From positions 1-64,000 of IMG/VR virus record IMGVR_UViG_3300027769_000020: a stretch of 64,000 nucleotides of DNA; one strand, written 5' to 3'. Source of the stretch: a virus. The notes beneath the pieces are model-generated. The model searched no databases and had not been told where the DNA came from. It saw only the letters and a list, made by a program, of their open reading frames with translations. Numbering within the stretch: the first letter of the stretch is position 1; every line of letters starts with the position of its first letter. Positions 1 to 64,000 of this stretch are shown piece by piece. Made by a program: the position numbers and the translations under genes.

Positions 1-343
1 TATAATACCAATGATTTTCAGTCAACTTATGCATATTTTCTATAGATACAAATACTGCTGTTGCTGAATTCATATCAATAGTTGACTTAATCTTATATTC
101 TTTTGTAAGATTTTTAAGTTTAACTCTTGGTATACTAGTATATTTAGCTAGATATACTTTATCATTTAACTGTGGTTCATATCCTTGTTGTATATTAGGA
201 TAAGTTATACTAGATTTACCATAATCATTAAATTGACCTATTTTTGTATCAATTTCAACATCAAAACTTAATAAATTTAAATCATGATTATCATAAAAAT
301 CTGTGTCACCTAATGATACATGAAATATTAATGTATTTTCCAT
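1..343 (-). CDS. Hypothetical protein, 5' part (runs off window start)
   Basis: ATG at 343 read by hand (MENTLIFHVS...DKVYLAKYTSIPRVKLK...), open towards base 1; absent from ORF track because truncated. Confidence 0.7.
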   Translation of the reverse strand, partial: MENTLIFHVSLGDTDFYDNHDLNLLSFDVEIDTKIGQFNDYGKSSITYPNIQQGYEPQLNDKVYLAKYTSIPRVKLKNLTKEYKIKSTIDMNSATAVFVSIENMHKLTENHWYY

Positions 344-355
344 ATTAATTTTATT

Positions 356-379
356 AAAAAAGCGGCTTTTTACACCGCT
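356..379 (-). terminator. Intrinsic terminator after AAA ATPase
   Basis: AGCGGT-GTAAAAA-GCCGCT hairpin followed by T-run on - strand. Confidence 0.65.
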
Positions 380-396
380 TTATTATTAATTATTTA

Positions 397-1149
397 TTAT
401 TTAACTGCCATTTTAACTACAAGTGGATTCTGCATTAATCTAGCAAACTTAGGTTTATTACCAGCTAAAATCTCTTTAACCATATAATATCTAAGATCAT
501 TAGTGAATGCATCACAGTCTGTAGTCAATTTAACCAAACGGTTAATCATTGTATCACTGATGCTGTGCTCAGATGCATACTTCAATGAATAGTTAATAAT
601 CCTTGTAGTAATAATACTACTGATGTCAGCTCTAAAATCATCTCCGTTACCTACAGCACCATTCAATGCTCCAACTACATATGCCTCATTAGTATTAGTC
701 ATAATATCTTGAGGAGAAATGATTTTATCCATTTTATTATTAATGAACATAGTAAACATACTAGAGAACTCAGCTCCAACAGAACCCTCACCAATCATTT
801 GGATTAATGGTAACTGCTCTTCAAACTTCTCAATAGAACTAATAGCATTGAAGAAAGTAGTAATAGCTCTTGGATTAACTCTTTGAGTTACTACTTCTGG
901 GTGCATCAACATAAAGTTAATACATCTACCATCAATACCAACTTGCTCTGCCCACTTAGCCCATACATTAATATCAAACTTAACCTCAACTGAGATAAAT
1001 CTAGTCTTTTGAGCAACATCTAATGCAGTTACATTATAGTCACCATTATCTGGATTAGAAGTCAATACAATGTGCCAGTTCTTAGGTAATGCCCATGAAA
1101 TATATTCTTGCTGATCAATTAATTCCATTGTTGCTTGCATAAAGCGGTG
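397..1149 (-). CDS. MoxR-like AAA+ ATPase, exon 2
   Basis: HRFMQATMEL...IVLTSNP...ALDVAQKTRF (sensor-1/Arg-finger region); joins exon 1 in frame to give DDYTRAD|HRFMQ. Confidence 0.85.
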   Translation of the reverse strand, partial: HRFMQATMELIDQQEYISWALPKNWHIVLTSNPDNGDYNVTALDVAQKTRFISVEVKFDINVWAKWAEQVGIDGRCINFMLMHPEVVTQRVNPRAITTFFNAISSIEKFEEQLPLIQMIGEGSVGAEFSSMFTMFINNKMDKIISPQDIMTNTNEAYVVGALNGAVGNGDDFRADISSIITTRIINYSLKYASEHSISDTMINRLVKLTTDCDAFTNDLRYYMVKEILAGNKPKFARLMQNPLVVKMAVK

Positions 1150-2196
1150 CATTATGTTATCTCATAGGCTCTTTATCCTATGATTCTGTAGTTTCTTTTA
1201 GATTATATCTACAGTTCAGACTATATCATCACATATTTCTATGTGTTCTGCGCTCTTGGTATTTTACTGCCTGTTCTAGGCTCCATATACTAGTCGTTGC
1301 ACCTTCCTTACATCCCTGTAAGGCTTGGCTCAGGATTGTCCATCTCTGGAGTTTCCCTGAATTCACAGAATTTATTGCGGACCAACCACTTTATGCTTTT
1401 TTCCATCTATAACCACCAGCAGTTAAGTCTTTAGATATTGCTCTATTAATATTAGAGATACTAAGTTCTTTACTTGCTTGTTTTATAGACTCCCATTTTT
1501 TGATAAAAGTATTATCATTAGTATATTGTAATACTGGTTCTAACTTGTATTGTTTAGTCTTTAAAAGCACATAAGGGGCTTTATAAAAGGACCAAACAAA
1601 TCCTCCAGCAGAGGTTTGTTTTAAACTACACACTGCTTTTATACTGTTAATACTTTTAGCATTAATAGATTTAGCAGCAGCTGTAAAAGATTCAAAACTT
1701 TCTAAATATTCACCTTTTTCTAGTGAATACTTATGTACTGCTCTAAGATTATGAGGTTTTAAACCATTTGCATAAGCTTTTTTCTTAGCATCACTTATTC
1801 TTTGTTTATAAATATCATCTCTAACTAGAGTTTGTGGATCTAGTATATGATTTATATAAGGAATAATTGTGTTAATATAATAAGCTTCTCTTTCAATTAA
1901 AATATCATCAGTGCATTCCTCTACAATATTAAAGTAAATTTCATCTTTACCATATTTATTATATAAGTTTTGCATTGTTCTATTATGATGTTTTAAATTT
2001 TTAAGAGACCACAAATGGTGTTTTAACCTATGACCAATATTACAAGAGCTACCAATGTACTCTTTATCATTAATTTTAATTTTATAGATTCCTATACACT
2101 TTAATGCTGTCTTAAGTGTTTCTGTGTTTAATTTTTCCATATCATAAAGATAATCAAATTATTCACACTAACACAACTAGACTGCATATTTTGTTA
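1150..2196 (-). mobile_element. Group I intron in AAA ATPase gene
   Basis: Begins TAA after exon U (GAU), ends in G; P AATTCAGGGAAAC, Q AATCCTGAGC, R GCAACGACTA, S GATATAGTCT; IGS GTTGGTCCGC pairs with GCGGAU|UAAC. Confidence 0.92.
1391..2140 (-). CDS. Intron-encoded GIY-YIG homing endonuclease with NUMOD1-type C-terminal repeats
   Basis: GIYKIKINDKEYIGSS motif; two repeats ending SAGGFVW / TAGGYRW. Confidence 0.9.
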   Translation of the reverse strand: MEKLNTETLKTALKCIGIYKIKINDKEYIGSSCNIGHRLKHHLWSLKNLKHHNRTMQNLYNKYGKDEIYFNIVEECTDDILIEREAYYINTIIPYINHILDPQTLVRDDIYKQRISDAKKKAYANGLKPHNLRAVHKYSLEKGEYLESFESFTAAAKSINAKSINSIKAVCSLKQTSAGGFVWSFYKAPYVLLKTKQYKLEPVLQYTNDNTFIKKWESIKQASKELSISNINRAISKDLTAGGYRWKKA

Positions 2197-2619
2197 ATCC
2201 GCACGTGTATAATCATCTAAGATTAAGAAACCACCTTCACCTTTACCTTGAATCCACTCAGGAGCAGCATGAGACATTCTGCTATTGCTAGTTGGTCTAT
2301 ACCTATTCTTGATATAAGTCTCCATTAAAGACTCTTGAACCCACTTAACAACACCATCTTCTCTTACCATCTCAAACTCTTTGAATGGAAACCCAATCAA
2401 ATCACCTAACTCCTCAATTTGTGAAAGATTTAATTTAATAATATCCATACCCATCTCAGTTGCTAATTGCTTAACAGCTGAAGTCTTACCAAGACCTGCA
2501 TCACCTTCTACGTTAATTGCAACAGGTACTTTACCTTCAGCTTGGATATATTGATTATTATTAACAATGTGTTTTAAAAACCCTTTTAACTCTTCTACAT
2601 TTAATTGAACTTGACTCAT
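2197..2619 (-). CDS. MoxR-like AAA+ ATPase, exon 1
   Basis: Walker A GDAGLGKT; Walker B FLILDD at exon end. Confidence 0.88.
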
Positions 2620-2638
2620 CTTTTTTAATTTTTTAAAT

Positions 2639-3841
2639 TTATAATTCTAACTTGATAACCTTACCTGGTAGGTCTGTATTCATATATGATTGTTCAGACA
2701 GCACCCATAAAATAGGAGCTTTAGGTTTAACGCTTGTATAGCATTCACCATCAGTAAAATACACCAAGCTAGTATATTTTCTTATATTTTCATTATAATA
2801 TTCAAGGACGGGATCAAATTCAGTCCCACCTCTACCATATATCTTAATTTCATTTTTACCTTTATACGGCTCTATACTCTTAATAGCCGTATCACACTGA
2901 ACTATTGTAATATCAACACCTTGTTTATAGATGTGATGTATCTCATTCATGAACTCATGTAATTCTTTATCACATACAGAACCTGAAGTATCAATAGCCA
3001 ACAACATATGTTGTTTCATTTTAATCTTTAGACCAGGATTTTCAGAATATCTTCTATTCTCTTTTCTCCTTATCTTTTTAGTATACACTTTAGATGATAC
3101 ACCAGTAAATCTTCTGATATAACCTTTCCAATCAAACTTAGGTGGAGTGATTGCCTCCATTTCAAGTAAGCCCTCAATTTCTCCAGGAACATTACCTCTT
3201 TTCTTTTCAGTCATTTCCTTAGCATCATTGAGAATCTTATTCAATTGCTTCTCAATTAGCTTCTGTTCAGCCTCAGTTAAATCTTCAAAATCAGACCATG
3301 TTGGATGATCACTTGGCATACCGTCACCAGAGTCCATCTGATCACACAATTTGTCAAAGTTTTCATCACCACTAGTTCCATCTTCACCACCTTTGTCTTT
3401 CTGTTCTTTAGCTTGTTGTAGTTTCTCATAATAATATCTACAACCAGCTTTTCTGTCTAAGTTTAAATCAGGATAATCATCTATATTGATACCACCTTCT
3501 GGGAGATAATCTGTATCAATATACTGATTGATCTCCATATCCATTGCAACATTAGCAAGCTTCTTATCACTAAACTTAAAATACATAGTCAAATGACCAA
3601 ATGCAATATGCAAAAGCTCATGTTTAAGTAATCCAAGTTTGTGATCTTCACTTAATCCTGTCCAGAATTCTTCATTAATAGTAAGCTGATAATTAATATT
3701 ATGTTTACTAACACCAGCAGTAGGAACTTTTTTATTATCCCATACTTTATTCAACATAATTAAAAAGAACCCATAATAAGGCTCCTTTAACATTAAGTCT
3801 TTACTGGTTTTTGCTAAACTATCTTCTCTAGTTTTAGTCAT
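2639..3841 (-). CDS. VWA-domain protein with N-terminal HExxH metallopeptidase-like domain (MoxR partner)
   Basis: HELLH; MIDAS DTSGS; GRGGT; YFTDG; adjacent to AAA ATPase. Confidence 0.85.
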   Translation of the reverse strand: MTKTREDSLAKTSKDLMLKEPYYGFFLIMLNKVWDNKKVPTAGVSKHNINYQLTINEEFWTGLSEDHKLGLLKHELLHIAFGHLTMYFKFSDKKLANVAMDMEINQYIDTDYLPEGGINIDDYPDLNLDRKAGCRYYYEKLQQAKEQKDKGGEDGTSGDENFDKLCDQMDSGDGMPSDHPTWSDFEDLTEAEQKLIEKQLNKILNDAKEMTEKKRGNVPGEIEGLLEMEAITPPKFDWKGYIRRFTGVSSKVYTKKIRRKENRRYSENPGLKIKMKQHMLLAIDTSGSVCDKELHEFMNEIHHIYKQGVDITIVQCDTAIKSIEPYKGKNEIKIYGRGGTEFDPVLEYYNENIRKYTSLVYFTDGECYTSVKPKAPILWVLSEQSYMNTDLPGKVIKLEL

Positions 3842-4238
3842 GTTTCAATGTTATTGAATAATTTAATTTATCTGTAGGATAACCCCAATGACCCATAGTT
3901 TTTGTTAATTCTTCTACATGCCATTCTAAAAATGTATCAACTACAGATGGTTCTGCATTTATATTAAGTAATGTACTTAGTATTCTATCCACAGAAGGTT
4001 TATACTCACTATGTATTGGATACTTTTTTACTATCTCATACATTTTAGGTACTTCTTTATTCCAATACTCATTACCATTATTACTTGCTGCATATATTAA
4101 TAACACCCAAGGTAATGATTCTTTTAAATCACAGTTATTAAGTATCTCATTAGCAACAGTATGATTATCTTTATCAGATGACTCATACATTTTAATAATA
4201 TTTATATATTCTTCTTTTGTCAGTACTACTTTTTCCAT
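3834..4238 (-). CDS. Hypothetical protein
   Basis: ORF in operon; N-terminal helical motif shared with 44095 and 44406. Confidence 0.7.
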   Translation of the reverse strand: MEKVVLTKEEYINIIKMYESSDKDNHTVANEILNNCDLKESLPWVLLIYAASNNGNEYWNKEVPKMYEIVKKYPIHSEYKPSVDRILSTLLNINAEPSVVDTFLEWHVEELTKTMGHWGYPTDKLNYSITLKHD

Positions 4239-4244
4239 CAGTCT

Positions 4245-4580
4245 TTATAAATTTTTTGGATCAACACCTCTTACTTTTATCAAATACTGCTTGTATTGTT
4301 CTATAGTTATTGTACGTACACCTTCATACAGTTCACCTTTATCAAATATTTCTCTTACAGTTGCTAAAGAATCAAATGTATTCATATATAATTCACCCAT
4401 AAATGATGGCTCTCTGTTAAAAACAGATGGATCTATCAATAATTGAGTTTCTTTTACACCTTCACTATTCCTTACACAAATAAATTCTACTTGTAAACTT
4501 GGCTCATCAGGGTGGGCCTCATTTGTGAAAACCACTTTGATTTTCTCATTTTCTAGTTTAATTTCTTTTACTTCTTCCAT
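4245..4580 (-). CDS. Hypothetical protein
   Basis: Closely packed ORF in operon. Confidence 0.65.
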   Translation of the reverse strand: MEEVKEIKLENEKIKVVFTNEAHPDEPSLQVEFICVRNSEGVKETQLLIDPSVFNREPSFMGELYMNTFDSLATVREIFDKGELYEGVRTITIEQYKQYLIKVRGVDPKNL

Positions 4581-4591
4581 TACTTTTTACT

Positions 4592-4882
4592 TTAATATTT
4601 TAACAATACATTTTTAATTATACTTACAGCACTTGCTCTATGAAGTAAAGCTTCAAGTCCTCTTAAATCAGTAATAGTTATACAATTTATATTAAGATTT
4701 AGAGTTTCACCAAGGTTATGAGATGCTGCTAATAACTTTACCATATAGTTATTATCAATACCATAATCTTTGCTTAAAAACAATGTCAAATTTGGATAAA
4801 AGGTATGTGTATACTGTTGATTTTCTATATCAGAACATACCCAGTCATTTTTTAATAAACATTCATGTGTTATATTTTCCAT
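4592..4882 (-). CDS. Hypothetical protein
   Basis: Stop/start coupled ORF. Confidence 0.65.
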   Translation of the reverse strand: MENITHECLLKNDWVCSDIENQQYTHTFYPNLTLFLSKDYGIDNNYMVKLLAASHNLGETLNLNINCITITDLRGLEALLHRASAVSIIKNVLLKY

Positions 4883-5229
4883 CAGTCTTCAATTTTTAAA
4901 GTTTTTATTGCCCATTCTTTAGGTTTACCACTGGCAATCATGTCAACCCATTCCTTTGCTGTAGGAATATATCCATTACAATCTTCTTTTACATGTTGTT
5001 CACCAACATATCTTGTGTATACAGTTTTACCATCTGAGTTGACAAAAGACATTCCAAATATCTTTTCACATTCAAATATACCTTCACTATGATGTCTAAA
5101 CATTCTGTGTTTACTATGCCCAATCCATTTTTTAGTTTCATCAAACCAATTATGAATTGCAATATAATCACTCCATTCTCCACCCCATTTTTTTATTGAG
5201 GATTTACAGTGTTCTAAAGGATGTGCCAT
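4882..5229 (-). CDS. DUF6915-like His-rich protein
   Basis: MAHPLEH..SS..KWGG...DY..IH.WFD.TK......HR.FRHH.EGIF...GEQHV.ED pattern recalled. Confidence 0.65.
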   Translation of the reverse strand: MAHPLEHCKSSIKKWGGEWSDYIAIHNWFDETKKWIGHSKHRMFRHHSEGIFECEKIFGMSFVNSDGKTVYTRYVGEQHVKEDCNGYIPTAKEWVDMIASGKPKEWAIKTLKIED

Positions 5230-5621
5230 TATTTTTTATTTTTTTCAAATAGATTACCTTCATGCGTATACTCTTCCTCATGAACAACTCTAACATTATT
5301 CTGAATTGAATAGGTACCTACCTCTACATCTATATGTATAGTACCCCAACCACCATCATCATTCCACCAATCTTCAATATCATTAAGTAGTTGTTCAGAA
5401 CAAAAGTCATCAACTAATGAATATAAACTGCTATTAAGTTTTTGTAAGTCATCACCTACCTGCCAATCTTCTAAATCTTCAAAAGTAATATTAGAATCTG
5501 TTGTACTTTGTATAGAATCAATACATCCGCTATCACCGCTTCCTTCATAATAGACTCTTACTTTTTTTATACCAGCATTTACTAATCCAATTAGTATGCT
5601 CTCAATATTATTTTCAGCCAT
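5229..5621 (-). CDS. DUF6878-like acidic protein
   Basis: V.YEGSGDSG.I and WWNDDGGWG motifs recalled. Confidence 0.6.
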   Translation of the reverse strand: MAENNIESILIGLVNAGIKKVRVYYEGSGDSGCIDSIQSTTDSNITFEDLEDWQVGDDLQKLNSSLYSLVDDFCSEQLLNDIEDWWNDDGGWGTIHIDVEVGTYSIQNNVRVVHEEEYTHEGNLFEKNKK

Positions 5622-5623
5622 AA

Positions 5624-6049
5624 TTATTTTATTTTATAGAATCTACCTAGTATGTTACCATTCAAGTATTCTTCTTTCTCAAGTACTTCATACATAAACT
5701 GGTGTTTAGTTTCTTGATAAGTAAGTTCCATTCCAGTATAACATATTCTAAGTATTTCTCTTTTAATTACTATACCTGCTTTGTGAGCATCTTTAAGTAT
5801 TTTATTACTACTGTAATATCTCATAAAGTCAGGTTTTAATTCCCTTGTGTATTTTTTTAATCTTTTATCAGTAGACATTGCTAATGCTTTCTTACCTAAT
5901 GGTTTTTTAATATTGGCAAAGAAGTTCTTCTTACCAATATAAGCAACAGATTTACCATCTATAATAGCAGTCATAATGTAAATAAAGCCAACACCACCTT
6001 CAGGTATGTTACTCTCAGTAAATTCTTTACCTTTATATATCCAACTCAT
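5624..6049 (-). CDS. Free-standing GIY-YIG family nuclease
   Basis: GFIYIMT...YIGKKNF; Y.SS; YLNGNI. Confidence 0.7.
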   Translation of the reverse strand: MSWIYKGKEFTESNIPEGGVGFIYIMTAIIDGKSVAYIGKKNFFANIKKPLGKKALAMSTDKRLKKYTRELKPDFMRYYSSNKILKDAHKAGIVIKREILRICYTGMELTYQETKHQFMYEVLEKEEYLNGNILGRFYKIK

Positions 6050-6060
6050 ATCAATATGTA

Positions 6061-6309
6061 TTATGCGTTTCCTTTTGGTACAATAGTTATTGGATTCACA
6101 AATGTTTCTTCAACTTTAAAAATCTCACTTAACATTTTAATCACAGCATCTTGTTCATGAATTGGTGTATTATCTCTTAATGCGTCTACTAATGAACCAA
6201 TAGTTGATGCAATATGAACTGCAGTTACACCTTCTATCTTTACATTTTTATTAAACTCATAAGGTTTATCTTTTTCAAATTTAAACTTAATTGTTATTTT
6301 ACCTTTCAT
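6061..6309 (-). CDS. Hypothetical protein
   Basis: ORF overlapping primase end. Confidence 0.6.
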   Translation of the reverse strand: MKGKITIKFKFEKDKPYEFNKNVKIEGVTAVHIASTIGSLVDALRDNTPIHEQDAVIKMLSEIFKVEETFVNPITIVPKGNA

Positions 6310-7285
6310 GTATTGCTTGTTTTAATAGTGGAAATATCTCCTCTTTTACTTTTTGTATACCATGTACTTTAATAGAATCAGATACATCTTTCTCCATGTT
6401 TAATATGATATAGTTAAGACCATATCTTTCTTTATACTTTTTCATAGAATTTATACCGGCTTCATCATTATCAAATAGTATACATATGCTTTGATACTTT
6501 TCTTTTAGCTTATCAATACTTGACTCTTTTATCAATGTATTCTCACTATCTGGTGCAATACACTCAATATTACTGAATCCAAGCTTGTTAAATGCCATAA
6601 TATCCTTTAAAGATGAAGTAATAACAAGATACTTTTTAGTTAGTGTTAACTGTTCAGAACCCTGTATATAATTACCTAGCTTAAGGAATTTTTTATTTTG
6701 ATTTTTTGGCTGATAGATTTTATATAATGTACCATCATTTTTAAAATAACCATATAAGTTAAAACCATTTATAGTTATCTCAGTAATTTTACCATCAGGT
6801 TCAGTACGTGATAGTTTATAATACTCTAATGGAGATACGTTATATGCATCTAGCATCTTTGAACCTATATGATAATCACCCCAATACTTTTGATCAAAAT
6901 TACTCCAATGTCTTATTGTGTAATCAGAAACCTTAAATGTATCATAATGCTTAATCTCAGGCATTTCATATGTCTTATTATCTTTAAGATACTGCTTATA
7001 ATCATCAATAACTCTGAATATAGCAAGTCTTCTATCAAGACTAAACATATTTTCTATCAGTGATACAGAATCACCTTGAAGACCTGATGAAAAATCTTTA
7101 TACTTATAAGTCATAGTATTAACATCTACGTAAATATACATAGATGGAGTTTTCTCAAGTTTAAATACAGATCTTATCTTAATCTGTTGTCCATCTAATT
7201 TTTCAGTAAGATTTAAATAGTGTTCAAATATCCATGTGACTGGTACGTCACCTATTGAAACAGCATTACTTTTTGTAGAAATCAT
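6299..7285 (-). CDS. DNA primase (TOPRIM), crAss-like type
   Basis: YKDFSSG..GD; ITSSLKD; LFDNDEAG; KDVSD. Confidence 0.8.
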   Translation of the reverse strand: MISTKSNAVSIGDVPVTWIFEHYLNLTEKLDGQQIKIRSVFKLEKTPSMYIYVDVNTMTYKYKDFSSGLQGDSVSLIENMFSLDRRLAIFRVIDDYKQYLKDNKTYEMPEIKHYDTFKVSDYTIRHWSNFDQKYWGDYHIGSKMLDAYNVSPLEYYKLSRTEPDGKITEITINGFNLYGYFKNDGTLYKIYQPKNQNKKFLKLGNYIQGSEQLTLTKKYLVITSSLKDIMAFNKLGFSNIECIAPDSENTLIKESSIDKLKEKYQSICILFDNDEAGINSMKKYKERYGLNYIILNMEKDVSDSIKVHGIQKVKEEIFPLLKQAIHER

Positions 7286-7301
7286 AATATATAACTTTAA
7301 T

Positions 7302-7333
7302 AAAAAAGGGAGCCTTTTTTCTGACTCCCTTTT
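7302..7333 (-). terminator. Intrinsic terminator
   Basis: AAAGGGAG...CTCCCTTT hairpin with T-run. Confidence 0.7.
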
Positions 7334-7342
7334 AAACTATTG

Positions 7343-8029
7343 TTAGTCTAAATCAAAGTCAGTAGCTGCCTTGCTTGATACTGCAAAATCATCATCATCA
7401 TTACCAAAAGCTTCTACTTTTTTAGCTTCTAGTTTTTTAAGATGTAAAGCTTCAGAATATAGTAATTGTTTACCTGATCCAAGTTTAGCAAATGCAAACC
7501 CGTCTCTAGAAGATTTAGGCAAATATAAGTCATAATTTGTATAACCTGTTTTACCTTCATATTCTTTACCTGCAATACAGAAATCCATAAACTTATCTTT
7601 ATATGGTGCTGTAGTATTAAATGCAGAGATAAAATCTTCTATAGTATCATGTTTGTTATCTTGTTCATCAAACCAAGCTAACATATCTAATGTAGTACAA
7701 ATAGATTTTAAGAATACTAAAATAGAGTTATCTCTATAGATTTTTACACCAGACTTAGTAGTACCATCAGCAAATGCATATTGACCTGCTTTTACTCTAC
7801 CAATTTGACCAGCATAGTGACCTAAAGACTCATTGTCTTTATCAATCATAAAACCTTCAAACCCTTCAATAGGCTCAGTCTCAACATTCAAGATTATCTG
7901 TAATGCACCAGGAATAAACTTAAAATCTTCAGCTATAAGACTGTTAATTTTTAATTTATGATTACCTGGTGTGATTGTTTTAGGTAACCCATTACCACCT
8001 GCGTTTACATCTTTAGTTCCAATTGCCAT
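7343..8029 (-). CDS. Putative single-stranded DNA-binding protein
   Basis: Lies between Sak4-like ATPase and primase; ITPGNH motif; acidic C-tail DDDDF...DFDLD. Confidence 0.5.
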   Translation of the reverse strand: MAIGTKDVNAGGNGLPKTITPGNHKLKINSLIAEDFKFIPGALQIILNVETEPIEGFEGFMIDKDNESLGHYAGQIGRVKAGQYAFADGTTKSGVKIYRDNSILVFLKSICTTLDMLAWFDEQDNKHDTIEDFISAFNTTAPYKDKFMDFCIAGKEYEGKTGYTNYDLYLPKSSRDGFAFAKLGSGKQLLYSEALHLKKLEAKKVEAFGNDDDDFAVSSKAATDFDLD

Positions 8030-8052
8030 GTTTTCTTATTTTTATTTATTAA

Positions 8053-8781
8053 TTATTTATATACTTCTTCCCAGTGAGTTACTACCTCACCCTTTTCATT
8101 AACTTCACTAATTACTACTTCTGCATTTCTTAAATGATCAGGTCTAGCACCACAAGTTGTTTCATCATTAGTTTTAAAACTTAATACAACCTTGTTACCT
8201 TTTCTAAACATGTAACCAATAGCATCAGCATTTGCACAAATCAAAGATTTAATCTTACCAGTTAAATCAATATTAGCAGCCATTACCATCTCACCTTTAT
8301 CATCAACTTGTTTGTCTTTGATATGACCAGATAAAATAATGTGGTCAGCTAACTTATCAACATAGTTTAATACGTCAAAGAAAGCTTCTCTTATATACAA
8401 ATAACCTGCACCATTTGGTAATGTAATTACACTGTCTCCATCATAATTTTTACCCATAGGTGTTGCTTTGTACTTCTTTACAGCTAATGGCATAACCATT
8501 TCTTCTAATGCAGTTACAGTATCAATAGTGATAAACTTATAAGGTTTACCTGCTTCTTCTACTGCTTTACCAATTGCTAATAGTTCTTTCAAACTACTTG
8601 CTTTTACTTTTACTGCATCAACATAGTCAGTACCATTTTCCAAATCAATGATTAAATTACCATCTAAACCTGCAAAAGCTGTTGTTTTACCAGTCTTGGG
8701 TTTAGAGTAGATAACTAATCTTTTTGGATTCTGTCTTGTTGCACTTACCTTTTTAGTAGGCAATACTAATCCTTCACTCAT
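8053..8781 (-). CDS. AAA_24/Sak4-like ATPase (recombination)
   Basis: YSKPKTGKTT Walker A; IDLENG; IDTVT; ADAIGY. Confidence 0.8.
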   Translation of the reverse strand: MSEGLVLPTKKVSATRQNPKRLVIYSKPKTGKTTAFAGLDGNLIIDLENGTDYVDAVKVKASSLKELLAIGKAVEEAGKPYKFITIDTVTALEEMVMPLAVKKYKATPMGKNYDGDSVITLPNGAGYLYIREAFFDVLNYVDKLADHIILSGHIKDKQVDDKGEMVMAANIDLTGKIKSLICANADAIGYMFRKGNKVVLSFKTNDETTCGARPDHLRNAEVVISEVNEKGEVVTHWEEVYK

Positions 8782-8783
8782 TT

Positions 8784-9347
8784 TTACTTAATTAAATCAT
8801 TTAACCATTTCTTATTACTTACTGGCTTCTGTAATAATATAGCAGCTAGATCTCTCACAGTTAAACTGCTTAAAGGAGCATCTAAATCTGGGTCCATTAT
8901 TCCATCAAAGTCAGGAAATAATCCATCTGCTTCAGCCTTTGTAGTTTCAGTCTTCTTAGTTTCAGCCATTACTTTTGTCAATTCTGATACAGGAATTAAA
9001 TACCTCACATGACCTTTGTCATTAGGTTCAGTAGTTTCATATTCCTCATCATAGAATGGATTATATTTCCATTTATACAATGTTCTTGTTGGGTCTTCAG
9101 ACTCAAGAGTTATACTAGTAAACTCAGTATAAATATCTTTCTCTCTACATAATTCACTTTTGAAGAATCCCATGTATAAATCATCTTTACCATATGGTCT
9201 ATAAGCACACTTTGGTATATATAAAGGATCATTTACACCTAATGCTTTAAATACCGGGCTATGATATTTTACCAAGTCTTCAGTCTTTTCTTTTCTGTTA
9301 AATCCACTAGTAACATTATTACTGTTGTCTTTTGTTGTTAACGCCAT
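8784..9347 (-). CDS. Hypothetical protein of replication module
   Basis: ORF between DnaB and ATPase; C-terminal LTVRDLAAI..PVS.K.WLN. Confidence 0.7.
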   Translation of the reverse strand: MALTTKDNSNNVTSGFNRKEKTEDLVKYHSPVFKALGVNDPLYIPKCAYRPYGKDDLYMGFFKSELCREKDIYTEFTSITLESEDPTRTLYKWKYNPFYDEEYETTEPNDKGHVRYLIPVSELTKVMAETKKTETTKAEADGLFPDFDGIMDPDLDAPLSSLTVRDLAAILLQKPVSNKKWLNDLIK

Positions 9348-9354
9348 ATATTAA

Positions 9355-10362
9355 TTATTTGGTTTTAAGTTTTTTTTCTTGTTGAGCAGGAGTATTCATT
9401 TCTGATATACTCATCTTTTCAAATTCTGCCTTAAAGAAACTCATTCTTGTATCACCATTTCTACATTTAAGAAAGTGTAATACTAATACCCTATCATTAT
9501 CTATGATATATCTATCAGGGCCATAGAATTTAATCTTTTGTTTAGCTGGTCTATTAATACCAACTACTGTATCTGCATGCTGTAATAAAGCATCAGCACC
9601 AAAGATATCTGATTCTAATACATAATTTCCATATTTACCATCCTCTGCTCTTTCAGGATTATCAATATTTCTATTTAACTGACTCAATATGATAAAAGCT
9701 ATTGGGTACATTCTTTTAAGCTCAGTGAATGCCTCACCAAGATTGTTTAACATTTCATTCTTATCTCTTTCAGTCTGTGCTTTTTTAACAAGTACTGAGT
9801 GATCCAGTGACATTAGTGTCTTCTTATACTTTCTAACACCATTCTCATCAACAGTAGAGTGATATGACATATACTGATGAATAATACTCTTTAATTCATC
9901 TACAGTACATGGTTTTTCTACTACATCAATTGGATACTTGACTTTTTCTTTAGCATAATCATAGCATTTCTGTAAATCTTCTGGAGACAATGATCCATCA
10001 GCACTACATAAATATTTATATGACTTACCAATTATACTAGAATATTCTCTAATAGCAGAAGACCTAGCTAACATCTCAAATTGAAACTGTAAAACTCTAA
10101 AGTCTTCAGCAGGGTTTAGTTTAAAAGATTCTCTTACTATTTGTTCTACAATCAATGTCTTACCACTTGCTGGTCTTCCACCAATTACAGTAATAGTATT
10201 CCATTCAATACCATCAGTAGTTGCATCATTAAACTTAGGCCATGGAGTTCTAAGACTTTTAATGTCTCCTACCATTCTACCTTTTAAATAATGCAGTGAC
10301 TCCTGAAAGCCTTCTTTCTGACTATTCCACCTGAGTTTTTCTTCTTTCTGTTTAAGAGACAT
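9355..10362 (-). CDS. dnaB: DnaB-like replicative helicase (C-terminal domain)
   Basis: GGRPASGKT; FEM; LSQLNR; KCRNG. Confidence 0.9.
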   Translation of the reverse strand: MSLKQKEEKLRWNSQKEGFQESLHYLKGRMVGDIKSLRTPWPKFNDATTDGIEWNTITVIGGRPASGKTLIVEQIVRESFKLNPAEDFRVLQFQFEMLARSSAIREYSSIIGKSYKYLCSADGSLSPEDLQKCYDYAKEKVKYPIDVVEKPCTVDELKSIIHQYMSYHSTVDENGVRKYKKTLMSLDHSVLVKKAQTERDKNEMLNNLGEAFTELKRMYPIAFIILSQLNRNIDNPERAEDGKYGNYVLESDIFGADALLQHADTVVGINRPAKQKIKFYGPDRYIIDNDRVLVLHFLKCRNGDTRMSFFKAEFEKMSISEMNTPAQQEKKLKTK

Positions 10363-10363
10363 A

Positions 10364-10537
10364 CTAAATAACTTTTACTTTAACTCTATTAAAACTTGCA
10401 TGCATAATGCTGATTATAACTTCTATGATAATAAAGTTTATCATACTTATATTAGTTATAAAAGCATTAGTAACAGTATAAGCAAATAGAGTTCCCACTA
10501 TTGCAACAAGCAATAAGGATAACTTTGTTTTACGCAT
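10364..10537 (-). CDS. Small two-TM membrane protein (57 aa)
   Basis: Read by hand MRKTKLSLLLVAIVGTLFAY...; fills the gap between neighbours almost exactly. Confidence 0.65.
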   Translation of the reverse strand: MRKTKLSLLLVAIVGTLFAYTVTNAFITNISMINFIIIEVIISIMHASFNRVKVKVI

Positions 10538-11128
10538 TTATACAACTTTTTCTTTAAAATGTGTTTGTGACGGATCATCAGATCCATTTAAGAGCATATC
10601 ACAGTAATTAGCTAACTCTGAGTCATATGTTTTATCTGACCCTTGCTTTCTAATAAAGTACTGTGATGTTCTCATATACTTAAATCCTGATGTTTCATAC
10701 TCATCTACATATAGTCTTGTAGCATCTAACACAGTTTCCCAAGTATAATTATGAGATTCAAAAAACCACCTAAAATTATTCTCTAAATTCTTCTTATCTG
10801 ACCTGGCATACTTACCACTTGGAAGCTTAAATTTAGGAAAAATATCTAAATAAGTCTCAATATTTTCCATAAAATTTTCACCCATTACTTTAGAATTAGT
10901 CTTTTTCTTACTAGTCTTAAAGAATGAATCAATTTCTTGTAGCAATAATACTGACTTACCTGATAAGTTCATATCATATTCAAGCCAACTACTTGTCTGT
11001 AAGCGTTTTACCTCTAATGAGTCATTAACAAAATCATTGGTTTTAATCTTGTTTTTAATACAAAAAAGAATATAGAGCTGATTTGGACTTAAGTTATTTT
11101 TAATTAAAATATTAAATATTTCATCCAT
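10538..11128 (-). CDS. Putative replication initiator/helicase loader-like protein
   Basis: Upstream of DnaB; wHTH-like N-terminus; YMRTSQYFI.K. Confidence 0.5.
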   Translation of the reverse strand: MDEIFNILIKNNLSPNQLYILFCIKNKIKTNDFVNDSLEVKRLQTSSWLEYDMNLSGKSVLLLQEIDSFFKTSKKKTNSKVMGENFMENIETYLDIFPKFKLPSGKYARSDKKNLENNFRWFFESHNYTWETVLDATRLYVDEYETSGFKYMRTSQYFIRKQGSDKTYDSELANYCDMLLNGSDDPSQTHFKEKVV

Positions 11129-11131
11129 GTT

Positions 11132-11620
11132 TTACCATTTTATGTCAAAGTTATAACTCTTTTTTGTAACATCAGATACATTGTTGAAAACATCTTTACA
11201 ATCCCATTCTTTTAATGCTGAATAAGCAGCTGATGCAGGGTGAGAAGCAAAGAATTTATGGTTATTATCATTAAGATAAACCACATTCTCCTCTGCTTTC
11301 TTACCTAAGAACACATAAGATAATCCAGGATTATATACACTCAAGTAGTCTAATAAATAAGCCATTAAAGGTTGCCATAAATCAAAATGAGAACCTGGTT
11401 TACCAATAGTACAAGTAAATGCACTATTAAGCATAAGAATACCCTGATTACTCCATCTTTTTAAATCAACATCAGTTGATATTAACTTACCAGAGTAATA
11501 ATCATCTTTATATACAGTTCTATTAACTGCATCAAGAATATATCTTAAACTAGGTAAAGCTTTATGTACTAAACTACAAGAGAATGATATACCATCAGCT
11601 TGATTAATTCCAGGATATGG
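11132..11620 (-). CDS. ung: Uracil-DNA glycosylase (family 1), exon 2
   Basis: PYPGINQADGISFS...PSL...WSNQGILMLN...GSH..W...HPAS; larger than the ORF-track call. Confidence 0.92.
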   Translation of the reverse strand, partial: PYPGINQADGISFSCSLVHKALPSLRYILDAVNRTVYKDDYYSGKLISTDVDLKRWSNQGILMLNSAFTCTIGKPGSHFDLWQPLMAYLLDYLSVYNPGLSYVFLGKKAEENVVYLNDNNHKFFASHPASAAYSALKEWDCKDVFNNVSDVTKKSYNFDIKW

Positions 11621-12490
11621 CTATCCCATTTTTCTCATGTTTCCATGAGGATCGGACTATATCATCACTTATCTTTATCATAAGTGGAGGATGCTCTGGG
11701 CTCACCTTAGTGTCCCTAGTCTCTGAACCTTCCCTGATCTTCCCCAGGGCTCGGCTGCTGATTGGCATAGGCGGACTGCCCTTAGCTTTCCAGCAATTCT
11801 TCCTCTTTACCCAGGACCCATTTATATGCTAAACAATCTATTTTATAAGGTTCAATAATATCTAAAAACTTTTGACAATCATATGTACTTATTCTAATAA
11901 TATTTGAATAAGTCATTCTTGCACAGTTTACATTCCATTTAGATTTAATTATATCAATAAGAAAATCAACGTCATCACCTAAAAAAGACTGAGTATTTAA
12001 CTCAATATGTGGTGATCTTTTTTTTCTTCTTGAAATATTTCCATCATCCATGTACCAAATTGCTAATGCAAATTCATCCATCATACATATATCATCTTTA
12101 TTTATTTCTTTAATTGTGTTATAATAAAGACTTCTATATTCTGAAAAAATTGGATGCGTTTTACTTTTAAAATGATAACTAGTGCATTCTCCTGTTTTAT
12201 ATCTACTTGACTTAGCAATTCTTTTATTAATTGCACCTGAAAGTAAATAATTTTCAAGAAAAGCATGTTTCCATTCTAAATAAGCTTTTTGTTTATGTCC
12301 ATGACCAAAAGTCATTCTATAGTTTTTACTTTTTTCCTCTTTTTTAGGAATTGACCCATCTCCAAGTAGAGAACCTCTAATAAATTGTTGTAACACATTC
12401 AATTTACTAATTGGAATTTCAATATATTTTGTATTTTTCATATACAAATATATACTTTATTGTCCAATTATGCAAATTAATTGCCGTTTA
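11621..12490 (-). mobile_element. Group I intron in ung
   Basis: Begins TAA after GAU, ends G; P AATTGCTGGAAA, Q AATCAGCAG, R TTCAGAGACTA, S GATATAGTCC; IGS GTCCTG pairs with CAGGAU. Confidence 0.93.
11782..12441 (-). CDS. Intron-encoded LAGLIDADG homing endonuclease (two-motif)
   Basis: IRGSLLGDGSI and LAIWYMDDG; probable ATG 12441; TATATTTG box at 12445-12452 (-). Confidence 0.9.
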   Translation of the reverse strand: MKNTKYIEIPISKLNVLQQFIRGSLLGDGSIPKKEEKSKNYRMTFGHGHKQKAYLEWKHAFLENYLLSGAINKRIAKSSRYKTGECTSYHFKSKTHPIFSEYRSLYYNTIKEINKDDICMMDEFALAIWYMDDGNISRRKKRSPHIELNTQSFLGDDVDFLIDIIKSKWNVNCARMTYSNIIRISTYDCQKFLDIIEPYKIDCLAYKWVLGKEEELLES

Positions 12491-12730
12491 ATCCTGCCCC
12501 ACTATAACAACTTTTAAATCATCATAAGGTGTTTCCTCAAATGCTCTAAACAAGTATTTTAATGATGGTGTAAATCTTTTATCTTCCTGAGTATCTTTAA
12601 TTAATGCCTGTAATATATTATCAAAGTCATTACTAAATATAAATCCCCTTAAAACTCTGGACCAACCAGATTCAACTAGTTTTGCAGATAGCTTTTCTTT
12701 TATTTCATTTATGTTTATATTTGTTGTCAT
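12491..12730 (-). CDS. ung: Uracil-DNA glycosylase, exon 1
   Basis: FRAFEETPYDDLKVVIVGQD; probable start MTTNIN at 12730. Confidence 0.9.
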
Positions 12731-12752
12731 ACTAATTTTATATATACCAATT

Positions 12753-13073
12753 ATGGCAATTAAAGTAAAAGAATTAAAGGATGATGCTTTATTAAGCATT
12801 GATGTAAACAAATCATTTTACCTGATGGCAAAAAATACTTTGTATTACTTATTTACTCAAATTCAAAGTGAGAACCCAGAAGGAGTAGAAAAAGCATTAG
12901 AAACAATCAAAGCTGGTGATTATTCTAAAATGAATGCAGTTGAGCAAGCTTTTTTTACAAATACTTTACTGGTTTCTGAAATTGAAAGAGTATCAATTGA
13001 GAAAAATCTTTTTGATGAAAAAGAAGTGTTAGAACCAACTGATGAAGGTTATGTTGAACCTACGCTAGGTTAA
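12753..13073 (+). CDS. Hypothetical acidic protein; only convincing + strand gene in left arm
   Basis: MAIKVKELKDDA...; fills otherwise empty space. Confidence 0.7.
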   Translation: MAIKVKELKDDALLSIDVNKSFYLMAKNTLYYLFTQIQSENPEGVEKALETIKAGDYSKMNAVEQAFFTNTLLVSEIERVSIEKNLFDEKEVLEPTDEGYVEPTLG

Positions 13074-13446
13074 TATTGTAATTTAATCCAATTTCAATAC
13101 ATGCTTGAACAGCTTGAGATAACTCATCACTTGAACATTCTGCAAATGATTTGCACATCTCAAGTTGTTTACCTTCATCATTAACAACAAAGCATAAACC
13201 TGCCTGCTCTTTAACTAGCTTTTTCATTTCATCAAAAGTATAACCAGATTCTTTAGCCATTTCTCTGATACAAGCATGTATCTTTGATATCTGTGCATAA
13301 GAACCTGCTTTACCTTGAATGCTTATAAACATTTCCAATTCTTCACCTTCTTTGATGCTTTCTACAAAGTTTTTGTATGCTACACCATCTTTATCTGACT
13401 TGTATGTCAGTTTTCCCTCTTTTTTAACAAATTTTGCGCTGAACAT
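13060..13446 (-). CDS. NinB/DUF1367-like protein
   Basis: S.AQ..KIHA.IREMA..SG.TFDEMK...KSFA..S..ELS. Confidence 0.55.
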   Translation of the reverse strand: MFSAKFVKKEGKLTYKSDKDGVAYKNFVESIKEGEELEMFISIQGKAGSYAQISKIHACIREMAKESGYTFDEMKKLVKEQAGLCFVVNDEGKQLEMCKSFAECSSDELSQAVQACIEIGLNYNINLA

Positions 13447-13472
13447 AATATTTAAATTTTATAGGTTTAAAC

Positions 13473-13730
13473 TTATAATGGTATTTTACTCCATTTTTTA
13501 AATAAATTAATTAACAGACTGACATCATCTATATCAGTCATAGCAACACCCCATGAGTGTTCATATACTTTCCACTGTTTATTTACAGTTGCATCACTTT
13601 CACATGAGATAAGAATCACATCATCATTGATTTCATAGCTGTAATAGTAATAATCATCTTTATTACCTGATTCTTCTTTAGTAACAAGTACTTTAACAAA
13701 ATCATTCTCAATTAATTCATCTTCTGTCAT
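13473..13730 (-). CDS. Hypothetical protein
   Basis: Packed ORF. Confidence 0.65.
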   Translation of the reverse strand: MTEDELIENDFVKVLVTKEESGNKDDYYYYSYEINDDVILISCESDATVNKQWKVYEHSWGVAMTDIDDVSLLINLFKKWSKIPL

Positions 13731-13939
13731 TTTTTGTCTTTTTTATTGTTTTCAAATAATTTTTCAAGGTAATCTTCAGCCTCCATTGCTGTACTAAACA
13801 ATATTATAAAGCCATCATTATCTTTTACATATTTCCAAAAACTAAATAAGCTTTTTTTAATCTGTACAAAATACCCACCATATGAGTACTGTGACTTTAC
13901 AATTCTAAATCTTTTTTCCATAATATATCTACTGACCAA
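13727..13939 (-). CDS. Hypothetical protein (shares RIV...Y.VQ....F.FW motif with 14204)
   Basis: ORF track. Confidence 0.6.
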   Translation of the reverse strand: MVSRYIMEKRFRIVKSQYSYGGYFVQIKKSLFSFWKYVKDNDGFIILFSTAMEAEDYLEKLFENNKKDKK

Positions 13940-13944
13940 AGTGA

Positions 13945-14157
13945 TTAATCAAATTCTGGATTCTTATAAAATCCATCTTTTACTTTTTGCTCTACATTCA
14001 TTCTATGTAGCTTTCTGTGATTGTGTTTCTTAATAATCATACTGTTATTTTCAGGTACTTTTCTAATCATTCTTGCTCTTCTCATTTTACTAGCTTTATT
14101 TCTTACTGTTTTATTAGCCCATTTTAACATGAGTGTTGTCTTATAAATATCTTCCAT
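13945..14157 (-). CDS. Hypothetical basic protein
   Basis: ORF track. Confidence 0.6.
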   Translation of the reverse strand: MEDIYKTTLMLKWANKTVRNKASKMRRARMIRKVPENNSMIIKKHNHRKLHRMNVEQKVKDGFYKNPEFD

Positions 14158-14203
14158 AAATAATTTTAAGGCTAAAATAAGAATAATTACTTAATTTTGA
14201 CGG

Positions 14204-14455
14204 TTATATTAAACCCCTTTTGTGTGCTATATATCTAGCATGTGCATCAGCTCTACTGTATTCAAAGTGTAAACCAATTGTAAACCACATAAATAAAAAC
14301 CTTACTTGCACATAGTATTCAAAGTCTACATAATTAGCAACTACTCTTATCTTTTTACTGTACTTATACTCTGTTGGGTAATGCTTCATTTTATTCACAA
14401 ATTGTAATGTATCTTGTTGATCCATCATATACATAATTATAGGTTTTACATTCAC
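14204..14455 (-). CDS. Hypothetical protein (true start probably the internal MKHYP)
   Basis: ORF track. Confidence 0.55.
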   Translation of the reverse strand: MNVKPIIMYMMDQQDTLQFVNKMKHYPTEYKYSKKIRVVANYVDFEYYVQVRFLFMWFTIGLHFEYSRADAHARYIAHKRGLI

Positions 14456-14582
14456 CTTTCCATGTCTCTGTTTTCATTGTATACTCCCATTGATCATTAG
14501 CCCAATGTTGATGCAAGTTATAACAGTCACATTTTTTCTTTTTACAACTAAACAATAAACCTAAAATAAATAAATATCTCAT
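14391..14582 (-). CDS. Putative lipoprotein
   Basis: MRYLFILGLLFSCKKKK: lipobox followed by lysines. Confidence 0.6.
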   Translation of the reverse strand: MRYLFILGLLFSCKKKKCDCYNLHQHWANDQWEYTMKTETWKGECKTYNYVYDGSTRYITICE

Positions 14583-14740
14583 TTCTCATCAACTAGCATC
14601 TGTACCATAACTATATGTAATGTAACATCATCATCACATTTTTCACATCTATAATTAGCTCTAGATCTTATGTACCAACCTGCATTACAACATACAGTTT
14701 TGATATCACTTGTTACTACTTTCTTGTTCTTCTTGCTCAT
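14579..14740 (-). CDS. Small Cys-containing protein (53 aa)
   Basis: Read by hand MSKKNKKVV..VCCNA....YRCEKC. Confidence 0.5.
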   Translation of the reverse strand: MSKKNKKVVTSDIKTVCCNAGWYIRSRANYRCEKCDDDVTLHIVMVQMLVDEK

Positions 14741-14849
14741 CTTGATGTTTTTTAGCTATATAGTCTGCTAAGTTGATATCTAATGGGATATCATCTACAT
14801 GACCATACTGATTTATTAAATCAATATAGACTTCTTTTATTTTTCCCAT
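14706..14849 (-). CDS. Small hypothetical protein (47 aa)
   Basis: Read by hand MGKIKEVYIDL... Confidence 0.5.
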   Translation of the reverse strand: MGKIKEVYIDLINQYGHVDDIPLDINLADYIAKKHQDEQEEQESSNK

Positions 14850-14851
14850 AA

Positions 14852-15289
14852 CTAGTTTAGTTTTTTAAGTACGTAATCAAGTACAGTAGTGAATCCTGTG
14901 GGATTATAATAATCCGGTTCCCTTCTTCTTTTTACATAAGGATAAACATTATCACTTAGCCATTTTCTGTAATTAGATTTAACTACTGCTTCTACTTTAG
15001 GATCACTTGTAATGGTTAGTACATGTAAGATTGACCCATGGTCTTTACAAAGTATTTTAGATATTTCAATTATAGTGTAGTCTTTAGCTAACAAGTTTTC
15101 TGCAACTAGTTTACGCATCTCAACTATATAACTGTTTTTTCTTTTTCTGATTTTATTAAAATACTCATACAATGGTAAGGCATCAACTAATCTTTTTAAC
15201 TCAGAATCTAATGACTCAATTCTTTGATGTAGAGTCATTTGAGAAAAACCTATTCCTTTTTTAATAGGTGCTTTAACCCGCTTTACCAT
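14852..15289 (-). CDS. DnaA C-terminal-like HTH protein
   Basis: RK...VEMR......YTIIEISKILCKDHGSILH resembles DnaA domain IV (IG..F.RDHSTV.H). Confidence 0.5.
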   Translation of the reverse strand: MVKRVKAPIKKGIGFSQMTLHQRIESLDSELKRLVDALPLYEYFNKIRKRKNSYIVEMRKLVAENLLAKDYTIIEISKILCKDHGSILHVLTITSDPKVEAVVKSNYRKWLSDNVYPYVKRRREPDYYNPTGFTTVLDYVLKKLN

Positions 15290-15290
15290 A

Positions 15291-15557
15291 TCATACCAAT
15301 TCTAATTCTTCTTCTATTATTTCTACAGCAACATCTTCTTGCTTAACCATATCTTCAGGTAAGAATCTTTTAGCATCATAGTATTCATATGGAAAACAAC
15401 CACTCAAATTAACTTCTTCTAAATCAAAACCTAATGTATTTGCCTGTATACCCATTTTAACTGCTCTTACAACAGTATATACATTACCTTTCTTAATCCA
15501 TTGATTTGTAGGTATCTTGTCAGGCTTATTGCTGTCATTAACACAAACTACTCGCAT
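15291..15557 (-). CDS. Hypothetical phage protein
   Basis: MRVVCVND....KGNVYTV...Y.AKRF. Confidence 0.65.
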   Translation of the reverse strand: MRVVCVNDSNKPDKIPTNQWIKKGNVYTVVRAVKMGIQANTLGFDLEEVNLSGCFPYEYYDAKRFLPEDMVKQEDVAVEIIEEELELV

Positions 15558-15786
15558 TTAACTCAACTTTTAAGTTTAACTCTTCAAGTGACATAAGTAT
15601 TTCATACATGTCATCAAATGAACCTGACTTGATATCATATGAACCTTTACTGTCAACAATCATTGCACACTGTTCTGCCTGATCAGGAGAATGTTTGCAC
15701 ACTTTTATAAGACAAGCCATAACATATAAGAAGTCATGACTGTTATCATTATAAAGTGTTATTTTATGTGTCTTTTCCAAAACCAT
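15538..15786 (-). CDS. clpS: ClpS-like N-degron adaptor
   Basis: ITLYNDNSHDF.YV...L..VC.HS..QAEQCA.IV..KG...IKSG, Bacteroidota ClpS pattern. Confidence 0.8.
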   Translation of the reverse strand: MVLEKTHKITLYNDNSHDFLYVMACLIKVCKHSPDQAEQCAMIVDSKGSYDIKSGSFDDMYEILMSLEELNLKVELNASSLC

Positions 15787-15803
15787 GATATTTATTATCT
15801 AAA

Positions 15804-16316
15804 TTAGTTATTATTTTGGTCAGTTCCAATTATTATTGTGTTACCTAATACATTCATTGACTGTACAATATCATTGTAACCTTTACCATATGGGTCAACA
15901 TAATTCTTAAAAGGTTTAAAATAACCTTTCTTAATTAAGTTTTTAATTCTAACTATTAACACTTCCATTCTTTCTTTATTCTCAGGTAATAAAGCTTCTA
16001 AATCAAATAATGCAGACTCAATTTTAGCCAGAAACAAATTTATCCTGGTATTAAATGCATCTTTTATATAGATTTTATTACTATAATCATCAAATAAGTC
16101 AAGTAATGTAGCTAATGTTTTAGAATCAGTATTACCAAATACAGCCATAGGACCTTCAATAAATTTATCTGACCATTCCCACCACTCAAGTAAGTCTATT
16201 TTAAGGTTAAACTTAAATCTTTTATCTTCAACTACTTCATCAATATCATATAGAGCACTAGATATTTTTACAGCTGCTCTAATGAACTTGATATTATCTG
16301 GATCATATTCTGCCAT
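15804..16316 (-). CDS. Hypothetical protein
   Basis: ORF track. Confidence 0.65.
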   Translation of the reverse strand: MAEYDPDNIKFIRAAVKISSALYDIDEVVEDKRFKFNLKIDLLEWWEWSDKFIEGPMAVFGNTDSKTLATLLDLFDDYSNKIYIKDAFNTRINLFLAKIESALFDLEALLPENKERMEVLIVRIKNLIKKGYFKPFKNYVDPYGKGYNDIVQSMNVLGNTIIIGTDQNNN

Positions 16317-16318
16317 AT

Positions 16319-16600
16319 CTATTTCTTTTTAAACTGTTCAAACCATTCTTTAAATAAATCTTTACCCCAGTACTTAGTTGCTTTACCCTGATACTTATAA
16401 TAAAATATTGCATAATCTCTCATATCTTCTTCACTATACATTCTTTCAGCTTGCCATTTAGCTCCTTCTTTCATTCCTGATAAAAATGCCGCTTTAGCAG
16501 TATCAATCACTAATTGACCTTTGACATCAGCATCTTTTGAAATAAAAATACCATATTTGTCTTTCTGCAATCTTTTAGCAGCTTCTTCTAATGTTTCCAT
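16319..16600 (-). CDS. Small phage protein (ETLEEAA...GAKWQAERMYSEE...FEQFKKK type)
   Basis: ORF track; starts in 20-bp junction repeat. Confidence 0.7.
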   Translation of the reverse strand: METLEEAAKRLQKDKYGIFISKDADVKGQLVIDTAKAAFLSGMKEGAKWQAERMYSEEDMRDYAIFYYKYQGKATKYWGKDLFKEWFEQFKKK

Positions 16601-16618
16601 CTTATTCTGATTTAAAAG

Positions 16619-16714
16619 TTAATCCATTCTTTTTCTTAAAATAAATGCCATTATACCAATAATTAAAAAAGGTAATGCTATACCCCAATTTTCTGGGTGA
16701 AATCCTATTTCCAT
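16619..16714 (-). CDS. Micro membrane peptide (31 aa)
   Basis: MEIGFHPENWGIALPFLIIGIMAFILRKRMD. Confidence 0.55.
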   Translation of the reverse strand: MEIGFHPENWGIALPFLIIGIMAFILRKRMD

Positions 16715-16715
16715 A

Positions 16716-16988
16716 TTATTCTGGTTTAACAGCTAATTCTAAAAAATACTCACTTATGCCTAAAGAAAGCATGTTATTTTCAATCGGATCACCCATAAAA
16801 TCAGAGACTTCCTGTAACTCTTTTTCAGTAATGTACCATTTAAAAACAAACTCACATGACACATCATATATTCTTAACTGAAATTCTTTAATAGATTTAT
16901 ACTCTCCTTTTTCACCATCTGGATTACTCCAAAAGTTAAAAAACTCTACTATTTTATTTACAATTTCTGGTGCCTTTTCTTCTTCCAT
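16716..16988 (-). CDS. Hypothetical acidic protein
   Basis: ORF bounded by junction repeats. Confidence 0.7.
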   Translation of the reverse strand: MEEEKAPEIVNKIVEFFNFWSNPDGEKGEYKSIKEFQLRIYDVSCEFVFKWYITEKELQEVSDFMGDPIENNMLSLGISEYFLELAVKPE

Positions 16989-16989
16989 C

Positions 16990-17073
16990 TTATTCTGATT
17001 TACATCTTATATACATTGCAATTACAAATAATACCACAACAAATATTGTCAGTATTTCTTCTAATTTTTCCAT
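16990..17073 (-). CDS. Micro membrane peptide (27 aa)
   Basis: MEKLEEILTIFVVVLFVIAMYIRCKSE. Confidence 0.55.
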   Translation of the reverse strand: MEKLEEILTIFVVVLFVIAMYIRCKSE

Positions 17074-17074
17074 C

Positions 17075-17143
17075 TTATTTATTTATTGAATTCCACAATT
17101 TCATAACTATAACTATACCTAATAGTATAAACATCAGTTCCAT
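17075..17143 (-). CDS. Micro membrane peptide (22 aa)
   Basis: MELMFILLGIVIVMKLWNSINK. Confidence 0.5.
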   Translation of the reverse strand: MELMFILLGIVIVMKLWNSINK

Positions 17144-17154
17144 CTTATTCTGAT

Positions 17155-17370
17155 TTAAAGGTTATCAATTTCTTGTTTAACTTCTTGCCAATACTCACTT
17201 GCTTCTTCATTACATCCATAATAAGTATTATTACTTGGAAATGTACAACCACTTTTTAATATCTCATCAACACATAATAAAGCACATTTTTTAGAATCAA
17301 GCATTAAAAAATGTTTATTTTCATAATTAAATTTATTTACTAACTCTTCAGCTTTTTCTTTTGGTGTCAT
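17155..17370 (-). CDS. Small phage protein (MTPKEKA...YWQEVKQEI type)
   Basis: ORF track. Confidence 0.7.
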   Translation of the reverse strand: MTPKEKAEELVNKFNYENKHFLMLDSKKCALLCVDEILKSGCTFPSNNTYYGCNEEASEYWQEVKQEIDNL

Positions 17371-18467
17371 AACTTAATATTAAAATCTTTCCACTCAATT
17401 TTACTCTGATCAAATCCTGATAATGCTTCAGTAACCCACTTCTCATCTATAGTATCCATGTAACATAAGATATGTATTACTGCTGTTTCATCTACAGATA
17501 GTCTTAAACATCTACCAATACGTTGACTTGACTTACGTTCATTACCATATGCATGTAAAATTATACACTGTTTAAGATTAGGTATATTAATACCCTCACT
17601 TAATTGTAATACACAAGATAGTTTAGTAATTTGACCTGACTTGAACATTTCTAGATTCTCATTAGACTCAGGATTATTACTATGGTAACTGTATGTACAT
17701 AATTCATCTGCCTGATCTTGAGTATTAGCAAATATAATACACTTAGAACTTATTGACTGACTTAATAGTTTAGTGTATTTTTCTTTACTTGGGAACTCCA
17801 TCATAGCTTTCATTCTCATTACTCTTGAGATTTGCTGCTCTTTGCCTGGACGGGATGTTTCTATCCTATTGCACCAATACTGATAATTAGCATATTCTGT
17901 AGTAAAGAATTGTTTATGCTTACTACCAGCTTTAACATTCTTATTAACATCATCTAACTTAATCTGATGCACTATGATTCTATAATCATTTAAGATATTA
18001 TCATTGATAGCATCATCAGTTAAATATTCATAGCATATAGGATAAAACTCTTGCATCATCTCACCTTTCTCACTATTTACCATTTTAGGAGGAGTACCGG
18101 TAAGTCCTAAGATCTTACCGTCATACTCATCTAAAAATTCTCTATGTGACGGGAGCAATGAATGTGCTTCATCAAAGTATATCATGTCAAACTCTCTTGG
18201 GTCTAGTTTATTTAAACTTAAGTAAGTAGTAAACTGTACATTGTCAAGTAAATGTGACTTGTTAAACTTAATAGCTTCAGTTCTCCATGAAGTAAAAATA
18301 CTAAGCTTTGGAGCTACTATAAGTACATTCATTAATGGAGTCATATTCTTTTCCATATGCATAAGACCAACTAAAGTCTTACCAGTACCAGTAGCAAGTG
18401 ATAAACCACATTTTTTTCTCTTATTAGTAGCATCAAGTGCTGCCTGTTGTATTTCTTCTCTTGTCAT
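17367..18467 (-). CDS. Superfamily 2 DExH helicase
   Basis: ATGTGKT, DEAH, GLTGT, EGINIP, QRIGR. Confidence 0.92.
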   Translation of the reverse strand: MTREEIQQAALDATNKRKKCGLSLATGTGKTLVGLMHMEKNMTPLMNVLIVAPKLSIFTSWRTEAIKFNKSHLLDNVQFTTYLSLNKLDPREFDMIYFDEAHSLLPSHREFLDEYDGKILGLTGTPPKMVNSEKGEMMQEFYPICYEYLTDDAINDNILNDYRIIVHQIKLDDVNKNVKAGSKHKQFFTTEYANYQYWCNRIETSRPGKEQQISRVMRMKAMMEFPSKEKYTKLLSQSISSKCIIFANTQDQADELCTYSYHSNNPESNENLEMFKSGQITKLSCVLQLSEGINIPNLKQCIILHAYGNERKSSQRIGRCLRLSVDETAVIHILCYMDTIDEKWVTEALSGFDQSKIEWKDFNIKL

Positions 18468-18468
18468 A

Positions 18469-19215
18469 TTAAATTAAGTTGAATACCTTTTTTTGTATAA
18501 ATTCATTAGCAGAAGATGGATCTGACATAACTTTAATTGTTTTGATATGCTTATCAATATTCTTTAAAGTTTCTTTATGATCATATGATTCATATGCTTG
18601 AATAAACACATTTAAAAATTGTTTTTTAACCCATCTGTCAGCAACACCAATTTTAATAAATAAATCACTAAAAGCTTTACACATTTCTTTAGCTTTTGGA
18701 TTGTTAATTTTAAACTCTCCATTTTTAATTTTAGCACTTGAAGTTGCAATAGCATTATATGTGTTTGTATTATTACAAATTGATGCAATCATAAGAGCTT
18801 CTAAATGATATAGACCCATGTATTCTTGCAAAGTAGCATAATCAGGATTACAATATGAAAATGCATGAATATAATCTTTTAACAACCATGCTTTAGATGA
18901 ATTATTATAACAAGCCATTGTTTCAACAAGATCTTCTTTGCTAATTATTTCAATATATTCATATCTTACTGGAATACCTTCTCTTCTACAACAGTCTAAT
19001 AAATGATCACCATCTATTACATATGTTAAATTTGTTCCAGTAAAAAAATCTACTTTACAACATATAACTTGTCTAGTGTTACCTTTTTTACGGACACTTT
19101 CTACTAAATCTTGTGTATGCTTAGATCCTGTTGGTCTTTGCATAGGTAATCTGTTAAACATATTATAATTTGTAGTAACAGATATTTTAATAAAATCATT
19201 TTTGTTTTCTTTCAT
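18469..19215 (-). CDS. ParB/Srx-like N-terminal domain protein
   Basis: QR....H...L..S; YVIDGDHL (cf. IDGQHR); N.SSK.W...DY. Confidence 0.55.
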   Translation of the reverse strand: MKENKNDFIKISVTTNYNMFNRLPMQRPTGSKHTQDLVESVRKKGNTRQVICCKVDFFTGTNLTYVIDGDHLLDCCRREGIPVRYEYIEIISKEDLVETMACYNNSSKAWLLKDYIHAFSYCNPDYATLQEYMGLYHLEALMIASICNNTNTYNAIATSSAKIKNGEFKINNPKAKEMCKAFSDLFIKIGVADRWVKKQFLNVFIQAYESYDHKETLKNIDKHIKTIKVMSDPSSANEFIQKKVFNLI

Positions 19216-19244
19216 CTTTTCAGTCTTTTAATTTCAGTAATTTT

Positions 19245-19637
19245 TTATTTTAACCAGCCCATTGTTCTAGCTTCAGCTGGGTTATTGTGAATATAATCAT
19301 GGCAGTTACGGCATGTAACCAACCAGGTGCTTTGAACTAAATAGAATGCATCTCTATTAGATCCTGCAAATGTATGGTGAATATCTGTACCCATATTAGT
19401 ACAACCACCAACTTTTACTTGACATAATGGAAACTTTTCCATGTGCTTAGCTCTTAGTTGTAGATACTCAGCATCAAGTTTCTTTCTCTTTGCTGATACT
19501 TGAGGTATAACCTTATGATCAGGATCTTTAGATTGTATTTTACCCCAACAGTTCTTGCAATACTTATTGCCTTCAAAATTCTTCCAAATATACTGCTCAG
19601 AATCACACCCTGAGCAGTACTTTTTTTTCTTTTCCAT
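19245..19637 (-). CDS. Zn-binding HNH-type nuclease
   Basis: CSGC/CKNC; C....C...TDIHH; CRNCHDYIH. Confidence 0.7.
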   Translation of the reverse strand: MEKKKKYCSGCDSEQYIWKNFEGNKYCKNCWGKIQSKDPDHKVIPQVSAKRKKLDAEYLQLRAKHMEKFPLCQVKVGGCTNMGTDIHHTFAGSNRDAFYLVQSTWLVTCRNCHDYIHNNPAEARTMGWLK

Positions 19638-19745
19638 TTATTTATCAGTTTTACTTTCTAAACAAAATTGACAACATGGTTTATTATCTAAAACAAGAAT
19701 GCCTAAATATTTTTTGCAATAAAAACATAACTCTACAGTAATCAT
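19638..19745 (-). CDS. Small Cys-rich protein (35 aa)
   Basis: Read by hand MITVELCFYC...CCQFC. Confidence 0.45.
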   Translation of the reverse strand: MITVELCFYCKKYLGILVLDNKPCCQFCLESKTDK

Positions 19746-20257
19746 TATTTAGCATTTTTTAATCTTGGTAAAGTATTCATGTCTCTTTTTAAGTCATGAA
19801 AGTTTTTAGGTAATATACCCTCAGTAATAAATAAACCTATTACCTGATCTTTAGTAATACCTAAATCCTTGAAAGTTAATGTGTTTTTAAATTCCACATC
19901 TGTTTCTTCAGTTTCTATAAAGAATTGTGTTAGTGGACTTTCAGGAAACAATGTCTTGAATATAAAATTACTATAAGCATTAGTTAACTTTTGCTTATAC
20001 AAATTTATAACATTTTGACCTTTCATATATACCTTACTAACTCTTTGTTTCTTTTTACTACACATAGTAGCTAATTCTTGTTGAGTAAATGCACTTAAGC
20101 CATACAAAGCACGTTTATACAAATGATTCTGATAGTTATTATAACTATCTTGCTCATATTGCATATAAGTTTCACCTCTATATAACTGGTAAGACTCTAT
20201 CTTACCTGTGTATTCTAATTTTTTTTCTTGTATCTCCATGACCATTAGGATTTTCAA
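19745..20257 (-). CDS. Hypothetical protein
   Basis: ORF track. Confidence 0.7.
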   Translation of the reverse strand: MKILMVMEIQEKKLEYTGKIESYQLYRGETYMQYEQDSYNNYQNHLYKRALYGLSAFTQQELATMCSKKKQRVSKVYMKGQNVINLYKQKLTNAYSNFIFKTLFPESPLTQFFIETEETDVEFKNTLTFKDLGITKDQVIGLFITEGILPKNFHDLKRDMNTLPRLKNAK

Positions 20258-20262
20258 TTAAT

Positions 20263-20290
20263 AAAAAAGGGATAGCTTTTACACTATCCC
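20263..20290 (-). terminator. Intrinsic terminator
   Basis: GGGATAG-TGTAAAAG-CTATCCC-TTTTTT. Confidence 0.7.
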
Positions 20291-20313
20291 TATATACATA
20301 AACTTAATTAATT

Positions 20314-20790
20314 TTAGATGTTGAATTCATCTGATGCTGTAGGATTAACTGCAGATAATTTGATTTTACTTTGACCATTAGCAGCTTTAATCTCTTCAGA
20401 GTTATCATGCTTTACTAATTCATCAGTAACATTAGTAATAATTGTATAAATAGTTTTTCTATAAATAGATTGACCATTTATTTTACATACTACACCAGTA
20501 TTACCTGCATACTTAAGATTCTTAGTCTCATCTTTTTTATTTGGTGCTTTAGTAGATTCAATGATTACTATTTTACCCGGTAATATTTGACCAGCATAAT
20601 AAGCTTCTTCTTTTAAATCTTCCATTGTACCAACAATTAAAGCACTAACTACTCTTCTTCTTAAGAAGCCATTATCATCAAAGATGCTTCTTACTTGTTC
20701 TACTCTAACATATCCATAGTCAGGATTGTTTACTGACTGAGTGATGACATTACCTAGTTCATCACCAGTTACTTTAACTTTTGTTTCCAT
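20314..20790 (-). CDS. Hypothetical beta-rich protein (possible nucleic-acid binding)
   Basis: ORF; GYVRVEQ, LPGKIV..ES, K.AG.TG..C..NGQ.IYR. Confidence 0.7.
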   Translation of the reverse strand: METKVKVTGDELGNVITQSVNNPDYGYVRVEQVRSIFDDNGFLRRRVVSALIVGTMEDLKEEAYYAGQILPGKIVIIESTKAPNKKDETKNLKYAGNTGVVCKINGQSIYRKTIYTIITNVTDELVKHDNSEEIKAANGQSKIKLSAVNPTASDEFNI

Positions 20791-20875
20791 GATAAATGTT
20801 TTTTACGGTTTAAACACTATTTTATTTTATGATTGATGAGTATAAATTGACACTTGGTATACTCTCCAAGTAAGA

Positions 20876-21154
20876 TTATATGTCAAGACTGTCTATCATA
20901 TCCAGATCATCTGGTGACAAGTCTTCTAGTGAGATTTCTTTAACTTCAGATTCATCATCTACGTGAAAGCTGAAGTCATAAACTTTTTCTTGTTTTTCTG
21001 TGGAGTTTTCATCTAGTGCAGAGCTAGTAAAAGGATTGTGAATTGCTTCACCTGCATTTGAACATAATAAGTACTGAATTTCAGAATCACTCATAGATAA
21101 ATATTGTTCTATTGTGATATTAATTACACGGCCATTGGGTAACTGATAAAGCAT
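20876..21154 (-). CDS. Hypothetical protein with acidic tail
   Basis: MLYQLPNG...YL.MSD. Confidence 0.7.
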   Translation of the reverse strand: MLYQLPNGRVINITIEQYLSMSDSEIQYLLCSNAGEAIHNPFTSSALDENSTEKQEKVYDFSFHVDDESEVKEISLEDLSPDDLDMIDSLDI

Positions 21155-21220
21155 CTTATTATAAATATCTTTAAATTTACATCTAAATTATAATATAGCC
21201 TTATTTTCAGTCACAATTTC

Positions 21221-21237
21221 TGCACTATATAGCTAAA
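21221..21237 (-). promoter_or_regulatory. 17-bp element TTTAGCTATATAGTGCA (copy 1)
   Basis: Identical to 51262-51278 (+); intergenic. Confidence 0.55.
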
Positions 21238-21283
21238 TAATAAAGGGGAACACCTAAATATTCCCCATATTATTATTTTCTGG

Positions 21284-21745
21284 TCATGTAGTATACTCAG
21301 ATACTCTCTTTAAATCCATTATATCATCTTCAAGCCAAATAAAATCTTCAAACTTAGCAGATAATTGTGTTATTATTATTTCTCCTGTTTCATTATAGGT
21401 TGGGGCTTCCAATGATAATTGACCCCAATCTCCATACCCATTTACTGCTATTACTTTACAGTCCAGGTAACCCTTTTTATCTAATTCAGTATTTTGTGTA
21501 TACTGTCTATTAGAGAACCAATTCTTAAAACTATATCTACCCATCTGATCAACTTTAGGTTTGATGGGTAGTTTTTCACCAAGTAATAGTTTAGTGTATA
21601 GTTTTAACAGGGTATCATTTTTTGACAGTATTTCTTTAAATAACTCTTTTACATCAGGGTTATTATGTAGTACACAATCATCAACTGTTTTTAAAACTAT
21701 TGCAGTATCTACTTCAACGTTAATATGATTCTCCATAAAATTCAT
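21284..21745 (-). CDS. Hypothetical protein
   Basis: ORF track. Confidence 0.65.
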   Translation of the reverse strand: MNFMENHINVEVDTAIVLKTVDDCVLHNNPDVKELFKEILSKNDTLLKLYTKLLLGEKLPIKPKVDQMGRYSFKNWFSNRQYTQNTELDKKGYLDCKVIAVNGYGDWGQLSLEAPTYNETGEIIITQLSAKFEDFIWLEDDIMDLKRVSEYTT

Positions 21746-22046
21746 CTAACATTTTCATTAATAACTTGTTTCTCTTCTCATTTCTTTCATGGTACCTACC
21801 TATTAATAAGGTAGTATATGCTATTTCATTTTCATGTTTGCATTGACTATAAACCTGTTCTAATACCATATGTAATCTAGGTTTTTTATCTGCTTCATCA
21901 ACAATAGCAATTAGTTCTTTCTTTCTTTCTTTAGTGATACCTAATGCATCAACTAATTCAATTCCACTGTCATCAATTACTGATAACTTAAACACTTTAT
22001 TAGTGTTATAATTCTTTTTTCTGAATAAATTTCTAAACATGACCAA
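21720..22046 (-). CDS. Hypothetical protein
   Basis: ORF track. Confidence 0.65.
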   Translation of the reverse strand: MVMFRNLFRKKNYNTNKVFKLSVIDDSGIELVDALGITKERKKELIAIVDEADKKPRLHMVLEQVYSQCKHENEIAYTTLLIGRYHERNEKRNKLLMKMLDEFYGESY

Positions 22047-22358
22047 ATGTTTTACTTGTTATTAATTCTTTTATCTATTTCTACTACTATAACTACAATC
22101 CATATGACTGCTAGTATAGCAAACCCACTAATTAGTAATGTTTTCATAAACTCTAAATTCTAAACACATTATTGCATACTGGATCTCATTTCTCATATAG
22201 TCTTTTTCAACCTGAGAAATATTTAGTGAGTCAATATCATTTAGACTCTCTCTTAGACTTTTCAGTTCCTCTTCCATCTTTTTCTTTATTATACTTGTTT
22301 AACCTTTCCATAATCTTCTGATTTACAGACTGATTACGGTCTTTATCTTTTTCTTTAC

Positions 22359-22502
22359 TCATAATGTAGTAATATATAGTATATCATTATTACCTACAAG
22401 TTTGTTGAATTTTCTTACTGCATCAACATAATTACTTGCATCAATGTTAATACCACTACATAATTCTTTTGCTATTAAATAGCAGATGTGAAATCTTTTC
22501 AT
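22359..22502 (-). CDS. Small hypothetical protein (start MKRFHIC)
   Basis: A-rich leader before ATG 22502. Confidence 0.55.
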   Translation of the reverse strand: MKRFHICYLIAKELCSGINIDASNYVDAVRKFNKLVGNNDILYITTL

Positions 22503-22509
22503 AATCTTT

Positions 22510-22731
22510 TCAGTATTTAGTTTTAGAATATAAGTATTCATAATACACTTTTTCCCCTTCTGTGATTGTAGTATCTTTATGCAGATCCATGTGTCCTCTA
22601 TAATGATACACTTTAGTCTGTAATACTCTTTCTTTATTTTCTACTGTAAACAGTAACACAAGAAGAAATATTATTACAGATACTACAACTCCTGTTTCAA
22701 TTTTTTTATTGTTTGTCATCATAATTAACAA
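22510..22731 (-). CDS. Small membrane protein
   Basis: Single hydrophobic segment. Confidence 0.55.
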   Translation of the reverse strand: MLIMMTNNKKIETGVVVSVIIFLLVLLFTVENKERVLQTKVYHYRGHMDLHKDTTITEGEKVYYEYLYSKTKY

Positions 22732-22903
22732 TACAGATTAACAAAATAATTAAAAGACCAATTGGGCCTGATAATAATGCTACAATGTCAAATAAAGTGA
22801 CATCTTTATATATCTTTTCTTTAATAAAAAAGTAAATAAGATATAAATATGATACAATTGTAATTAATAATAACCCAATTGTTGCTAGTTCAAATAAATC
22901 CAT
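22706..22903 (-). CDS. Small two-TM membrane protein
   Basis: Two hydrophobic segments. Confidence 0.6.
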   Translation of the reverse strand: MDLFELATIGLLLITIVSYLYLIYFFIKEKIYKDVTLFDIVALLSGPIGLLIILLICIVNYDDKQ

Positions 22904-23080
22904 ATTACATACTAATTAATTTCATTTTCTGTTGCTGTTCTAATCTTAGTTCAGTACCAGTTTTATGATAAAACTTTTTCTTTAACTTTCTCACCATTTG
23001 ACTTGGTGCTTTACATTCAACTCTGCTTGGTATACAAGCTAATAAGTTTTCAATTTCAATTACTCTTTTCATACTCTTTT

Positions 23081-23272
23081 TTATTTGTCTGTGATATCAA
23101 AATAACCAATTATAATCCCTGTTCCAGTTAATGAACCCAGAGTGTATACTATTTCTGCTTTTCCTATAGGTTCCCAATTACAGGTTACCATTTTGTAAAT
23201 ACATCTTACTTCTCCATATAAAGTAGCTAAGATGAATACTATCCCTAATAAGGGAGCTTTGTCTCTAAACAT
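23081..23272 (-). CDS. Small membrane protein
   Basis: Hydrophobic; C.WEP.GKAEI.Y..G motif. Confidence 0.6.
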   Translation of the reverse strand: MFRDKAPLLGIVFILATLYGEVRCIYKMVTCNWEPIGKAEIVYTLGSLTGTGIIIGYFDITDK

Positions 23273-23408
23273 AATTCCTCAATTTTTACTTGTTCCCGGT
23301 TTAAACCTTTATCATATAGAACTAAATCTAATTGCTCTATATATTCTCCTACAGTATGAGCTATAATTATATCTGTAGTATTATCTACTTTACTTGTTAC
23401 TCTAAACT

Positions 23409-23591
23409 TCATTTATCTAAATATCTTTCATTAAACATAGTCTGAGTGACTGCTTCAGGTGCAATCTCCTCATTAAAAGCTATTTCTTCTACATATTCTC
23501 TATTTTCAGGATTATATATGCTATTCTCATAGTCAAATCCTGGTGAGGTAACATATCTTGCTACCATCACCACTATTACAATCAGATTCAT
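23409..23591 (-). CDS. Small hypothetical protein
   Basis: ORF track. Confidence 0.55.
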   Translation of the reverse strand: MNLIVIVVMVARYVTSPGFDYENSIYNPENREYVEEIAFNEEIAPEAVTQTMFNERYLDK

Positions 23592-23604
23592 AATTTTCAG
23601 TTAT

Positions 23605-23910
23605 TTATAATTTTTCAAAAATCTGGATACTATATACAGACCATTTAATACTTAAATTTTTATATATCCATTTCATATATGAAGGATATAAGTTACAAGC
23701 TTCTTCTACTGTGATATTAATAAGTTGAGGTTTATTGCTAAACCAACATTTATCCCATGGTCTAGTTCTTCTTCTAGTACCATAGTTACCTTTATCATTT
23801 TTCATATCAAACTCTTGAAATTCAGGTCTTGCCATATGCTTTATGTACATAAGCTCTCCTGGCTCTTGTACTGAAGGTTGCTCTCCAAATGTTATAGTTG
23901 AGATTATCAT
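23605..23910 (-). CDS. Hypothetical protein
   Basis: ORF track; C-terminal YPSYMKW. Confidence 0.6.
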   Translation of the reverse strand: MIISTITFGEQPSVQEPGELMYIKHMARPEFQEFDMKNDKGNYGTRRRTRPWDKCWFSNKPQLINITVEEACNLYPSYMKWIYKNLSIKWSVYSIQIFEKL

Positions 23911-23944
23911 ATCTTTTCAGTTTTTAGTTATCAGTTAATAATAA

Positions 23945-24190
23945 AACATATCATCACCACCAGGTGGAATACTACAGTACTTGAATTCATCAAGGTTCCG
24001 TTTGACTGCTGGATGATATGTTATTATTCTTTGTATAAATACCACAAGTCAAACTCTGCTTTACAGGATGAGAGTTTATGCCTGAAACCTTGTGGTAATA
24101 TTTAACTAGTATTCTTTTCACTCTTTGAACTAGTATAAAGTGTTAGCCGTTAAGTACTATAAGTACTAGCAATGAATTGGCTGATACATT
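23945..24190. ncRNA. Candidate structured non-coding RNA(s)
   Basis: ORF-free; 11-bp stem 23945-55/24012-22; 9-bp stem 24040-48/24089-97 with internal stems. Confidence 0.4.
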
Positions 24191-24283
24191 GCTTTTTTCT
24201 TTTATTATGATACATAATATAATCTGTTACCTTCATTAGTTCAGGTATAACTGATTAGTATAGATTTACAAATAGACCGGATA

Positions 24284-24496
24284 CTATGATTCTACAATAT
24301 ATAGAAAGTCATACATATCCATGTCATATTTATATACCTTAAGTGGTACATGTTTATGTGACTTATCTACATAAGCTACGGTATGATGAACATCTATATA
24401 TTCTCCATCAAAGTCTACAGATTCTAATATATCAATACCTCTGTAGTTATTAGCAAGTAACATTGCTATTGATTCCTGTTTAGTTACTGTTTTCAT
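24284..24496 (-). CDS. Hypothetical protein
   Basis: ORF with A-rich leader. Confidence 0.65.
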   Translation of the reverse strand: MKTVTKQESIAMLLANNYRGIDILESVDFDGEYIDVHHTVAYVDKSHKHVPLKVYKYDMDMYDFLYIVES

Positions 24497-25005
24497 ATCT
24501 TATATTTTAAATTTTAAATAAACCGGATTCTATAATACATTTATTCATTATAGTACAAGAACTAATATATATAATAACATATATACTAATAGACTAATGA
24601 CTATACTCATAGTTTTAGCTATATACTCTTAATACATAGTACTTTAGGGTGTATTTTACAGTGTTTTAACACAGTTTAGATATGAGGATAGTATGACACC
24701 CTACCACTAATACACACTTAAACATACAATTTTTACCATAGACCAAAAACTTAACTACCTGATTATCAGTAAGTGAGTCTACTTTGTCCACCGTGTGGAG
24801 ACAACTTTCTATTATCTTACCAGGTATATTGTGTATATATAATATTATGCTAATGAATCCACAGTGTCTTCTGTTACTTGTGTATAATAGTAAACTGTGT
24901 ATACCATATAGGTAATGAATCCTACTGACCATATAATAACTATATAGACCACAGTAAATAAAAACAATATACCTACGCTTATTACGGCATAGGTATATGT
25001 TATTA

Positions 25006-25302
25006 CTATAATTCTACATCAAAAGTTTTAGCCTGTGGTGCAAAGCTCAAAGAACTTACCACTTCTGCACCTACTCCTGCTTTATGTATCATCCAGCTTG
25101 GCTCTCCGTCCTCTGGATTAAACCAACTTACTACTAAATCATCAGACAGGTTTGTTACGTTTTCTGCTATACGGAAAGTGATTCCCGTATTAGTACTACC
25201 AAATAGTTTACCTGTTTTTGGATTCTTAAGTATGTCTATTTTAGTTAGACCATTAGACATTGCAAATCCGTTAATTGACTGTGTTCTTGTAAATGTGCTC
25301 AT
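25006..25302 (-). CDS. Early cassette protein, paralog A
   Basis: Clearly similar to 25425..25715. Confidence 0.8.
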   Translation of the reverse strand: MSTFTRTQSINGFAMSNGLTKIDILKNPKTGKLFGSTNTGITFRIAENVTNLSDDLVVSWFNPEDGEPSWMIHKAGVGAEVVSSLSFAPQAKTFDVEL

Positions 25303-25424
25303 AATTTTTATTTTTTAGAGTTAAACAATATATATCCATATTAGTTGAAAAATGGATAAAGATGCGTAGCAAAAAAATACACTATAAAAAATAAACCTCT
25401 ACCTATTACGGTAGAGGAATATCT

Positions 25425-25715
25425 TTAGAACTCTTGCATTACAGTTACTGGTGTGAAACTTAAAGTTGAAACAACTTCAGCACCAGCACCTTGTCTGTGT
25501 ATCATGTATGATGGTTCTCCGTCTTCAGGAGAAAACCATGATATTGCTAAATCATTACTTAATGCAGTAATGTCTTTAGCAAGACGCAATGTGTTACCCT
25601 TTGAGTCAACGGCAAATAAGTTACCGTTTTTAGGGTTTTTCAAGATATCAAATTTAGTGATACCGTTTGCTGATGCATAAGCACCAATGTTCTGTGTTTT
25701 AGAAAATGTAGACAT
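25425..25715 (-). CDS. Early cassette protein, paralog B
   Basis: Shares DILKNPK.G.LF and SWF.PEDGEPS.MIH..G.GAEVVS.LSF with 25006. Confidence 0.8.
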   Translation of the reverse strand: MSTFSKTQNIGAYASANGITKFDILKNPKNGNLFAVDSKGNTLRLAKDITALSNDLAISWFSPEDGEPSYMIHRQGAGAEVVSTLSFTPVTVMQEF

Positions 25716-25821
25716 GATCTTTAATTTTTATTAGTTAAACAATTTATATCAATATCAGTTAAAAAATGGATAAGGCTGACGCAGTCAAAAAAAAAGAGAG
25801 GACTTTAATCCCCTCTTGTTA

Positions 25822-26133
25822 TTACTCTTTAATAGGTCTACTGCAAGATAGAATATTCTTCTCTATCTTCTCAATAGTGAACCAAGATGTTCCATCATAC
25901 CCATCAAACTGAATCTCTTCTTCAGGGTGCAGATCTACTTCATAAGGTGTATACCCACCCTCTGCACAAGCTTCTTTAAATAAAGAATCTGAATATACAC
26001 GTTCAAGATCTTCATCCTCAAACATGTAATAACAATGATCAATTATGGCTCTTTTTAATTCTTCAAGTGTATCACACACTGTCCAGAACTCTGCACCATA
26101 ACTACTTTTATTTGCTGTAAATACTTTTTTCAT
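25822..26133 (-). CDS. Early acidic protein
   Basis: Own motif and terminator. Confidence 0.75.
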   Translation of the reverse strand: MKKVFTANKSSYGAEFWTVCDTLEELKRAIIDHCYYMFEDEDLERVYSDSLFKEACAEGGYTPYEVDLHPEEEIQFDGYDGTSWFTIEKIEKNILSCSRPIKE

Positions 26134-26210
26134 AATATATAATTTAAATTGTTAATTATTAATAGTTAAAAAATGGAAAAAAAGAATGGGTATAAACCCA
26201 CTCTTGTTAT

Positions 26211-26507
26211 TTACTTAACATCCCATTCTTGAATATGATAATGATATTCTAATGGGTCTTGCATCATATGTATTTCATTTAAATACATCATCTCTGCACT
26301 TTCATAACTATTGAATGTACCTTTATTATCTTGCATCCAATCTTGAAATGATTTGGGTTCAACTAACTTGTTATCACGTACAATCATTCTATTCATCTCT
26401 GAATTAGCAAGGGCTAATGATGTATGTACACTACATATAACTGTTGAACCGTGTTCACCTGTAACTCTTTCATAAGAGTTAGATAATATTATAAATACTT
26501 TTTCCAT
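26211..26507 (-). CDS. Early hypothetical protein
   Basis: Own motif and terminator. Confidence 0.75.
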   Translation of the reverse strand: MEKVFIILSNSYERVTGEHGSTVICSVHTSLALANSEMNRMIVRDNKLVEPKSFQDWMQDNKGTFNSYESAEMMYLNEIHMMQDPLEYHYHIQEWDVK

Positions 26508-26570
26508 AATCTTTAAGTTTATAATTAGTTAAAAAATGGTAAAATAAGAGAGAGCATAAGCTCCCTCTTG

Positions 26571-26831
26571 TTAAGGTATCAACATTACTGATCTGATATT
26601 TTTATCAGTTAATTCATCATACTCAGTGATTAAGTTGAACCAATGGTTGGCATAACCACTACTGTTCATGCAACGGCAAGTGATTCTTTCTTCTCTTAAA
26701 GAACCATAGAAAGAATAGTTATACTCACCTAATATGAATGAACCTGCATAGATCCATTCATTACCCTTTGCATCACGCATTGGGTGTATTGCTCTTACTG
26801 CATTTTCTAATGCTTCTCTAATCTTTTCCAT
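26571..26831 (-). CDS. Early hypothetical protein
   Basis: Own motif and terminator. Confidence 0.75.
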   Translation of the reverse strand: MEKIREALENAVRAIHPMRDAKGNEWIYAGSFILGEYNYSFYGSLREERITCRCMNSSGYANHWFNLITEYDELTDKNIRSVMLIP

Positions 26832-26880
26832 AACATATATTTTATTGACAGTTAAAAAATGGAAAAAATAAAGGGGTATA

Positions 26881-27054
26881 TTAATCCCCTATAGTCTTAA
26901 GAATCTCCAGCATTTCCTTTAGTGCTGTTCTATAACCAATATGCCAATGCCAATCATTATCAGTTGGTAAATCACCTGATTCTATCCAATGAGTAGTATC
27001 ATCTATATTTTCTTGTAGTGATTCTTTTAATCTTTCTAATTCTTTTATATTCAT
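26881..27054 (-). CDS. Early hypothetical protein (57 aa, start MNIKEL)
   Basis: ATG 27054 lies downstream of motif 27079. Confidence 0.7.
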   Translation of the reverse strand: MNIKELERLKESLQENIDDTTHWIESGDLPTDNDWHWHIGYRTALKEMLEILKTIGD

Positions 27055-27124
27055 AATCTTTAAGTTTAAATTATTAACAGTTAAAAAATGGTTTATTAAA
27101 AAGGGGGTATTATTCCCCCCTTTT

Positions 27125-27496
27125 TTACAAGTTTTTAAACATAGCAACTAAGTCAGCATGGTCATCATTACCATTAATGTCATCTAACTTAGGTAACTCA
27201 GGTAAGTTAACATCTTTGCCTGAATATACATTCCAATCTACTGAACCATAACCTGTACGTTTATCAAAGTTCTCCATGACATATGCATGAAGCATTTTCC
27301 ATATATCATCACAATACATGCCTGTAAGTTTATGATATCCATCAATAGTGAGTCCATCAAATCTTGGTACATAACCCATAGTATCCCATGAGTAACCATC
27401 TTCAAACATTCTTACTTTCTTTGCAACAAATGTTATTACAGGAAAAGCAATAGTGTTTTCTACCTCAATTTTCTTTTTATACGTTATTGTTTTCAT
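27125..27496 (-). CDS. Early hypothetical protein
   Basis: Own motif and terminator. Confidence 0.75.
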   Translation of the reverse strand: MKTITYKKKIEVENTIAFPVITFVAKKVRMFEDGYSWDTMGYVPRFDGLTIDGYHKLTGMYCDDIWKMLHAYVMENFDKRTGYGSVDWNVYSGKDVNLPELPKLDDINGNDDHADLVAMFKNL

Positions 27497-27556
27497 AATA
27501 AATAGTTTTAATTATTAATAGTTATAAAATGGTCCCCGCAGGGGAAATAGTGTGCA

Positions 27557-27700
27557 TCATTTAACACACACTATTTTAAACAGACCTTGAGTATATCCAT
27601 TACTCATAAGTTGTTTCTTTTTCCAAAGGGCTAATGCCTTAGAAGGAAACACAAAGCTCTCTATGAGTCTTGTGTTATTATAGTATTCTAATCTATACAT
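27557..27700 (-). CDS. Early hypothetical protein (47 aa, start MYRLEY)
   Basis: ATG 27700 lies downstream of motif 27719. Confidence 0.7.
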   Translation of the reverse strand: MYRLEYYNNTRLIESFVFPSKALALWKKKQLMSNGYTQGLFKIVCVK

Positions 27701-27931
27701 GGTATTATAATTAATAACAGTTATAAAATGGTAAGACAAAAAAAGAGAGAGAGTATTAAACTCTCTCTCAATGTTGCTGGCTAAAGCCTGTTCCGGTACT
27801 TACATCTCCAAAGCTATAAGGAGAACGCCTCTGACTTGAAACATAATGAGTATTGATAGAGATCATTAGTTCACTCTATCCATAATAGTTAAAAAATGGA
27901 TTAAGACAAAGAGAGATAACCTCTCCTTTCA

Positions 27932-28078
27932 TCAGAAAGGGAGGTCATCTTCATCAATATCATATGTATAATTCTCAAGGCTATCCATAGCCTCAAGAGT
28001 TATACGCATCATATCATTGTAATAGTCTTGCTCCTCTTGGAGCATGATATTAATATCATTGAATTCAGTATCACGCAT
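27932..28078 (-). CDS. 48-aa acidic early peptide ending in EDDLPF (SSB C-tail-like)
   Basis: MRDTEFNDINIMLQEEQDYYNDMMRITLEAMDSLENYTYDIDEDDLPF; missed by ORF track. Confidence 0.75.
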   Translation of the reverse strand: MRDTEFNDINIMLQEEQDYYNDMMRITLEAMDSLENYTYDIDEDDLPF

Positions 28079-28278
28079 AATATATAATTTTAAAGTTAAT
28101 AACAGTTATAAGATGGTTAAATAAAAAAGAGAAACACCCGAAGGTATCTCTCTTGCTTTCTCCTGATCTTGCCAAAGCTAAGCTCAAATGATGTGTGTTT
28201 ACATAACATACACATCATTCATTATAATTTATAAACAGTTATAAGATGGTAAAGAAAAAAACATAAGAGCCTAAGCTC

Positions 28279-28455
28279 TTATTTTTTGTACTTTTCTGAA
28301 TCAGGTGCGGCTAATACACCCATTAATAAGAAGAATGTTAAACCTATGAACACAGCAGCCAGTGTTGTCATGTGTTCAAGTATGCTCTCTGTAGCTGCAT
28401 AGCCAAGCATGATTGTACATGCAATCATAATCTTGTAGTGTAAAGAATATTTCAT
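28279..28455 (-). CDS. 58-aa two-TM membrane protein, first cassette of early array
   Basis: MKYSLHYKIMIACTIMLGYAATESILEHMTTLAAVFIGLTFFLLMGVLAAPDSEKYKK; terminator overlaps stop. Confidence 0.75.
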   Translation of the reverse strand: MKYSLHYKIMIACTIMLGYAATESILEHMTTLAAVFIGLTFFLLMGVLAAPDSEKYKK

Positions 28456-28492
28456 AGTGTGTAATTTTTAATTAAATTAAGTTAGAAAATGG

Positions 28493-28633
28493 TTGCCTTG
28501 CGCAGCAAGCATGGGGGGTACCACCTCTGGCTTCAGGGGGTGGGGGTGTTGTAGTAGGGGTCCATCACAAAGCCCTACATATATAAATTCCCCTAGCCGT
28601 AAGTTCATCACACCTGGGGTGAAAATAACCCGC
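28493..28633. other. GC-rich island at the divergence of the two arms
   Basis: G-tracts G6/G5/G5/G4 and hairpins in an AT-rich genome. Confidence 0.6.
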
Positions 28634-28663
28634 AAAAGTTATTGTGTATTGTACCAATGTTAT

Positions 28664-28735
28664 TATATTTGTACTAATTAGTTTTTAAATTTTATTGTTA
28701 TCATTAATCCTCAGATGTATGTCTGGGGATTTTTG
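28664..28735 (+). ncRNA. Promoter-short U-rich RNA-terminator unit 1
   Basis: TATATTTG, ~30 nt, AATCCTCAGA-TGTATG-TCTGGGGATT-TTT. Confidence 0.45.
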
Positions 28736-28744
28736 TTTAAGATA

Positions 28745-28935
28745 TTACTCCTGTGTTCAAGTAGCACAGGTCCAGTACCAGTTAAGCATCCCATAAGATC
28801 TGCTTGTTGGTCTTCTCTGCTCAGGAAAGTGGAATTGATTTATAGGTGTAAACGCGTTACCTCTATAAGCAACCATATAACTGCAGCAACCCCAAGTAAG
28901 TTTCTCTGATCAGGAAATACTGCTTGGGTTTTTTT
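28745..28935 (+). ncRNA. Candidate structured RNA
   Basis: Serial hairpins ending in CCCAAG..CTTGGG-T7 terminator; no credible ORF. Confidence 0.4.
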
Positions 28936-28964
28936 ATTTATATTTACAAGATAAAATTAATATT

Positions 28965-29303
28965 ATGAGACACGTAGAAAAAGCATTATTAAAATACAAT
29001 GAAGAGAATAATGAGAAATGGACACAGTTCATTCAAATTGAAAATGCAGAGGATGTAAAAGATGTAGCACCTGTAGTAAAATTTACAATACAATCTGATC
29101 CAATTAGTGAAGTAGGGGTTAATGGAGTACAAGCATTAGATATGTTAAAGTATGTTAAGTGTTTATTTGAAAGTTTAAATGATGCATTTCCATGTAAAGA
29201 AAATGTTTTGAGTATTACAAAAATTGAAGAAGCTATTCACTGGCAAGATGCTAGAACTAAAGATAGACAACGTAGACAAGTAGAAGGTCATAATAAAAAG
29301 TAA
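28965..29303 (+). CDS. tad1: Tad1-like immune-signal sponge (anti-Thoeris/CBASS)
   Basis: IQSDPISEVGVNG...D.L......L...FPCKEN...ITKIEEAIHW...RT.DR.RR.VEG matches the recalled Tad1 C-terminal signature. Confidence 0.75.
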   Translation: MRHVEKALLKYNEENNEKWTQFIQIENAEDVKDVAPVVKFTIQSDPISEVGVNGVQALDMLKYVKCLFESLNDAFPCKENVLSITKIEEAIHWQDARTKDRQRRQVEGHNKK

Positions 29304-29312
29304 ATAGTTACT

Positions 29313-29579
29313 ATGAAGTTATATATTGAGAAACCTAAAACTGTTGCTGCTATGCAATGGGATGGTACAGAGAAGATGGCTATTGAGATTTCTAGTGATG
29401 AGAAATTTGAAGGTATGTTGGATTACAGGCAGAGAAAATTTTTTGCATTCTGGATGTATGACGGGGATAGAGAATATAGAGTGCATGAGGGGGACTATAT
29501 ATTAAAGGATTGGAATGGGACTTATTCTATGGTACCAAAAAAATTATTTGAAAAATCTTTTGAAGAAGTCAAAGAATAA
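29313..29579 (+). CDS. Phage protein of KKP..(V/I)EA.QWDG...GDYI....G....(F/Y)E family
   Basis: Motif pattern. Confidence 0.65.
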   Translation: MKLYIEKPKTVAAMQWDGTEKMAIEISSDEKFEGMLDYRQRKFFAFWMYDGDREYRVHEGDYILKDWNGTYSMVPKKLFEKSFEEVKE

Positions 29580-29685
29580 TTATTATATTTGTTGAGCTGA
29601 TAAGTGTTTACGGTTCATTTATTTTGTGATTAAAAGTTATATCTAAAAAGTAAGCTCTAGTTAATTCTTAGGGCTTATTTTTTTT
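29559..29685 (+). ncRNA. Promoter-short RNA-terminator unit 2
   Basis: TTTG-N21-TATATTTG (Bacteroidota sigma consensus), ~55 nt, TAAGCTCTA..TAGGGCTTA-T8. Confidence 0.5.
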
Positions 29686-29698
29686 AAAAAGGAAAAGC

Positions 29699-30655
29699 AT
29701 GGCAATTTTTGATTATCATTACAGACAGGTATTGAAAGATATCTACTGGAAAGGGTTTGTATATGAAGACCCTAACAGAAAAGGAGTAGAAAGAAAGCAG
29801 ATAGCAAAAGCTACTCTAAGTTGTAACCCACATGAAGGCTTCCCTGCCTTGACTACAAAGCAAGTTTATTTTAAAGGTGCAGTAGCAGAGTTATTATTTT
29901 TTATGTCAGGTTCTACTGATATAAGAAACTTGTGGAAAATGGATGTAAGATTCTGGGATAAGGATTGGGCACGTTATCATAAGTTTACTGATGAAACTAT
30001 TAAGTACTTATATAATGCATGGGAGTATTCTGAAATAGATGATAGAATGAATAGGTTACCAGATTCATTATATGATATGGGTAAGGTATATCCTTATCAA
30101 TGGAGAAAGGCTAATGGTGTAGATCAGTTATATAATCTTGCATTTAATATGGTCACTAATCCTATGTCAACATCATTGATTGTTAACTCATGGAATGCTG
30201 GTGATTTAGTTGATATGTGTTTGCCTCCGTGTCATTATTCATTTCAAGTAATGTGCCAACCAGTAGGTAAAACATATGTGTTTAGAATTATATGGGACCA
30301 AAGGTCTACAGATTTTTTCTTAGGTACTCCGGTGAACATGATGTTCTATACCTTACTAGGTCATGTACTAGAAGCATTGACAGGATATAAATGTATAGAG
30401 GTATCAGGTGAATTAAAGAATGTACACATATATGATAACCAAATGGATGTAGTAAAGGAACAGTTAGACCGTCCAGTTGATACATATGGTGAGAGTAAAC
30501 TTGTATTAGATAAATCTAAATTTAAAATATTTATTCAAAATCCTACAAGTTTAAACTTTGATTATGTAATAAAATCATTATCTTTATCAGACTTTAAGTT
30601 GGAGGGATATGCAAGTTATCCAAAACTTAAAGTAGAAATGTTAAGTTATAATTAA
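29699..30655 (+). CDS. thyA: Thymidylate synthase (ThyA family, divergent)
   Basis: FPALTTK; ELLFF; LPPCH; QRSTDFFLG.P.N; HIY. Confidence 0.9.
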   Translation: MAIFDYHYRQVLKDIYWKGFVYEDPNRKGVERKQIAKATLSCNPHEGFPALTTKQVYFKGAVAELLFFMSGSTDIRNLWKMDVRFWDKDWARYHKFTDETIKYLYNAWEYSEIDDRMNRLPDSLYDMGKVYPYQWRKANGVDQLYNLAFNMVTNPMSTSLIVNSWNAGDLVDMCLPPCHYSFQVMCQPVGKTYVFRIIWDQRSTDFFLGTPVNMMFYTLLGHVLEALTGYKCIEVSGELKNVHIYDNQMDVVKEQLDRPVDTYGESKLVLDKSKFKIFIQNPTSLNFDYVIKSLSLSDFKLEGYASYPKLKVEMLSYN

Positions 30656-30667
30656 AAATTAAAGAGT

Positions 30668-30958
30668 ATGAGTACAGTGTTTAAGAGTCTAAAAGGACGT
30701 AGAATCTTGGTTAACCAACCAGAGATGAAAGAATCAGCAATTGAATTGACTGAGAAAGATAAAAGTCTTATTGAGCAAGAAGCTATGAAAAAGTGGACAA
30801 GATTAGAAGTGTTTGCAACAGGTGAAGAAGTATCTGGAGTAAAAGCTGGTGATCATGTTTACATTTCAGTTAATGCTATTAAAGGAGCTGAAGTAATTGA
30901 AGTAGAAGAAAGCATCAAACTTATGTTGAGTGAGTATGATGTTGCAATTGTTTGGTAA
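30668..30958 (+). CDS. groES: GroES-like co-chaperonin
   Basis: L.GRRILV; V.ATG.EV..VKAGD.V; L.EYDV. Confidence 0.75.
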   Translation: MSTVFKSLKGRRILVNQPEMKESAIELTEKDKSLIEQEAMKKWTRLEVFATGEEVSGVKAGDHVYISVNAIKGAEVIEVEESIKLMLSEYDVAIVW

Positions 30959-30959
30959 G

Positions 30960-31385
30960 ATGGCTGATTTAGTTTGTGATGCATACAAGAGGATGATTTC
31001 AAAACCTGAGACATCCAATACATATGATAAGAGTCTGAGAATTATGGCTGAGATTGCTGCAAATAAAACTAATGCAATGTACAAAGATTATATCAGGAAA
31101 ACTGAGTCTAGTCTTTATGTAGGCAAAGATTCTTTTGCAGGTCAAAAACCTACAGCAGTTACAGTACCTGGCACCGCAATAAGACCAAACCATTACGGTG
31201 GAGAGAATAGTACTTATGAAGTATTCAATGTACTAGAAGCATGGGGATTAGATAAAGACTTTTACTTAGGTAATGTTATTAAGTATATTGCAAGAGCAGG
31301 TAAGAAAGATCCTGCTAAAGAAATAGAAGATCTTGAAAAAGCTGAGGTGTATTTAAAAAGAAGAATAGCTGAATTAAAAAAATAA
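30960..31385 (+). CDS. DUF3310 (SaV / T7 gp1.7-like) protein
   Basis: PNHY..., FYLGNVIKY..RAGKK....EDL.KA..YL. Confidence 0.8.
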   Translation: MADLVCDAYKRMISKPETSNTYDKSLRIMAEIAANKTNAMYKDYIRKTESSLYVGKDSFAGQKPTAVTVPGTAIRPNHYGGENSTYEVFNVLEAWGLDKDFYLGNVIKYIARAGKKDPAKEIEDLEKAEVYLKRRIAELKK

Positions 31386-31417
31386 TATTTACTGTGTGCT
31401 ATGTAAAATATTATATA

Positions 31418-31495
31418 TACATTAGCACTCCTTTTTATTCTCAGTTTTCGCTGGCTGATTAATCCCAATGAGTTAAATACTTGTTGGGATTTTTT
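31418..31495 (+). ncRNA. Promoter-short U-rich RNA-terminator unit 3
   Basis: TACATTAG box, ~35 nt, AATCCCAA..TTGGGATT-TTTT. Confidence 0.4.
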
Positions 31496-31497
31496 AT

Positions 31498-31577
31498 TAT
31501 ATTTGTCCATCAATTTTTTTAAATTTATACTTTTAGGTAAGGAGATCCCGGATTAATAATCTGGGATTTTGTTTTTT
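31498..31577 (+). ncRNA. Promoter-short U-rich RNA-terminator unit 4
   Basis: TATATTTG, ~38 nt, ATCCCGGAT..ATCTGGGAT-TTTGTTTTTT. Confidence 0.45.
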
Positions 31578-31590
31578 ATATTATTATTAT

Positions 31591-31599
31591 GTATATTAT
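31591..31599 (+). promoter_or_regulatory. Putative late promoter box GTATATTAT
   Basis: Also at 34636, 41181 and 60545, each ~28-40 nt before a structural/lysis gene start. Confidence 0.5.
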
Positions 31600-31628
31600 A
31601 GATATATGTGTAATTAAAAAAAAGAAAC

Positions 31629-32468
31629 ATGGATATTTTAAATATTATAAGCTGGATTAAAAATAAACGCTATGTAACAAGTGTTGACCCAGCAACAACA
31701 CTAATGCCTATTGGATTAAAAGATGACCGTAGAGATGATGGTTATTTAGCAGGAGTTATTACAGTAGAAAATTTAGCTGCACAGTTAGGTGGAAATAAAT
31801 TAGTTGATGATACTAGAGAAGTTGTATTAACTGATAATGCAGGATATGCAGAATTAACATTCAATACTGGTTCTGCAATAATTCAAACTTCAGGAGTTAA
31901 TGCTGATTTAACAATTAGTACTTTAAGTGGAGATGATATTATTCTTGAATCTGGGGATGATATTAGATTACAAGGTGATGTTGGTCTTTTTGATGATGAA
32001 ACTGAAGGTGGAGATATAAATATCTATGCTGGAAATGGTTCTGATGGTAATACAGCTAATGCAGGATCTGGTGGAGATATTAGAATTGAAGCAGGTGATG
32101 CTGGTAACAGTATATCAGGTTCTCAAGGAGAAGGTGGTTTTGTAACTATTCAAGCTGGTTATACTTCAACAACTGGTTTATCAGGAGGAGATATTAGTCT
32201 TTATCCAGGTAACAGTATAGATGGTAAACATGGTGATGTTATTATTCAAGGTAACTTTACATGGACATTTTCTACAAGTAATGCAATACTTTTATTTCCT
32301 GCAGTAACTTTAGCTACATTACCAAGTGCAGCTGGAGTACCTGGAGCAAGAGCTATGATTGCTGATTCTAATGTACCAGCACCAGGAAACTTTGGAGCAA
32401 TTGCTGCAACAGGAGGTTCTGCTGTAGTTCCAGTATTTTCAGATGGTGTAAATTGGTTAATAGGTTAA
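31629..32468 (+). CDS. Virion fibre protein 1 (shared N-terminal anchor; GG.I.I.AG repeats)
   Basis: N-terminus paralogous to next two genes; C-terminal VPVFSDG.NW. Confidence 0.7.
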   Translation: MDILNIISWIKNKRYVTSVDPATTLMPIGLKDDRRDDGYLAGVITVENLAAQLGGNKLVDDTREVVLTDNAGYAELTFNTGSAIIQTSGVNADLTISTLSGDDIILESGDDIRLQGDVGLFDDETEGGDINIYAGNGSDGNTANAGSGGDIRIEAGDAGNSISGSQGEGGFVTIQAGYTSTTGLSGGDISLYPGNSIDGKHGDVIIQGNFTWTFSTSNAILLFPAVTLATLPSAAGVPGARAMIADSNVPAPGNFGAIAATGGSAVVPVFSDGVNWLIG

Positions 32469-32488
32469 TAATAAAAAATAAATAAAGC

Positions 32489-33241
32489 ATGGATGTTTTA
32501 AATATAATTTCCTGGATTAAAGGAAAAAGACAAGTAACAGCTGTTGACCCAGCTTTGACAGTAATTCCATTAGGAGTTAAAGATAATAAAAGAGGTGATG
32601 GATATATTCCAGTAACTATAACTGTAGAAGATTTTGCAGGTTCAGTTGCACCTACTTTATATGATAGTAAAGATAATATATTTATTGGAGAAAATGTATT
32701 TAATGACCTTAGTGATGTTGATAAAACAGAAAATATTGCAATTGGTACAAATGCATTACGAAACACTGTAAATGCACAAAATATTGGTATTGGTTCAGAC
32801 ACATTACGCACTAATACTGAAGGTTTTCAAAATATAGCAATTGGTAATAGCAGTTTATTATTAAACACTACTGGTGAAAATAATATAGGAATCGGTGTAG
32901 TATCAATGTTATTTAGCACTACCAGTAGAAACAATGTTGCTATTGGATCATTTGCATTATTTGATATTACTACTGGTCGCGATAATGTTGCAGTAGGTTT
33001 AAATGCTTTAGGTGGTTTAACTACCGGTTCATATAATACAGGTATAGGTTATGAAACATATGCTGGAAATTACAGTTCTTGTGTATTATTAGGTAGAAGA
33101 GCGCAGGCTACAGGTAATAATCAATTTGTAGTAGGTTCAGTTGGTGATCCAGCAGGTTCAGTAACAAATGAAGTAAACACATCTAGTAAAGTATGGAATG
33201 TGGTTATCAATGGTGTATCTAGAAAAATTTTATTAGCATAA
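32489..33241 (+). CDS. Virion fibre protein 2 (N.AIG..AL beta-roll repeats)
   Basis: 14-residue adhesin-like repeats. Confidence 0.7.
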   Translation: MDVLNIISWIKGKRQVTAVDPALTVIPLGVKDNKRGDGYIPVTITVEDFAGSVAPTLYDSKDNIFIGENVFNDLSDVDKTENIAIGTNALRNTVNAQNIGIGSDTLRTNTEGFQNIAIGNSSLLLNTTGENNIGIGVVSMLFSTTSRNNVAIGSFALFDITTGRDNVAVGLNALGGLTTGSYNTGIGYETYAGNYSSCVLLGRRAQATGNNQFVVGSVGDPAGSVTNEVNTSSKVWNVVINGVSRKILLA

Positions 33242-33265
33242 TAATTAACATAAAAATAAATAGAA

Positions 33266-34168
33266 ATGGATGTTTTAAATTTTATATCTTGGCTTAAATC
33301 TAAAAGACAAGTTACAACAGTAGATGCTTCTCAAACCTTAATCCCATTAGGTTTAAAAGATGCAAGAAGAGGTGATGCATATTTACCAGGTGCTATATCA
33401 GTAGAGGATTTATTAGCTTTATCACCAGGACTTCCTAGTTTTGTTGAATATAATGAAACAAATAAAACATTATGGAATAATGGAATAACTAATAATAGTG
33501 CAAATACTTCATTTGGTGAGGGAGCATTAACAGGTAGTCCAGATTCATATGTTACGGCAATTGGTCATAATGCAGTAAGAATTGGAACAGGTGGTGATAA
33601 TACAGGTATAGGTGCATATGCTTTAGGTAATTTAGTAGCGGCTTCTAGAAATACAGCAGTTGGTTCATTTGCATTAGCTGGTGATCTTACAGGTAGCAAT
33701 AATGTAGCCATTGGAGCAACAGTTTTAGCAACTACTACTTCAGGTTTTTGTAATGTTGGAATTGGATATCAAGCATTAATATTTAATACAACAGGTAGTC
33801 GTAATGTTTCTATAGGAGAAATAAGTAACTATGCTAATACAACAGGTGTTAATAATACATCACTTGGAGCTTACAGTAATCTTTCAAATACAGTAGGTTC
33901 TTTTAATGTTGCTATAGGATATAATTCATTAAGTGGTAATACTTCTGGTAATTATAATGCATGTTTAGGTTCACTAACAAGTTCTAATAATTTTTCAGGT
34001 TCTGTTATATTAGGTTCAAATGCAATTGCTACTGGAAATAATCAATTTGTAGTAGGATCTAATTCATATAATGCTGGAGCAATTGCTACTGAAGCATTAG
34101 TACCAACTAAATCATGGACTGTTAAAATTAATGGTGTTGACTATAAAATTCCATTACAAGTTGCATAA
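33266..34168 (+). CDS. Virion fibre protein 3 (N.AIG..AL beta-roll repeats)
   Basis: 14-residue adhesin-like repeats. Confidence 0.7.
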   Translation: MDVLNFISWLKSKRQVTTVDASQTLIPLGLKDARRGDAYLPGAISVEDLLALSPGLPSFVEYNETNKTLWNNGITNNSANTSFGEGALTGSPDSYVTAIGHNAVRIGTGGDNTGIGAYALGNLVAASRNTAVGSFALAGDLTGSNNVAIGATVLATTTSGFCNVGIGYQALIFNTTGSRNVSIGEISNYANTTGVNNTSLGAYSNLSNTVGSFNVAIGYNSLSGNTSGNYNACLGSLTSSNNFSGSVILGSNAIATGNNQFVVGSNSYNAGAIATEALVPTKSWTVKINGVDYKIPLQVA

Positions 34169-34206
34169 TAAAAAATAAATATATTAACTTTATAAAAAAA
34201 TAAATC

Positions 34207-34425
34207 ATGGCATTAGAATTAACTCCAGAACAAGTAGCAAAATCTGTATCAGCTGCATATGATAGTGTAGCATTAATTACAGAATTAAAAGCAAAAGAAT
34301 CATTAACTGAAGAAGAGGCAGATACATTAAAACGTAATGAAGAGCACATCAGAATTATGTTAGCTAAAGACTTTTTTGTTGCTGCTTTAACTAAAAAGCA
34401 AAACACTGAATTATCTAAAATATGA
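34207..34425 (+). CDS. Small helical protein (possible fibre chaperone)
   Basis: AAYDSV.LI...RN.EHI.IML after fibre genes. Confidence 0.6.
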   Translation: MALELTPEQVAKSVSAAYDSVALITELKAKESLTEEEADTLKRNEEHIRIMLAKDFFVAALTKKQNTELSKI

Positions 34426-34574
34426 GACAAGAGGATGCACAGAAAATTGTAGAACAAGCTTTGAATCAAGCATTTTTAAAAGGAGCATATAGCTTACAAG
34501 ATGCAGCAATGATTACAGAAGCATTAAAAGTTCTATTTACAAGACCTGAATTAGAACTTGTACAAGAAAACTAA
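34422..34574 (+). CDS. Small hypothetical protein (50 aa)
   Basis: Read by hand MRQEDAQKIVEQALNQAF.KGAYSLQDA. Confidence 0.65.
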   Translation: MRQEDAQKIVEQALNQAFLKGAYSLQDAAMITEALKVLFTRPELELVQEN

Positions 34575-34580
34575 AAGCAT

Positions 34581-34609
34581 AAGCCACAGAGATGTGGCTT
34601 TTCTTTTTT
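34581..34609 (+). terminator. Intrinsic terminator
   Basis: AAGCCACA-GAGA-TGTGGCTT then T-run. Confidence 0.75.
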
Positions 34610-34663
34610 ATATTTGTTTATCTAGAAAGTTTTAAGTATATTATTATATATAAATAAATTATT

Positions 34664-35065
34664 ATGTCAGTAGGAGATTTAAAAACATACGGTGGGAAAG
34701 GTACTGATTTTCCTTGGCAATTAAAAATGTTGCTAGGTCAACAAGCAACAGTTGACTTATTAACTGCTATTGCAGCTGGTACAGTTGATGTTGAACCATA
34801 TTTAATTGATCTAGTTAACAATACAGATCCTTCAGAAAGAACACCTAACTTAATTAGAGCTACAGGAGCTGGTACTATTGCACCATTAACATATGATTTT
34901 TCTGTATCTAATGTAGGTGCTGGAAATGGTACAATACTAGGAGGTACAATTAAACCAGGGGAAACATTGAATTTTGCAGCAGGAGCATTGCGTAATTTTT
35001 ATGCAGCTAATTCAATTTCTTATGATGGTACTGGTACTGAATTAGTAATTATCTATAATTCATAA
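34664..35065 (+). CDS. Putative structural protein
   Basis: Late-region ORF. Confidence 0.6.
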   Translation: MSVGDLKTYGGKGTDFPWQLKMLLGQQATVDLLTAIAAGTVDVEPYLIDLVNNTDPSERTPNLIRATGAGTIAPLTYDFSVSNVGAGNGTILGGTIKPGETLNFAAGALRNFYAANSISYDGTGTELVIIYNS

Positions 35066-35069
35066 CATA

Positions 35070-35630
35070 ATGAGTACGCTCATTCAGGTTGATAAATATG
35101 TAAGTAATCCTTATGGATACTTGAGTAGATTGTATACACAAACTAATTCAAGTACTCCTGTTACAAATACTTTAAGTGAATTATCATTACTTGATGGCGG
35201 ACTTGGTACATTAACTGTTCCAGCAAATATGTTTAAAGTAGGAGATAGTTTTCATGCTATTGCTACGGGACATATTTCATCAGTTAATAACCATAAACTT
35301 AGAATTAGAATAAAAACTGATGGTGTAGTTCTAGCAGATACAGGTAATATAACTATGTCAGGATCAACTAATAAACATTGGAAACTTGAAGTTTACTTTA
35401 CAGTAAGAGCAATAGGTGGATCAGGTGTTGCTAAAATTGTTGCAGGAGGAACTTTTATGTATACTAAAGATGCTAGTAATTCATTTGAAGGTACAAATTT
35501 TAGTACTGAAACTACAACTGGTTTTAATACCACAATTAATAATACACTTGTAATTACTGCACAATGGGATACAGCAAACATAGGTGACAGTATTTATTCA
35601 GAAATATTTACTCTAAATAAAACATACTAA
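35070..35630 (+). CDS. Putative fibre/decoration beta-sandwich protein
   Basis: Thr/Gly-rich beta composition. Confidence 0.55.
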   Translation: MSTLIQVDKYVSNPYGYLSRLYTQTNSSTPVTNTLSELSLLDGGLGTLTVPANMFKVGDSFHAIATGHISSVNNHKLRIRIKTDGVVLADTGNITMSGSTNKHWKLEVYFTVRAIGGSGVAKIVAGGTFMYTKDASNSFEGTNFSTETTTGFNTTINNTLVITAQWDTANIGDSIYSEIFTLNKTY

Positions 35631-37747
35631 TGAGTACAGATATTAATATAAAGAAAAAAATAAGCATTGAAGAAGAAGGTGCTTTACTTACAACAGATGT
35701 TAATAACATTAACTTTGTTGGAGCTGGTGTTACCGCAAGTACACTAGGTAATGATGTTACTGTTACTGTAGCTGGTGGAAATGGTTCAGTAATATATTAC
35801 TTAAATCAAACAGTAACACAAGCACCATATAAAGAATTTTCATCAATTGTAACTACGGCTGTTGAACAAGTTGTACCAGCAACAATAGCTGGAGGGGTAA
35901 CTACAATAATTGCAGAATATCAAACACCTGTTGGTATACCAAATACAACAGTTATTCCTGCAGGTTTATGGCAATTCTTTTTACACTTTAATGCAGGTAG
36001 TGCTGGTCAAAATTGGATTATTAGACCAACTGTATACAAAAGAGATTCAGGTGGAACAGAGACATTAATCTTTACACCAGATCCGGAGATTGTAACTAAC
36101 ATGAGTACTACAACTACTATGTATACTTGTGATGGTGTATTTCCTACAACTTCATTATTAACTACTGATAGAATAGTAGTTAAGATTGCATTACAAAATA
36201 CAACAGGTGTATCACAAACTGCAAGTTTTAGAACTGAAGGTTCTCAACATTATTCAGTAGCAGCAACAACATTGAATCAAGCAGTATCTGCAGGTTCAGT
36301 TACTTCAGTATCTGGTACCGCACCAATAGTATCATCTGGTGGTTCAACTCCAGCAATAAGTATACCTCAAGCAACTGCATTAGTTGATGGTTATTTATCA
36401 TCATCTGATTGGTCAGTATTTAATGCTAAAGTTCCTGCTACAAGAAATTTAACTATTAACGGTACAACCTATGATTTATCAGCAGATAGAACATGGACAA
36501 TTGCAACTGGTTCATCAGGTGTATTTGGTATTGCAGATACAAGTGGAGTTTATACATATTATGCAACTTTTGCATTAGCAAGAGCAGCTGCAACATCAGG
36601 ACAAACTATTGAGTTATTTGCTGATGTAATAGAAACAACAAATATTTCTGCTATATTAAAAGATGGAGTAAACATTAATGGTAATGGTCATACTTATACA
36701 TTAAGTCAAGCAGGAATAGCCTCATCATTTTCTGATAATGGTGTTGCTGTAGTATGTGATATATCTAATATTATAATTAGAAGAGCTGCAGGTACAGCAT
36801 CTGTTGTAAATACATTATGTCTTTCACTTACAGCTGCATCTAAAATAACTGGAAATGCATTATGTATAAGTTCTTGTAGTACTGCAATAGGTGTTAATAA
36901 TGCATCTGCTGAATTAAATGGATTAGTTGGAATATGTATTACTAATTTTTATGGTATATATTCTACGGGTATCCTTAAAAATGTATATGGTGAAACATAC
37001 TCAGCAGATTATCATTACTCAATTTATTCTACAGGTACTGCAGTTAATTGTCATGGTGTAGGATTTGGTTTATATCAATATGCATTTTATAATGGTGGTA
37101 TAGCAGTAAATTGTTCAGGAACTATTACTGGTAATTTTGGTGGTGGATTTTATAATGCTGGTACTGCTGAAAATTGTACTGGTAAATCTGTTGGTACATC
37201 AGGATTCTTTTCATCAGGTACATCAATAAGTTGTACCGGAGTTTCTGTTTCAGGTAATGGATTTAATATAAATGCTAGTGGTACAATGCATGAATCATGT
37301 TCAGGATACTCAACATCTGGATCAGGAATATATTGTTATGGTGGTAGATTAATTAACTGTACAGGTATAAGCGGAAGTGGATATGGAATTACAGCTGTAA
37401 ATGGAAATGATACTCAGATGTCTGTTGTTAAATGTACTGGAATATCAACTGGATCATCAGGTATGTATGCAAATTATGCTCCAAATAATGGTGGACTTCA
37501 AAATTGTTCATTGTATTCATATTATAATTCAATAAATGGAAGAGCTTTAGAACTTGGTACATATGCAAATAGTGTTGTAGGTTGTACAATGGGTGTTACA
37601 TCAAGTAGTGCTGCATCAATATATTGTGCATCAGCAATAAATGTTAAATATATTAATAATACATTTACAGGTTCAACAACACCAATAGTAAATATTACTC
37701 AAGCAGTAACTAATACACAAGATAACCAAGGAAATATTTTATTATAA
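35630..37747 (+). CDS. Tail spike with parallel beta-helix
   Basis: SVTSVSGTAPI.SSGG.TP fibre linker; NC.G.S..G.G repeats. Confidence 0.7.
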   Translation: MSTDINIKKKISIEEEGALLTTDVNNINFVGAGVTASTLGNDVTVTVAGGNGSVIYYLNQTVTQAPYKEFSSIVTTAVEQVVPATIAGGVTTIIAEYQTPVGIPNTTVIPAGLWQFFLHFNAGSAGQNWIIRPTVYKRDSGGTETLIFTPDPEIVTNMSTTTTMYTCDGVFPTTSLLTTDRIVVKIALQNTTGVSQTASFRTEGSQHYSVAATTLNQAVSAGSVTSVSGTAPIVSSGGSTPAISIPQATALVDGYLSSSDWSVFNAKVPATRNLTINGTTYDLSADRTWTIATGSSGVFGIADTSGVYTYYATFALARAAATSGQTIELFADVIETTNISAILKDGVNINGNGHTYTLSQAGIASSFSDNGVAVVCDISNIIIRRAAGTASVVNTLCLSLTAASKITGNALCISSCSTAIGVNNASAELNGLVGICITNFYGIYSTGILKNVYGETYSADYHYSIYSTGTAVNCHGVGFGLYQYAFYNGGIAVNCSGTITGNFGGGFYNAGTAENCTGKSVGTSGFFSSGTSISCTGVSVSGNGFNINASGTMHESCSGYSTSGSGIYCYGGRLINCTGISGSGYGITAVNGNDTQMSVVKCTGISTGSSGMYANYAPNNGGLQNCSLYSYYNSINGRALELGTYANSVVGCTMGVTSSSAASIYCASAINVKYINNTFTGSTTPIVNITQAVTNTQDNQGNILL

Positions 37748-38031
37748 TGGAAAAGATAGATATTAAAAATAAAGATATATTAGTATATGATGTATTTAAC
37801 GTACTTATTAAAGTACTTAATCTTGATGATATTAAAAACTATCAAGAATCATATCTTGCAGATTGTACATTATTTACATTAAATTTAACTGTTCCTGAAA
37901 AAAGAATTGTAAAATTTAATGGTGAAGATTACTCAATCACACTGATATTAAAATATGAAGATATGGATGATAAGCAAAAATTTGATTTTGATGACTTTGT
38001 ATCTCAAGTTGAACAACTTTTAATTAATTAG
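37747..38031 (+). CDS. Hypothetical protein (possible spike chaperone)
   Basis: Follows spike gene. Confidence 0.6.
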   Translation: MEKIDIKNKDILVYDVFNVLIKVLNLDDIKNYQESYLADCTLFTLNLTVPEKRIVKFNGEDYSITLILKYEDMDDKQKFDFDDFVSQVEQLLIN

Positions 38032-38033
38032 AA

Positions 38034-39509
38034 ATGGCAGTTATAACATTAACAACACAAATGGCTGGTGCTATTAATTATACAGTAACAACAGCATCAT
38101 CTGCTGATTGGCCATCTGTAGCTAATAGTACATATTTTTATGACTTAACTGATAAGTTAGTATATTATAAAAACAGCTCAGGTACAGTTTTAAGCGTATT
38201 TTCTTCAGCTGGTGGTTTAACTTACTTTACTGAAGCAAGAAGTACAACTGCACCCAATACTACTACTAATGTTGATTCACTATCTGCTGGAAATGGCTTA
38301 AGTACAACAGATATTGATATATCAATTGTACCTAAAGGTAATGGTGCATTCTTATTAGATATTCCAGATTCTTCTATTACTGGTGGTAATAAAAGAGGAA
38401 CTAATTCTATTGATTTACAAATATCCAGATCTGCAAGTACACAAGTTGCAAGTGGAAACTATGCAGTTGCAATTGGATTTTCAAATACAGCTTCAAATAC
38501 TTCTGCTACAGCAATTGGACAATTGAACATTGCAAATGCAATTGGCTCTACAGCTTTAGGATATCAAAATACTTCTAGTGGAAGTTACTCATTTACAGCA
38601 GGACAAACAAATACAGCAAGTGGAAACTATGCATCAAGTATTGGTGGTCCAAATAATAATGCAAGTGGTACAGGTTGTTCAATTTTTGGTGGATATAATA
38701 ATACGGCAAATGGAAACTATGCTACTATAGTTGGTGGATACGGAAATACAAATTCTGGAACTTATGGTTCATTAATTGCAGGAGCAGAAAACAATAATAG
38801 TGGAGCATATGGTGCTTCAACATTTGGTTGGGTTAATACAAATTCATCAACTTCTGGTTTAACAGCTGGTTATGGTAATAATCATAGCGCTGCTTATGGG
38901 TGTTCAATTGGTCAATCTAATATAAATAGTGGAAGTAGGTCAAATACATTTGGTCAATCTAATACAGTAAGTAGTCAAGATTCATTTGTAGCTGGTGTAT
39001 CAAATTCAGTTTTAAATGGTGCTTATAATACCGTTTTTGGTAGAGGAGGAACAAATCTTAATGGTTCATACGGAAGATTTGTTTTTGCTAGTTATAATAC
39101 AGTAGTAGGAGATGCTCAAAATACAAGATTAATTTTATCAAAAAGAACAACAGATGCTACAGTAACCACATTAACAATAGAAGGCGGTGCGGTTTATTTT
39201 GGGGTAAATGAATTTAAATTACAAGATAATTCTTGTGTAAGATTTAAAGGAACAATAGTAGGTAAAAGAACTGCAACAACAACTGTAGGAGTATGGGATA
39301 TTGATGGAGTTATAACTAGAGTAAATAGTGCCGCTACTACAACAATAGTAATTGGAAATGTAAATGTTGTAACAAATGCAGGTTCATGGGGTACTCCGAC
39401 ATTAACAATTAATGCTTCTTTTGGAAACTTAAGTGTAAATGTATCTGGTGCTGCAGCAACAAATATACAATGGGTATGTCATTTAGAATGTACAGAAGTA
39501 GTTTATTAA
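38034..39509 (+). CDS. Tail fibre/spike with N.ASG..S...G repeats
   Basis: GGNKRG..S.DLQ..R.....VASG; YadA-like repeats. Confidence 0.7.
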   Translation: MAVITLTTQMAGAINYTVTTASSADWPSVANSTYFYDLTDKLVYYKNSSGTVLSVFSSAGGLTYFTEARSTTAPNTTTNVDSLSAGNGLSTTDIDISIVPKGNGAFLLDIPDSSITGGNKRGTNSIDLQISRSASTQVASGNYAVAIGFSNTASNTSATAIGQLNIANAIGSTALGYQNTSSGSYSFTAGQTNTASGNYASSIGGPNNNASGTGCSIFGGYNNTANGNYATIVGGYGNTNSGTYGSLIAGAENNNSGAYGASTFGWVNTNSSTSGLTAGYGNNHSAAYGCSIGQSNINSGSRSNTFGQSNTVSSQDSFVAGVSNSVLNGAYNTVFGRGGTNLNGSYGRFVFASYNTVVGDAQNTRLILSKRTTDATVTTLTIEGGAVYFGVNEFKLQDNSCVRFKGTIVGKRTATTTVGVWDIDGVITRVNSAATTTIVIGNVNVVTNAGSWGTPTLTINASFGNLSVNVSGAAATNIQWVCHLECTEVVY

Positions 39510-39521
39510 AAAATATAAAAC

Positions 39522-39890
39522 ATGAAAATACAAACATTAATACCTGTAACTTACAATGATGGTATTGCAAGTCAGGTAACAGGAATAGTAACTGGGACTA
39601 TTAACTTTGTAAACCAGGATTATTATAGAGAACTATATAATTTTACATTTAGTTATGTAGATGAATCAGGAAAATCAATTAGTGATACTCCACCATTTAC
39701 TTTAACAAGAGATGAGATAAATGTATTCTATGATGAAATAAAAGATTCTGTACCAACTAATATAGCATATTTTGAAACTACAGAATATATTTACTATCTT
39801 GGTTTTAAAATAGAGATGGCTAAAACATTTGGTATTACTACAAATGATATAGATATTTTAGTAGAGAGTGATGAAGTATTAAGTATATAA
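39522..39890 (+). CDS. Hypothetical protein (possible fibre chaperone)
   Basis: Follows fibre gene. Confidence 0.6.
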   Translation: MKIQTLIPVTYNDGIASQVTGIVTGTINFVNQDYYRELYNFTFSYVDESGKSISDTPPFTLTRDEINVFYDEIKDSVPTNIAYFETTEYIYYLGFKIEMAKTFGITTNDIDILVESDEVLSI

Positions 39891-39892
39891 TT

Positions 39893-40663
39893 ATGGCAGG
39901 AACATATTGGAGTGAAGATGTTTTAGATATGATGTATCTAAAACCTTCAGAAATTTATAGAGGTATGACATTTAATAATAATAGTACAACTATTCAATTA
40001 GATGGTGGTGTTATATTATCAACTTCTGCTTCTACTTTAGCTCAAACTGTATCAGGAAGCAGCTTTGTAAATAAACAAGTAAGGTTAAGATTCTATGCTT
40101 CAGTTGTATCTGGAGGTAGATATACTGGAACAAGAGGTACTGCTTTACTTTGGTATATACATGGTGGGTTTAGATTTGTATGTGATTTCAATGTATCAGA
40201 TACAGCATTTTCTGCTAACTGTCAACAGTTTTATGGTATGGCTGGTCAAACAACTGATTTAGCTTATGGTGGTGTATCTGGAACTTTAGTAAGTACATTG
40301 ACTAATATAATTGGTGTTGGTAGTGAAGTAGGTGATGCTAACTTGCAAATCTTTCATAATGATGCAACAGGTGCAGCAACAAAAGTAGATTTAGGAGCAG
40401 CCTTCCCAGCTAATAGAACAGCAGGTGCTGAGATGACTACTGTATATAGCATAATATTATTTAATGAACCAGGATCTACAACTGTTAACTATAGAGTAGT
40501 TAATAATGAAACTGGTGCTATTGCAACTGGTGTTATTTCAACTGATTTACCATTGTCAACACAAGCATTAAACTTTTTTGGTAGTAGATGTATGTCAACA
40601 ACTTCTGTAACAGGTTCAGGTCAATTTGATTTAATGAAATTAGGGGTTTATTCACAATTTTAA
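39893..40663 (+). CDS. Putative receptor-binding beta-sandwich protein
   Basis: D.NLQIFHND..G..TK.DLG..FPAN; composition. Confidence 0.55.
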   Translation: MAGTYWSEDVLDMMYLKPSEIYRGMTFNNNSTTIQLDGGVILSTSASTLAQTVSGSSFVNKQVRLRFYASVVSGGRYTGTRGTALLWYIHGGFRFVCDFNVSDTAFSANCQQFYGMAGQTTDLAYGGVSGTLVSTLTNIIGVGSEVGDANLQIFHNDATGAATKVDLGAAFPANRTAGAEMTTVYSIILFNEPGSTTVNYRVVNNETGAIATGVISTDLPLSTQALNFFGSRCMSTTSVTGSGQFDLMKLGVYSQF

Positions 40664-40665
40664 GT

Positions 40666-40908
40666 ATGGAACAATTTATTTTAATATCATCAATGTTTGT
40701 TGAACCAGATGGTGAAGTAAATGTATGTTTAAAGCCTATAAGTCCATTGATAGAAGACTATATAGCAACATATAGAACTTTTTCTGATGAAGCAACAGCA
40801 ATAGCAGAAACACCTGATTTTATTATAGAAATGGTACCATTATTATTTGCACAGTTTGAACAAATGGATAATGTACCACTAGAGATAAGACAGCAATTTG
40901 AATTATAA
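40666..40908 (+). CDS. Hypothetical protein
   Basis: ORF track. Confidence 0.6.
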   Translation: MEQFILISSMFVEPDGEVNVCLKPISPLIEDYIATYRTFSDEATAIAETPDFIIEMVPLLFAQFEQMDNVPLEIRQQFEL

Positions 40909-40919
40909 TATTTAAGATT

Positions 40920-41138
40920 ATGAAAAAAACAGTAAAAGAAATAAAAACAAGATGGGGTTCAGAAACTCCTAAGTTTTGGAAAAAAGTACAAAAAATAGGT
41001 ATGATTGCAGGAACAATAGGAGGAGTTTTAATTGCAGCACCTGTTGCATTACCAGCAGCATTAATATCTGCAGGAGGATACTTATTATTAGCTGGTTCAT
41101 TAACTGCTACTCTATCTCAGTTAACTGTAGAAAAGTAG
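40920..41138 (+). CDS. Putative holin
   Basis: TPKFWKK plus two TM segments, upstream of endolysin. Confidence 0.6.
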   Translation: MKKTVKEIKTRWGSETPKFWKKVQKIGMIAGTIGGVLIAAPVALPAALISAGGYLLLAGSLTATLSQLTVEK

Positions 41139-41216
41139 TATAATAACTAAAAAGTTAGTATATACTTATAATATTTTTTTGTATATTATATGTATATATT
41201 TATTAAATATCAAGAG

Positions 41217-41531
41217 ATGGATGCAACAACACTAACAATTGTATTATTTATAGCAGGTACAATTATTGGACTTATTAGTTTTTTCTTAAGGACTTCTTAC
41301 AATAATATTACTACCGGTCTAGATGAACTTAAGAATGACTTTCATACACATAGAGAAGATCATGGTAAGTTAAAAGGGAAGTTAGAATTACTTGAACAAG
41401 AGCATAGATTAAAGTATCAGCTTATTCAAGAAGTAACTCAACAAGAAATTAAAAATATGGCCAGTAAAATTGGAGAACTATCAGATACAGTTGGTGAACT
41501 TGTTAAGTTTCAACTAAAACAAAATAAATGA
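41217..41531 (+). CDS. TM + coiled-coil lysis-region protein (holin/antiholin-like)
   Basis: N-terminal TM then coiled coil; probable start MDATT. Confidence 0.55.
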   Translation: MDATTLTIVLFIAGTIIGLISFFLRTSYNNITTGLDELKNDFHTHREDHGKLKGKLELLEQEHRLKYQLIQEVTQQEIKNMASKIGELSDTVGELVKFQLKQNK

Positions 41532-42019
41532 ATTCAACACTTTTAAAAACCGGAGATATTTTACATTGTAGTGGAAAAAGATTATTAAGTAGATTAATCA
41601 AGAAAGCAACAAAGTCAAAGTATTCTCATACTGCATTATTTATTGAAATATGGGGACAACCCTATGTAATAGATGCACAAAAAGATGGTGTAAATTTAAG
41701 ACCTTGGAAAGATTGGTTGGATATGTATAATTATGATATAACTGTACATAGATCAAGTGATGTTGTCAATGAGAAAACATTTGCACAAAGAGCATTAACT
41801 AAAGTTGGTCATACAGCATATGACTTTGAAGGATTGCTAGTAAGACAACCAATAGAATTAGTTACAGGAGAATGGGTAGAAAAAGGAGACACAACTAGAC
41901 AAATGTATTGCTCAGAGTATGTTGCATGGGTATATGGAATAGAAAAGGCATTTAGATTTTCTCCTCAAGATTTATATGAGTGGTGTAAAACTCATTACTT
42001 CTATGAAATAGCAATTTAA
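41528..42019 (+). CDS. Permuted papain-like NlpC/P60 (YiiX/YebB) protein
   Basis: LKTGDIL; YSHTAL; G..YD; YCSEYV; SPQDL. Confidence 0.8.
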   Translation: MNSTLLKTGDILHCSGKRLLSRLIKKATKSKYSHTALFIEIWGQPYVIDAQKDGVNLRPWKDWLDMYNYDITVHRSSDVVNEKTFAQRALTKVGHTAYDFEGLLVRQPIELVTGEWVEKGDTTRQMYCSEYVAWVYGIEKAFRFSPQDLYEWCKTHYFYEIAI

Positions 42020-42034
42020 TAAAAACCAAACATT

Positions 42035-42490
42035 ATGAAATTAAGTGAACACGTAACATTAAAAGAATTTTGTGATTCTAATACTGCTACAGCAAAAGGT
42101 ATAAATAATACAATTACTGATCCTGTACATTTAGAGAATGCTAAAAAATTAGCATTAAGTGTATTTGAACCAATTAGAGCTCATGTAGGACATGCAATTA
42201 ATATTAATTCTGGATACAGAAGTAAAGCATTAAATAAAGCAATACCTGGTTCATCATCTACATCTCAACACTGTTTTGGTGAAGCTGTAGATTTAGATTT
42301 ACATGACAGAGACTTATTTGAATGGATTATAGATAACATTACTTTTGACCAAATGATATTTGAAGGTGGTACAGAAGATAAAGCTAACTGGTTCCATATA
42401 TCTTACAGAGAAGGTAGAAACAGAAAACAAGTATTAAGAATGATTAAAAAAGGTGGTAAATCTACGTATGTACCATATATAAGAAAATAA
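42035..42490 (+). CDS. Endolysin, peptidase M15A type
   Basis: INSGYRS..LN...GS.TSQH..GEAVD; W.HISY. Confidence 0.85.
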   Translation: MKLSEHVTLKEFCDSNTATAKGINNTITDPVHLENAKKLALSVFEPIRAHVGHAININSGYRSKALNKAIPGSSSTSQHCFGEAVDLDLHDRDLFEWIIDNITFDQMIFEGGTEDKANWFHISYREGRNRKQVLRMIKKGGKSTYVPYIRK

Positions 42491-42500
42491 TATAATTATT

Positions 42501-42659
42501 ATGAAATACAGAAACTCTTGGAAAACAAAAAATAAACAATGGGATAAAGTGTGTATAAGAACAAGATTAGGTGCTATTGATTTATTGACTATAGAGATAG
42601 ATGTTACAAGATCTTTTTATATGTTTTCTTTATTGAACTTTACCATTAAGAATAGATAA
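42501..42659 (+). CDS. Small hypothetical protein (52 aa)
   Basis: Read by hand MKYRNSWK... Confidence 0.6.
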   Translation: MKYRNSWKTKNKQWDKVCIRTRLGAIDLLTIEIDVTRSFYMFSLLNFTIKNR

Positions 42660-42681
42660 TAACTACTACTACTAAATGTTT

Positions 42682-42713
42682 AAACTCAGGTGATTACTCA
42701 TCTGAGTTTTTTT
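42682..42713 (+). terminator. Intrinsic terminator
   Basis: AAACTCAGGTG..CATCTGAGTTT then T-run. Confidence 0.7.
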
Positions 42714-42775
42714 ATTTAAATAATTAAAGTTTAAACTTATTTAGTATATTTGTGTAAACTTTAAATATATAAGTA

Positions 42776-43069
42776 ATGGAAAGCGTAAACCAACAAGAAC
42801 AAGAAGTAGAGTTAACAGCAGAAGAGTTAGCTGAGAAAAAAGAGCAGATGCTTAAATTCTACACTGAATCATTGCCTTATTTAAAAGCACAAGCTGAGTA
42901 TGAGAAAACATTGTGTGAAATTGATGAGGCTAGATTTAAAAGAACTACAATTCAATATCAGTATGCTATGTTGATGCAACAACAAGAAGAGCAACCAGAA
43001 GGTGCAGATAATGATATTGATAACTCACCAGAGATTCCTGAGCAAGGTAGAAAACTAAAAACAAATTAA
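42776..43069 (+). CDS. Hypothetical coiled-coil protein
   Basis: Preceded by TATATTTG promoter box. Confidence 0.7.
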   Translation: MESVNQQEQEVELTAEELAEKKEQMLKFYTESLPYLKAQAEYEKTLCEIDEARFKRTTIQYQYAMLMQQQEEQPEGADNDIDNSPEIPEQGRKLKTN

Positions 43070-43075
43070 TTTATT

Positions 43076-43438
43076 ATGGCATTAGTAATACAAGTACAGA
43101 AACGTGCTGTAATGCCTAAATGGGAAATTGTTAAGTTTCAGATTTTATCCCACTGCTATATTAACCGTATAGCAGTGAGTGAATCTGATTTAAACTGTTT
43201 GACCTTATTAAGTATGACAGGACCAATTGAGTTAACTCATTTTTGTTATGATGCTTCCTCAGATGAGCAAATGATTTTTAAATCACCACAGACAGTTAGA
43301 AATGCTATTAACAAAGCAATGAAAAATATGTTAGTGATAAAAGATGATACTGATAAAAAAATCATTAAATTAAATCCAAATTTAAAAGTTCAGACTGAAG
43401 GGGATATATTATTAGATTATAAATTTTTAGGCAAATGA
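43076..43438 (+). CDS. Putative wHTH DNA-binding protein
   Basis: SPQTVRNAINK....L.IK. Confidence 0.5.
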   Translation: MALVIQVQKRAVMPKWEIVKFQILSHCYINRIAVSESDLNCLTLLSMTGPIELTHFCYDASSDEQMIFKSPQTVRNAINKAMKNMLVIKDDTDKKIIKLNPNLKVQTEGDILLDYKFLGK

Positions 43439-43824
43439 TTCCAAAAAATCCTAATATATTATATAAACAAATAGCAGAAGAGTTAAACGTATCAGAATCA
43501 CTGGTAGATGCATTTATGACATTTTACTATAAAGAAATAAGAAAGACATTATCTGAGTTAAATCACTCTAAAGTAAATATAGATGGCTTAGGTGTAATGG
43601 CAATTAAACCAAGAACAGTTGATGGGTTAATTAACAAGTACACTAACAGGGTAAATAAAATGGACACTAATACCTTGAATAACTATAGTTATAAAAAGAG
43701 AACAGAAGATAAACTTGAATTATTACATAAGGTAAAAGAAATGCTAGATTCTGAAAAGCAAGTTAAACAAGAATTTATAAAGAAAAAGCAAGATGGGAAA
43801 ACTGGAGAAGATTTGGAAAAATAG
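43435..43824 (+). CDS. HU/IHF-like DNA-binding protein
   Basis: LYKQIAEELNVS...V........IRK.L.....VNIDGLG. Confidence 0.7.
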   Translation: MIPKNPNILYKQIAEELNVSESLVDAFMTFYYKEIRKTLSELNHSKVNIDGLGVMAIKPRTVDGLINKYTNRVNKMDTNTLNNYSYKKRTEDKLELLHKVKEMLDSEKQVKQEFIKKKQDGKTGEDLEK

Positions 43825-44092
43825 GAAGCAGATAATGGAGGGTATTAAAAACTCCATTGTAAGAGATGCATTTGTAGAAAAAATTGCAGAAGAAAGATTA
43901 AGTATTTGCAATAACTGCATAAGAAAAGATAATGAAGGTGGTTCATGTGTAATGCCTGGTACTCAACCATGTTGTAATTTATGTGGATGTTCATTAGCAT
44001 TTAAGATAAGAGCACTATCTGCTGAATGTCCTGATTTAAGATGGCATGCAGTACTTACAGAAGAAGAAGAAGATAAACTTAACGCATTATAA
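43793..44092 (+). CDS. Cys-rich Zn-binding protein
   Basis: RLSICNNC...C...CCNLCGC....K......CP..W. Confidence 0.7.
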   Translation: MGKLEKIWKNRKQIMEGIKNSIVRDAFVEKIAEERLSICNNCIRKDNEGGSCVMPGTQPCCNLCGCSLAFKIRALSAECPDLRWHAVLTEEEEDKLNAL

Positions 44093-44094
44093 TT

Positions 44095-44409
44095 ATGGCA
44101 ACTCTAGGAAATTTAACAACACAAGGTACTTACTGGTCATCTGACCGTAATACATCAATTAACCTTAATACAGTTTCAAATACCAGTACTGATTTTGCAA
44201 CTATGAATAGTAAGTTTGCAGATGGTGGTCTAAATGTTTATATTCAGAAACTTGGGTTAAAAATATATAAACAAAGTATACGTATTATAGAGCTTGAAAA
44301 TAAAATGACTAAAGAAGAATGTGCTAATTTAAAAGCTATGTTGGAATCAAATGATGAAGCATCTGTAATATTAGCTAAAGAAATAATTGATAATCTTGAG
44401 ACAGCATGA
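44095..44409 (+). CDS. Hypothetical protein
   Basis: C-terminal ML.S.D helical motif. Confidence 0.65.
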   Translation: MATLGNLTTQGTYWSSDRNTSINLNTVSNTSTDFATMNSKFADGGLNVYIQKLGLKIYKQSIRIIELENKMTKEECANLKAMLESNDEASVILAKEIIDNLETA

Positions 44410-44642
44410 CTAATATAACAGGTGTACCAGAAAGAGAAATACATATTTATACTGGTATTAAAGGTATGGATATGATTAGTCATGCATTTGCTGTAAACAA
44501 TAGTGTTGATTATGCAAAGTTTTTAAAAGATAAAGGTAAGATAACAGAAGAAGAATTAAGTAACATAACTAATATGTTAAACTCAAAAGATAGAGATAAC
44601 TTTGAAGTAGCATTATTAGCACTAGAGCAATTAGGAAAATGA
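44406..44642 (+). CDS. Hypothetical protein
   Basis: C-terminal ML.S.D helical motif. Confidence 0.65.
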   Translation: MTNITGVPEREIHIYTGIKGMDMISHAFAVNNSVDYAKFLKDKGKITEEELSNITNMLNSKDRDNFEVALLALEQLGK

Positions 44643-45445
44643 GTATAGTATTTAAAGCAGATGATCATAGTTACACTAGCATTGAAGGTGAAGAGCAAAT
44701 CAAGTGGACTAGTGTAACAAGTCTGATATCAAAACTTAAGAAACATTTTGATAAAGAAGGTGTAGCTAAAAAAGTTTCTAAAAATAAAAAATCTAAATGG
44801 TATGGTATTAAACCAGAAGATATCATTAAGATATGGGATGATGAAGCACTAAGAGCTACTACATTAGGTACATATTATCATAATCAAAGAGAGGCTGATC
44901 TATGCAGTCTATCTTCATTGGAAGTAGATGGTGTTATTATTCCTATTGTACCTCCTGTACCTGAAATAGATAACTTAAAATATGCACCATCACAAAAATT
45001 AGAACCAGGTGTATATCCAGAACATATGGTATATTTAAAATCTGCGGGCATTTGTGGTCAGTCAGATTTAGTTGAAGTAGTTAATGATAAAATAAACATC
45101 ATAGATTACAAGACTAATAAGAAGATTGATGTTGAATCATATAAGGATTGGGATGGTATAAGTGATAAATTACAGGATCCTGTATCACATTTGGATGATT
45201 GTAATTTTAACCACTATGCACTTCAATTAAGTATCTATATGTACATTATGCTTAAACATAATCCTAGATTAAAGCCAGGAAAAATGTTTATACATCATGT
45301 TACATTTGAATTAGAAGGTGAAGATGAATATGGGTACCCAATTACTAAATATGATGATCAAGGTGATCCTGTAATCAAACAGGTAATACCTATGGAGATT
45401 CCATATTTAAAAGAAGAAGTAATAGCAATTTTAAAAAGCTTATAA
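44639..45445 (+). CDS. PD-(D/E)xK exonuclease
   Basis: SVT; GT..H; GICGQSD; IIDYKTNK; HY.LQLSIY. Confidence 0.85.
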   Translation: MSIVFKADDHSYTSIEGEEQIKWTSVTSLISKLKKHFDKEGVAKKVSKNKKSKWYGIKPEDIIKIWDDEALRATTLGTYYHNQREADLCSLSSLEVDGVIIPIVPPVPEIDNLKYAPSQKLEPGVYPEHMVYLKSAGICGQSDLVEVVNDKINIIDYKTNKKIDVESYKDWDGISDKLQDPVSHLDDCNFNHYALQLSIYMYIMLKHNPRLKPGKMFIHHVTFELEGEDEYGYPITKYDDQGDPVIKQVIPMEIPYLKEEVIAILKSL

Positions 45446-45446
45446 T

Positions 45447-45962
45447 ATGTATACTAAACTATTTGACATACAGAATGGAGTAGTAGTACCAACAGAACAC
45501 TGTTATACTCTACGTACTCTTAAAAACATAATGGAAAAGTATCCTGATAACTATCTTAAGATATATCAGTACTTATTCTATATGACATGTCCTAATCCAG
45601 ATTCTAATCCATTCTTTCATACTCCTGAGATAGATAAAGAAGAAATTATTATAGAGGAGATAGAAGCAGATTTTTCTACAGAAGATGAAGCAATTAGGAA
45701 TGCATTAAGATTCTGTGAAGATATGTATAGTACTGCAACATCTAGAGCATATAAAGGTATGGCCTCAATGTTAGATAGATTAGCTAGATACATGGAAACT
45801 ACAAGTATTACTGCAGGTAGAGATGGAAATATAAATTCATTGATTGCTGCAGCTAAAAACTTTGATCAGATTAGAGCTTCATTTAAGGGTGTATACAAAG
45901 ATCTACAGGATGAGCAATCAAGTAAAGTACGTGGTGGAATTGGTATGGCTTATGATCAATAA
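45447..45962 (+). CDS. Protein upstream of terminase (possible small terminase)
   Basis: Position; C-terminal KVRGG. Confidence 0.5.
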   Translation: MYTKLFDIQNGVVVPTEHCYTLRTLKNIMEKYPDNYLKIYQYLFYMTCPNPDSNPFFHTPEIDKEEIIIEEIEADFSTEDEAIRNALRFCEDMYSTATSRAYKGMASMLDRLARYMETTSITAGRDGNINSLIAAAKNFDQIRASFKGVYKDLQDEQSSKVRGGIGMAYDQ

Positions 45963-45963
45963 T

Positions 45964-46296
45964 ATGGAAAAAGAAATTAAAATACCTATCTATGGAGGAA
46001 AGATTATATTTATATATGGTGAGTTATCACATGTAAAAGATAAATATAATTTAAACTTTAATCCAAATGACTATGATGCAGTTGTGTTTGATGTTGAAGA
46101 AAAGGATCAGTTTATATTAGCATTTTCAGTAATTAAAGAATCTACATTAATGCATGAAATAATACATCTAGTAAATAATATTTTTAAAAGTAGAAATATA
46201 AAACTTGATATTGATAATGATGAACCTCAAGCATATTTAGGAGGGTGGATTGCAGATGAATTATATACTTTTATTAAAGAGTCAATAAACAAGTAA
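45964..46296 (+). CDS. HExxH metallopeptidase-like protein
   Basis: LMHEIIH; DEPQAY; start MEKEIK. Confidence 0.65.
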   Translation: MEKEIKIPIYGGKIIFIYGELSHVKDKYNLNFNPNDYDAVVFDVEEKDQFILAFSVIKESTLMHEIIHLVNNIFKSRNIKLDIDNDEPQAYLGGWIADELYTFIKESINK

Positions 46297-46297
46297 C

Positions 46298-48502
46298 ATG
46301 GAAAATATATATACAGATATACCTACTTGGGATAATGGTACTTGGACTACTACATCTTTTGAATCCAGAAAAGATTTTGGTGACTTTGTATTATCTATAT
46401 TTAAAGAACCAGGTCAATATGAGTTTGATGAAGTAAGTAATAAGGTATTTAATTCTGAGTCAACTAAATTCAATAAAGACAAAGTATATTGTGTAGCCCC
46501 ATTTAAATCTAAAGATTTTATTAACTACTGGGATGATCAAAAAGCTAAGTGTAGATTAGGTTTAATTGTTAAGAATGATAATAAGACTTGGTACCTTACT
46601 AGAGATTATTACATGTGGTTAAACTTCTTACCTATCTTTGATAAGGAGGAGCAAAACTTTGGGTTTGCTAAAATCAGGGATGCACAATATCATATGGCCC
46701 TGTATGAAATACTAGCAGAGATAAACTACATGCATGTAGCTATTCTTAAAAAACGTCAGATAGCATCATCATACTTTCATGCAGGTAAACTTATTAATCA
46801 GTTATGGTTTGAGGCCGGTGTAACTTTAAAGATGGGAGCATCACTTAAAGATTACATTAATGAGAAAGGTACATGGAAATTCTTATCAGAGTATGCAGCA
46901 TTCTTGAATGAACATACAGCATGGTATAGACCAATGTCACCAGATAAAGTAATGATGTGGCAACAAAAGATTGAGGTCAGAAAAGGAGACAGAAAAACTG
47001 AAGCAGGTTTAAAAGGTACTATGCAAGGTATGTCTTTTGAGAAAGATCCAACAAATGGTGTAGGGGGTCCGGTTAAATACTTCTTCCATGAGGAGGCAGG
47101 AATTGCTCCAAAGATGGATACAACATTTGGTTATATCAAACCAGCACTTAAATCAGGTATGATTACTACAGGATTATTTATTGCTGCAGGATCAGTAGGG
47201 GATTTGGATCAGTGTGAACCACTAAAGAAAATGATTCTGGATCCATTAAGTAATGATATATACGCAGTAGAAACTAATCTTATTGATAAAGAAGGTACAA
47301 TAGGTAAGTCAGGTTTATTTATACCTGAACAATGGTCAATGCCACCATACATAGATGACTATGGTAATAGTCTAGTAGAAGAAGCATTAATTGCTCTTGA
47401 TGAATTCTTTGCTGAAATTAAAAGAAACAAAGAAGCTAAAGATTATCAACTTGAGGTATCACAGCATCCAAGAAATATAGAAGAAGCATTTGCATTTAGA
47501 AAAGCATCTAAGTTTCCACCACATCTTGTTAATGCTCAGATAAAGAGAATTGAAGAGAAAGAATACTCATCAGAGTATTTAGATATATCTAGAGATGATA
47601 CAGGTAAAGTAAAAGTAGCATCTACTAATAAGTTACCTATTGCTGAATTCCCTATATCTAAGAAGACAGAAGATAAAACTGGTACATTAGTAGTATGGGA
47701 AAGACCCGTTGCAGATCCGTCATTTGGTATGTATTATGCTAGTATTGACCCCGTGGCAGAAGGTAAAACTACTACATCTGAATCATTATGTTCTATATAT
47801 GTAGTAAAAGCACCTATAGAAGTTACTAAGATAACTAACGGTGAAGCAGAAACATATTTAGAAAGAGATAAAATAGTAGCTGCATGGTGTGGTAGGTTTG
47901 ATGATATCAATAAAACACATGAGAGACTGGAGTTAATTATAGAATGGTACAACGCCTGGACAATAGTTGAGAATAATATTTCTCAATTTATTAACCATAT
48001 GATTAACAGAAAGAAACAAAGATATCTTGTACCTAGAAACCAGATTGTATTCTTAAAAGATGTAGGTGCTAATGCTAATGTATTTCAAGAATATGGTTGG
48101 AGAAATACGGGCACATTATTTAAGAATCACATGATCAGTTATACTATTGAATATCTTACTGAAGAAATAGATCATATACAGAAAGATGATGGTACTACTG
48201 TAAAGATACATTATGGTGTAGAAAGAATACCAGATATTATGTTGTTAAAAGAAATGCAAGCTTACCAGGATGGTGTCAACGTGGATAGGTTGGTGTCCTT
48301 TGCTGCACTTGTTTCTTTTATTAAAATACAACAAGCTAACATAGGTTATACCAAAAGAGTAGTAATGGATGAAGCAAGTAAAAACTTGCAAAAGTCTGAA
48401 AATTTGTATAAATTAAATAGTAGTCCTTTTAGACATATGGGTAGAAGTGGTCTTGGTCCAAATCAAAAGTTAAACAGATCACCTTTTAAAAATTTAAAAT
48501 AA
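46298..48502 (+). CDS. terL: Terminase large subunit
   Basis: LKKRQIASSY Walker A-like; FFHEEAG Walker B; ASIDPV; VENN; NVDR. Confidence 0.9.
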   Translation: MENIYTDIPTWDNGTWTTTSFESRKDFGDFVLSIFKEPGQYEFDEVSNKVFNSESTKFNKDKVYCVAPFKSKDFINYWDDQKAKCRLGLIVKNDNKTWYLTRDYYMWLNFLPIFDKEEQNFGFAKIRDAQYHMALYEILAEINYMHVAILKKRQIASSYFHAGKLINQLWFEAGVTLKMGASLKDYINEKGTWKFLSEYAAFLNEHTAWYRPMSPDKVMMWQQKIEVRKGDRKTEAGLKGTMQGMSFEKDPTNGVGGPVKYFFHEEAGIAPKMDTTFGYIKPALKSGMITTGLFIAAGSVGDLDQCEPLKKMILDPLSNDIYAVETNLIDKEGTIGKSGLFIPEQWSMPPYIDDYGNSLVEEALIALDEFFAEIKRNKEAKDYQLEVSQHPRNIEEAFAFRKASKFPPHLVNAQIKRIEEKEYSSEYLDISRDDTGKVKVASTNKLPIAEFPISKKTEDKTGTLVVWERPVADPSFGMYYASIDPVAEGKTTTSESLCSIYVVKAPIEVTKITNGEAETYLERDKIVAAWCGRFDDINKTHERLELIIEWYNAWTIVENNISQFINHMINRKKQRYLVPRNQIVFLKDVGANANVFQEYGWRNTGTLFKNHMISYTIEYLTEEIDHIQKDDGTTVKIHYGVERIPDIMLLKEMQAYQDGVNVDRLVSFAALVSFIKIQQANIGYTKRVVMDEASKNLQKSENLYKLNSSPFRHMGRSGLGPNQKLNRSPFKNLK

Positions 48503-48508
48503 AAAAGT

Positions 48509-51259
48509 ATGCAAGTATATAATGCTCTTCAGCTCAAAAAAGGAGCTAAAACTGAACATAATAGATTAGGTAGTATCACACAACCTTTACAGTTTATCCC
48601 TAAAAAGGAAAAGGATGACAAGTGGGCTGCATGGAATCTTGACTGGTTAGAGTGGAATGGACTTAAACAGATTAAAAGAAATGCACGTAGGTTAATGAAG
48701 AATTATAAATTAGCTAAAGGTGTTATTGATAAATCTGATTACATCATTGAAGAAGACAATGACTACAGAGATATTATTGAGACACTTACTAAAGAAGATG
48801 CTTCCGCGCTTGAGTTAAAGTTTTATCCTATTATCCCTAATGTTATAAATGTATTAGTAGCTGAGTTTGCTAAAAGATCTAGTAAGTTATCATACCGTGC
48901 AGTTGATGAAGGTTCCTACAATGAAATGATGGAGCAAAAAAGACAAATGGTGGAGGACGTATTAATGCAAGATGCACAGATGAAGATTATATCTGCATTA
49001 ATTGAACAAGGTCTGGATCCACAATCTGAAGAAGCACAACAACAATTATCACCAGATAAAATTAAATCATTACCTGAGATTGAGTCATTCTTTAAAAAAG
49101 ACTACAGATCTATGGTAGAACAATGGGCTACTCACCAACATGAAGTAGATGTTGAAAGATTTAGAATGGATGAGTTAGAAGAAAGAGGTTTCAGAGATAT
49201 GCTTATTACAGATAGAGAGTTCTGGCATATGCGTATGATGGAAGATGATTATGATGTTGAGTTATGGAATCCTGTACTTACATTTTATCATAAGTCTCCT
49301 GATGCAAGATATATATCTCAATCAAACTGGGTAGGTAAAACAGATATGTTAACTGTAGCTGATGTTATTGATAAGTATGGATACTTGATGAATGAAGATC
49401 AGATGGCATCACTTGAAGCTATTTATCCAATTAGGTCTGCGGGATATAATATTGGTGGTACTCAGAATGACGGATCTTTCTATGACGCTACTAAGTCTCA
49501 TGAATGGAATACTAATATGCCATCATTAGGATTTAGACAATACTCAACTGCAGCAGCAAACAGTATCTTTAATGGAGGTGATATAGTTAACTACATACTT
49601 AGAGAAGGTGAAGATTACTATGATCAAGGTACAGCATACTTATTAAGAGTAACTACAGCATATTGGAAGTCTCAAAGAAAGGTAGGGCACTTAACTAAAG
49701 TTACAGACTCTGGTGAAGTTATCACTGAAATTGTTACAGAAGATTATAAAGTAACTGATAATCCTATATATGATACTAAGTTATTTAAAAATAAAACTAA
49801 AGATAATCTAGTATATGGAGAACACATTGACTGGATCTGGATTAATGAAGTATGGGGTGGTGTAAAAATAGGACCTAATATTCCATCATTCTGGGGTATG
49901 AATAACCCAGGTGGTTTTACTCCTTTATATATTGGAGTTGATAAACAAAACATTGCTCCATTAAGATTCCAATTTAAAGGTGATAATTCTATATATGGAT
50001 GTAAGTTACCTGTGGAAGGTGCAGTGTTCTCAGATAGAAATACTAAGTCTACTGCTTTAATAGATTTAATGAAACCATTCCAAATTGGTTACAACATTGT
50101 AAATAATCAGATAGCAGATATCTTAGTAGATGAATTAGGTACAGTAATCTTACTTGACCAGAATGCATTACCAAGACACTCAATGGGTGAAGACTGGGGT
50201 AAAAACAACTTAGCTAAAGCTTATGTTGCAATGAAAAACTTCCAGATGTTACCATTAGATACATCTATTACTAATACAGAGAATGCATTAAACTTTCAGC
50301 ATTTTCAAAAATTAGACCTTGAACAAACTAGTAGGTTAATGTCAAGAATCCAATTAGCAGGATACTTTAAACAACAAGCATATGAAGTAATAGGTATTAA
50401 TCCACAAAGAATGGGACAACAACTTTCTCAACAAACTGCAACAGGAGTTGAGCAAGCAGTAGGTGCTTCTTATGCACAAACTGAAATGTACTTTATTCAA
50501 CACTCAGATTACTTAATGCCAAGAGTACACCAGATGAGAACTGACTTAGCTCAATTCTATCATTCTACTAAACCTTCTGCAAGATTAACATATGTTACTG
50601 CAGCAGAGGAGAAAGTAAACTTCCAGATTAATGGTACAGATTTGTTAATGAGAGATTTAAATATCTTTGCTACAACTAAAGCTAATTACAGAGCTGTATT
50701 AGAACAGTTGAAAAACATGGCAATTAATAATAATACTACTGGAGCATCTATCTATGACTTAGGTAAGTTAATGCAATCTGAAAGTATTTCTGAATTAAAC
50801 TCTGTACTTAAAAACTCAGAAGCTAAGATTAAAGCTCAGAAAGATGCAGAAATGCAACATCAACAACAAATGCAAGAGCAAGCATTACAAGCTAAAGCAC
50901 AAGAAGAAAAACTTAAAGCTGATAGTTTAGAGTTAAGAGAAGAGAAAAACAGACAAAGAGATATACTTGTTGCTGAAATTAGAGCTGCTGGATTTGGTGC
51001 TACTCAAGATATTAATCAAAATCAAATGTCAGACTTTACTGATACTATGAGAGATATACAAAAGACTGAACAGTTTACAAGTCAGATGAGTCTTGAAAGA
51101 CAGAAAGAGTCTAACCGTATGTCAGTAGATAATCAGAAGAATCAACTTGAAAGAGAAAAGCTTATGACACAGAAAGAAATAGCTGATAAACAACTACAAG
51201 TAGCTAGAGAAAATAAGAATAAGTATGATTCAAAGAATAAGTCAGAAAATAAGAAATAA
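48509..51259 (+). CDS. Portal protein
   Basis: 916 aa after TerL; FYPII...NVL..E; L.D.MKPFQ..YN; TATGVEQA. Confidence 0.88.
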   Translation: MQVYNALQLKKGAKTEHNRLGSITQPLQFIPKKEKDDKWAAWNLDWLEWNGLKQIKRNARRLMKNYKLAKGVIDKSDYIIEEDNDYRDIIETLTKEDASALELKFYPIIPNVINVLVAEFAKRSSKLSYRAVDEGSYNEMMEQKRQMVEDVLMQDAQMKIISALIEQGLDPQSEEAQQQLSPDKIKSLPEIESFFKKDYRSMVEQWATHQHEVDVERFRMDELEERGFRDMLITDREFWHMRMMEDDYDVELWNPVLTFYHKSPDARYISQSNWVGKTDMLTVADVIDKYGYLMNEDQMASLEAIYPIRSAGYNIGGTQNDGSFYDATKSHEWNTNMPSLGFRQYSTAAANSIFNGGDIVNYILREGEDYYDQGTAYLLRVTTAYWKSQRKVGHLTKVTDSGEVITEIVTEDYKVTDNPIYDTKLFKNKTKDNLVYGEHIDWIWINEVWGGVKIGPNIPSFWGMNNPGGFTPLYIGVDKQNIAPLRFQFKGDNSIYGCKLPVEGAVFSDRNTKSTALIDLMKPFQIGYNIVNNQIADILVDELGTVILLDQNALPRHSMGEDWGKNNLAKAYVAMKNFQMLPLDTSITNTENALNFQHFQKLDLEQTSRLMSRIQLAGYFKQQAYEVIGINPQRMGQQLSQQTATGVEQAVGASYAQTEMYFIQHSDYLMPRVHQMRTDLAQFYHSTKPSARLTYVTAAEEKVNFQINGTDLLMRDLNIFATTKANYRAVLEQLKNMAINNNTTGASIYDLGKLMQSESISELNSVLKNSEAKIKAQKDAEMQHQQQMQEQALQAKAQEEKLKADSLELREEKNRQRDILVAEIRAAGFGATQDINQNQMSDFTDTMRDIQKTEQFTSQMSLERQKESNRMSVDNQKNQLEREKLMTQKEIADKQLQVARENKNKYDSKNKSENKK

Positions 51260-51261
51260 GG

Positions 51262-51278
51262 TTTAGCTATATAGTGCA
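51262..51278 (+). promoter_or_regulatory. 17-bp element TTTAGCTATATAGTGCA (copy 2)
   Basis: Identical to reverse complement of 21221-21237. Confidence 0.55.
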
Positions 51279-51372
51279 AAAAATCAAATTGTAAAAATAG
51301 TGTATTTTAAATTTTAGAAGTTTATTTGTAAAAAAATAATTATATTATTAATAGTAACATAAAGACCAACAT

Positions 51373-52623
51373 ATGAATACTGATGAGCAAACAACACAAG
51401 ATAACACTACAGTATCACAAGTAGATGTGAACTTAGATGAGTTATTTGGAATGCCTGGTGCGGATAACGTGATGCTACCAGAAGAGGAAGAGGAGAAAAA
51501 AACCCTTTTTACTAAAGAAGAAAAAACTGATTTTGACTTTTTAGATAGCAAAACAGGAGTAACTAGTAAACAAGTAACACCTGAAGAAACTATTACTAAA
51601 GAAGAAGTTGAAGAGACAATTGCTGAATTGGATAACTTAATTAGTCAAGAAGAGGATGCTGGTAATAAAGGTAGACCAAAAGTTGACAAGTCTGGGTTAT
51701 ATGACTTAGCTTCTAAAATGATTGAGGAAGGTACACTATTTGGATTTGATGATGATAAACCATTAGAGGAGTACACTACTAAAGACTTTAGAGAATTGTT
51801 TGAAGCTAACTTTCAGGAGAAAGAAAGAAAGATTAAAGAGGATGTGCCAAAAGAATTCTTTAATGCTTTACCTGATGAGTTAAAAGCTGCAGCTAAATAT
51901 GTTGCTGATGGTGGACAAGACTTAAAAGGTTTATTCAGAACTCTTGCTCAAGTAGAAGAAGTATTTGAATTAGATCCAGAGGATGAGAATCATCAAGCTG
52001 AGATTGCAAGACAATACTTATATGCTACTAACTTTGGTTCACCAGAGGAGATTGAGGCAGAGATTGAGGACTGGGCTGATGTAGATAAACTTGAGCAAAA
52101 AGCAAAACAGTTTAAACCAAAATTAGACAGAATGCAGGAAGAGATTTTATCTAGAAAACTTGCAGAACAGGAAAGTAAAAAAGAGCAACAAATACAAGCT
52201 GCTAAACAATACACGGATAATGTGTATAATGTATTATCAGTAGGGGAACTTGATGGTGTCAAGCTTGACAAAAAAGTTCAGAATATGTTATATAGTGGAT
52301 TAGTGCAACCATCTTATCCATCTATATCAGGTAAACCTACAAACTTATTAGGACACCTATTAGAGAAGTATCAGTTTGTAGAACCAAGACATGACCTTAT
52401 TGCTGAAGCATTATGGTTACTTGCAGATCCAGATGGTTATAAAAATAAGATTAAAGACCAAGGTACTAAAGCTGCAACTGAGAAAACAGTAAGAATGTTG
52501 AAAACTGAAGAGGCTAAAAAATTATCTTCATCATCATCAACAGAAGAAAAACAAGCTCCTAGAAAAACAACAGGTAATACTATTTCTAGAAGCACACCAA
52601 ATAATATGTTTAAAAGATTTTAA
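51373..52623 (+). CDS. Acidic scaffold-like protein
   Basis: Between portal and MCP; acidic N-terminus, coiled coil. Confidence 0.65.
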   Translation: MNTDEQTTQDNTTVSQVDVNLDELFGMPGADNVMLPEEEEEKKTLFTKEEKTDFDFLDSKTGVTSKQVTPEETITKEEVEETIAELDNLISQEEDAGNKGRPKVDKSGLYDLASKMIEEGTLFGFDDDKPLEEYTTKDFRELFEANFQEKERKIKEDVPKEFFNALPDELKAAAKYVADGGQDLKGLFRTLAQVEEVFELDPEDENHQAEIARQYLYATNFGSPEEIEAEIEDWADVDKLEQKAKQFKPKLDRMQEEILSRKLAEQESKKEQQIQAAKQYTDNVYNVLSVGELDGVKLDKKVQNMLYSGLVQPSYPSISGKPTNLLGHLLEKYQFVEPRHDLIAEALWLLADPDGYKNKIKDQGTKAATEKTVRMLKTEEAKKLSSSSSTEEKQAPRKTTGNTISRSTPNNMFKRF

Positions 52624-52653
52624 TAAACAATATAAACAAATAAACAAATACAA

Positions 52654-54270
52654 ATGGCAACTCCAGTATTAAATAATGGTATATTCCTGCGTGATACGGC
52701 ATACAATGCTAGTTCACATGTGGATTCATACCATTTACAAAACATGCTAAAAGATGCAGAACCAATGGATTTAGGTCCAGTAGACTTATGGGCTATGGCT
52801 CAAAAAGTTGAAATGCCTTTATACCAGTTGTCTTCTTTTGGTGGAAAAAATGTTATCAATGTGGATAACGCAAGAGGTGAGTACAAATGGCAAACTCCAG
52901 TATCTATTGATCTACCTTACATTGTAGAAGATATTGAACCAGGTAATACTGCTAAAGGTATTGAAGGAACTACTTTCAAAATCAAGTTGAATAAACGTGA
53001 GTTTGGACATGGTGATATCATTACTTATGACAAGTATAATGGTGTTGAGATGTACATTACTGCTGATGATATCTTACCTATTGGTGATGGTTTCATCTAT
53101 ACAGTACAGTTAGTTAACAATGATAACTATAAGTACATTGATAATGCTTACTTGGCTAATGGTACTAAAGTATTCCGTAAAGGTTCTGCTAGAGGTGAGT
53201 ATGGTGAGAGATTCTCTGACATCCAAACTAACACAGGATTCCGTGAGTACTACAACTACGTTGGTGGTGCTGAAGCACACGTTCATTACTCTATCTCTTC
53301 TAGAGCAGATTTAATGATTAAAGGTGGTATGAATGCAGATGGTACAGTTCCTGTAACTGAAATCTGGAGATCACACTTAAAAGGATTAGATCCATCTATT
53401 TCATCTTTAGATGATATGGTTAAAGTAATGGGTAAAGACTCAGTTAAAAAAGCATTTGATAATGGTGATTTATCAAGAACTTTCTTAACTAATATGGAGG
53501 CTGCACACTTAACTAAGATTGCATCTGATATTGAGACTTACTTAATGTGGGGTCATGGTGGTAGAGTACGTCAAGACGGACCAGATGATGTAAGATTATC
53601 TGTAGGTTTATGGAAACAGTTAGATAACTCTTTCAAACGTATCTATAACAAAAACAACTTTAACTTAGACTTATTCAGAGGAGAGTTATACAACTTCTTC
53701 AATGGTAAGGTTGAGTTCCAAGGACCAGATCCTAAACGTCAACTTGTTGTACAAACAGGTATGGGTGGTATGAGAATGGTTAATGAAGCTATTAAACAAG
53801 AAGCTATTTCTTCAGGTTTATTAATTCAAGCTGCTGATATCGGTGCTATCACTGGTAAAGGTATGGACTTAAACTTTGGATTTGCTTATACATCTTACGT
53901 TATTCCATTCTTGGCTAATGTTAAGTTTGTATTGAACCCAGCATTTGACAATGTTCATACTAATGATATTGAGAACCCAATCATTGATGGTTTCCCATTA
54001 TCTTCTTACTCATTCATTATTTTTGATATCACAGATAATACTAATGACAACATTTACATGTTGAAATTATCTTGGGATAATCAATTGAAATGGTGGTACC
54101 AAAATGGAACAATGGACTACATGGGTAGATCTCAAGGATTCCAGTCTTCAGGACAATTCAACGGTTACCGTGTAATGATGTCTCAAACAATGCCTGCTAT
54201 TTGGGTTAAAGATCCAACTAAAGTATTGAAAATTGTTATGAGAAACCCAATTACAGGTGGATCATTCTAA
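52654..54270 (+). CDS. Major capsid protein (crAss-like)
   Basis: Synteny; strong codon bias; GL..QL, TG.GG; followed by terminator. Confidence 0.85.
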   Translation: MATPVLNNGIFLRDTAYNASSHVDSYHLQNMLKDAEPMDLGPVDLWAMAQKVEMPLYQLSSFGGKNVINVDNARGEYKWQTPVSIDLPYIVEDIEPGNTAKGIEGTTFKIKLNKREFGHGDIITYDKYNGVEMYITADDILPIGDGFIYTVQLVNNDNYKYIDNAYLANGTKVFRKGSARGEYGERFSDIQTNTGFREYYNYVGGAEAHVHYSISSRADLMIKGGMNADGTVPVTEIWRSHLKGLDPSISSLDDMVKVMGKDSVKKAFDNGDLSRTFLTNMEAAHLTKIASDIETYLMWGHGGRVRQDGPDDVRLSVGLWKQLDNSFKRIYNKNNFNLDLFRGELYNFFNGKVEFQGPDPKRQLVVQTGMGGMRMVNEAIKQEAISSGLLIQAADIGAITGKGMDLNFGFAYTSYVIPFLANVKFVLNPAFDNVHTNDIENPIIDGFPLSSYSFIIFDITDNTNDNIYMLKLSWDNQLKWWYQNGTMDYMGRSQGFQSSGQFNGYRVMMSQTMPAIWVKDPTKVLKIVMRNPITGGSF

Positions 54271-54285
54271 TATGTCAAAGCAAAA

Positions 54286-54313
54286 AAAGGAGGGGCCAGT
54301 CTCCTCCTTTTTT
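54286..54313 (+). terminator. Intrinsic terminator after MCP
   Basis: AAAGGAGG..CCTCCTTT-TTT. Confidence 0.75.
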
Positions 54314-54353
54314 ATTATATTTACAATTATAAACATTTTAAAACCAACATAAA

Positions 54354-55364
54354 ATGGAATTTACACACGTAGAAGTATTTAATACTAACAAGAGCAACAA
54401 GATCTCTATCAAGCCTTACTTTGACAACTCAATGTCAAATATGGGATTAGAAAATTATGGTCAATCATTATTTGATGGAGTTAAACATTTTGAACAACTA
54501 GCATGTCTAGAGCAAAATGGAGTAATAAGATATGTAACAGGGTTAAATGAATTTGCACCTGAGATTAAATTATTACCAACAGAACAAAGAGAAGCAAAAG
54601 TAAAACAGATTAGAATTGCTGTTGCTGAATTAGAAAGAGAGTTAGCAGCTAACATATTAGATGTTGAGAGCCCAACTTTCTGGAATGATGTTAAACTATT
54701 AAGACCAGACAATAAAGAATTCTGGAATAAGATTAACATGTCATGTGGTAATGAACCAGTGTATTTAGACCCTACTAATCCATATGATAGAATTAAATTA
54801 TATGCTGTTGAAGCAGGTGGATTTTCACTTGTATCAAGAAGCTATGATGATGCTAGATCAAAAGCAGTACCACCAAAATTTTACTTAGATAAAGTAACTG
54901 AAACAAGTGGTATCAAAACTGAATACAAAAAACTTAAAAATAAAGCTCTTGCTGAGTTACAAAAATTGTTTGATAAAAACAGTACTAAATTATTTTACAT
55001 TGCTAAGTCAGTAGATACAGCAAGTGTACAGTATAAAAAACATACACCAAATGATGTTATTTATGATAACATGGATAGACATATCAATGGTGAAGGTACA
55101 GAAGGTAATAAAGAAAGAGCAGCAAAAGGATTCTTAGATGCAGCAGCTTTAGATATGGAAACATTAAAAATTAAAGCAATTGTAAAAGATTCCATATTTT
55201 TTAAGTATATTATTAATAAGTCAGATGGTTATATCTATCATGCTAAATCAAATAGCTTGTTAGGTAGAAATGTTTCTGATGTAATTGAGTTCTTGAAAAA
55301 CCCTTTAAATGAGGATATTTTAAAAGACTTAAACACACAAGTTGAAAAAGTGTGGAATATGTAA
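54354..55364 (+). CDS. Protein immediately downstream of MCP (conserved position in crAss-like phages)
   Basis: Synteny; YVTGL, FW, LD..NP.D, LG......FL..P.N. Confidence 0.6.
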   Translation: MEFTHVEVFNTNKSNKISIKPYFDNSMSNMGLENYGQSLFDGVKHFEQLACLEQNGVIRYVTGLNEFAPEIKLLPTEQREAKVKQIRIAVAELERELAANILDVESPTFWNDVKLLRPDNKEFWNKINMSCGNEPVYLDPTNPYDRIKLYAVEAGGFSLVSRSYDDARSKAVPPKFYLDKVTETSGIKTEYKKLKNKALAELQKLFDKNSTKLFYIAKSVDTASVQYKKHTPNDVIYDNMDRHINGEGTEGNKERAAKGFLDAAALDMETLKIKAIVKDSIFFKYIINKSDGYIYHAKSNSLLGRNVSDVIEFLKNPLNEDILKDLNTQVEKVWNM

Positions 55365-55373
55365 ACAACTTCA

Positions 55374-55407
55374 GGGTATACTAGTAACCGCTAGTATACT
55401 CTTTTTT
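55374..55407 (+). terminator. Intrinsic terminator
   Basis: GGGTATACTAG-TAACCG-CTAGTATACTC-T6. Confidence 0.7.
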
Positions 55408-55419
55408 AAATTATAAGTT

Positions 55420-55590
55420 ATGGCAAATGCAAAAGTAAATGTTCAAAAAAATGCAACAGGTAGAGTAGGTGGTACTAATGCTCCTGTATATGCATTAAAA
55501 TCTGCATCAGGTAAATCATGCGGTAAAGTTAATAAACCTCAAGCTGCACCTAAAATGAAAATGGGTGGAAGCAAAGGTAAGAAATGTTAA
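55420..55590 (+). CDS. Small basic protein (56 aa, MKMGG motif)
   Basis: Read by hand MANAKVNVQK...PKMKMGGSKGKKC. Confidence 0.65.
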   Translation: MANAKVNVQKNATGRVGGTNAPVYALKSASGKSCGKVNKPQAAPKMKMGGSKGKKC

Positions 55591-55616
55591 TTTAATAAAC
55601 TTTTAAATTAATAATC

Positions 55617-57017
55617 ATGGCAAGTAAAATAAATCCAAAAGGGATATTCAAGTCTAACTCAAGATCTAAAGGCCCAAATCCAAAAGGTATAAATCCAAAA
55701 GGAGTATATAAAGCACCAGCTAAACCTAGAGTTAATCCAAAAGGAATTAATCCTACAGGTATTGGACCTAATAAAGATGGAATTAATCCTGGAGGAATTA
55801 AGAAACCAGTTACTCAATCTAGTACACCAAGAACTAGAGCTGGAGTATCTAAAGGAAATACACCAGGTACAGCTGCAAAATATGCTCAAAAAAAACCTAT
55901 TACACAAACTCAATCTACAAGAACTAGAGCAGGTGTAACAAAAGGAAATGCTCCTGGTAAAGCTGCAGGTATGAGATCTCAAAAGTTATCTAATCAAAAA
56001 ATGACTTTATCTCAATTAGAAAATGCTGCATCTAAAAGATATAAACCATTAGGTGCAGATGAGTTATCTAAAACTAGTAAAACTGTTACTGAAGGTGCTA
56101 ATAAACTTTTAAAAAAGACAACTGAAAAAGCTAAAGCTAGCGGTATGGATTTACCTAAAAGTGGAAGAAAAAATGTAACAGCACCTAAAGCTTTTTTTAA
56201 AACTGATTTGACAAGATTTAAAAAAGTAGGTAAAAGAGCAATAATTGGTACTGCTATTGCATTAGCAGGAAAAGCTTTATATGATAAAGTATCAGAAAAA
56301 AATAAAGCTACTGCACTTGCTAAAACTAAAGATGACGCTGCTAAAAAAGCTAAAGATGATGCAGCAAAAAAAGCTAAAGCAGACGCTGCTAAAAATCAAG
56401 CTGCTAAAAGTCAGGCTTTAAAAAATGAACTTGCTAAAAAAGAAGCTGCTAAAAAAGACACAGTTAAAAAATATGCAGGAGTAAAGGACAAATGGGGAAG
56501 ATCAGCTTCAGATAAATGGTTTGGATTTGATCCTAAAACTAAAGCGTTTACAACAGTGGATTTACCTAAAAAAACAGAAGTTAAAAAGTCTACTAATACA
56601 GTAAAACCAAAACCTGTTACTCCTAAACCTGCTCAAGTATCAGAAACTCCTAAAGTTGATAATACAACAGCAAGTACTACAAAAGAAGAAGTAGGAACAA
56701 TTCCATTAAAAACTGTACCAACAGTTGAAGCACCAAAAGCTATTTTGTCTCCGGCACCTTCAAAAACTACATCAACTTCTCCAGCTTCCTCAACGCCAAG
56801 TTCTAGTACTATTAAAAAACCAGAACCTAAAGGTGGTTTAATTAATAAGATTAGAGGTGCTGTTAATGAAAGTAGAGAAAGAAGAGTTGGTAGAGCTTTT
56901 GGTAGAGGTGATACTGAAAGAGCTGCTGAACTTGAAGCAAAAATAAAAAGAACAGAAAGTAAAATGTATATGAAAAAAGGTGGTGTTGTTAAAAAGACAA
57001 AACCTAAAAAGAAATAG
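55617..57017 (+). CDS. Lys-rich low-complexity protein with internal repeats
   Basis: INPKG-like repeats, RTRAGV.KGN.PG x2, KDDAAKK-like x3, C-terminal MKKGG. Confidence 0.75.
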   Translation: MASKINPKGIFKSNSRSKGPNPKGINPKGVYKAPAKPRVNPKGINPTGIGPNKDGINPGGIKKPVTQSSTPRTRAGVSKGNTPGTAAKYAQKKPITQTQSTRTRAGVTKGNAPGKAAGMRSQKLSNQKMTLSQLENAASKRYKPLGADELSKTSKTVTEGANKLLKKTTEKAKASGMDLPKSGRKNVTAPKAFFKTDLTRFKKVGKRAIIGTAIALAGKALYDKVSEKNKATALAKTKDDAAKKAKDDAAKKAKADAAKNQAAKSQALKNELAKKEAAKKDTVKKYAGVKDKWGRSASDKWFGFDPKTKAFTTVDLPKKTEVKKSTNTVKPKPVTPKPAQVSETPKVDNTTASTTKEEVGTIPLKTVPTVEAPKAILSPAPSKTTSTSPASSTPSSSTIKKPEPKGGLINKIRGAVNESRERRVGRAFGRGDTERAAELEAKIKRTESKMYMKKGGVVKKTKPKKK

Positions 57018-57019
57018 TT

Positions 57020-57358
57020 ATGCCAAAAGATGCATGTTATAGTAAAGTAAAATCTTCTTATGCTGTGTTTCCATCAGCTAGAGCTTCACAGGCAATTGCA
57101 AAATGCCGTAAAGCTTCTGGTACTGTAAGAAAAACTGAAGAAGGTACTAAGCTAAAAAGATGGCAAGCAGAAAAATGGCAAGATACAAAATCTGGAAAAG
57201 CTTGTGGAGCCGGTGGTAAAAATGAATACTGCCGGCCTACTAAGAAAGTATCTAAGGATACACCAAAGACTAAGTATGAACTTACCCCTTCTAAACTAGC
57301 TGCTAAGAAAGCTGAGAAGTCTAAAGTAGGTATGGGTAACAGAGTTAAAAAAGCATAA
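57020..57358 (+). CDS. Basic Cys-containing phage protein (DUF5872-like)
   Basis: KDACY.KVK....FPSA.AS.AI.KCRK; LKRW..EKW; CRP. Confidence 0.6.
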   Translation: MPKDACYSKVKSSYAVFPSARASQAIAKCRKASGTVRKTEEGTKLKRWQAEKWQDTKSGKACGAGGKNEYCRPTKKVSKDTPKTKYELTPSKLAAKKAEKSKVGMGNRVKKA

Positions 57359-57360
57359 CT

Positions 57361-58014
57361 ATGGCAACTCTAAAAACAAAAAAAGTTAAAGTTACTGCAG
57401 GTAATGAAAAGCATGTAGTTTATAAAAAGACTACAAAAACTGGTGAAGGAAAAGTTGGTCATATAATGGTTAACCATCCTACTAAGGATAAAGGTCAGTG
57501 GGATACAATAGATCTTACTGCAAAAGGAAGAGCTAAAACAATTAAACAGGGAGTTGCTGCTACTAAAAAGTGGCATAAAGATAATCCTGATTATAAATAT
57601 AAAGGTAATACAATGGCAAAGACAAGAGCACAACAAGCAGCAACTGCAATAGCAATGAAGAAAGCTGGTAAGAAACCTAAGAGTTTACCTAAAGCTCAAA
57701 CTGGAGGTGGAGTTATTATAACACCTAAAGGGAAAATAGTACGTGGTACACCTGAGAAAAAAACTATGCCAGGTGGTCCAAGATATACTGTTCAAACTTT
57801 AGATACAGCAGGTTACTCAAAAGGTAAAAAAACTTTTGATCTTACCACTAAACCAAATATATCTATGGATCATGCAGGTCCTATTATTTTAAAGAAAGGT
57901 AAACCTGTAGTAAAAGTAACTAAAGTACCAAGAGCTAATGTTAATCAAACAATTAGTGACTTGAAAAAAGGTTCTACTAAAACAACTGATCTTAGACCTA
58001 AAAAGAAAAAATAA
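57361..58014 (+). CDS. Basic protein
   Basis: QQAA.AI.MKK.GK.PK; PKAQTGG. Confidence 0.7.
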   Translation: MATLKTKKVKVTAGNEKHVVYKKTTKTGEGKVGHIMVNHPTKDKGQWDTIDLTAKGRAKTIKQGVAATKKWHKDNPDYKYKGNTMAKTRAQQAATAIAMKKAGKKPKSLPKAQTGGGVIITPKGKIVRGTPEKKTMPGGPRYTVQTLDTAGYSKGKKTFDLTTKPNISMDHAGPIILKKGKPVVKVTKVPRANVNQTISDLKKGSTKTTDLRPKKKK

Positions 58015-58286
58015 TGGCAAAGACACCAGCTTGGACAAGATCTGAAGGTAAAAATAAAACTGGAGGATTAAATGCTAAAGGAGTAGCTTCTTATAGAAAA
58101 GCTAATCCTGGTTCTAAATTAAAGATGGCAGTTACAACTAAACCATCTAAACTTGATCCTGATAGCAAAGATGCTAAAAGGAGAAAGTCATTCTGTGCTA
58201 GAATGTCTGGAGTAAAAGGACCAATGAAAGATGAAAAAGGAAGACCTACTAGAAAGGCTCTTTCTTTAAAAAAGTGGAATTGTTAA
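58014..58286 (+). CDS. Basic phage protein (DUF6321-like)
   Basis: AWTRSEGKN..GGLNAKG...RRKSFCARM.G...SL.KWNC. Confidence 0.65.
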   Translation: MAKTPAWTRSEGKNKTGGLNAKGVASYRKANPGSKLKMAVTTKPSKLDPDSKDAKRRKSFCARMSGVKGPMKDEKGRPTRKALSLKKWNC

Positions 58287-58297
58287 ATTTATATATT

Positions 58298-58549
58298 ATG
58301 AAAAAGTTAGGATGTGCTAAATGTGGTGGCACAATGAAGAAAATGAAACTTGGTGGGTCTGCAGTTAAAAAAGCACCTGTTGAAATGTATGGTATTCCTC
58401 AAGAAAATATGGGTACTTCTGGTCAAATGGGATTTGGTAGAAAAGGTGGTACATTAAAAAAAGAACACCCTATTACTACATTCAGAAAAGCTGATGAAGC
58501 TAGAAAAGCAGTAGTAATGAAGTCATTGTCTAATTTTAAAAAGAAATAG
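58298..58549 (+). CDS. Basic protein
   Basis: MKKLGCAKCGG; MKLGG; RKGG. Confidence 0.65.
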   Translation: MKKLGCAKCGGTMKKMKLGGSAVKKAPVEMYGIPQENMGTSGQMGFGRKGGTLKKEHPITTFRKADEARKAVVMKSLSNFKKK

Positions 58550-58551
58550 TC

Positions 58552-58971
58552 ATGGCAAAAGTTACCAAAAATAAAACAGTTAAAAAGGTTTTACCTAAAG
58601 CACAACTAGGGACACTTGTAAAAACAATTGGTAAATTTGCTAAACCAATTATTAATGCAACAAAGTCAGCTATGGGGTACAGCAAACCTGCTGTTAAGAC
58701 TATTACTAAAAGTCCTAAAGTAGTTGTTAGATCTGTTAATAGAACAGTAAAACCAGTTGCTAAAAAAATTAATTCTGAAGTTGGTAAAAAAGTACTTATA
58801 GATAGGCATCATGCTAAATTAGTAAATGCTAGCAATAAAACTGATAAAAAAGCTTTTAAGATTGCTGCAGGAACAGCAGCTGCAGTTCCAATTGCAGGTA
58901 TTGTAAATGCTTCAATAAATAAAGCAAAAAAACAAAAAGTAGTAACTACTATTAAACCTAAAAAGAAATAG
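58552..58971 (+). CDS. Basic protein
   Basis: LPKAQLG; ends KPKKK. Confidence 0.7.
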   Translation: MAKVTKNKTVKKVLPKAQLGTLVKTIGKFAKPIINATKSAMGYSKPAVKTITKSPKVVVRSVNRTVKPVAKKINSEVGKKVLIDRHHAKLVNASNKTDKKAFKIAAGTAAAVPIAGIVNASINKAKKQKVVTTIKPKKK

Positions 58972-58973
58972 TC

Positions 58974-59354
58974 ATGGCATCAAGATCAGTTAAAACATCT
59001 TGCAAAAATACTAAAGTAAGATCAGCTTCAGGTACATGTGTACCTGAAAGACCTACCATGAAAGAAGGTGGTAGTAGTCCATTTGGTATTCTATCTATTA
59101 TAGCTGGTATAGATAATAATCCTGGTAAATCACAAGCAGATAGAATTGCTGGTGCAAAAATGAATAAAGCCCGTGCTAATAAAATGGCTAAAGGTGGTTC
59201 AGTACATCCAGGTTTTAAAGCTGTACAATCTAAGATTGCTGCTAAACAAGGAATTAGTAAAAAAGCTGCTGGAGCTATATTAGCATCATCAACTAGAAAA
59301 GCTAGTGCTAAAGCTAAAGCTGCTAACCCAAGACTTAAACGTGTAAAAGGATAA
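58974..59354 (+). CDS. Basic protein
   Basis: MKEGG, MAKGG; HPGFKAVQ..IA...AGAILA. Confidence 0.7.
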   Translation: MASRSVKTSCKNTKVRSASGTCVPERPTMKEGGSSPFGILSIIAGIDNNPGKSQADRIAGAKMNKARANKMAKGGSVHPGFKAVQSKIAAKQGISKKAAGAILASSTRKASAKAKAANPRLKRVKG

Positions 59355-59357
59355 CAC

Positions 59358-60056
59358 ATGCAAAATAGTGTATTAATAATAAAAGTAAAGCAAAGGCTAA
59401 ACAAATTAGATAGCCAAGACTATGACAACCTTGAATGTTGGCAAGTAGTTGAGGCATTTAATAAATCTCAAGTAGAGTGGGTCAGAAGACAGCTTCATGG
59501 TATTAATATTGTGAAAGAAGGTGATGAGCAATCAACTAGAAGAATAGATGATTTACAATTATTACTGGGCACTATTAATATACCATTTGTTAAATCTGAA
59601 ATATCATCTTATGCTGACTTACCAGATAATTACCTACAGTGGAAACGTGTAGATATTACTGCTAAGAAAGGATGTTGTGATGACAGAAGAATGTCTGTGT
59701 ATCTTGCTGAGGAGGGTAACTTAAATCAGTTATTATTTGACAATGCTAAGAAACCTAGTTTTGAATGGGCAGAAACATTTGCTACATTAAAAAGCAATAA
59801 GGTTAATGTGTATACAAATAATGATTTTGATATTACCTCTGGTGCATTAACATATTATAGACAACCGGTACGTATTGAAGTACAAGGGTGTGTTGACCCA
59901 TATACAGGAGTACAAACAACAACTAATGTAGAATGTGAATTTAAAGATGATATAGTTGAATTACTTATTGATGAAGCTGCAAGTGTGTTAGCTGGAGATA
60001 TAGAATCAGGTAATCAATTCTCTAGAGGAACAGAGACTGCAGAAAGAAACAATTAA
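59358..60056 (+). CDS. Head-tail adaptor/ring-like virion protein
   Basis: L.KLDS...N.....FN..Q; E.S.RRIDDL..L; LP.NY; YYR.P. Confidence 0.6.
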   Translation: MQNSVLIIKVKQRLNKLDSQDYDNLECWQVVEAFNKSQVEWVRRQLHGINIVKEGDEQSTRRIDDLQLLLGTINIPFVKSEISSYADLPDNYLQWKRVDITAKKGCCDDRRMSVYLAEEGNLNQLLFDNAKKPSFEWAETFATLKSNKVNVYTNNDFDITSGALTYYRQPVRIEVQGCVDPYTGVQTTTNVECEFKDDIVELLIDEAASVLAGDIESGNQFSRGTETAERNN

Positions 60057-60068
60057 TATTTATAAAAA

Positions 60069-60521
60069 ATGGAAAGACCAAAATTATTAAAAAGAGAAGC
60101 ATCAACATCTGCAGCATCTTACTCAGTTCCATCTGGGGGATCAGTAGATTCTATGGTAGCTGCATGTGTAAGTGAATTAATGAATGCTGCAACTAGCTTT
60201 CATAAATTGCACTTGAAAGTATCAGGTGCAGGATCATATGCTGCCCACAAAGCATTAAATGAATTATATGATGCCTTACCAGGACATGCAGATGACTTAG
60301 CAGAAGGATATCAAGGTGCAGCTGAAATATTATTACAATGTGCTGATGTATCTCCAAGAACATTAGCAACACCAGCAGATGCTTTAGCATACATCAGAGA
60401 CATTACTGCTATGGTATCTGGATTACAAGCTAAGATGCCTTACTCAGAGATAGTAAATTCTTTAGATACTGTTAAAGACACACTTAACTCAGCTAAATAC
60501 AAACTATTATTTTTAAAATAA
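60069..60521 (+). CDS. Dps/ferritin-like protein (DUF5856-like)
   Basis: H.LHL....SYAAHKAL.ELYD.L...D.LAE.YQG; KYKL.FL. Confidence 0.75.
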   Translation: MERPKLLKREASTSAASYSVPSGGSVDSMVAACVSELMNAATSFHKLHLKVSGAGSYAAHKALNELYDALPGHADDLAEGYQGAAEILLQCADVSPRTLATPADALAYIRDITAMVSGLQAKMPYSEIVNSLDTVKDTLNSAKYKLLFLK

Positions 60522-60584
60522 TTTTGCTAAAACAAATAGTTTTAGTATATTATATATATGTTTATAAATTAAAAAACAAAAATT

Positions 60585-61904
60585 ATGGCTTATTTTAATC
60601 ATGCCTTTCAAAAGGCTTTTGTTGGAACAGATGGTTTCACAGACCTTGGTCAAGGTCAATTAGGTACTCCAGGAAACATTTTAGCAACTGGTCAGTTTGC
60701 TTTTGTTGATCCAAAAACATGGGAAGTACAAAATACTAATTCAGCTCCTACAGGATGTTGCCCATTAATCTTGGCTTCAGGTTCTTTGTATGAGAAAGAT
60801 AAAGTTGGTTCACATGGTGGTTACTTAGAATCTAATAAATCTAAGATCATTAACCCTAAGTACATCAACAGATTTTACAGAGTTGATCCTAATATTGCTC
60901 AACAAAATGTTATCCACATTGGTGACACTCCATTTACAAATGGAACTGGTGCATGTGAGAGAGAATTCTTATGTGATGAGACTTACTCTTTACGTATTGA
61001 TGTTAAAGGTTCTCCAGCTTTGAGATTCTTAAATCACAATGCTTACTTAACTGTTGATGCTTACACAGGATGTTGTCCTGCAGGTTCAATTGCTCCAGTA
61101 GCAGTTGATGCAACTTTAGTTATGATCCAATGGGCTAATGCAATTGTTGGTTATACTGAACCAGGTTCAATTAGTTCACCTCCAGTTATTGTTGATGCAG
61201 CTAGAACAGTTATCTCTCCATTTGTATTTCCAGTAGTTACTGCTGAAGATAAATCTTTATGGTATAAACCAGGAACAGTTACTGCAGGTTTAGTTCCACC
61301 AGCTGGTTACACTATTGGTGGTACTTGGGATAACTATGTATCTCCAGGACATGTTGCTGGTGATTTTGCAGGTATTACTTTATTTGGTGCTTATGTTGGA
61401 ACAGACTTTAATGACTGTACATTCCAAACTTCAGATTTCTTTGAAAAAGAGCCAGTTAAATTGTATGCTTCTTTAGTTGATTACAATGGTGCTCCATGTG
61501 AATTTGAAGGATTATGTGTAGAGACTGAGTGTGAAGGTTTACAAGCAATGGGTCTTGGTGAGTCAGTTTTAAGAGATGTTATCTTATCTGAAAGATACAG
61601 ACAAAACTTCTTTGCTACTGATTTCCGTATCAGAGAGGTAACTCAAGGTAACCAACTTTTGAATGTTATTAACAGACAATCTTTATATACAAGATATTAC
61701 TTGCAACATTCAGTTCCACGTTTTAACAACCCAACAGGTACATTTGATAATGACCAATACTTGTTAGAAGTTATTACTGATGGTGCAGATACTGACTTTG
61801 AAGATTTTGTTAATGACTGGACTTCAAACTGTGGTCAATGTGTAGAATTAGAAGTAGTTGATGCAATCACTGCATGTTCTCCAGTAGTTCCAATTCCTGC
61901 ATAA
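60585..61904 (+). CDS. Abundant virion structural protein (auxiliary capsid-like)
   Basis: MCP-like codon bias; own promoter box and terminator. Confidence 0.6.
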   Translation: MAYFNHAFQKAFVGTDGFTDLGQGQLGTPGNILATGQFAFVDPKTWEVQNTNSAPTGCCPLILASGSLYEKDKVGSHGGYLESNKSKIINPKYINRFYRVDPNIAQQNVIHIGDTPFTNGTGACEREFLCDETYSLRIDVKGSPALRFLNHNAYLTVDAYTGCCPAGSIAPVAVDATLVMIQWANAIVGYTEPGSISSPPVIVDAARTVISPFVFPVVTAEDKSLWYKPGTVTAGLVPPAGYTIGGTWDNYVSPGHVAGDFAGITLFGAYVGTDFNDCTFQTSDFFEKEPVKLYASLVDYNGAPCEFEGLCVETECEGLQAMGLGESVLRDVILSERYRQNFFATDFRIREVTQGNQLLNVINRQSLYTRYYLQHSVPRFNNPTGTFDNDQYLLEVITDGADTDFEDFVNDWTSNCGQCVELEVVDAITACSPVVPIPA

Positions 61905-61925
61905 GCAGTAAAATTATATTACTAA

Positions 61926-61962
61926 CAAGGGAGGTGAATTAATTTTCCCTCCCTTTTTTTTT
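61926..61962 (+). terminator. Intrinsic terminator
   Basis: AAGGGAGG..CCTCCCTT then T-run. Confidence 0.75.
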
Positions 61963-61970
61963 AAATTATT

Positions 61971-62516
61971 ATGGCACATCATATATTAAGTTTAGAAGTA
62001 CCAACTGTATTAAATACTTGTATCATGTCAGTATTAGATACAAGTGTGTATTCAGAATTAATGCCTGTTTCCTGTCCTACATTAAATGTAACAGTTCCAG
62101 GATTTACTTACTCAACTCAAATCAATACTGTTCAAGGAGCAAATACAATATTGACTGCGTGTGATTTACAATTACAAACTCAAGGATGTGATGGTACTGT
62201 ACTAAGTGATTTACCTGATGGTATATATGCTATTAAATACAGTGTGTCTCCTAATGATATTGTATTTGTAGAGTATAATCATTTAAGAATCTCTAAAGCA
62301 TTAAATATTTACAATAGTATTTTATGTAAATTAGATCTTGCTGCATGTGAGCCTTCAGCTACTATCAAGAAGAAACTTGAAGTATTAAAGATGGCTAAGA
62401 TGTATTTAGATGCAGCTAAAGCAAAAGTTGAATTTTGTCATGAACCAAATCATGGTATGTCACTTTACAACTATGCATTAAAGATTATGAAAAAATTAGA
62501 TTGTAAAAATTGTTAA
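61971..62516 (+). CDS. Virion structural protein
   Basis: D.S.Y, L.VT.PG, LPDGIY.IKYSV.P. Confidence 0.6.
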   Translation: MAHHILSLEVPTVLNTCIMSVLDTSVYSELMPVSCPTLNVTVPGFTYSTQINTVQGANTILTACDLQLQTQGCDGTVLSDLPDGIYAIKYSVSPNDIVFVEYNHLRISKALNIYNSILCKLDLAACEPSATIKKKLEVLKMAKMYLDAAKAKVEFCHEPNHGMSLYNYALKIMKKLDCKNC

Positions 62517-62535
62517 ACCATTAAAAACCAACAAA

Positions 62536-62682
62536 ATGGCTAATTGTCCAAACTGCAAAACAAGATTGACATGTGGATGTCAAAAAAGAACTGCTTCTAA
62601 TAAAGCACAAGTATGCTCAAATTGTATTAGTAAATATGAAATGGGTCTTAAAAAAACACAAGTAAATAAAACTACTAAATAG
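62536..62682 (+). CDS. Small Cys-rich protein (48 aa)
   Basis: MANCPNC...LTCGCQ........CSNC. Confidence 0.65.
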   Translation: MANCPNCKTRLTCGCQKRTASNKAQVCSNCISKYEMGLKKTQVNKTTK

Positions 62683-62720
62683 AGTTTAATACTGGTAATA
62701 TAATTTTAAATTAAATCATT

Positions 62721-64000
62721 ATGGATTGTCTTTGTTTTACGGTTACTAATACAAACAGTACTGATCAAGAAATAGAAATTAGTAACTGTTGTACATTTAC
62801 TATAGAAACAATAGTAGTTCCTGCAGGTGAATCAATAACATTTTTTGGTGAACCTGGTTCACGTCCATCAGGAATAATAGTTACTGAAAATCCTCAATGG
62901 ACAACATGTGAAGATTGTTATACACATAATTATAAATTATATAACTGTATAAATAATCAAATAAAATATACTAATGATATAGAATGTCCAGATTGTTATA
63001 ATTATGTTGGTAATATAGCTTATACAAGTATTACACCAAATCATTGTTGGTTAATAACTGAAACAATTCATACATCTGGAACAATAATACCTGTTGAAAT
63101 ACTTCCTGAACTTAATTGTACAGTATGTTTACTTAAATGTTATACAATAACAGGTACTGGTAACATTACATATTTTAATGATTTTGAAGACGGATTAAAT
63201 ACAACTACAGCACCAGCAAGAATATGTTCAAGTATTTATCCTGAAGTTACGGGTAATGACTTTCAGATATTTGATAATGGACCATGTGAAATATTTGAAA
63301 AATATACAACGTGTGTTGAAATATGTTACATGCTTACTAATTGTGATACTGAAGAAGTTATATACTCAGTTGATCAAGATTTAGCATTTCCATATAACTT
63401 AGGACAAACAGTTAAGTTAGCTGAGTTTGATGGATGTTGGACAATTACTACAAGTGAGTTTTGTCAATCTCCAGTTAATACTACTGTGATTCAAGCATTT
63501 ACAAATTGTCAAACTTGTAGTCCACCTGTATACTATAAACTACAATCATGTAGTCTATCTGAACCATTAACTTTATTTACATCTCAAGATATTTCTGCTT
63601 ATGTTGGTAGAACAGTTACACTTGAAGAATATCCAGGATGTTTTATTGTTACAGTATTTGAAACTAGTTTTCCTTCACCTGTAATAATTACTATTACAAA
63701 TAGTTATGCTGATTGTCCTGAATGTGCTGCACAAAGATATAAGTTGATAGACTGTGATGGTATTAGAAATTCAATTTATACTACAACAGATTTGTCTGCA
63801 TATTTAACATCAGTTATAAAACTTACATTTTATCCTGATACATGTTGGACGGTAGAAGAAACACAAGTAAATACATCTGATGATTTGGTTATTATAGATA
63901 GCCAATATGCATCATGTGAAGTATGTACAACTAATACTGTTTGTTTCTGTAGTGCTATAACAAACAATAGTGAGACTACTCAAACATTCCAATTTAGAGA
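62721..64000 (+). CDS. Cys-rich repeat virion protein, 5' part (runs off window)
   Basis: Open from ATG 62721; repeats YKL..C...Y...D...Y.G..V.L.....CW...C..C. Confidence 0.75.
   Translation, partial: MDCLCFTVTNTNSTDQEIEISNCCTFTIETIVVPAGESITFFGEPGSRPSGIIVTENPQWTTCEDCYTHNYKLYNCINNQIKYTNDIECPDCYNYVGNIAYTSITPNHCWLITETIHTSGTIIPVEILPELNCTVCLLKCYTITGTGNITYFNDFEDGLNTTTAPARICSSIYPEVTGNDFQIFDNGPCEIFEKYTTCVEICYMLTNCDTEEVIYSVDQDLAFPYNLGQTVKLAEFDGCWTITTSEFCQSPVNTTVIQAFTNCQTCSPPVYYKLQSCSLSEPLTLFTSQDISAYVGRTVTLEEYPGCFIVTVFETSFPSPVIITITNSYADCPECAAQRYKLIDCDGIRNSIYTTTDLSAYLTSVIKLTFYPDTCWTVEETQVNTSDDLVIIDSQYASCEVCTTNTVCFCSAITNNSETTQTFQFR

Follow-up and report, generated by a model that had tools for sequence, protein, structure and literature searches.

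The window analysed here, a stretch of 64,000 nucleotides at the start of the IMG/VR virus record IMGVR_UViG_3300027769_000020, contains an array of small genes joined by copies of a short repeated element, which we read, with a probability of about 0.6, as a portable stop/initiation junction that is at the same time a short-homology recombination handle. In the model proposed here, the junctions would be carried by one long polycistronic mRNA, on which each would first terminate the upstream reading frame, using stops in different frames, and then offer the next ATG in an unstructured, A-rich context matching the Shine-Dalgarno-less start signal of Bacteroidia. Copies running in the same direction would additionally serve in short-homology recombination, within a genome or between co-infecting phages, by which the small accessory genes between them could be deleted, inserted, moved or swapped, with each gene arriving together with a working start.

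The array is located in the replication arm, adjoining a helicase gene, and is composed, together with its neighbours, of the following features:

17367-18467, minus strand, SF2 helicase-like gene of 366 aa (Pfam ResIII/Helicase_C and phrog_16), the conserved left anchor of a variable interval
17155-17370, minus strand, 71-aa gene of family phrog_21441, its stop being the first TAA of repeat copy 1
17138-17157, minus strand, repeat copy 1, an exact 20-mer with AACCTT just before it
17075-17143, minus strand, 22-aa hydrophobic micro-ORF starting Met-Glu, for which no relatives were found
17068-17087, minus strand, partial repeat copy, exact over its last 12 nt
16990-17073, minus strand, 27-aa hydrophobic micro-ORF ending in K-S-E-stop within repeat copy 2
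16983-17002, minus strand, repeat copy 2, an exact 20-mer
16716-16988, minus strand, 90-aa gene ending in K-P-E-stop, with relatives in two other contigs, where its neighbours are different
16709-16728, minus strand, repeat copy 3, with 2 mismatches
16619-16714, minus strand, 31-aa hydrophobic micro-ORF, its stop TAA lying 4 nt upstream of repeat copy 4 and sharing the frame of the ATG that follows
16595-16614, minus strand, repeat copy 4, an exact 20-mer with TTAACTTT just before it
16319-16600, minus strand, 93-aa gene of a recurrent small-protein family, which the element also precedes in another locus (L111)
15804-16316, minus strand, 170-aa gene, the conserved right anchor of the variable interval
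15538-15786, minus strand, ClpS-like gene, following the 170-aa gene

All of these genes run on the minus strand, in the order helicase-like, 71, 22, 27, 90, 31 and 93 aa, 170-aa and ClpS-like. The first-pass annotation had counted the 20-mer three times exactly, once with two mismatches and once partially, separating six ORFs, five of them starting with Met-Glu, and had described three peptides of 22-31 aa as unannotated and single-TM. These counts hold for the minus strand between 16595 and 17157 and for the list of ORFs, with 0.04 matches expected by chance (mean of dinucleotide shuffles) and none of 100 shuffles reaching five, and the 22-, 27- and 31-aa ORFs do have hydrophobic cores (maximal 15-residue Kyte-Doolittle mean of 2.6-3.0). 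A match with three mismatches at 22325-22306 lies outside the array, at an internal Met of a 41-aa ORF, and no further copies of the 20-mer were found in the window's own 91.5-kb virus record. Annotation by Pfam and PHROG assigns to the cargo of the array only phrog_21441, a family of no known function, for the 71-aa gene, of which tandem paralogues are present in relatives; seven cargo proteins of the relatives gave no Pfam match.

The gaps between the ORFs of the array are merely 1-18 nt long, minus-strand terminator-like sites are absent from the interval of 14.5-19.5 kb, and promoter-like sites occur there at chance level (33 found, 34.1 expected), which taken together makes it most likely that the array lies inside a single long transcript. 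An opposing model would have the element act as a promoter for the host or phage RNA polymerase, giving each small gene its own, nearly leaderless transcript; it would account for the conservation of an upstream sequence with an AT-rich TTTAAAT box and has a precedent in crAss-like phages, which place promoter motifs before tRNA genes (bioRxiv 10.1101/2020.03.07.982082). However, the element occupies positions -20 to -1 of an invariant ATG, leaving no room for a leader, approximately 78% of its copies extend into the 3′ end of the coding sequence before them, and the units are not separated by terminators. The promoter consensus of Bacteroidota sits at -33/-7 and is not matched by the element. 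The transcripts of Flavobacterium johnsoniae are, according to PMC6847099, mostly leadered, which likewise speaks against such promoters, and we regard this model as very improbable.

The element is by no means particular to the window. The search of phage genomes that the first-pass annotation had proposed finds the exact 20-mer in 106 stretches of IMG/VR contigs from lake phages, as opposed to none for the reversed control. In 902 kb of fetched loci there are 116 exact copies and 172 with 1-3 mismatches, 288 in total, versus 1 for the control, with the related contigs included in these counts not being independent of each other. The five whole genomes among the carriers hold 2-13 copies each, in clusters of a few kb (8 copies inside 8 kb in a complete genome of 66.7 kb), and phages closely related to the window's own lineage hold only 1-4 copies per genome. 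Nearly all copies within each whole genome share one strand, 62 of the 66 copies in loci selected by their helicase are oriented like the genes, and copies are found exclusively where small non-structural genes cluster.

The complete 66.7-kb genome and a 224-kb genome both carry the element while lacking the window's terminase-like protein and showing at most a remote match to its helicase, so that the element is common to at least three unrelated backbones. IMG/VR holds 263 relatives of the helicase, of which the 80 that were kept are 61-92% identical to it. Both the helicase and the terminase-like protein match only phages of Flavobacterium, Bacteroides (crAss-like) and Cellulophaga, at 25-32% identity, and the hosts of the carrier phages are probably Bacteroidota. 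The element is so far known from metagenomic contigs only: the whole region, used as a DNA query against cultured phages, gave no match, blastn of cultured phages with a 36-nt form of the element gave chance-level matches only (E of 0.03 or more), and the 14-mer of the element was not found in the literature searched. An origin of the element in host genomes was considered and rejected, as a scan of the genomes of 185,579 species gave 10 matches, of which those with multiple copies are phage-like contigs that binning had placed in lake MAGs (Flavobacteriales, Chitinophagaceae and others), and those with single copies come without the AACCTT context and are few enough for chance.

In its full form, the element measures about 27 nt and consists of (T)TAACCTT, the 14 nt TAAATCAGAATAAG, and ATG GAA. 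Among 233 unique contexts, the ATG is invariant and at a fixed distance in all 233, the 13 nt TAAATCAGAATAA are nearly invariant, the AACCTT part upstream is moderately conserved, and the mismatches are located at -1 and at codon 2, which is either GAA or AAA. A three-base periodicity begins in these contexts at the ATG of the element, and 93% of the ATGs preceded by the element open at least 20 codons, compared with 44% of random ATGs. The median ORF behind the element is 65 aa long, which does not agree with the specificity for micro-genes that had been ascribed to it.

The element contains a TAA at -14 and a second one at -4, in two different frames, and its TTAAC form adds a third at -21, in the frame of the ATG. 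In the window all three are used. The second TAA, 1 nt away from the ATG, terminates the ORFs of 27 and 90 aa, and the first, 11 nt away, terminates the 71-aa ORF; the 31-aa ORF stops at the TAA of the preceding TTAAC, 18 nt from the ATG and in its frame. Across 309 contexts, the upstream gene ends at the second TAA in 184 and at the first in 57, while 58 have no long upstream ORF and 10 have one in frame with the ATG. Since each of the repeat's two TAAs, like the ATG, has a frame of its own, the conserved unit is the nucleotide element and not a peptide tail. The K-S-E-stop ending, by which the repeat had initially been characterized, is therefore too narrow a description: it does apply to one exact copy, at the end of the 27-aa ORF, but the 90-aa gene ends in K-P-E-stop and the others stop elsewhere.

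That ending nevertheless gives rise to an alternative explanation, in which the repeat has no function and represents the 3′ end of a proliferating family of F-K-S-E small proteins along with the next start, spread by duplication and left behind as the neighbours changed. About 80 of the 309 contexts indeed end in E/K/Q-T-F-K-S-E, with the similarity reaching upstream into a shared C-terminal motif, and the F-K-S-E family recurs in the variable interval of the relatives. A relic of this kind would not be expected to keep its ATG invariant at a fixed distance, or to be used in three frames and in non-coding contexts as well. One of the latter is a tRNA-like gene (34.4 bits with the Rfam tRNA model; ARAGORN reports no tRNA in the loci with this insert), which has copies of the element on either side, in a place that calls for no protein start; the copy upstream of it precedes a two-codon ORF, and the copy after it has kept its AACCTT part. 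The array in the window moreover contains no member of the F-K-S-E family in spite of its four full copies and one partial copy, and we consider a functionless relic quite unlikely.

The reading of the element as an initiation junction draws on its resemblance to the start regions of Bacteroidia. It has an A at -3, -6, -12 and -13, all of which are measured positive determinants of initiation in Flavobacterium johnsoniae (Baez et al. 2019, PMC6847099), and it combines an A run at -13 to -11 and a TAAA box at -14 with the absence of a Shine-Dalgarno word. The other 81 genes of at least 80 aa in the window, which served as the comparison set, show A at frequencies of 0.63-0.78 at -14 to -11 and of 0.62 at -3, and T at -16/-15; a TAAA box begins at -15 to -13 in 45 of the 81, and a Shine-Dalgarno-like word is found in 4. 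As a profile, the starts of the window's genes thus read as the Bacteroidia pattern. RNAs spanning the junctions of the array fold no better than their shuffles (z between -0.23 and +1.55), the minimum free energies in 61-nt windows being -1.5 to -7.1 kcal/mol. The element accordingly shares with the Bacteroidia initiation region (PMC6847099) the same As, the A run at -13 to -11, the low structure and the lack of a Shine-Dalgarno word, but differs from it in being 20 nt fixed letter by letter, including the non-A positions, and repeated, whereas the generic signal is a loose profile of composition. The other genes of the window have on average 8.5, and never more than 12, positions in common with the 20 upstream nt of the element, and the element is consequently a fixed version of the general start signal rather than the signal itself.

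Termination followed by reinitiation at the next ATG, as the first-pass annotation had suggested in calling the repeat a translational coupler, would fit the invariant ATG, the A-rich start, the unstructured RNA and the stops lying 1-18 nt before the start; we infer from these features of the sequence that the element may drive or enhance translation and that the two steps could be coupled. A tether to the ribosome by pairing with the 16S rRNA, of the TURBS type, was tried as a candidate and rejected: when scored against one Flavobacteriales 16S, which may not be the rRNA of the true host, the longest run amounts to 10 pairs when G-U is counted, which 26% of shuffled motifs equal.

The fixed letters are what a generic initiation signal would leave unexplained. 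The non-A positions T-10, C-9, G-7 and T-4 are conserved as strongly as the As, which goes beyond such a signal and calls for either recent copying or an additional, specific reader. If such a reader exists, the element could be the operator or cleavage site of a specific phage protein acting on mRNA, either a translational repressor or an endoribonuclease, comparable to T4 RegA or RegB, and the small accessory genes would be switched on and off jointly. The restriction of the copies to clusters of small non-structural genes would be consistent with that, and so would the element on both sides of the tRNA-like gene and the fact that the remaining phage genes share nothing beyond the general start profile. 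On the other hand, a candidate RNA-binding protein was not identified, all of the unrelated backbones would need to have the same factor, and the orthologous copy that closes the 90-aa gene has diverged at roughly the same pace as the gene, which argues against strong selection site by site. A specific reader appears unlikely to us.

The second part of this preferred model, the role of the element in exchange, is based on the comparison of relatives. Among those with a helicase 85-92% identical to that of the window, the variable interval bounded by the helicase and the 170-aa gene contains 0-8 genes (none in four loci, 2 in one and 5-8 in others), which come from a recurring pool of small families, so that the gene content between the repeats is different among the relatives and not identical. 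The 90-aa gene, the relatives of which are found in two other contigs only, ends in a copy of the element in all three cases, and it is followed by the 31-aa peptide gene in the window, by 120 nt, a second copy of the element and a 46-aa peptide gene in one contig, and by a 295-aa gene in the other. Comparison of the window with a relative (L178) shows the DNA similarity ending in one copy of the element and restarting in the next.

Synteny breaks are about twofold more frequent at junctions with the element than at matched junctions (0.36 vs 0.18) in a comparison made strict against inflation by paralogues and wrong-strand ORFs, and in fetched loci that were mainly picked for holding the 20-mer, which biases the counts of shuffling upwards; in loci chosen without regard to the element, the difference is 0.31 vs 0.17 and is not significant (p = 0.10). 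Between sequences at least 85% identical there are 99 clean gene-sized indels, of which 3 are bounded by the element on either side, with 21-26 nt of overlap, compared with approximately 0.01 expected, and 7 have it at one end only. The remaining 89 are not bounded by the element, and many of these are bounded by other, weaker similarities between start regions, suggesting that the element is the best handle available and not the only one. Individual cases include 548 bp with two genes between copies of the element, present in one locus (L041) and missing from another (L037), a 64-aa gene occupying different element-bounded slots in two loci (L070 and L085) with flanks 96-99.5% identical, a 63-aa gene, 97% identical in the 224-kb phage and another contig, which has the element on both sides and different neighbours, and the tRNA-like gene bordered by copies of the element.

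An origin of these joints in chimeric assembly at the repeat was considered and judged unlikely, because the same joints recur across different samples and because assemblers usually finish with k-mers longer than the repeat, which measures at most 27 nt. As far as assembled genomes record it, exchange at the element is thus demonstrated in the relatives, in line with the first-pass description of the repeat as a recombination handle. Being 20-27 nt of identical sequence in the same direction, the copies are suitable substrates for recombination, which is probably driven by homology, and a Sak4-like single-strand annealing protein, encoded in the window at 8053-8781, makes short-homology exchange plausible.

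A different mechanism would be for the element to be the target of a site-specific nuclease or recombinase, such as a free-standing homing endonuclease, whose cutting drives the exchange of cassettes. In its favor, the joints fall exactly at the element, and the window encodes a GIY-YIG-like endonuclease (1391-2140) and an HNH-like one (2639-3841). The element, however, has no inverted repeat or palindrome in or around it, no integrase or recombinase adjoins the arrays, the joints overlap by one repeat length as plain homologous exchange would predict, and other indels make use of unrelated short similarities; we regard cleavage at the element as very improbable. A dedicated recombinase for the element was not found, and the left-arm proteins that were scanned include no integrase. 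The term "cassette system", which had been applied to the array, is consequently an overstatement; taken as a whole, the first reading is partly supported, with K-S-E-stop and micro-gene specificity being too narrow and "system" too strong.

Several known arrangements of phage and bacterial genes bear comparison with the element. Two are closest, the first being the Start-Associated Sequences (SAS) of Cluster K mycobacteriophages, whose function is unproven and thought to be translational (Pope et al. 2011, PMC3203893). Like the element, the SAS is a short, asymmetric repeat that recurs many times within a genome, pointing in a single direction, and sits in the non-structural arm, a few nt ahead of start codons that are mostly ATG; the stop of the upstream gene frequently falls within it, and the genes it accompanies belong to different families (PMC3203893). 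The SAS, however, is G+C-rich, with the consensus GGGATAGGAGCCC and a Shine-Dalgarno core, whereas the element is A-rich, with the Bacteroidia start signal in its place; the two are unrelated in sequence and in host phylum (Mycobacterium vs Bacteroidota). The element is also longer (20-27 nt vs 13), takes in the ATG and codon 2, and occurs on unrelated backbones, while the SAS is nearly restricted to one cluster. Recombination joints are documented at the element, and an extended inverted repeat (ESAS) was not seen. The element is thus an analogue of the SAS and not a member of its class.

The PeSL (promoter-early stem-loop) cassettes of T4-type phages, the second close analogue, consist of a strong sigma-70-like early promoter and a terminator hairpin, with excised mini-circles carrying one cassette as a further trait (Arbiol et al. 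2010, PMC2839356; Comeau et al. 2014, PMC4122927). They resemble the element in being small conserved sequences between non-essential ORFan genes in hyperplastic regions, where recombination between copies explains insertions, deletions and replacements between close relatives. They differ in that the PeSL is a unit of transcription, whereas the element has neither promoter nor hairpin and acts, if at all, on translation within one mRNA. The element therefore belongs to neither group, and could by analogy be likened to a PeSL whose role has shifted from transcription to translation, in a host phylum with a different mode of translation initiation. With the cassettes of integrons it shares the serial insertion of promoterless small genes at a recurring sequence and their expression from outside. 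An integron relies on an imperfect inverted-repeat attC site and on a tyrosine-recombinase integrase. The element comes with no integrase and no imperfect-palindrome attC, its exchange resembles ordinary short-homology recombination, and it supplies a translation start, which attC does not.

With respect to the very small genes in the array, it should be considered that the element precedes hydrophobic peptides in other phages also. Among element-preceded ORFs of 20-35 aa, 14 of 22 are hydrophobic, as compared with 14% of same-strand control ORFs (Fisher p = 2e-7), and the pN/pS is 0.31 for a family of 44-47 aa peptides following the element (six versions) and 0.44 for one of 25 aa (three versions), which indicates that micro-proteins of this kind are real in these phages. 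For the window's own three micro-ORFs, no relatives were detected in any of the fetched loci by tblastn or tblastx, and a degenerate pattern of the 31-aa ORF retrieved none from IMG/VR. The partial repeat copy together with the first codons of the 27-aa ORF corresponds to the start of the 93-aa gene (24 nt with 1 mismatch; family D4), so that this ORF, with a beginning like that of the 93-aa gene and an end inside the element, may have arisen as a chimera during shuffling. All three micro-ORFs could similarly be by-products of shuffling; in the preferred model, they would be translated.

Taken further, the model suggests that unrelated freshwater Bacteroidota phages share a 27-nt "plug" for accessory genes, which would end any reading frame, provide an optimal start and be recombinable by annealing proteins, thus enabling small genes, micro-proteins and even a tRNA to circulate between lineages as ready-to-translate cassettes without a dedicated integrase. 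This reading as a whole, in which the element would be selected for its part in exchange rather than merely tolerated, is a tentative proposal, which we would put clearly below even odds.

Research is still under way into the choice of start codons by Bacteroidia ribosomes, which do not rely on Shine-Dalgarno pairing. A natural leader of 20 nt, found letter-exact before hundreds of genes, would be a test object for strong Bacteroidia starts, and would also allow the coupling of stop and restart in these bacteria to be probed. The ATGs preceded by the element may in addition serve as a cheap marker for very small hydrophobic proteins (20-50 aa), which gene callers tend to miss. For the abundant and little-studied phages of lakes, the element offers a concrete mechanism of mosaicism at the level of sequence, with joints visible at a defined repeat and across unrelated backbones.

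The interval from the helicase-like gene to the pair formed by the 170-aa gene and the ClpS-like gene (window 15804-18467 and the related loci L111-L125) is a hyperplastic spot, which in relatives whose helicases are 85-92% identical holds anything from 0 to 8 small genes. Relatives keep the ClpS-like gene adjoining the 170-aa gene; its product matches the family of ClpS, the adaptor of the ClpAP protease. Within the array itself, the start of the 27-aa micro-ORF (window 17056-17079) copies that of the 93-aa gene (16583-16606) over 24 nt with 1 mismatch, which points to a chimeric origin of the micro-ORF through recombination. The replication arm carries a gene for a Sak4-like annealing protein and two endonuclease genes.

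ClpS-like and replication-arm genes (window coordinates)
15538-15786, minus strand: ClpS-like phage gene, 82 aa (PF02617, E = 1.7e-12)
8053-8781, minus strand: Sak4-like single-strand annealing protein (phrog_124, E = 2e-32)
1391-2140, minus strand: endonuclease gene, matches to homing-endonuclease families (GIY-YIG and HNH)
2639-3841, minus strand: endonuclease gene, match to an HNH-endonuclease family

The element, i.e. the repeated stop/start junction ending in ATG GAA, also flanks on both sides a tRNA-like gene found in two of the fetched loci, with a two-codon ORF coming after the upstream copy. This gene scores 34.4 bits with the Rfam tRNA model (cut-off 29 bits), and ARAGORN made no tRNA call for it; as it exceeds tRNA length by ~70 nt, it may contain an intron or insert. 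In a further locus, a relative of the 90-aa gene is followed by an element copy and then by a 295-aa gene containing the CxxxCxxC motif that is typically seen in radical-SAM enzymes. Maribacter phage Panino, a cultured phage with a host in the Flavobacteriaceae, has a stretch that weakly resembles the element, possibly a chance match given its E-value of 0.4 (85% over 34 nt). The gene directly after it is annotated, and its 35-aa product is visibly hydrophobic.

Loci outside the window
L014:116-260 and L028:6993-7137: tRNA-like gene, 145 nt (Rfam tRNA match)
L201:2775-3662: 295-aa gene with CxxxCxxC motif
L202:401-534 (PP540027.1:3176-3309): look-alike in Panino
L199 (G006:C48:4020-5537): 16S rRNA of a Frigoriflavimonas genome

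The 16S rRNA from this Frigoriflavimonas genome (Flavobacteriales) ends at its 3' end in ...GGAACATCTCATTT, and its anti-Shine-Dalgarno core is therefore altered from the usual CCTCC.

The junctions themselves vary. In the sub-lineage of L070 and L085, the element has TAG as its second stop, with A as the next base (…CAGAATAGA ATG), and this variant is retained at six consecutive junctions. A second recurrent type, similar in layout to the main element, joins a gene end F-K-K-K-stop, across 1-2 nt, to ATG GCA (window 16316-16340, minus strand; in relatives, e.g., L111:7176-7200 and L113:8833-8858), and in a further family the gene end ...E-I-E-K-L has a stop/start overlap ATGA. These phages use several junction "dialects" side by side.

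Follow-up and report, generated by a model that had tools for sequence, protein, structure and literature searches.

The only crAss-type virion RNA polymerase (vRNAP) system to have been studied is that of phage phi14:2. No common motif could be detected upstream of its early transcripts, and in vitro the polymerase accepted single-stranded or denatured DNA as its only templates. Middle and late crAss-like phage genes are transcribed by the host polymerase. To our knowledge, nobody has defined the DNA signal that a crAss-type virion RNA polymerase recognizes. The vRNAP of phage N4 is a T7-like single-subunit enzyme for which a hairpin at a fixed position is the main determinant, and the promoters of the T7 group (T7, T3, SP6, and K11) are contiguous segments of about 20 nt, with conserved as well as lineage-specific positions among related phages. 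Thermus phage P23-45 carries a virion two-barrel RNA polymerase, gp96, with AT-rich pre-early promoters (10.1101/2022.12.01.518664). The promoter-early stem-loop (PeSL) elements are mobile regulatory cassettes of T4-like phages, for which excised circles have been reported (PMC2839356, PMC4122927). Here, we describe a phage locus that may represent a hyperplastic immediate-early region with twelve autonomous transcription units.

The Phage and Its Genome

The window analyzed here is a stretch of 64,000 nt, positions 1 to 64,000 of the 91,527-bp IMG/VR record IMGVR_UViG_3300027769_000020. Sequence comparisons supported its assignment to a crAss-like phage that is divergent and belongs to a group with genome sizes of about 118 kb, and the crAss-like affiliation in the sequence-only reading was borne out by hallmark structural genes and the genome layout. 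The muzzle protein matched PF25731 (3.5e-32), the terminase, portal, and major capsid proteins matched PHROGs families, and the terminase was 24% to 26% identical to those of named crAss-like phages, while most proteins had no family assignment. The replication and structural arms are divergently oriented, and the array described below heads the leftward arm. A complete relative, G001, has a genome of 117.9 kb and contains 11 copies of the motif in one cluster.

A Motif Between Terminators and Small Genes

The 13-nt sequence CCATYTTHTAACT had 11 exact matches, all on the minus strand between positions 25757 and 28492, as compared with a chance expectation of 0.02, and none of 100 shuffles reached 11. 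A twelfth copy, CCATTTTTCAACT, with one mismatch, was located at 25343-25355 on the same strand, which confirms the 12 minus-strand copies reported earlier. The motif had been seen nowhere else in the window, and this was found to hold for the full 91,527-bp record, both for the exact pattern, which had no match outside the array, and for a 23-nt weight matrix, which gave no further site with a score of at least 10 bits on the two strands beyond the array copies. In full, the motif spans about 21 nt, aCCATyTTwTAACT-N3-AwTrA, with 9 of the 13 core positions invariant and an A at +20 in 35/35 copies, and it was the sole conserved sequence between the terminator and the start codon.

The copies are spaced 133 to 441 nt apart, and a hairpin precedes every one of the 12, usually followed by a T-run. 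Terminator-like sites in the region from 23.5 to 29.8 kb numbered 18, versus 1.8 expected. ORFs of 32 to 123 amino acids, initiated by ATG, begin 31 to 54 nt from the start of the motif, with the exception of units 2 and 4, which contained no convincing conserved ORF. The terminator scan and the predicted folds agreed with the earlier claim that each unit has a terminator hairpin of its own, and the data support the view that the twelve units are autonomous promoter-like/terminator cassettes. The left end of the array had been placed at 25006, but the terminator of the last minus-strand unit reaches 24967, slightly farther. We also considered the T-run in the motif as a mere part of the terminator, and rejected this since the copies in the relative G006 carry ACTC at that place.

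Gene Content of the Cassettes

All of the following features are located on the minus strand. Just upstream of the first motif is a GC-rich element (28493-28585), which ends in a CTTGC-TGC-GCAAG triloop mini-hairpin. This element was kept in the window's array and in G001, G005, L032, L036, G006, and G007, whereas the DNA farther upstream was not; no convincing consensus fold was obtained for it. Cassette 1, the head anchor (28263-28492), consists of the motif at 28480-28492, a gene for a hydrophobic protein of 58 amino acids (28279-28455), and a terminator at 28263-28282, and its protein family is also the first in the arrays of G001, G005, L032, L036, and G006. Cassette 2 (28127-28249; motif 28237-28249, terminator 28127-28154) is a 133-nt unit, in which a frame of 33 amino acids reads through the terminator. 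It is likely to encode a small RNA or a micropeptide, because it contains only a 7-codon ORF, and no homologous unit was found in the relatives.

Cassette 3 (27920-28116; motif 28104-28116, terminator 27920-27940) encodes an acidic peptide of 48 amino acids (27932-28078) that ends in DEDDLPF, and its homologs in G001 and G002/G005 have the C-terminal end DDDDLPF. For cassette 4 (27745-27899; motif 27887-27899, terminator 27745-27769), the likely product is a non-coding RNA (27732-27886, about 150 nt): its DNA shared 81% to 83% identity with G005 and G004 units, the frame of 32 amino acids is disrupted by a 5-nt indel, and 3 to 4 hairpins were predicted as a conserved set. It is plausible that some cassettes, namely 2 and 4, yield RNA. 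Cassette 5 (27533-27731) contains the motif at 27719-27731, an ORF for 47 amino acids (27557-27700), and a hairpin at 27533-27546 directly adjoining the next motif. This gene is without a motif of its own in G001, G005, and G004, where it is placed after another gene.

Cassette 6 (27103-27532; motif 27520-27532, terminator 27103-27119) was 79% identical to cassette 7 of G001. Its protein of 123 amino acids (27125-27496) had homologs in 53 clusters, all of them unnamed metagenomic proteins, and a structural model of it (pLDDT 78) had no fold match in PDB. Cassette 7 (26872-27091) has the motif at 27079-27091, an ORF for 57 amino acids (26881-27054), and a terminator at about 26872-26890. Cassette 8 (26549-26862; motif 26850-26862, ORF for 86 amino acids 26571-26831, terminator 26549-26568) was 83% identical to cassette 3 of G004, and the homologous DNA extends exactly from the start of the motif to position +37 of the next one (m8+0 to m9+37 in the window, m3+0 to m4+37 in G004). 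Cassettes 9 (26182-26539; motif 26527-26539, ORF for 98 amino acids 26211-26507, terminator 26182-26205) and 10 (25794-26176; motif 26164-26176, ORF for 103 amino acids 25822-26133, terminator 25794-25817) were singletons among the compared arrays.

The two tail anchors are paralogous, with an identity of 62% (57% in a separate alignment). Cassette 11 (25396-25769) contains the mini-hairpin CTGCGTCAG, the motif at 25757-25769, an ORF for 96 amino acids (25425-25715), and a terminator at 25396-25417, and cassette 12 (24967-25355) contains the mini-hairpin GCTACGCA, the one-mismatch motif at 25343-25355, an ORF for 98 amino acids (25006-25302), and a terminator at 24967-24998. The family of cassette 12 is the last in the arrays of G001, G005, G004, L032, L036, and L037. 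Only copies 1, 11, and 12 (and 6) had triloop hairpins, and in the window these are separated from the motif by 0 to 7 nt. Such small hairpins adjoin the three putative anchor promoters of the window's array, likewise in G007, G008, and G009, and across lineages the anchors have 4 to 11 nt between mini-hairpin and motif.

Searches of Pfam and PHROGs with ten cassette proteins gave no match, and neither did a search of the ESM Atlas with the tail-anchor protein or a nucleotide search with the array against GenBank phages. Rfam gave only sub-threshold matches over the region from 23 to 30 kb, and the tRNA search found none. The cassette gene set also includes a peptide with an SSB-like tail.

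Polymerase and Motif Variants

The motif matches neither the sigma-70 type nor the Bacteroidota sigma-A type (-33 TTTG / -7 TAnnTTTG). Boxes of the TTATTATATTTGT type were located in gaps of the plus-strand arm, at 28664, 29584, 31498, 34609, and 42745, and none of the TAnnTTTG type was found in promoter position in the array gaps, i.e. between terminator and start codon; the 2 hits in these gaps fell inside units 2 and 4, over 100 nt away from the ATG. The contrast drawn earlier between the motif and the host TAnnTTTG box is upheld by this distribution, although the enrichment of boxes was modest (5 in 1.96 kb of gaps versus 41 in coding sequence totaling 60 kb), with no significant genome-wide excess.

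The contig of the window stops before the vRNAP gene, of which a homolog is known from the relative G001. This genome encodes a protein of 4,116 amino acids with an invariant DFDVD, in which sequence searches of PDB, Pfam, and PHROGs identified no polymerase; structure comparison alone found one. A model of residues 1801-2900 had the phi14:2 vRNAP (6vr4_A) as its sole significant match (E 1.7e-10); the model that covers the DFDVD loop is of low confidence (mean pLDDT 62). By the invariant DFDVD and this match, the phage lineage encodes a homolog of the two-barrel virion RNA polymerases, and it was the only phage polymerase detected. A search for T7-type RNA polymerases, run without a positive control, gave nothing, and five genomes of the group contained no detectable Sigma70_r2 domain. 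Another candidate, a DFDGD at residue 34 of a 757-amino acid ORF in the window's own genome (G000, 80282-82555), had no match in PDB or among phages and was dropped in favor of the G001 protein.

The relatives contained homologous but different motifs at the same genomic place. G006 contained CCAACTCAnnACT five times and nowhere else, G007 contained three copies resembling TCAGCTCTAAACT, and G008 and G009 each contained ACARCTTnnnACT three times, behind GCCTRCGGCA hairpins. The motif in L037 was TTCATCTTYTAACT, and L040 had a differing array motif of its own, together with the host-type word TTATATTTGT, repeated 6 times. In the few lineages available, in which other proteins diverged as well, polymerase cores with identities of 96% to 100% went with CCATYTTWTAACT, 79% with CCAACTCAnnACT, 65% with TCAGCTCTAAACT, and 58% to 60% with ACARCTTnnnACT. 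The capsid, portal, terminase, helicase, and ThyA proteins of G006 and G001 were 91% to 99.8% identical, whereas the identity was 56% for the giant cargo protein and 79% for the polymerase core. The other cargo proteins had diverged too, as had several proteins from the interval that separates the capsid genes from the muzzle gene, which are possibly tail or receptor-binding proteins. The motif may co-vary with the polymerase, in a comparison of very few independent lineages that is confounded by the other diverged proteins. Gene conversion alone can suffice for a concerted change of repeats within one genome.

Another explanation is that this is an ordinary host-transcribed early region, in which the motif is a promoter read by the host polymerase through an alternative host sigma factor or a small factor encoded or injected by the phage. 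The motif change between G001 and G006 could then be explained by a change of host, because other proteins also diverged between these genomes, and a small specificity factor might have gone unrecognized, because most proteins here are without a family. Such reading would also be in line with the host transcription of middle and late crAss-like genes and with the vRNAP of phi14:2, for which no sequence-specific promoter was observed. However, the motif is unlike the Bacteroidota -33/-7 consensus that is apparently used elsewhere in the genome, and forms a compact, contiguous 21-nt block rather than a two-box structure of the sigma type. It also differs among close relatives, one of which repeats a host-type word, and the Sigma70_r2 domain is absent from five genomes of the group. 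We consider host-polymerase reading unlikely.

Much less probable is that the motif acts in RNA, as a processing site or a leader element (an operator or enhancer of translation), within a polycistronic early transcript that a single upstream promoter would supply through leaky terminators. The motif is always in the sense orientation and within the would-be 5' leader, 31 to 54 nt before the start codon, and Bacteroidota mRNAs rely on A/U-rich leaders instead of Shine-Dalgarno sites. Yet the strong intrinsic terminators before each unit would defeat polycistronic expression, the interval between motif and start codon differs by more than 20 nt among units, the motif is present also in the units without a conserved ORF, and the first copy has no upstream gene.

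The evidence that the motif is the promoter of the virion polymerase is circumstantial, although this is the best available explanation: the motif is confined to the array, unlike the host-type box, lineage-specific, and different between two genomes with near-identical capsid genes and a diverged vRNAP module, but no such promoter was shown for phi14:2.

Shuffling of Cassettes Among Relatives

We identified six related arrays with the same motif, for a total of seven arrays with 5 to 15 cassettes each. Exact k-mer clustering missed the degenerate arrays, which were located by synteny and inspection, and the more distant genomes were drawn from IMG/VR records. The seven arrays contained 35 protein families and 22 singletons. 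The head and tail cassettes were conserved and the middle ones were re-ordered. Within the arrays, 64 of 83 ends of homology were located in the range from -45 to +55 of a motif in both genomes, a range that includes about 36% of positions. The array had been predicted to recombine, with breakpoints at the motif and a cassette content that varies among relatives, and the comparison showed such variation in number (5 to 15) and order, with breakpoints that coincide with the motif. The sequences give good support to a recombining array.

A block of about 60 to 90 nt that recurs at every junction (terminator tail, motif, and leader) would serve as the homology for recombination, and cassettes could therefore be gained, lost, duplicated, and re-ordered with each still expressible. 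The three promoters with an upstream triloop mini-hairpin, one at the head and two at the tail, look ancestral, and the remaining cassettes look like later insertions. The imperfect inverted repeats beside a conserved core and the content that varies between relatives might recall a site for a site-specific recombinase, analogous to the attC of integrons, with enzyme-driven mobility, but this is hardly credible, as five genomes of the group, of which four were at least 96% complete, yielded no tyrosine or serine recombinase (PF00589, PF00239) in searches with positive controls, as the hairpins have GC-rich stems with T-runs of the intrinsic-terminator type that vary in sequence and in spacing to the motif, and as homology between genomes runs through the motif into the leader, as homologous exchange predicts.

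The explanation that we somewhat favor overall is an immediate-early cassette array in which the motif is read by the injected virion RNA polymerase and which recombines at the repeats. Each unit begins after the intrinsic terminator of the previous one, with the motif of about 21 nt followed by an A/T-rich leader of 10 to 30 nt and a tiny gene or small RNA. The motif would be a promoter unused by the host polymerase with its primary sigma factor, its most likely reader would be the injected two-barrel virion polymerase of the phage, and transcription may start at the invariant A at +20. The cassette genes would then be expressed first, without the host polymerase. The sequences show the anatomy, the restriction of the motif to the array, the shuffling at the motif, the lineage-specific variants, and a vRNAP homolog in a relative, and we infer the promoter activity, the polymerase that reads the motif, the start site, and the roles of the cassette genes. 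More tentatively, nCAnCTnnnnACT-N3-AnTrA, with the triloop mini-hairpin at three ancestral copies, could be the crAss-type vRNAP promoter of the whole group, with co-evolving specificity positions and an expansion in one sublineage from 3 to up to 15 cassettes.

Comparison With Known Systems

This group of phages offers a sharp candidate promoter along with putative natural specificity variants (CCATTTT / CCAACTC / TCAGCTC / ACAGCTT ... ACT), apparently paired with polymerase variants in genomes that are nearly identical otherwise. The array also marks a compact and highly variable set of ORFan genes and small RNAs that are predicted to be expressed first, a natural place to seek functions in host takeover and counter-defense.

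The T7-group promoters resemble the motif in being contiguous segments of about 20 nt just upstream of genes, with lineage-specific positions in both, but are read by another class of polymerase, and the present sequences only hint at co-evolution with the enzyme. As in N4, a giant injected polymerase would serve few (three) early promoters, and triloop hairpins adjoin the three anchors here. However, 8 to 9 of the 12 copies carry no mini-hairpin, and its distance from the motif is not constant. Since a fixed hairpin is missing from most copies, we rejected N4-like hairpin promoters as a general model.

As in P23-45, this phage lineage would combine an injected two-barrel polymerase with a conserved motif upstream of clustered genes that are expressed first (pre-early), and the presence of the motif across genomes was used as support there too (10.1101/2022.12.01.518664). 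P23-45 differs in that start-site mapping and ChIP were carried out for it, and in that its polymerase is fused to the tape-measure protein of a siphovirus. With phi14:2 gp66 (PDB 6VR4), the G001 protein shares the DFDxD, whose fourth position is I or V, and a virion cargo gene downstream of the muzzle gene; phi14:2 has no known promoter or common motif, whereas the sequences examined here provide a sharp candidate.

The PeSL elements of T4-like phages are likewise composites of terminator and early promoter (a promoter role that is conjectural here) that flank small genes, most of them ORFans, within a hyperplastic region. The ends of indels and replacements between related phages fall at the elements in both systems, and homologous recombination between the repeats is the proposed mechanism. 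The shuffling of promoter-terminator cassettes known from T4-like phages operates also in crAss-like phages. The elements of the T4-like phages carry early promoters for the host sigma-70 and are spread over several regions, whereas the cassettes described here are collected in one array of a crAss-like phage, with a contiguous 21-nt motif of a non-host type that changes between lineages.

Organization of the cassette array

The motif CCATYTTHTAACT was matched exactly 11 times in a pattern search, always on the minus strand between positions 25757 and 28492, as compared to 0.02 matches expected in shuffled sequence, and a twelfth copy at positions 25343 to 25355 (minus strand) differed by a single base. 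There was no other match in the full 91,527-bp IMG/VR record, of which the window forms the first 64 kb. A 23-nt weight matrix built on 35 distinct motif copies scored the 12 array sites at 19 to 33 bits, and with both strands scanned no further site reached 10 bits. The array described in the sequence-only reading, a minus-strand motif that is repeated here and nowhere else, is real and far beyond chance.

Each of the 12 cassettes consists of a motif copy, a tiny gene or putative small RNA, and a terminator. Read on the minus strand, every motif copy was preceded by a hairpin, mostly with a T-run. The proposal that each unit ends in its own terminator was borne out by a terminator scan of the region from 23.5 to 29.8 kb, which gave 18 sites where 1.8 were expected, one of them ahead of each motif. 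The open reading frames (ORFs) started 31 to 54 nt from the motif start and encoded 32 to 123 amino acids. The repeated core was as first described, but 13 bp is too short for the conserved block, in which the 13-nt core is followed by 3 variable bases and AwTrA. Counted from the motif start, position +18 was T in 33 of the 35 copies and position +20 was A in all 35. A triloop mini-hairpin located 4 to 7 nt upstream of the motif was seen in the window only at cassettes 1, 11, and 12, which are the anchors common to the relatives.

Cassette products

None of the ten cassette proteins belonged to a Pfam or PHROG family. Homologues of the 123-amino acid protein were found only among unnamed metagenomic proteins, and its confident structural model gave no fold match. 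Cassette 3 (27932-28078, minus strand) encodes an acidic peptide of 48 amino acids that ends in DEDDLPF, and its homologues in two other arrays end in DDDDLPF. Bacterial SSB recruits partners through its C-terminal tail, which the end of the cassette 3 peptide resembles, and the peptide might serve as a decoy to host proteins that interact with SSB. Cassette 4 is likely to be a small RNA, because its DNA is conserved (81% to 83% identity to units in two relatives), its frame is broken by a 5-nt indel, and the predicted set of hairpins is common to the relatives. Cassette 2 contained only a 7-codon ORF. Separately, in the distant relative G008, a gene at 28.7 to 31.9 kb was observed to contain densely packed short in-frame repeats, in which a word like GGTAGTCAAGG is found 12 times.

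Exchange of cassettes between related genomes

A 21-nt version of the motif matched nine stretches in IMG/VR, each of which contained a same-strand motif array. The relative G001, a 117.9-kb record rated complete, is collinear with the genome of the window at about 80% nucleotide identity; its 11 copies formed a single cluster at 21.6 to 24.7 kb, and only one chance-level match was found elsewhere.

Cassettes were compared in seven distinct arrays, six with the motif of the window and one (L037) with a variant motif. The arrays contained 5 to 15 cassettes, and their proteins fell into 35 families, 22 of which were singletons. Most arrays had in common the first cassette, encoding a hydrophobic protein of 58 to 68 amino acids, and the last two, encoding paralogues of 96 to 99 amino acids. 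The middle was re-ordered and replaced between relatives: where the window had genes for proteins of 123, 57, and 86 amino acids, G001 had genes for 84, 123, and 58 amino acids, and G005 contained three cassettes where G004 had one. Blocks of homology between genomes started and stopped at the repeat, as in the alignment of cassette 8 of the window to G004, which extended from the motif's first base to position +37 of the next motif. Within arrays, 64 of 83 block ends were located within -45 to +55 of a motif in both genomes, a range that covers about 36% of positions; the figure is descriptive, since the block ends are not independent events. The region is an array of cassettes, each with a promoter-like motif and a terminator, in which recombination takes place at the repeats, in line with the variable content and motif breakpoints anticipated from the sequence.

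Genomic setting and a candidate virion polymerase

The phage is crAss-like. Its terminase, portal, and major capsid protein matched PHROG families, and a 1,768-amino acid protein encoded beyond the window matched the Crassvirus muzzle protein family; the terminase was only 24% to 26% identical to those of named crAss-like phages. Its genome is organised in two arms that diverge from a junction at about 28.5 to 29.0 kb. The leftward arm begins with the array and leads on to genes for replication (primase, DnaB-like and SNF2-type helicases, AAA_24) as well as homing endonucleases, and the rightward arm begins with thymidylate synthase and continues into structural genes. Three genes of homing-endonuclease type (GIY-YIG with NUMOD1, HNH, LAGLIDADG) were located among the replication genes at 1391-2140, 2639-3841, and 11782-12447 on the minus strand.

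Boxes of the TTATTATATTTGT type, often directly after a terminator, were found in the gaps of the rightward arm; they fit the Bacteroidota -7 element TAnnTTTG with modest statistical support. None was in promoter position inside the array. Back to back with the array, at 28660-28731 on the plus strand, a host-type TTATTATATTTGT box and a strong terminator hairpin (28706-28731), which begins no more than about 35 nt after it, together form a very short rightward unit; similar units were seen at 29584 and 31498. The first motif is directly preceded by a GC-rich element about 90 nt long (28493-28585, minus strand; containing CCCCCACCCC and GGAGGTGGTACCCCC), which was kept in seven related genomes, with junction DNA around it that was not conserved; Rfam gave no match to this element, and folding yielded no convincing consensus.

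Just past the array, the non-coding stretch 24061-24287 was 96.5% identical to part of L040 (IMG/VR contig 3300008267_002320) and absent from G001, G006, G008, and G009; the thymidylate synthases of the window and L040 were only 74% identical. The stretch has the appearance of a non-coding element, or a gene for a small RNA, that was exchanged recently. The intergenic word TTAGCTATATAGTGCA occurred at 21223-21232 (minus strand), upstream of a left-arm gene, and at 51267-51276 (plus strand), upstream of the gene preceding the capsid gene. Similar words, ATTAGCTATATAGTACA in G009 and ATTAGCTATATATTACA in G008, were located at comparable positions upstream of left-arm genes, and TTAGCTATATAGTGCA may be a second regulatory motif.

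The contig of the window stops inside the cargo genes. The next gene in G001 encodes a giant protein of 4,116 amino acids, with DFDVD at residue 2317, that was not recognised by sequence searches. Its central 950 residues had hundreds of homologues of 2,300 to 4,700 amino acids on contigs of about 110 to 120 kb, and DFDVD did not vary among the 25 giant-protein homologues that were aligned. An AlphaFold model of residues 1801 to 2900 (mean pLDDT 62) gave a single significant PDB match in Foldseek, the virion RNA polymerase of phi14:2, a crAss-like phage (E 1.7e-10, probability 1.00). In five genomes of the group, neither Sigma70_r2 nor, in a search without positive control, a T7-type polymerase was detectable, and tyrosine and serine recombinases were absent. 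The C-terminal domains of the giant proteins (G001 90735-103085 and homologues) varied by phage and included a 2OG-Fe(II) oxygenase, a circularly permuted YpsA/SLOG domain, a PIF1-type helicase, and YbiA/DUF1768. These domains may make the injected protein a carrier of swappable effector modules.

Lineage-specific variants of the motif

At this position of the genome, other lineages had motifs that were homologous but different. With identities given for the polymerase core relative to G001 (100%, CCATYTTWTAACT, 11 copies), the motif was CCATYTTWTAACT in G002 (96%, at least 9 copies), CCAACTCAnnACT in G006 (79%, 5 copies), and TCAGCTCTAAACT-like in G007 (65%, 3 copies, found at the junction). 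In G008 (60%) and G009 (58%), 3 copies each of ACARCTTnnnACT followed a GCCTRCGGCA mini-hairpin at a distance of 8 to 12 nt in every copy. Two further contigs contained TTCATCTTYTAACT (L037, 6 to 8 copies) and CTAACCCTTAGCTTA (L040, about 4 copies), the latter along with 6 occurrences of the host-type word TTATATTTGT. In G006 (121.5 kb, terminal repeats, rated complete), the motif had no copy beyond the five and the CCAT form was absent; the G006 motif was likewise absent from G001 and the genome of the window.

All variants have a common skeleton with CA at positions 2 to 3, T at 6, and ACT at 11 to 13, the remaining positions being lineage-specific. Since the mini-hairpins are kept at cassettes 1, 11, and 12, the anchors common to relatives, these three hairpin-associated promoters look ancestral, with the large arrays apparently having expanded within one sublineage.

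The probable reader of the motif

The capsid, portal, terminase, helicase, and thymidylate synthase proteins of G001 and G006 were 91% to 99.8% identical. Identities were 46% to 61% for the cargo proteins, 56% for the giant protein, and 79% for the polymerase core, and the array motifs also differed (CCATYTTWTAACT in G001, CCAACTCAnnACT in G006). Such joint divergence is as predicted for a promoter read by an injected polymerase, and a parallel argument has been made for the virion polymerase of the Thermus phage P23-45 (10.1101/2022.12.01.518664). With moderate confidence, we consider the motif to be most likely read by the injected crAss-type polymerase, ahead of the host polymerase acting with some factor. 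The latter, which we regard as unlikely, draws on the finding that several further proteins, with genes located between those for capsid and muzzle, have also diverged between G001 and G006; if these include tail proteins, a change of host could explain the motif difference. Gene conversion alone can change repeats in concert.

The virion-polymerase promoter proposed in the sequence-only reading gains from the co-divergence of motif and polymerase and from the phi14:2-like modelled fold in a relative, but the support is circumstantial because of the other divergence, the few lineages compared, gene conversion, and the results for phi14:2.

Comparison with known systems

The sharp motif in the present phage group differs from the situation in phi14:2, where early transcripts had no common upstream motif and the virion polymerase used only single-stranded DNA as template in vitro. 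Our literature search found no paper that defines the promoter of a crAss-type virion polymerase, and the natural specificity variants would allow a direct experiment on what such an enzyme recognises. The location of homology-block ends at repeats is the pattern described for the promoter-early stem-loop (PeSL) cassettes of T4-like phages (PMC2839356, PMC4122927). The array is a system of this known kind, found here in a new setting and with a phage-specific, promoter-like motif that is not of host type.

Follow-up and report, generated by a model that had tools for sequence, protein, structure and literature searches.

The window, a stretch of 64,000 nucleotides, belongs to the 91.5-kb genome of an uncultured freshwater crAss-like phage (record IMGVR_UViG_3300027769_000020) and carries an array of 12 early cassettes on the - strand, each made up of a terminator, a motif, a short leader and a small gene. 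The motif reads AGTT[AG]WAARATGG on the + strand, and its 12 copies all lie within 25343-28492 and nowhere else in the 91.5-kb genome. Four of them, at 25343, 25757, 27520 and 28480, adjoin a mini-hairpin with a loop of three nucleotides on the + strand, which is the template for the leftward genes. The hairpins fall into three classes, A, B and C, and the features of the locus are as follows.

25343-28492, - strand: the early array of 12 cassettes; on the coding strand the motif of each cassette reads CCATYTTWTAACT
25006-25302, - strand: class A paralogue, 98 aa (P0002), behind hairpin cassette 25343, the last cassette of the array
25363-25371, + strand: class A mini-hairpin TGC-GTA-GCA, 7 nt transcriptionally upstream of motif 25343-25355
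25425-25715, - strand: class A gene, 96 aa (P0001), behind hairpin cassette 25757
25777-25787, + strand: class A mini-hairpin TGAC-GCA-GTCA, 7 nt from motif 25757-25769
27125-27496, - strand: 123-aa gene behind the class B hairpin cassette
27533-27545, + strand: class B mini-hairpin TCCCC-GCA-GGGGA, flush with motif 27520-27532
28279-28455, - strand: 58-aa hydrophobic gene behind the first (class C) cassette
28497-28509, + strand: class C mini-hairpin CTTGC-GCA-GCAAG, 4 nt from motif 28480-28492, which opens the array
28510-28640, + strand: G-tract island, divergence point of two arms, immediately upstream of the class C hairpin

A preliminary description of this DNA had placed hairpins at these positions in only four of the 12 cassettes and had noted that all keep a GNA loop closed by C-G despite differing stems; the coordinates are exact, the loop and closing pair are present in four of four, and the remaining cassettes indeed have none. 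Taken in order of position (25363, 25777, 27533, 28497), the hairpins have T, C, C and C at the loop centre, their stems begin 7, 7, 0 and 4 nt from the end of the motif, and their loop centres lie 12, 13, 7 and 11 nt from it. Stems measure 3-4 bp in class A and 5 bp in classes B and C. The further statement that the hairpins are separate from the terminators stands for part of the set. At 25363 and 25777 the T-run of the upstream terminator and the motif lie on opposite sides of the hairpin; the first of these hairpins directly adjoins that T-run, and the second is followed by A9 and then by a terminator stem at 25797-25817. At 28497, next to the G-rich island (the first 16 nt of which are common to more than 30 other viral contigs), separateness is trivial, there being no upstream gene. 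At 27533 it is doubtful, given that this cassette lacks any other GC-rich terminator stem; here the hairpin, beyond which lies a strongly conserved, AT-rich 14-bp hairpin overlapping the end of ORF 27557-27739, may double as, or may simply be, the terminator stem of the upstream gene.

The polymerase that might read such a locus can be approached through the virion proteins of the lineage. Portal, TerL and MCP were identified in the record with PHROGs, the portal matches crAss-like records by tblastn, and a muzzle protein was recognised by PF25731 (E 3.5e-32); together with a gp66 homologue in a complete relative (G001), these are the components of a crAss-like (Crassvirales-type) virion. The record itself is 76% complete and stops short of the gene for the gp66 homologue, and a search for a virion RNAP within it (PDB sequence, PHROGs, Pfam, tblastn, protein atlas) returned nothing beyond the muzzle protein. 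In the complete relative, a virion ORF of 4118 aa (G001 90729-103082) aligns with gp66 of phi14:2, catalytic DFDxD motif included, and PF00940, the T7/N4-like polymerase profile, had no match in this record and five related records, a search in which the control genomes also gave none. The virion RNAP of the clade is gp66-type (crAss, two-barrel) and unrelated to the T7-like enzyme of N4. Two other leads were rejected: a DFDGD in ORF 80222-82552, considered as a catalytic motif, lies within an acidic low-complexity stretch, and stop-codon recoding, suggested by three giant ORFs in one frame with single stops between them, was discarded because each of the three stops is TAA, as is usual here. 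The gp66 enzyme transcribes ssDNA well and dsDNA poorly in vitro, and the only experimental study found no common upstream motif among phi14:2 early transcripts (bioRxiv 10.1101/2020.03.07.982082).

Hairpins of this kind are rare in the genome and concentrated beside the motifs. If perfect C-GNA-G triloops on stems of 3 bp or more are counted, the + strand of the 91.5 kb has five and the - strand one, where a first-order Markov simulation leads one to expect 1.7 per strand, and four of the five + strand triloops lie at most 13 nt from one of the 12 early motifs, within the 360 nt just to the right of the motifs (P ~1e-9). The pattern recurs in relatives. In the complete relative the corresponding count gives three of three beside motifs, and across 12 close relatives (167 kb) the motif-side strand has 30 C-GNA-G hairpins no more than 30 nt from a motif and seven elsewhere, against none near a motif and three elsewhere on the opposite strand.

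Megablast of the hairpin and cassette region against phage records gave zero matches, and Rfam on 24800-29000 gave nothing above noise. Some 24 related contigs that have the motif of the window, and some 28 more distant contigs whose motifs differ, keep the hairpins on the same strand; in the distant 28 none lies on the other. The preliminary description had proposed that, were the element genuine, the stems in related genomes should covary while the GNA loop stays invariant. This is clearly the case, the loop G and A being fixed in the main class, A, and the loop being relaxed in classes B and C. Class A has 22 distinct sequences. None departs from G and A at the outer loop positions, and T, C, A and G are all found at the centre; TGC, TGAC, TGGC and TGCT stems occur, each with its complement, and the closing pair is C-G in all variants bar one stem type with T-A. 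Orthologues of hairpin 25363-25371 have GTA, GAA, GGA and GCA loops, and in relatives hairpin 25777-25787 has TGGC/GCCA, TGCT/AGCA and TGC/GCA as stem variants. In classes B and C the loop is G/A-N-A, its first position often being A in relatives: class B loops are GCA, GAA or AAA, and class C combines an invariant stem with GCA, GTA, AGA or ACA. All four bases occur at the loop centre across relatives, mostly C or T. In distant clades the motifs AAAGCTGTA, AGAGCTGAAT, TGAGTGGA and others accompany the same hairpin element on the same strand, here with stems GCC, TGCC, GTGC, TCAC, TTTCC and TTGCC. When 28 distinct hairpins are aligned, 89% of cells are paired, by Watson-Crick pairs only and without wobble pairs; the covariation score of 0.78, compared with 0.19 in shuffles, is reached by none of 500 shuffles, and besides the closing pair no stem base is conserved. 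The hairpins are therefore real, non-random, strand-specific, conserved, covarying and coupled to the motif.

This coupling is to the motif and not to the upstream terminator. The stem lies 10-15 nt from the motif TG in five clades and the loop centre 9-20 nt from the motif T, whereas the gap between hairpin and upstream T-run changes from clade to clade. The motifs of the two kinds of cassette also differ, position 5 being A in 98% of hairpin-less cassettes versus 57% of class A cassettes, which agrees with compensation by the hairpin. As for the genes served, the gene directly behind a hairpin cassette in distant clades encodes an SSB-type OB fold (Foldseek probability 1.0, E ~1e-3, TM ~0.5) with an acidic, aromatic C-terminal tail. 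The fold model of the class A protein P0001 (pLDDT 65) gives weakly OB-like, non-significant rows (E at least 0.3, Z at most 4.0), and, compared as profiles, the class A proteins of the window and the SSB-like family from the distant clades are not similar.

That the palindromes arose by chance, or are functionless passengers of duplicated cassettes, is barely credible. The stems are admittedly very short, and two of the four in the window sit in paralogous cassettes and so are not independent, but genome-wide rarity combined with clustering beside motifs speaks against accident, and the compensatory stem changes and the invariant loop G and A across clades with differing motifs and stems contradict it. 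A role in termination or insulation, in which the hairpin, as DNA or as its RNA copy, would serve as a roadblock or as a back-up terminator against read-through after the upstream U-run, draws on the class A elements of the window's clade, in 23 of 41 distinct cases of which 0 nt separate hairpin and T-run, and on the class B cassette, where the hairpin is followed by A-CCAUUUUAUAAC and would itself be the stem of the upstream gene. Elsewhere the geometry does not suit it. In other clades the T-run lies 2, 6-7 or 23 nt from the hairpin, or an A-run is missing from the next 40 nt, yet the motif remains 10-15 nt away. An intrinsic terminator has a GC-rich RNA stem with a U-run at once after it; in class A the U-run precedes the hairpin and the next one comes at least 9 nt past the stem, and class C has no upstream gene at all, though the class B stem, followed by A-CCAUUUU, may yet be one. 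Further, it is the template G and A that are conserved, whereas the RNA would read U-N-C, which is no known stabilising loop; the true terminators of the array use RNA-optimised loops such as UUCG; and the set contains no G-U-compatible variants. Termination or insulation is thus an improbable account of the set as a whole.

A third possibility, that the hairpin is an operator, a site in ssDNA or structured DNA bound by a phage regulator (for example the SSB-like early protein encoded downstream) serving autoregulation or the timing of a few cassettes, has several points in its favour: only some cassettes have hairpins, typically the two at the end of an array, and most cassettes of the relatives have none; the gene with the OB fold and acidic aromatic tail stands behind the hairpin cassette in distant clades; and the A-R-G-C(Y) flank beside the stem is conserved. 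It appears unlikely all the same, given that the class A proteins of the window are at best weakly and non-significantly OB-like, with no profile similarity to the SSB-like family, and that unrelated genes follow the hairpins of classes B and C; it also overlaps with a role in the start signal and does not exclude one. Single-strand signals of replication offer another precedent. Hairpins of the d(GCGAAGC) type are found at the complementary-strand origins of G4-type phages. Palindromes with GNA loops occur in Streptomyces telomeres (PMC5449611). GNA mini-hairpins thus have such roles in other systems, SSB-like genes are adjacent, and the hairpin cassette furthest out in one contig (L130) faces a stretch free of ORFs in which TTGACAG words recur. 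Yet every hairpin is tied to the gene-proximal motif upstream of a small gene, one per cassette, and lies on the transcription-template strand of those genes in all clades examined, which makes a priming, origin or telomere-like signal very improbable. Two further readings were dropped: an integron attC-like recombination site, there being no integrase and hairpins in few cassettes only, and a dsDNA palindromic operator, for the half-sites covary rather than stay conserved and the conserved letters are asymmetric.

Given the covariation, the absolute strand specificity and the gp66-like RNAP of the lineage, the best reading is that of a template-strand DNA hairpin, arrived at by convergence and coupled to the early start signal. 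The preliminary description had suggested such a hairpin-promoter or polymerase-loading signal, and its suggestion finds partial support: conservation, covariation, same-strand placement and the unrelated polymerase sustain it, and the restriction to a subset of cassettes, the loose spacing, the A in place of loop G in two of the three classes and the lack of such hairpins in phi14:2 (first 50 kb) weigh against it. In its general form, to which we would give about an even chance, the early start signal is composite, and the template-strand mini-hairpin is its cis-acting DNA part rather than an RNA element. Such a signal would comprise a clade-specific motif in which TG is invariant, a short spacer whose end is usually A-R-G-C(Y), and a stem of 3-5 bp closed by C-G around a G/A-N-A triloop. 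The motif would then be a candidate promoter of the virion RNAP, and the hairpin would form in vivo and promote initiation; since eight of the 12 cassettes here and most in relatives do without one, it is not required for initiation at the motif. Mechanistically, a GC-rich mini-hairpin with a sheared G-A loop, set in very AT-rich flanks, could nucleate or stabilise strand opening just upstream of the motif and so present the opened template strand to the injected gp66-type virion RNAP, an enzyme that prefers ssDNA in the phi14:2 model. That polymerase might also contact the hairpin directly, and an SSB-like early protein of the phage might participate as host SSB does for N4. Nearest-neighbour DNA folding gives only about -1 to -3.8 kcal/mol, equal on both strands and thus of no notable stability, under a generic model that has no GNA-triloop term; this and the class A stems of 3-4 bp, where N4 has 5-7 bp, count against the reading, as does the chance that class B is a terminator. 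A more specific proposal, that motif and template-strand C-GNA-G hairpin form the promoter architecture of the gp66 virion RNAPs here, independently of N4, with an SSB-like cofactor and a start near the motif TG, is offered tentatively and is more doubtful than the general form.

The promoters of crAss-like virion RNAPs are unknown, and this lineage supplies a sharply defined and comparatively validated candidate signal, namely a short motif with an optional structured-DNA module, which, if true, would provide a means to annotate the early genes of uncultured crAss-like phages. Among known systems, the nearest in its enzyme is phi14:2, which shares with the present phage a homologous polymerase and early genes that are small ORFs; it differs in that no shared motif was found upstream of its early transcripts and in that the first 50 kb of this cultured crAss-like model (left-end rightward genes) show no C-GNA-G hairpin on the template strand. 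The non-virion RNAP of AR9, likewise a phage two-barrel enzyme, is said to read a short template-strand motif and to be able to initiate on single-stranded DNA, although that motif is linear, contains deoxyuridine and involves no hairpin. At the level of structure, Hirao and Yoshizawa reportedly described extraordinarily stable DNA mini-hairpins d(GC-GNA-GC), which obey the same rule of loop and closing pair, tolerate any middle base and are stable in a strand-specific way; they are a physical class and not a genetic element, and the A-N-A loops of classes B and C are non-canonical among them. The stability of d(GNA) loops depends on the C-G closing pair (PMC3201870).

The closest parallel in architecture is N4, whose early promoters P1-P3 are read by the injected virion RNAP, with C-GNA-G features driving hairpin extrusion and promoter use; the stem there is 5-7 bp with a conserved -8G, the loop centre is a purine (-11 A/G) contacted by the polymerase, +1 lies 11 nt from the loop centre, and negative supercoiling and SSB are needed (PMC4496689). 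The differences are substantial. The polymerase here is a gp66-like two-barrel enzyme and not a T7-like single-subunit one, the stems are shorter at 3-5 bp, the loop centre is mostly C or T where N4 requires a purine, there is in addition a linear motif of 13 nt that stands without a hairpin in most cassettes, and the spacing of hairpin to motif varies where that of N4 is fixed relative to +1. Both systems nevertheless have, ahead of early genes, a template-strand hairpin whose loop is 3 nt long, in few copies per genome; both close it with a C-G pair over a loop whose 5' G and 3' A form a sheared pair; in both the stem bases are not conserved, complementarity being sufficient; and both rely on a virion-delivered polymerase, with SSB acting in N4 and SSB-like genes lying beside the hairpins in the distant clades here. 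If the reading of a composite start signal is true, two unrelated families of virion-delivered polymerases, the T7-like enzymes of N4 and the two-barrel enzymes of crAss-like phages, have converged on a template-strand hairpin with a sheared G-A triloop.

The motif AGTT[AG]WAARATGG occurs in 12 copies on the + strand from 25343 to 28492, reads CCATYTTWTAACT in the coding-strand sense of the leftward genes, and is absent from the remainder of the genome in a whole-genome scan; every copy is flanked on one side by the terminator of the small gene upstream and on the other by the leader (13-41 nt) of the gene that follows. The four hairpins reported beside it in the preliminary description lie at exactly the coordinates given there, and their GNA loops do sit on the template strand, since + is the template of the leftward genes. 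Searched in full for C-GNA-G loops with a perfect stem of 3 bp or more, the genome has five such hairpins on + and one on -, where a first-order Markov simulation predicts 1.7 per strand, and four of the five on + fall inside the 360 nt directly right of the 12 motifs (binomial P ~1e-9). Two of these four lie in paralogous cassettes and are therefore not independent; counted as three independent events, the clustering beside motifs remains well beyond chance. The genome's other two C-GNA-G triloop hairpins, at 47261-47269 (+) and 53253-53263 (-), are within long ORFs (terminase, capsid) and are taken as chance.

Pattern scans of IMG/VR (uncultured viral records) and of JGI metagenome contigs, using anchors that did not include the hairpins, recovered the same motif array in about 24 contigs, in which the hairpins fall into three classes.

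Hairpin classes of the early array (window coordinates)
25363-25371 and 25777-25787, + strand: class A, preceding a paralogous gene family of about 97 aa
27533-27545, + strand: class B, stem CCCC/GGGG kept, loop GCA, GAA or AAA
28497-28509, + strand: class C, first cassette, stem CTTGC/GCAAG invariant, loop GCA, GTA, AGA or ACA

Among 22 distinct class A sequences the first loop position is G and the third A throughout, with T, C, A or G at the centre; the stems (TGC/GCA, TGAC/GTCA, TGGC/GCCA, TGCT/AGCA) are complementary every time, and the 7-nt spacer varies freely. The check proposed earlier, stem covariation around an invariant GNA loop, is clearly passed, with G and A fixed in class A; in classes B and C relatives also have A first, so that what is kept there is purine-N-A rather than strict GNA. 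Across 12 non-redundant relatives (167 kb) the motif strand carries 30 C-GNA-G hairpins no more than 30 nt from a motif and 7 elsewhere, and the opposite strand 0 and 3, respectively; in G001, a complete relative of 117.9 kb, all three + strand C-GNA-G hairpins adjoin a motif. A separate 14-bp AT-rich hairpin (AATAGTGTG...CACACTATT, 27546-27580), overlapping the stop codon of ORF 27557-27739, is near-identical in all relatives (23 loci), a conservation far above that of its surroundings.

More distant clades carry the element as well. By class C, at the divergence of the two arms, lies a G-tract island (28510-28640). Its first 16 nt, CATGGGGGGTACCACC, are found again, ahead of more G-runs and a box resembling GGACCCACC, in over 30 other viral contigs (loci L126-L156) that have other early motifs in place of the window's. 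The island is a widely conserved element, and candidate roles are a template-strand G-quadruplex, a genome end or entry site, or an RNA. When all C-GNA-G hairpins were listed in 28 AT-rich contigs of the island-sharing set, nearly every contig had one to three, always on the island's strand and none on the strand opposite. They are located in a leftward early-type array, each preceded by a repeated motif of its own clade (AAAGCTGTA, AGAGCTGAAT, AAAGYTGCTAA, TGAGTGGA and others), with a spacer ending A-R-G-C(Y), and their stems differ again (GCC, TGCC, GTGC, TCAC, TTTCC, TTGCC). When 28 distinct hairpins drawn from all clades are aligned without gaps, 89% of cells are paired, although the hairpins were partly selected for at least 3 bp of pairing, so that the inner pairs, not the diversity of pair types, are paired by construction. 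Both sides of the two middle pairs have changed in 15-17 of these sequences. Covariation scores 0.78, a value that none of 500 shuffles attains (0.19), and slid registers give 0.19 or less; departures from the commonest pair always involve both sides of a cell, which leaves no G-T or G-U intermediates. At one of these loci (L130:83-340, oriented coordinates) the most distal hairpin cassette faces some 260 nt without ORFs, containing repeated TTGACAG and ATTGATTAT words, a possible origin or non-coding RNA.

Covariation confined to Watson-Crick pairs fits an element acting as DNA. Letter conservation is asymmetric: the template strand has G and A where the mRNA-sense strand reads U-N-C, and the class A order is U-run of the upstream terminator, hairpin, motif, such that the hairpin would be transcribed by read-through only. 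The true terminators of the array have RNA-type loops, for example UUCG at 28104. DNA triloops d(GNA) with a C-G closing pair are known as very stable folds, dependent on that pair (PMC3201870), and hairpin extrusion in coliphage N4 requires exactly these loop and closing-pair letters; a generic nearest-neighbour model, which is blind to GNA stability, gives -1 to -3.8 kcal/mol on both strands.

Judging from portal tblastn matches (crAss-like phages and a few relatives only, 22-32% identity) and from a 1772-aa ORF directly outside the window that matches the Crassvirus muzzle family PF25731 (E 3.5e-32), the source is a distant, uncultured crAss-like phage. Its record (91,527 bp, of which the window is the initial 64 kb; 31% G+C; 76% complete by CheckV), with PHROG family matches to portal, large terminase and capsid proteins, stops short of the virion RNAP gene. 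In G001, the virion module includes a 4118-aa ORF that can be aligned to the catalytic virion RNAP g066 of the cultured crAss-like phage phi14:2 (E 6e-23, 24% identity, 522 aa; KSGADFDVDKL vs KTGSDFDIDKM in the catalytic region). The T7-like RNAP domain PF00940 had no match in six records, which is weak evidence because control genomes gave none either. The phi14:2 study reports that the g066 product, gp66, works well on single-stranded or denatured templates and poorly on double-stranded ones, and that the early genes are rifampicin-resistant, with no common motif detectable upstream of early transcripts (bioRxiv 10.1101/2020.03.07.982082). No template-strand C-GNA-G hairpins were found in phi14:2 over its initial 50 kb, where the left-end rightward genes are, so the element is lineage-specific rather than universal in crAss-like phages. 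Past the window, at 75458-85216 (L171), giant ORFs of 1587, 777 and 887 aa share one frame with single TAA separators; stop-codon recoding was considered, and the shared frame is probably coincidence because TAA is the normal stop here.

The hairpin is best read as a structured-DNA module of the early start signal, with roughly even chances: it would help to open or present the template strand to an injected gp66-type polymerase, which may also contact it. With an N4-like geometry, initiation would be expected at the invariant TG or next to it, and A could be the first transcribed base, in agreement with the ATP requirement of gp66 (bioRxiv 10.1101/2020.03.07.982082). A roadblock for termination or insulation, for which class B makes the strongest case, is unlikely. 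The invariant T of the motif's TG lies 10-15 nt from the stem start in A-type elements of five clades, 7-8 nt in class C and 3-5 nt in class B; the upstream T-run is 0 nt away in class A of the window's clade and 2, 6-7 or 23 nt away in others, or there is no A-run within 40 nt, and the hairpin therefore goes with the motif, not the terminator. Among distinct hairpin-less cassettes 59 of 60 have A at motif position 5, as against 12 of 21 in class A, where the other 43% have G, C or T (window 25343-28492 and relatives). The contrast is no formal probability because the sequences are related; it is what a hairpin that eases constraint on the motif would lead one to expect.

A possible but lesser alternative, overlapping the start-signal reading, is an operator that serves an early protein, SSB-like or other. 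Hairpin cassettes are a minority in every clade, usually the two most distant from the G-rich island, and in distant clades the gene directly behind one of them encodes a 95-136 aa family.

L127, L130, L131, L152, L153, L129, L133, L136, L138: small early proteins behind hairpin cassettes (alignment A3)

The model of this family (pLDDT 75) matches OB domains of SSBs (bacterial, archaeal, mitochondrial, human), RPA, PriB and Teb1 (Foldseek probability 1.0, E ~1e-3, TM ~0.5), predicting an SSB-type OB fold, and its C-termini are acidic, aromatic tails. The class A proteins P0001 and P0002 (genes 25425..25715 and 25006..25302, both -) have no profile similarity to it; the hits of their model (pLDDT 65), for the most part OB-type domains, are all weak and non-significant (E at least 0.3, with Z no higher than 4.0). 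N4 hairpin promoters depend on host SSB; the SSB-like genes nearby are suggestive of a possible similar role. As a separate observation, a 113-aa early protein behind a class B hairpin (L162) ends DDDLPF, the bacterial SSB C-terminal tip, and the preliminary description had seen a similar tail on a 48-aa peptide (27932-28078). A replication priming signal is improbable, and a hairpin without function, set beside stems that covary across clades, scarcely credible.

The earlier proposal of a promoter or loading hairpin for a crAss-type RNAP is thereby supported in part: the + strand hairpins are real, their stems covary and are kept in relatives, and G001 has a gp66-type RNAP. The system resembles N4 in strand, loop rule, covarying stem and a polymerase delivered by the virion, but it falls outside the N4 class, because the central loop purine is not kept, the stems are shorter, no T7-like polymerase was found (by a PF00940 search that also missed its controls), a linear motif is present, hairpin-less in most cassettes, and the spacing is variable. 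It is better described, with partial support, as a candidate hairpin-assisted promoter for a polymerase unrelated to that of N4.

Follow-up and report, generated by a model that had tools for sequence, protein, structure and literature searches.

The window analyzed here, 64,000 nucleotides long, corresponds to the initial 64 kb of an IMG/VR virus record of 91.5 kb, which has a G+C content of 31% and an estimated completeness of 76%. On its minus strand, a 48-codon open reading frame (ORF) at 27932..28078 starts with an ATG and ends with a TGA (27932-27934) that is immediately doubled by a second one. It encodes a small peptide whose C-terminus reads DIDEDDLPF. The last six codons (27935..27952, minus strand) specify EDDLPF, a tip conserved among the peptide's homologs and found at the very end of bacterial SSB-family proteins. 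With 15 acidic residues (D/E) against two basic ones (K/R), the product has a net charge of about −13 and a pI of about 4. A preliminary description of this locus had already pointed to a 48-residue acidic peptide ending in an SSB-type C-terminal tail, and both points are borne out by the ORF translation, by the charge count, and by the identity of the last six residues with those of SSB tails.

This ORF is the only one, out of 964 of at least 20 residues in the 91.5-kb record, to end in [ILMV]PF, and the chance of finding EDDLPF at the end of a random ORF, as estimated from base composition, is about 1e-6. Neither strand has another long ORF across 27932..28078 that would compete with it. The exact 48-residue sequence is present in public protein collections, where it is nameless; the Pfam search of the peptide gave no family, its look-alikes in the ESM Atlas all scored below 0.8, and BLAST of phage genomes produced no useful match. 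Two trivial origins were considered and rejected. A split or truncated SSB gene is at odds with the in-frame TAA found 10 codons upstream, inside the cassette motif described below, and with an upstream region that holds no OB-fold coding sequence but only an ORF-poor cassette and a 58-residue hydrophobic ORF. Stop-codon recoding that would lengthen the ORF was dismissed as well, the large genes being intact under translation table 11 and the stop being a TGA TGA doublet.

Genomic Setting and Cassette Architecture

The terminase, portal and major head proteins of the record have low-identity matches to crAss-like phages of Flavobacterium, Bacteroides, and Cellulophaga, while giant ORFs, one of them with a DFDGD motif, occupy its far end. 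From these matches and giant ORFs, the host of this crAss-like phage probably lies within the Bacteroidota. The minus-strand arm is devoted to replication, and carries genes for a primase (6299-7285), a Sak4-like annealing protein, two helicases, of which one is DnaB-like and one lies at 9355-10362, a ParB-like protein, and three proteins like homing endonucleases. The latter, all on the minus strand, are of the GIY-YIG/HNH (1391-2140), HNH (2639-3841), and LAGLIDADG (11782-12447) types and are surrounded by stretches that lack long ORFs; introns or inteins may split the replication genes.

The peptide gene stands at the head of this arm, beside the intergenic region from which the two arms diverge. 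It is part of an array whose short units share the same layout: a motif ACCATYTTATAACTGTTAT, then a short ORF or an ORF-poor stretch, and finally a hairpin followed by a T-run. Seven copies of the motif (at most four mismatches) are found between 25.7 and 28.25 kb, all on the minus strand, against 0.19 expected by chance. The promoter-like copy belonging to the peptide, ACCATCTTATAACTGTTAT, occupies 28099..28117 (minus strand), 20 nt upstream of the ATG; the spacing between motif and ATG is 18-20 nt in the three cassettes with a clear ORF, namely that of the peptide and those of two neighbors with clear protein genes. Terminator-like sites are also crowded, with 17 of them between 25 and 29 kb versus 1.4 expected. 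In the ORF's own terminator hairpin (27905..27961, minus strand), the last five codons make up the 5′ arm and the loop contains the stop codon, with a U-rich tract coming after. Its folding energy is −28.7 kcal/mol (z −6.3), and none of 200 shuffled sequences was as stable. The claim that the peptide has a motif/terminator cassette of its own therefore stands. On the other side, the terminator of the preceding ORF-poor cassette (28127..28154, minus strand) is made of a 12-bp stem, a UUCG loop and a T-run (−16.5 kcal/mol, z −2.9), and is predicted to insulate the peptide unit from upstream transcription.

Position and cassette layout suggest that the 48-residue peptide is probably made early. 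In phi14:2, the sole crAss-like phage studied, early genes are transcribed by an injected virion RNA polymerase, and no common motif was found among them (bioRxiv 10.1101/2020.03.07.982082). The intergenic region that separates the two divergent arms (28456-28964) is itself a relatively G+C-rich non-coding element. Long identical stretches of it recur in two related contigs (L121, 4676-5233; L122, 2960-3520), despite a ThyA identity of only 73-74%. No match to it was found in Rfam; its function could be that of a conserved RNA, of an origin, or of a regulatory element.

Coding Potential and Predicted Structure

Codon usage was assessed with a log-odds score trained on 51 long ORFs of the phage genome. 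The peptide ORF scores +0.27 per codon, where real 48-codon chunks score 0.41±0.15 and spurious ORFs nested in other frames −0.30±0.30, with 4.8% of the spurious ones reaching the value of the peptide. The neighboring genes of 86, 98, and 103 residues are in the same range (0.26-0.32), while values of −0.18 and −0.43 are obtained for the ORFs in cassettes A and B, the ORF-poor ones on either side. These flanking cassettes (27745-27881 and 28127-28231, both on the minus strand) have the same motif and strong terminators, and their negative codon scores are consistent with small early RNAs rather than proteins. As for the 48-codon ORF, its codon usage, the amphipathic helix and the 48-residue variants described hereafter, and the spacing between ATG and motif make translation likely.

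AlphaFold2, run on a single chain with an eight-sequence alignment, predicts one helix spanning residues 2-43. The pLDDT is 91-93 over residues 11-30, with a mean of 56 over residues 41-48; the last five residues are non-helical in the model, and the tail is of low confidence in this single-chain, eight-sequence prediction. The amphipathic part, as delimited from the model and from the hydrophobic moment, covers about residues 2-39 (27962..28075, minus strand). The hydrophobic moment of the helix is 0.36, compared with 0.14±0.07 in shuffled sequences (p 0.002). Because the model consists of one helix and a low-confidence tail, the peptide lacks an OB fold. This agrees with the earlier claim that there is no room for one, as do the length of 48 residues, the charge of −13 and the lack of a Pfam match. 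The hydrophobic residues F6, I9, L13, Y20, M23, A30, L34, Y37, and I41 are in a heptad-like register, and the modeled helix is therefore likely to self-associate or to bind a partner.

Relatives of the peptide are few. Nine sequence variants were found in public metagenomes, grouped in eight protein clusters; all are exactly 48 residues long, they are 77-100% identical, and the substitutions among them are conservative. Hydrophobic positions are invariant in 17 cases out of 20, as opposed to 12 out of 28 for polar ones (Fisher p 0.006), the three hydrophobic changes being M/V, L/I, and I/V. Within the tail, D44, L46, P47, and F48 are invariant in the eight-sequence alignment, D45 is replaced by E only, and residues 40-43 are variable. 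The terminal PF, whose invariance among homologs the preliminary description had proposed to look for, is thus constant in all those found. The family is however narrow and shallow (eight clusters, at least 77% identity), so that conservation of the tip hardly exceeds that of the whole peptide, and the tip codons, which double as the 5′ arm of the terminator, may be under an additional constraint at the nucleotide level.

An exhaustive phmmer search of 1.8 billion representatives returned nothing beyond this family except P0009, a 1656-residue repeat protein that was discarded as a repeat-driven artefact, and no relative was retrieved by peptide alignment in viral and metagenome contig collections. 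The two related contigs mentioned above, L121 and L122 (ThyA 73-74% identical), contain neither a tail-bearing ORF nor the cassette motif. They retain the flanking 88-residue gene and the conserved intergenic element, and other small genes replace the array. Since the peptide is missing there, its gene appears from these comparisons to be a clade-specific accessory gene in a variable array, within a fast-changing region.

The C-Terminal Tip in Bacteria and Viruses

How specific, then, is the EDDLPF tip? Bacterial genomes were scanned, with one genome per prokaryotic species, for E-D-D-[L/F]-P-F followed by TAA, which yielded at least 120 loci; about three-quarters of the first 80 listed belong to Bacteroidota and about one-fifth to Bacillota. 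Among the matches listed, 119 ORFs of at least 20 residues end in EDD[L/F]PF, of which 67 are PF00436 and 41 are DUF3127 proteins. Once their last 12 residues are removed, jackhmmer unites the two sets in a single group of 108 OB-fold proteins. Three further ORFs are SSB fragments (due to a locus edge or an internal start), which brings the SSB family to 108-111 of the 119 ORFs among the matches listed, and the exceptions among those matches are a protein kinase, a Hypoth_Ymh protein, and a few short ORFs. The hexapeptide is therefore more than 90% diagnostic of the SSB family in cells, among the matches listed. Judged by these sequences, it is typical of Bacteroidota, the expected host phylum; that the host SSB itself ends in EDDLPF is an expectation at the level of the phylum, which is as far as the host is placed.

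The DUF3127 proteins (PF11325) deserve a mention of their own. They are found in Bacteroidota, are about 110-130 residues long and have the EDDLPF end (L001, L019, L071, and 38 others). On this sequence basis they seem to form a second family of small, SSB-like OB-fold proteins with a connection to the SSB interactome. As for the bacterial non-SSB proteins with the same end, the kinase has 281 residues (L064, 97-942, plus strand) and the Hypoth_Ymh-domain protein 370 residues (L113, 4353-5465, plus strand).

The picture on viral contigs is more varied. Canonical SSB-like proteins make up 59 of the 229 ORFs ending in EDD[L/F]PF, the remainder being other scaffolds that include gp32-like and SpoVG-like proteins and several unnamed families of 70-320 residues. 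Since so many viral scaffolds bear it, the host-type tip behaves in phages as a portable module. One uncultured virus, for instance, encodes a gp32-like (T4-type) SSB with the bacterial-type EDDLPF tip (L145, 6946-7845, plus strand). Closest in design to the 48-residue peptide is a 45-residue acidic-helix microprotein ending in EDDLPF, found on two contigs (L292, 1957-2094, minus strand; L351, 4750-4887, plus strand). The two microproteins have no detectable similarity beyond the tail, and sequence comparison indicates that the association of a helix with this tip arose at least twice. On L351, the 45-residue microprotein is located just upstream of an ORF with a ThyX-like motif, as judged by eye.

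A Candidate SSB Encoded by the Phage

No PF00436 domain was found anywhere in the 91.5-kb record. Directly downstream of the Sak4-like gene (8053-8781, minus strand) lies a gene for a 228-residue protein (7343-8029, minus strand) with more than 850 homologs and a conserved acidic tail, ...FGxDDDD...SDFxLD. This protein has no sequence match in Pfam, PHROG, or the PDB. The matches to its modeled fold (mean pLDDT 64) are mainly OB-fold ssDNA-binding proteins (PrgE, Cdc13, RPA, Rim1, PriB, and bacterial SSBs), with weak scores (Foldseek E no better than 0.012, VIA Z at most 5.4). From the model, the 228-residue protein probably represents a family of crAss-type phage SSBs that is paired with Sak4. 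The genes ssb and sak4 are commonly neighbors, and Sak4 recognizes the six terminal residues of the SSB that is cognate to it (PMC5928155). As the probable SSB of the phage has a different tail, the host-type tip of the 48-residue peptide is best seen as a separate device.

A Free SSB Tip and Its Possible Uses

The SSB tip is a hub that guides more than 12 bacterial replication, recombination, and repair enzymes to ssDNA, and blocking it harms cells. The explanation that best fits the locus, with a probability of roughly 0.45, is that the ORF is a translated accessory microprotein, a stand-alone SSB-Ct mimic that docks on tip-reading enzymes, most likely as a competitive decoy. The preliminary description had proposed such a decoy, titrating host replication and repair enzymes or SSB-sensing defense proteins, and the analysis gives partial support to that interpretation. 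Its sequence suggests that the peptide probably plugs into SSB-partner enzymes. It would be made of one amphipathic and very acidic helix, followed by a flexible tail that ends in a copy of the host-type SSB-Ct. Because the peptide has no DNA-binding fold, the tip would be offered free in solution to the pockets that read it. By analogy with E. coli, the targets could be RecQ, RecJ, RecO, PriA, RecG, Ung, topoisomerase III, primase, and the clamp-loader chi. Competition for these would uncouple host replication restart, repair, or SSB-dependent surveillance from ssDNA, and meanwhile the phage would replicate with its own helicase, primase, Sak4, and OB-fold SSB of different tail. Three considerations favor inhibition: the carrier cannot bind DNA, the accessory gene sits among presumed early host-takeover genes and outside the replication module, and the phage brings its own replication proteins. 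In E. coli, free SSB-Ct peptides bind their partners only at micromolar affinity, and a decoy would therefore need a high copy number or avidity.

The invariant, heptad-spaced hydrophobic face of the helix suggests self-association, which would lead to a multivalent, SSB-tetramer-like display of tips. A bolder version of the decoy, which we consider speculative, would be a coiled-coil oligomer that displays several host-type tips and so imitates, free of DNA, the tail cluster of an SSB tetramer. At the beginning of infection, such an oligomer would shut the host SSB interactome, with its replication restart, recombination repair, and SSB-dependent defense sensors, off ssDNA, or else act back on the early transcription carried out by the injected virion RNA polymerase. 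In vitro, the virion RNA polymerase of phi14:2 transcribes single-stranded or denatured DNA, and it may need the host SSB, a dependence known from phage N4. If the oligomeric version were true, the peptide and the unrelated 45-residue family would represent a new class of phage effectors that mimic short linear motifs.

Could the tip recruit rather than compete? The helix face might bind a phage component (the OB-fold SSB, Sak4, the primase, or a helicase) or a host one, and the tip would then bring host SSB-partner enzymes in trans. An adaptor of this kind fits the data about as well as a decoy does. The invariant hydrophobic positions of the helix (17/20) suggest a specific partner, and the candidate phage SSB (7343-8029, minus strand), which ends in ...SDFxLD, lacks a host-type tip of its own. 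In viruses, moreover, EDDLPF is mostly found on DNA-handling scaffolds (canonical SSB, gp32-like), where it plausibly serves for recruitment, and reading of the last six residues of a cognate SSB is known for Sak4 (PMC5928155). Against this, the peptide gene is about 20 kb away from the replication genes, in a hypervariable accessory array, and close relatives lack it although they have the SSB-like gene. An adaptor belonging to the core replisome ought to occur more broadly than in eight clusters, when the SSB-like protein has more than 850 homologs. An adaptor, though plausible, is less probable than a decoy.

Another possibility is that the product of the cassette is an early RNA with a defined structure, as may be the case for its two ORF-poor neighbors; if so, the frame would be untranslated or irrelevant and its SSB-like tail a chance reading of a terminator arm. 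The cassette RNA folds at −66.2 kcal/mol, compared with −35.6±4.2 in shuffled sequences (z −7.4), and the antisense strand reaches a z of −6.9. Taken alone, the peptide coding sequence has z values of −4.5 to −6.7. This is stronger than in cassettes A and B (−2.0 and −3.9 for the ORF-poor cassettes), and the neighboring 123-residue gene is at −0.9. Inverted repeats crowd the coding sequence between 27905 and 28098 (minus strand), where three hairpins lie inside it in addition to the terminator. The sequence may both encode a protein and act through its structure, termination may be coupled to translation, or the hairpins may have a function at the DNA level. The strong structure of the coding sequence, a feature that the preliminary description had missed, is what keeps a non-coding or dual-function reading alive. 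To this are added the paired and buried position of the start codon in the predicted fold and the use of the tail codons as the 5′ arm of the terminator. Abundant early non-coding RNAs are described in the crAss-like phage phi14:2 (bioRxiv 10.1101/2020.03.07.982082). On the other hand, Rfam has no match for the cassette at the gathering score, with only sub-threshold noise at E up to 1, and RNA structure and coding are compatible with each other. The codon usage of the peptide is gene-like, in contrast to the negative scores obtained in cassettes A and B, its amphipathicity (p 0.002) goes along with selectively invariant hydrophobic positions, nine out of nine variants have exactly 48 codons and differ by conservative substitutions, and a chance EDDLPF would be expected at the end of about one ORF in a million. 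A product acting as RNA only is thus unlikely.

Small acidic early inhibitors are common in phages, and include phi29 p56, PBS2 Ugi, T7 Ocr, and T7 gp5.9. With its net charge of −13 on a 48-residue helix, the peptide might be one more such protein with another job, either as a DNA or nucleic-acid mimic blocking some host enzyme that binds DNA or as an inhibitor acting on a single host protein through its helix, LPF being then incidental or a degradation tag. A C-terminal LPF, as in SsbA, is reported to suffice for degradation by ClpXP in some Streptococcus mutans strains, although this degron is described as strain-specific and as unrecognized in other bacteria (PMC5143411). This explanation is improbable, since the tip matches over six residues out of six, well beyond LPF, and the hexapeptide is over 90% SSB-specific in bacteria among the matches listed. 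As to similarity with known DNA mimics, the peptide has no sequence relative among them, and a lone helix is not meaningfully fold-searchable.

Comparison with Known Systems

The most direct comparison for a stand-alone SSB-Ct mimic is with the bacterial SSB-Ct itself. In E. coli the SSB tail is ...DFDDDIPF, and tails in ...EDDLPF are those of Bacteroidota and Bacillota SSBs and of DUF3127 proteins. The peptide shares the last six residues of the latter exactly, and places them in the same way, at the extreme C-terminus, after an acidic stretch; the tail that bears them may be flexible. The difference lies in the carrier, which is a 40-residue acidic helix in place of an OB fold or any other DNA-binding domain; docking on the same enzymes is what the likeness of sequence would imply.

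Phage and plasmid ssDNA-binding proteins (canonical SSBs, gp32-like proteins and further small scaffolds on IMG/VR contigs, and the SSB of HK620) share with the peptide a host-type SSB tip on a protein from a mobile element. In HK620, the last six residues of SSB recruit Sak4 (PMC5928155). These tip-bearing proteins are 70-320 residues long or more and some belong to recognized families (gp32-like, SpoVG), whereas a peptide of 48 residues with a charge of −13 cannot plausibly bind DNA. The 45-residue microprotein of L292 and L351 is the nearest parallel, as it has the same short acidic helix and an identical tip and is also located among small phage genes, but it is of independent origin and belongs to a different phage group. 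In open-access papers and bioRxiv full text, no description of a phage-encoded free SSB-Ct mimic was found.

Finally, the peptide resembles phi29 p56, PBS2 Ugi, T7 Ocr, and T7 gp5.9 in that it is small, very acidic, presumably early, and accessory, although no sequence or fold relation to any of these was found. All four act by occupying the binding site of a host enzyme. They mimic DNA by a folded surface, whereas the 48-residue peptide would mimic a short linear peptide motif. Such mimicry is well known for eukaryotic viruses, and the peptide, if the proposal is true, would be an example of it in phages. A DNA-free copy of the tip made by a phage would then amount to a minimal natural means of inhibiting or hijacking the entire SSB hub, in crAss-like phages whose early biology is largely unexplored. 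The SSB-Ct motif is known; the new aspect is its minimal, non-SSB carrier.
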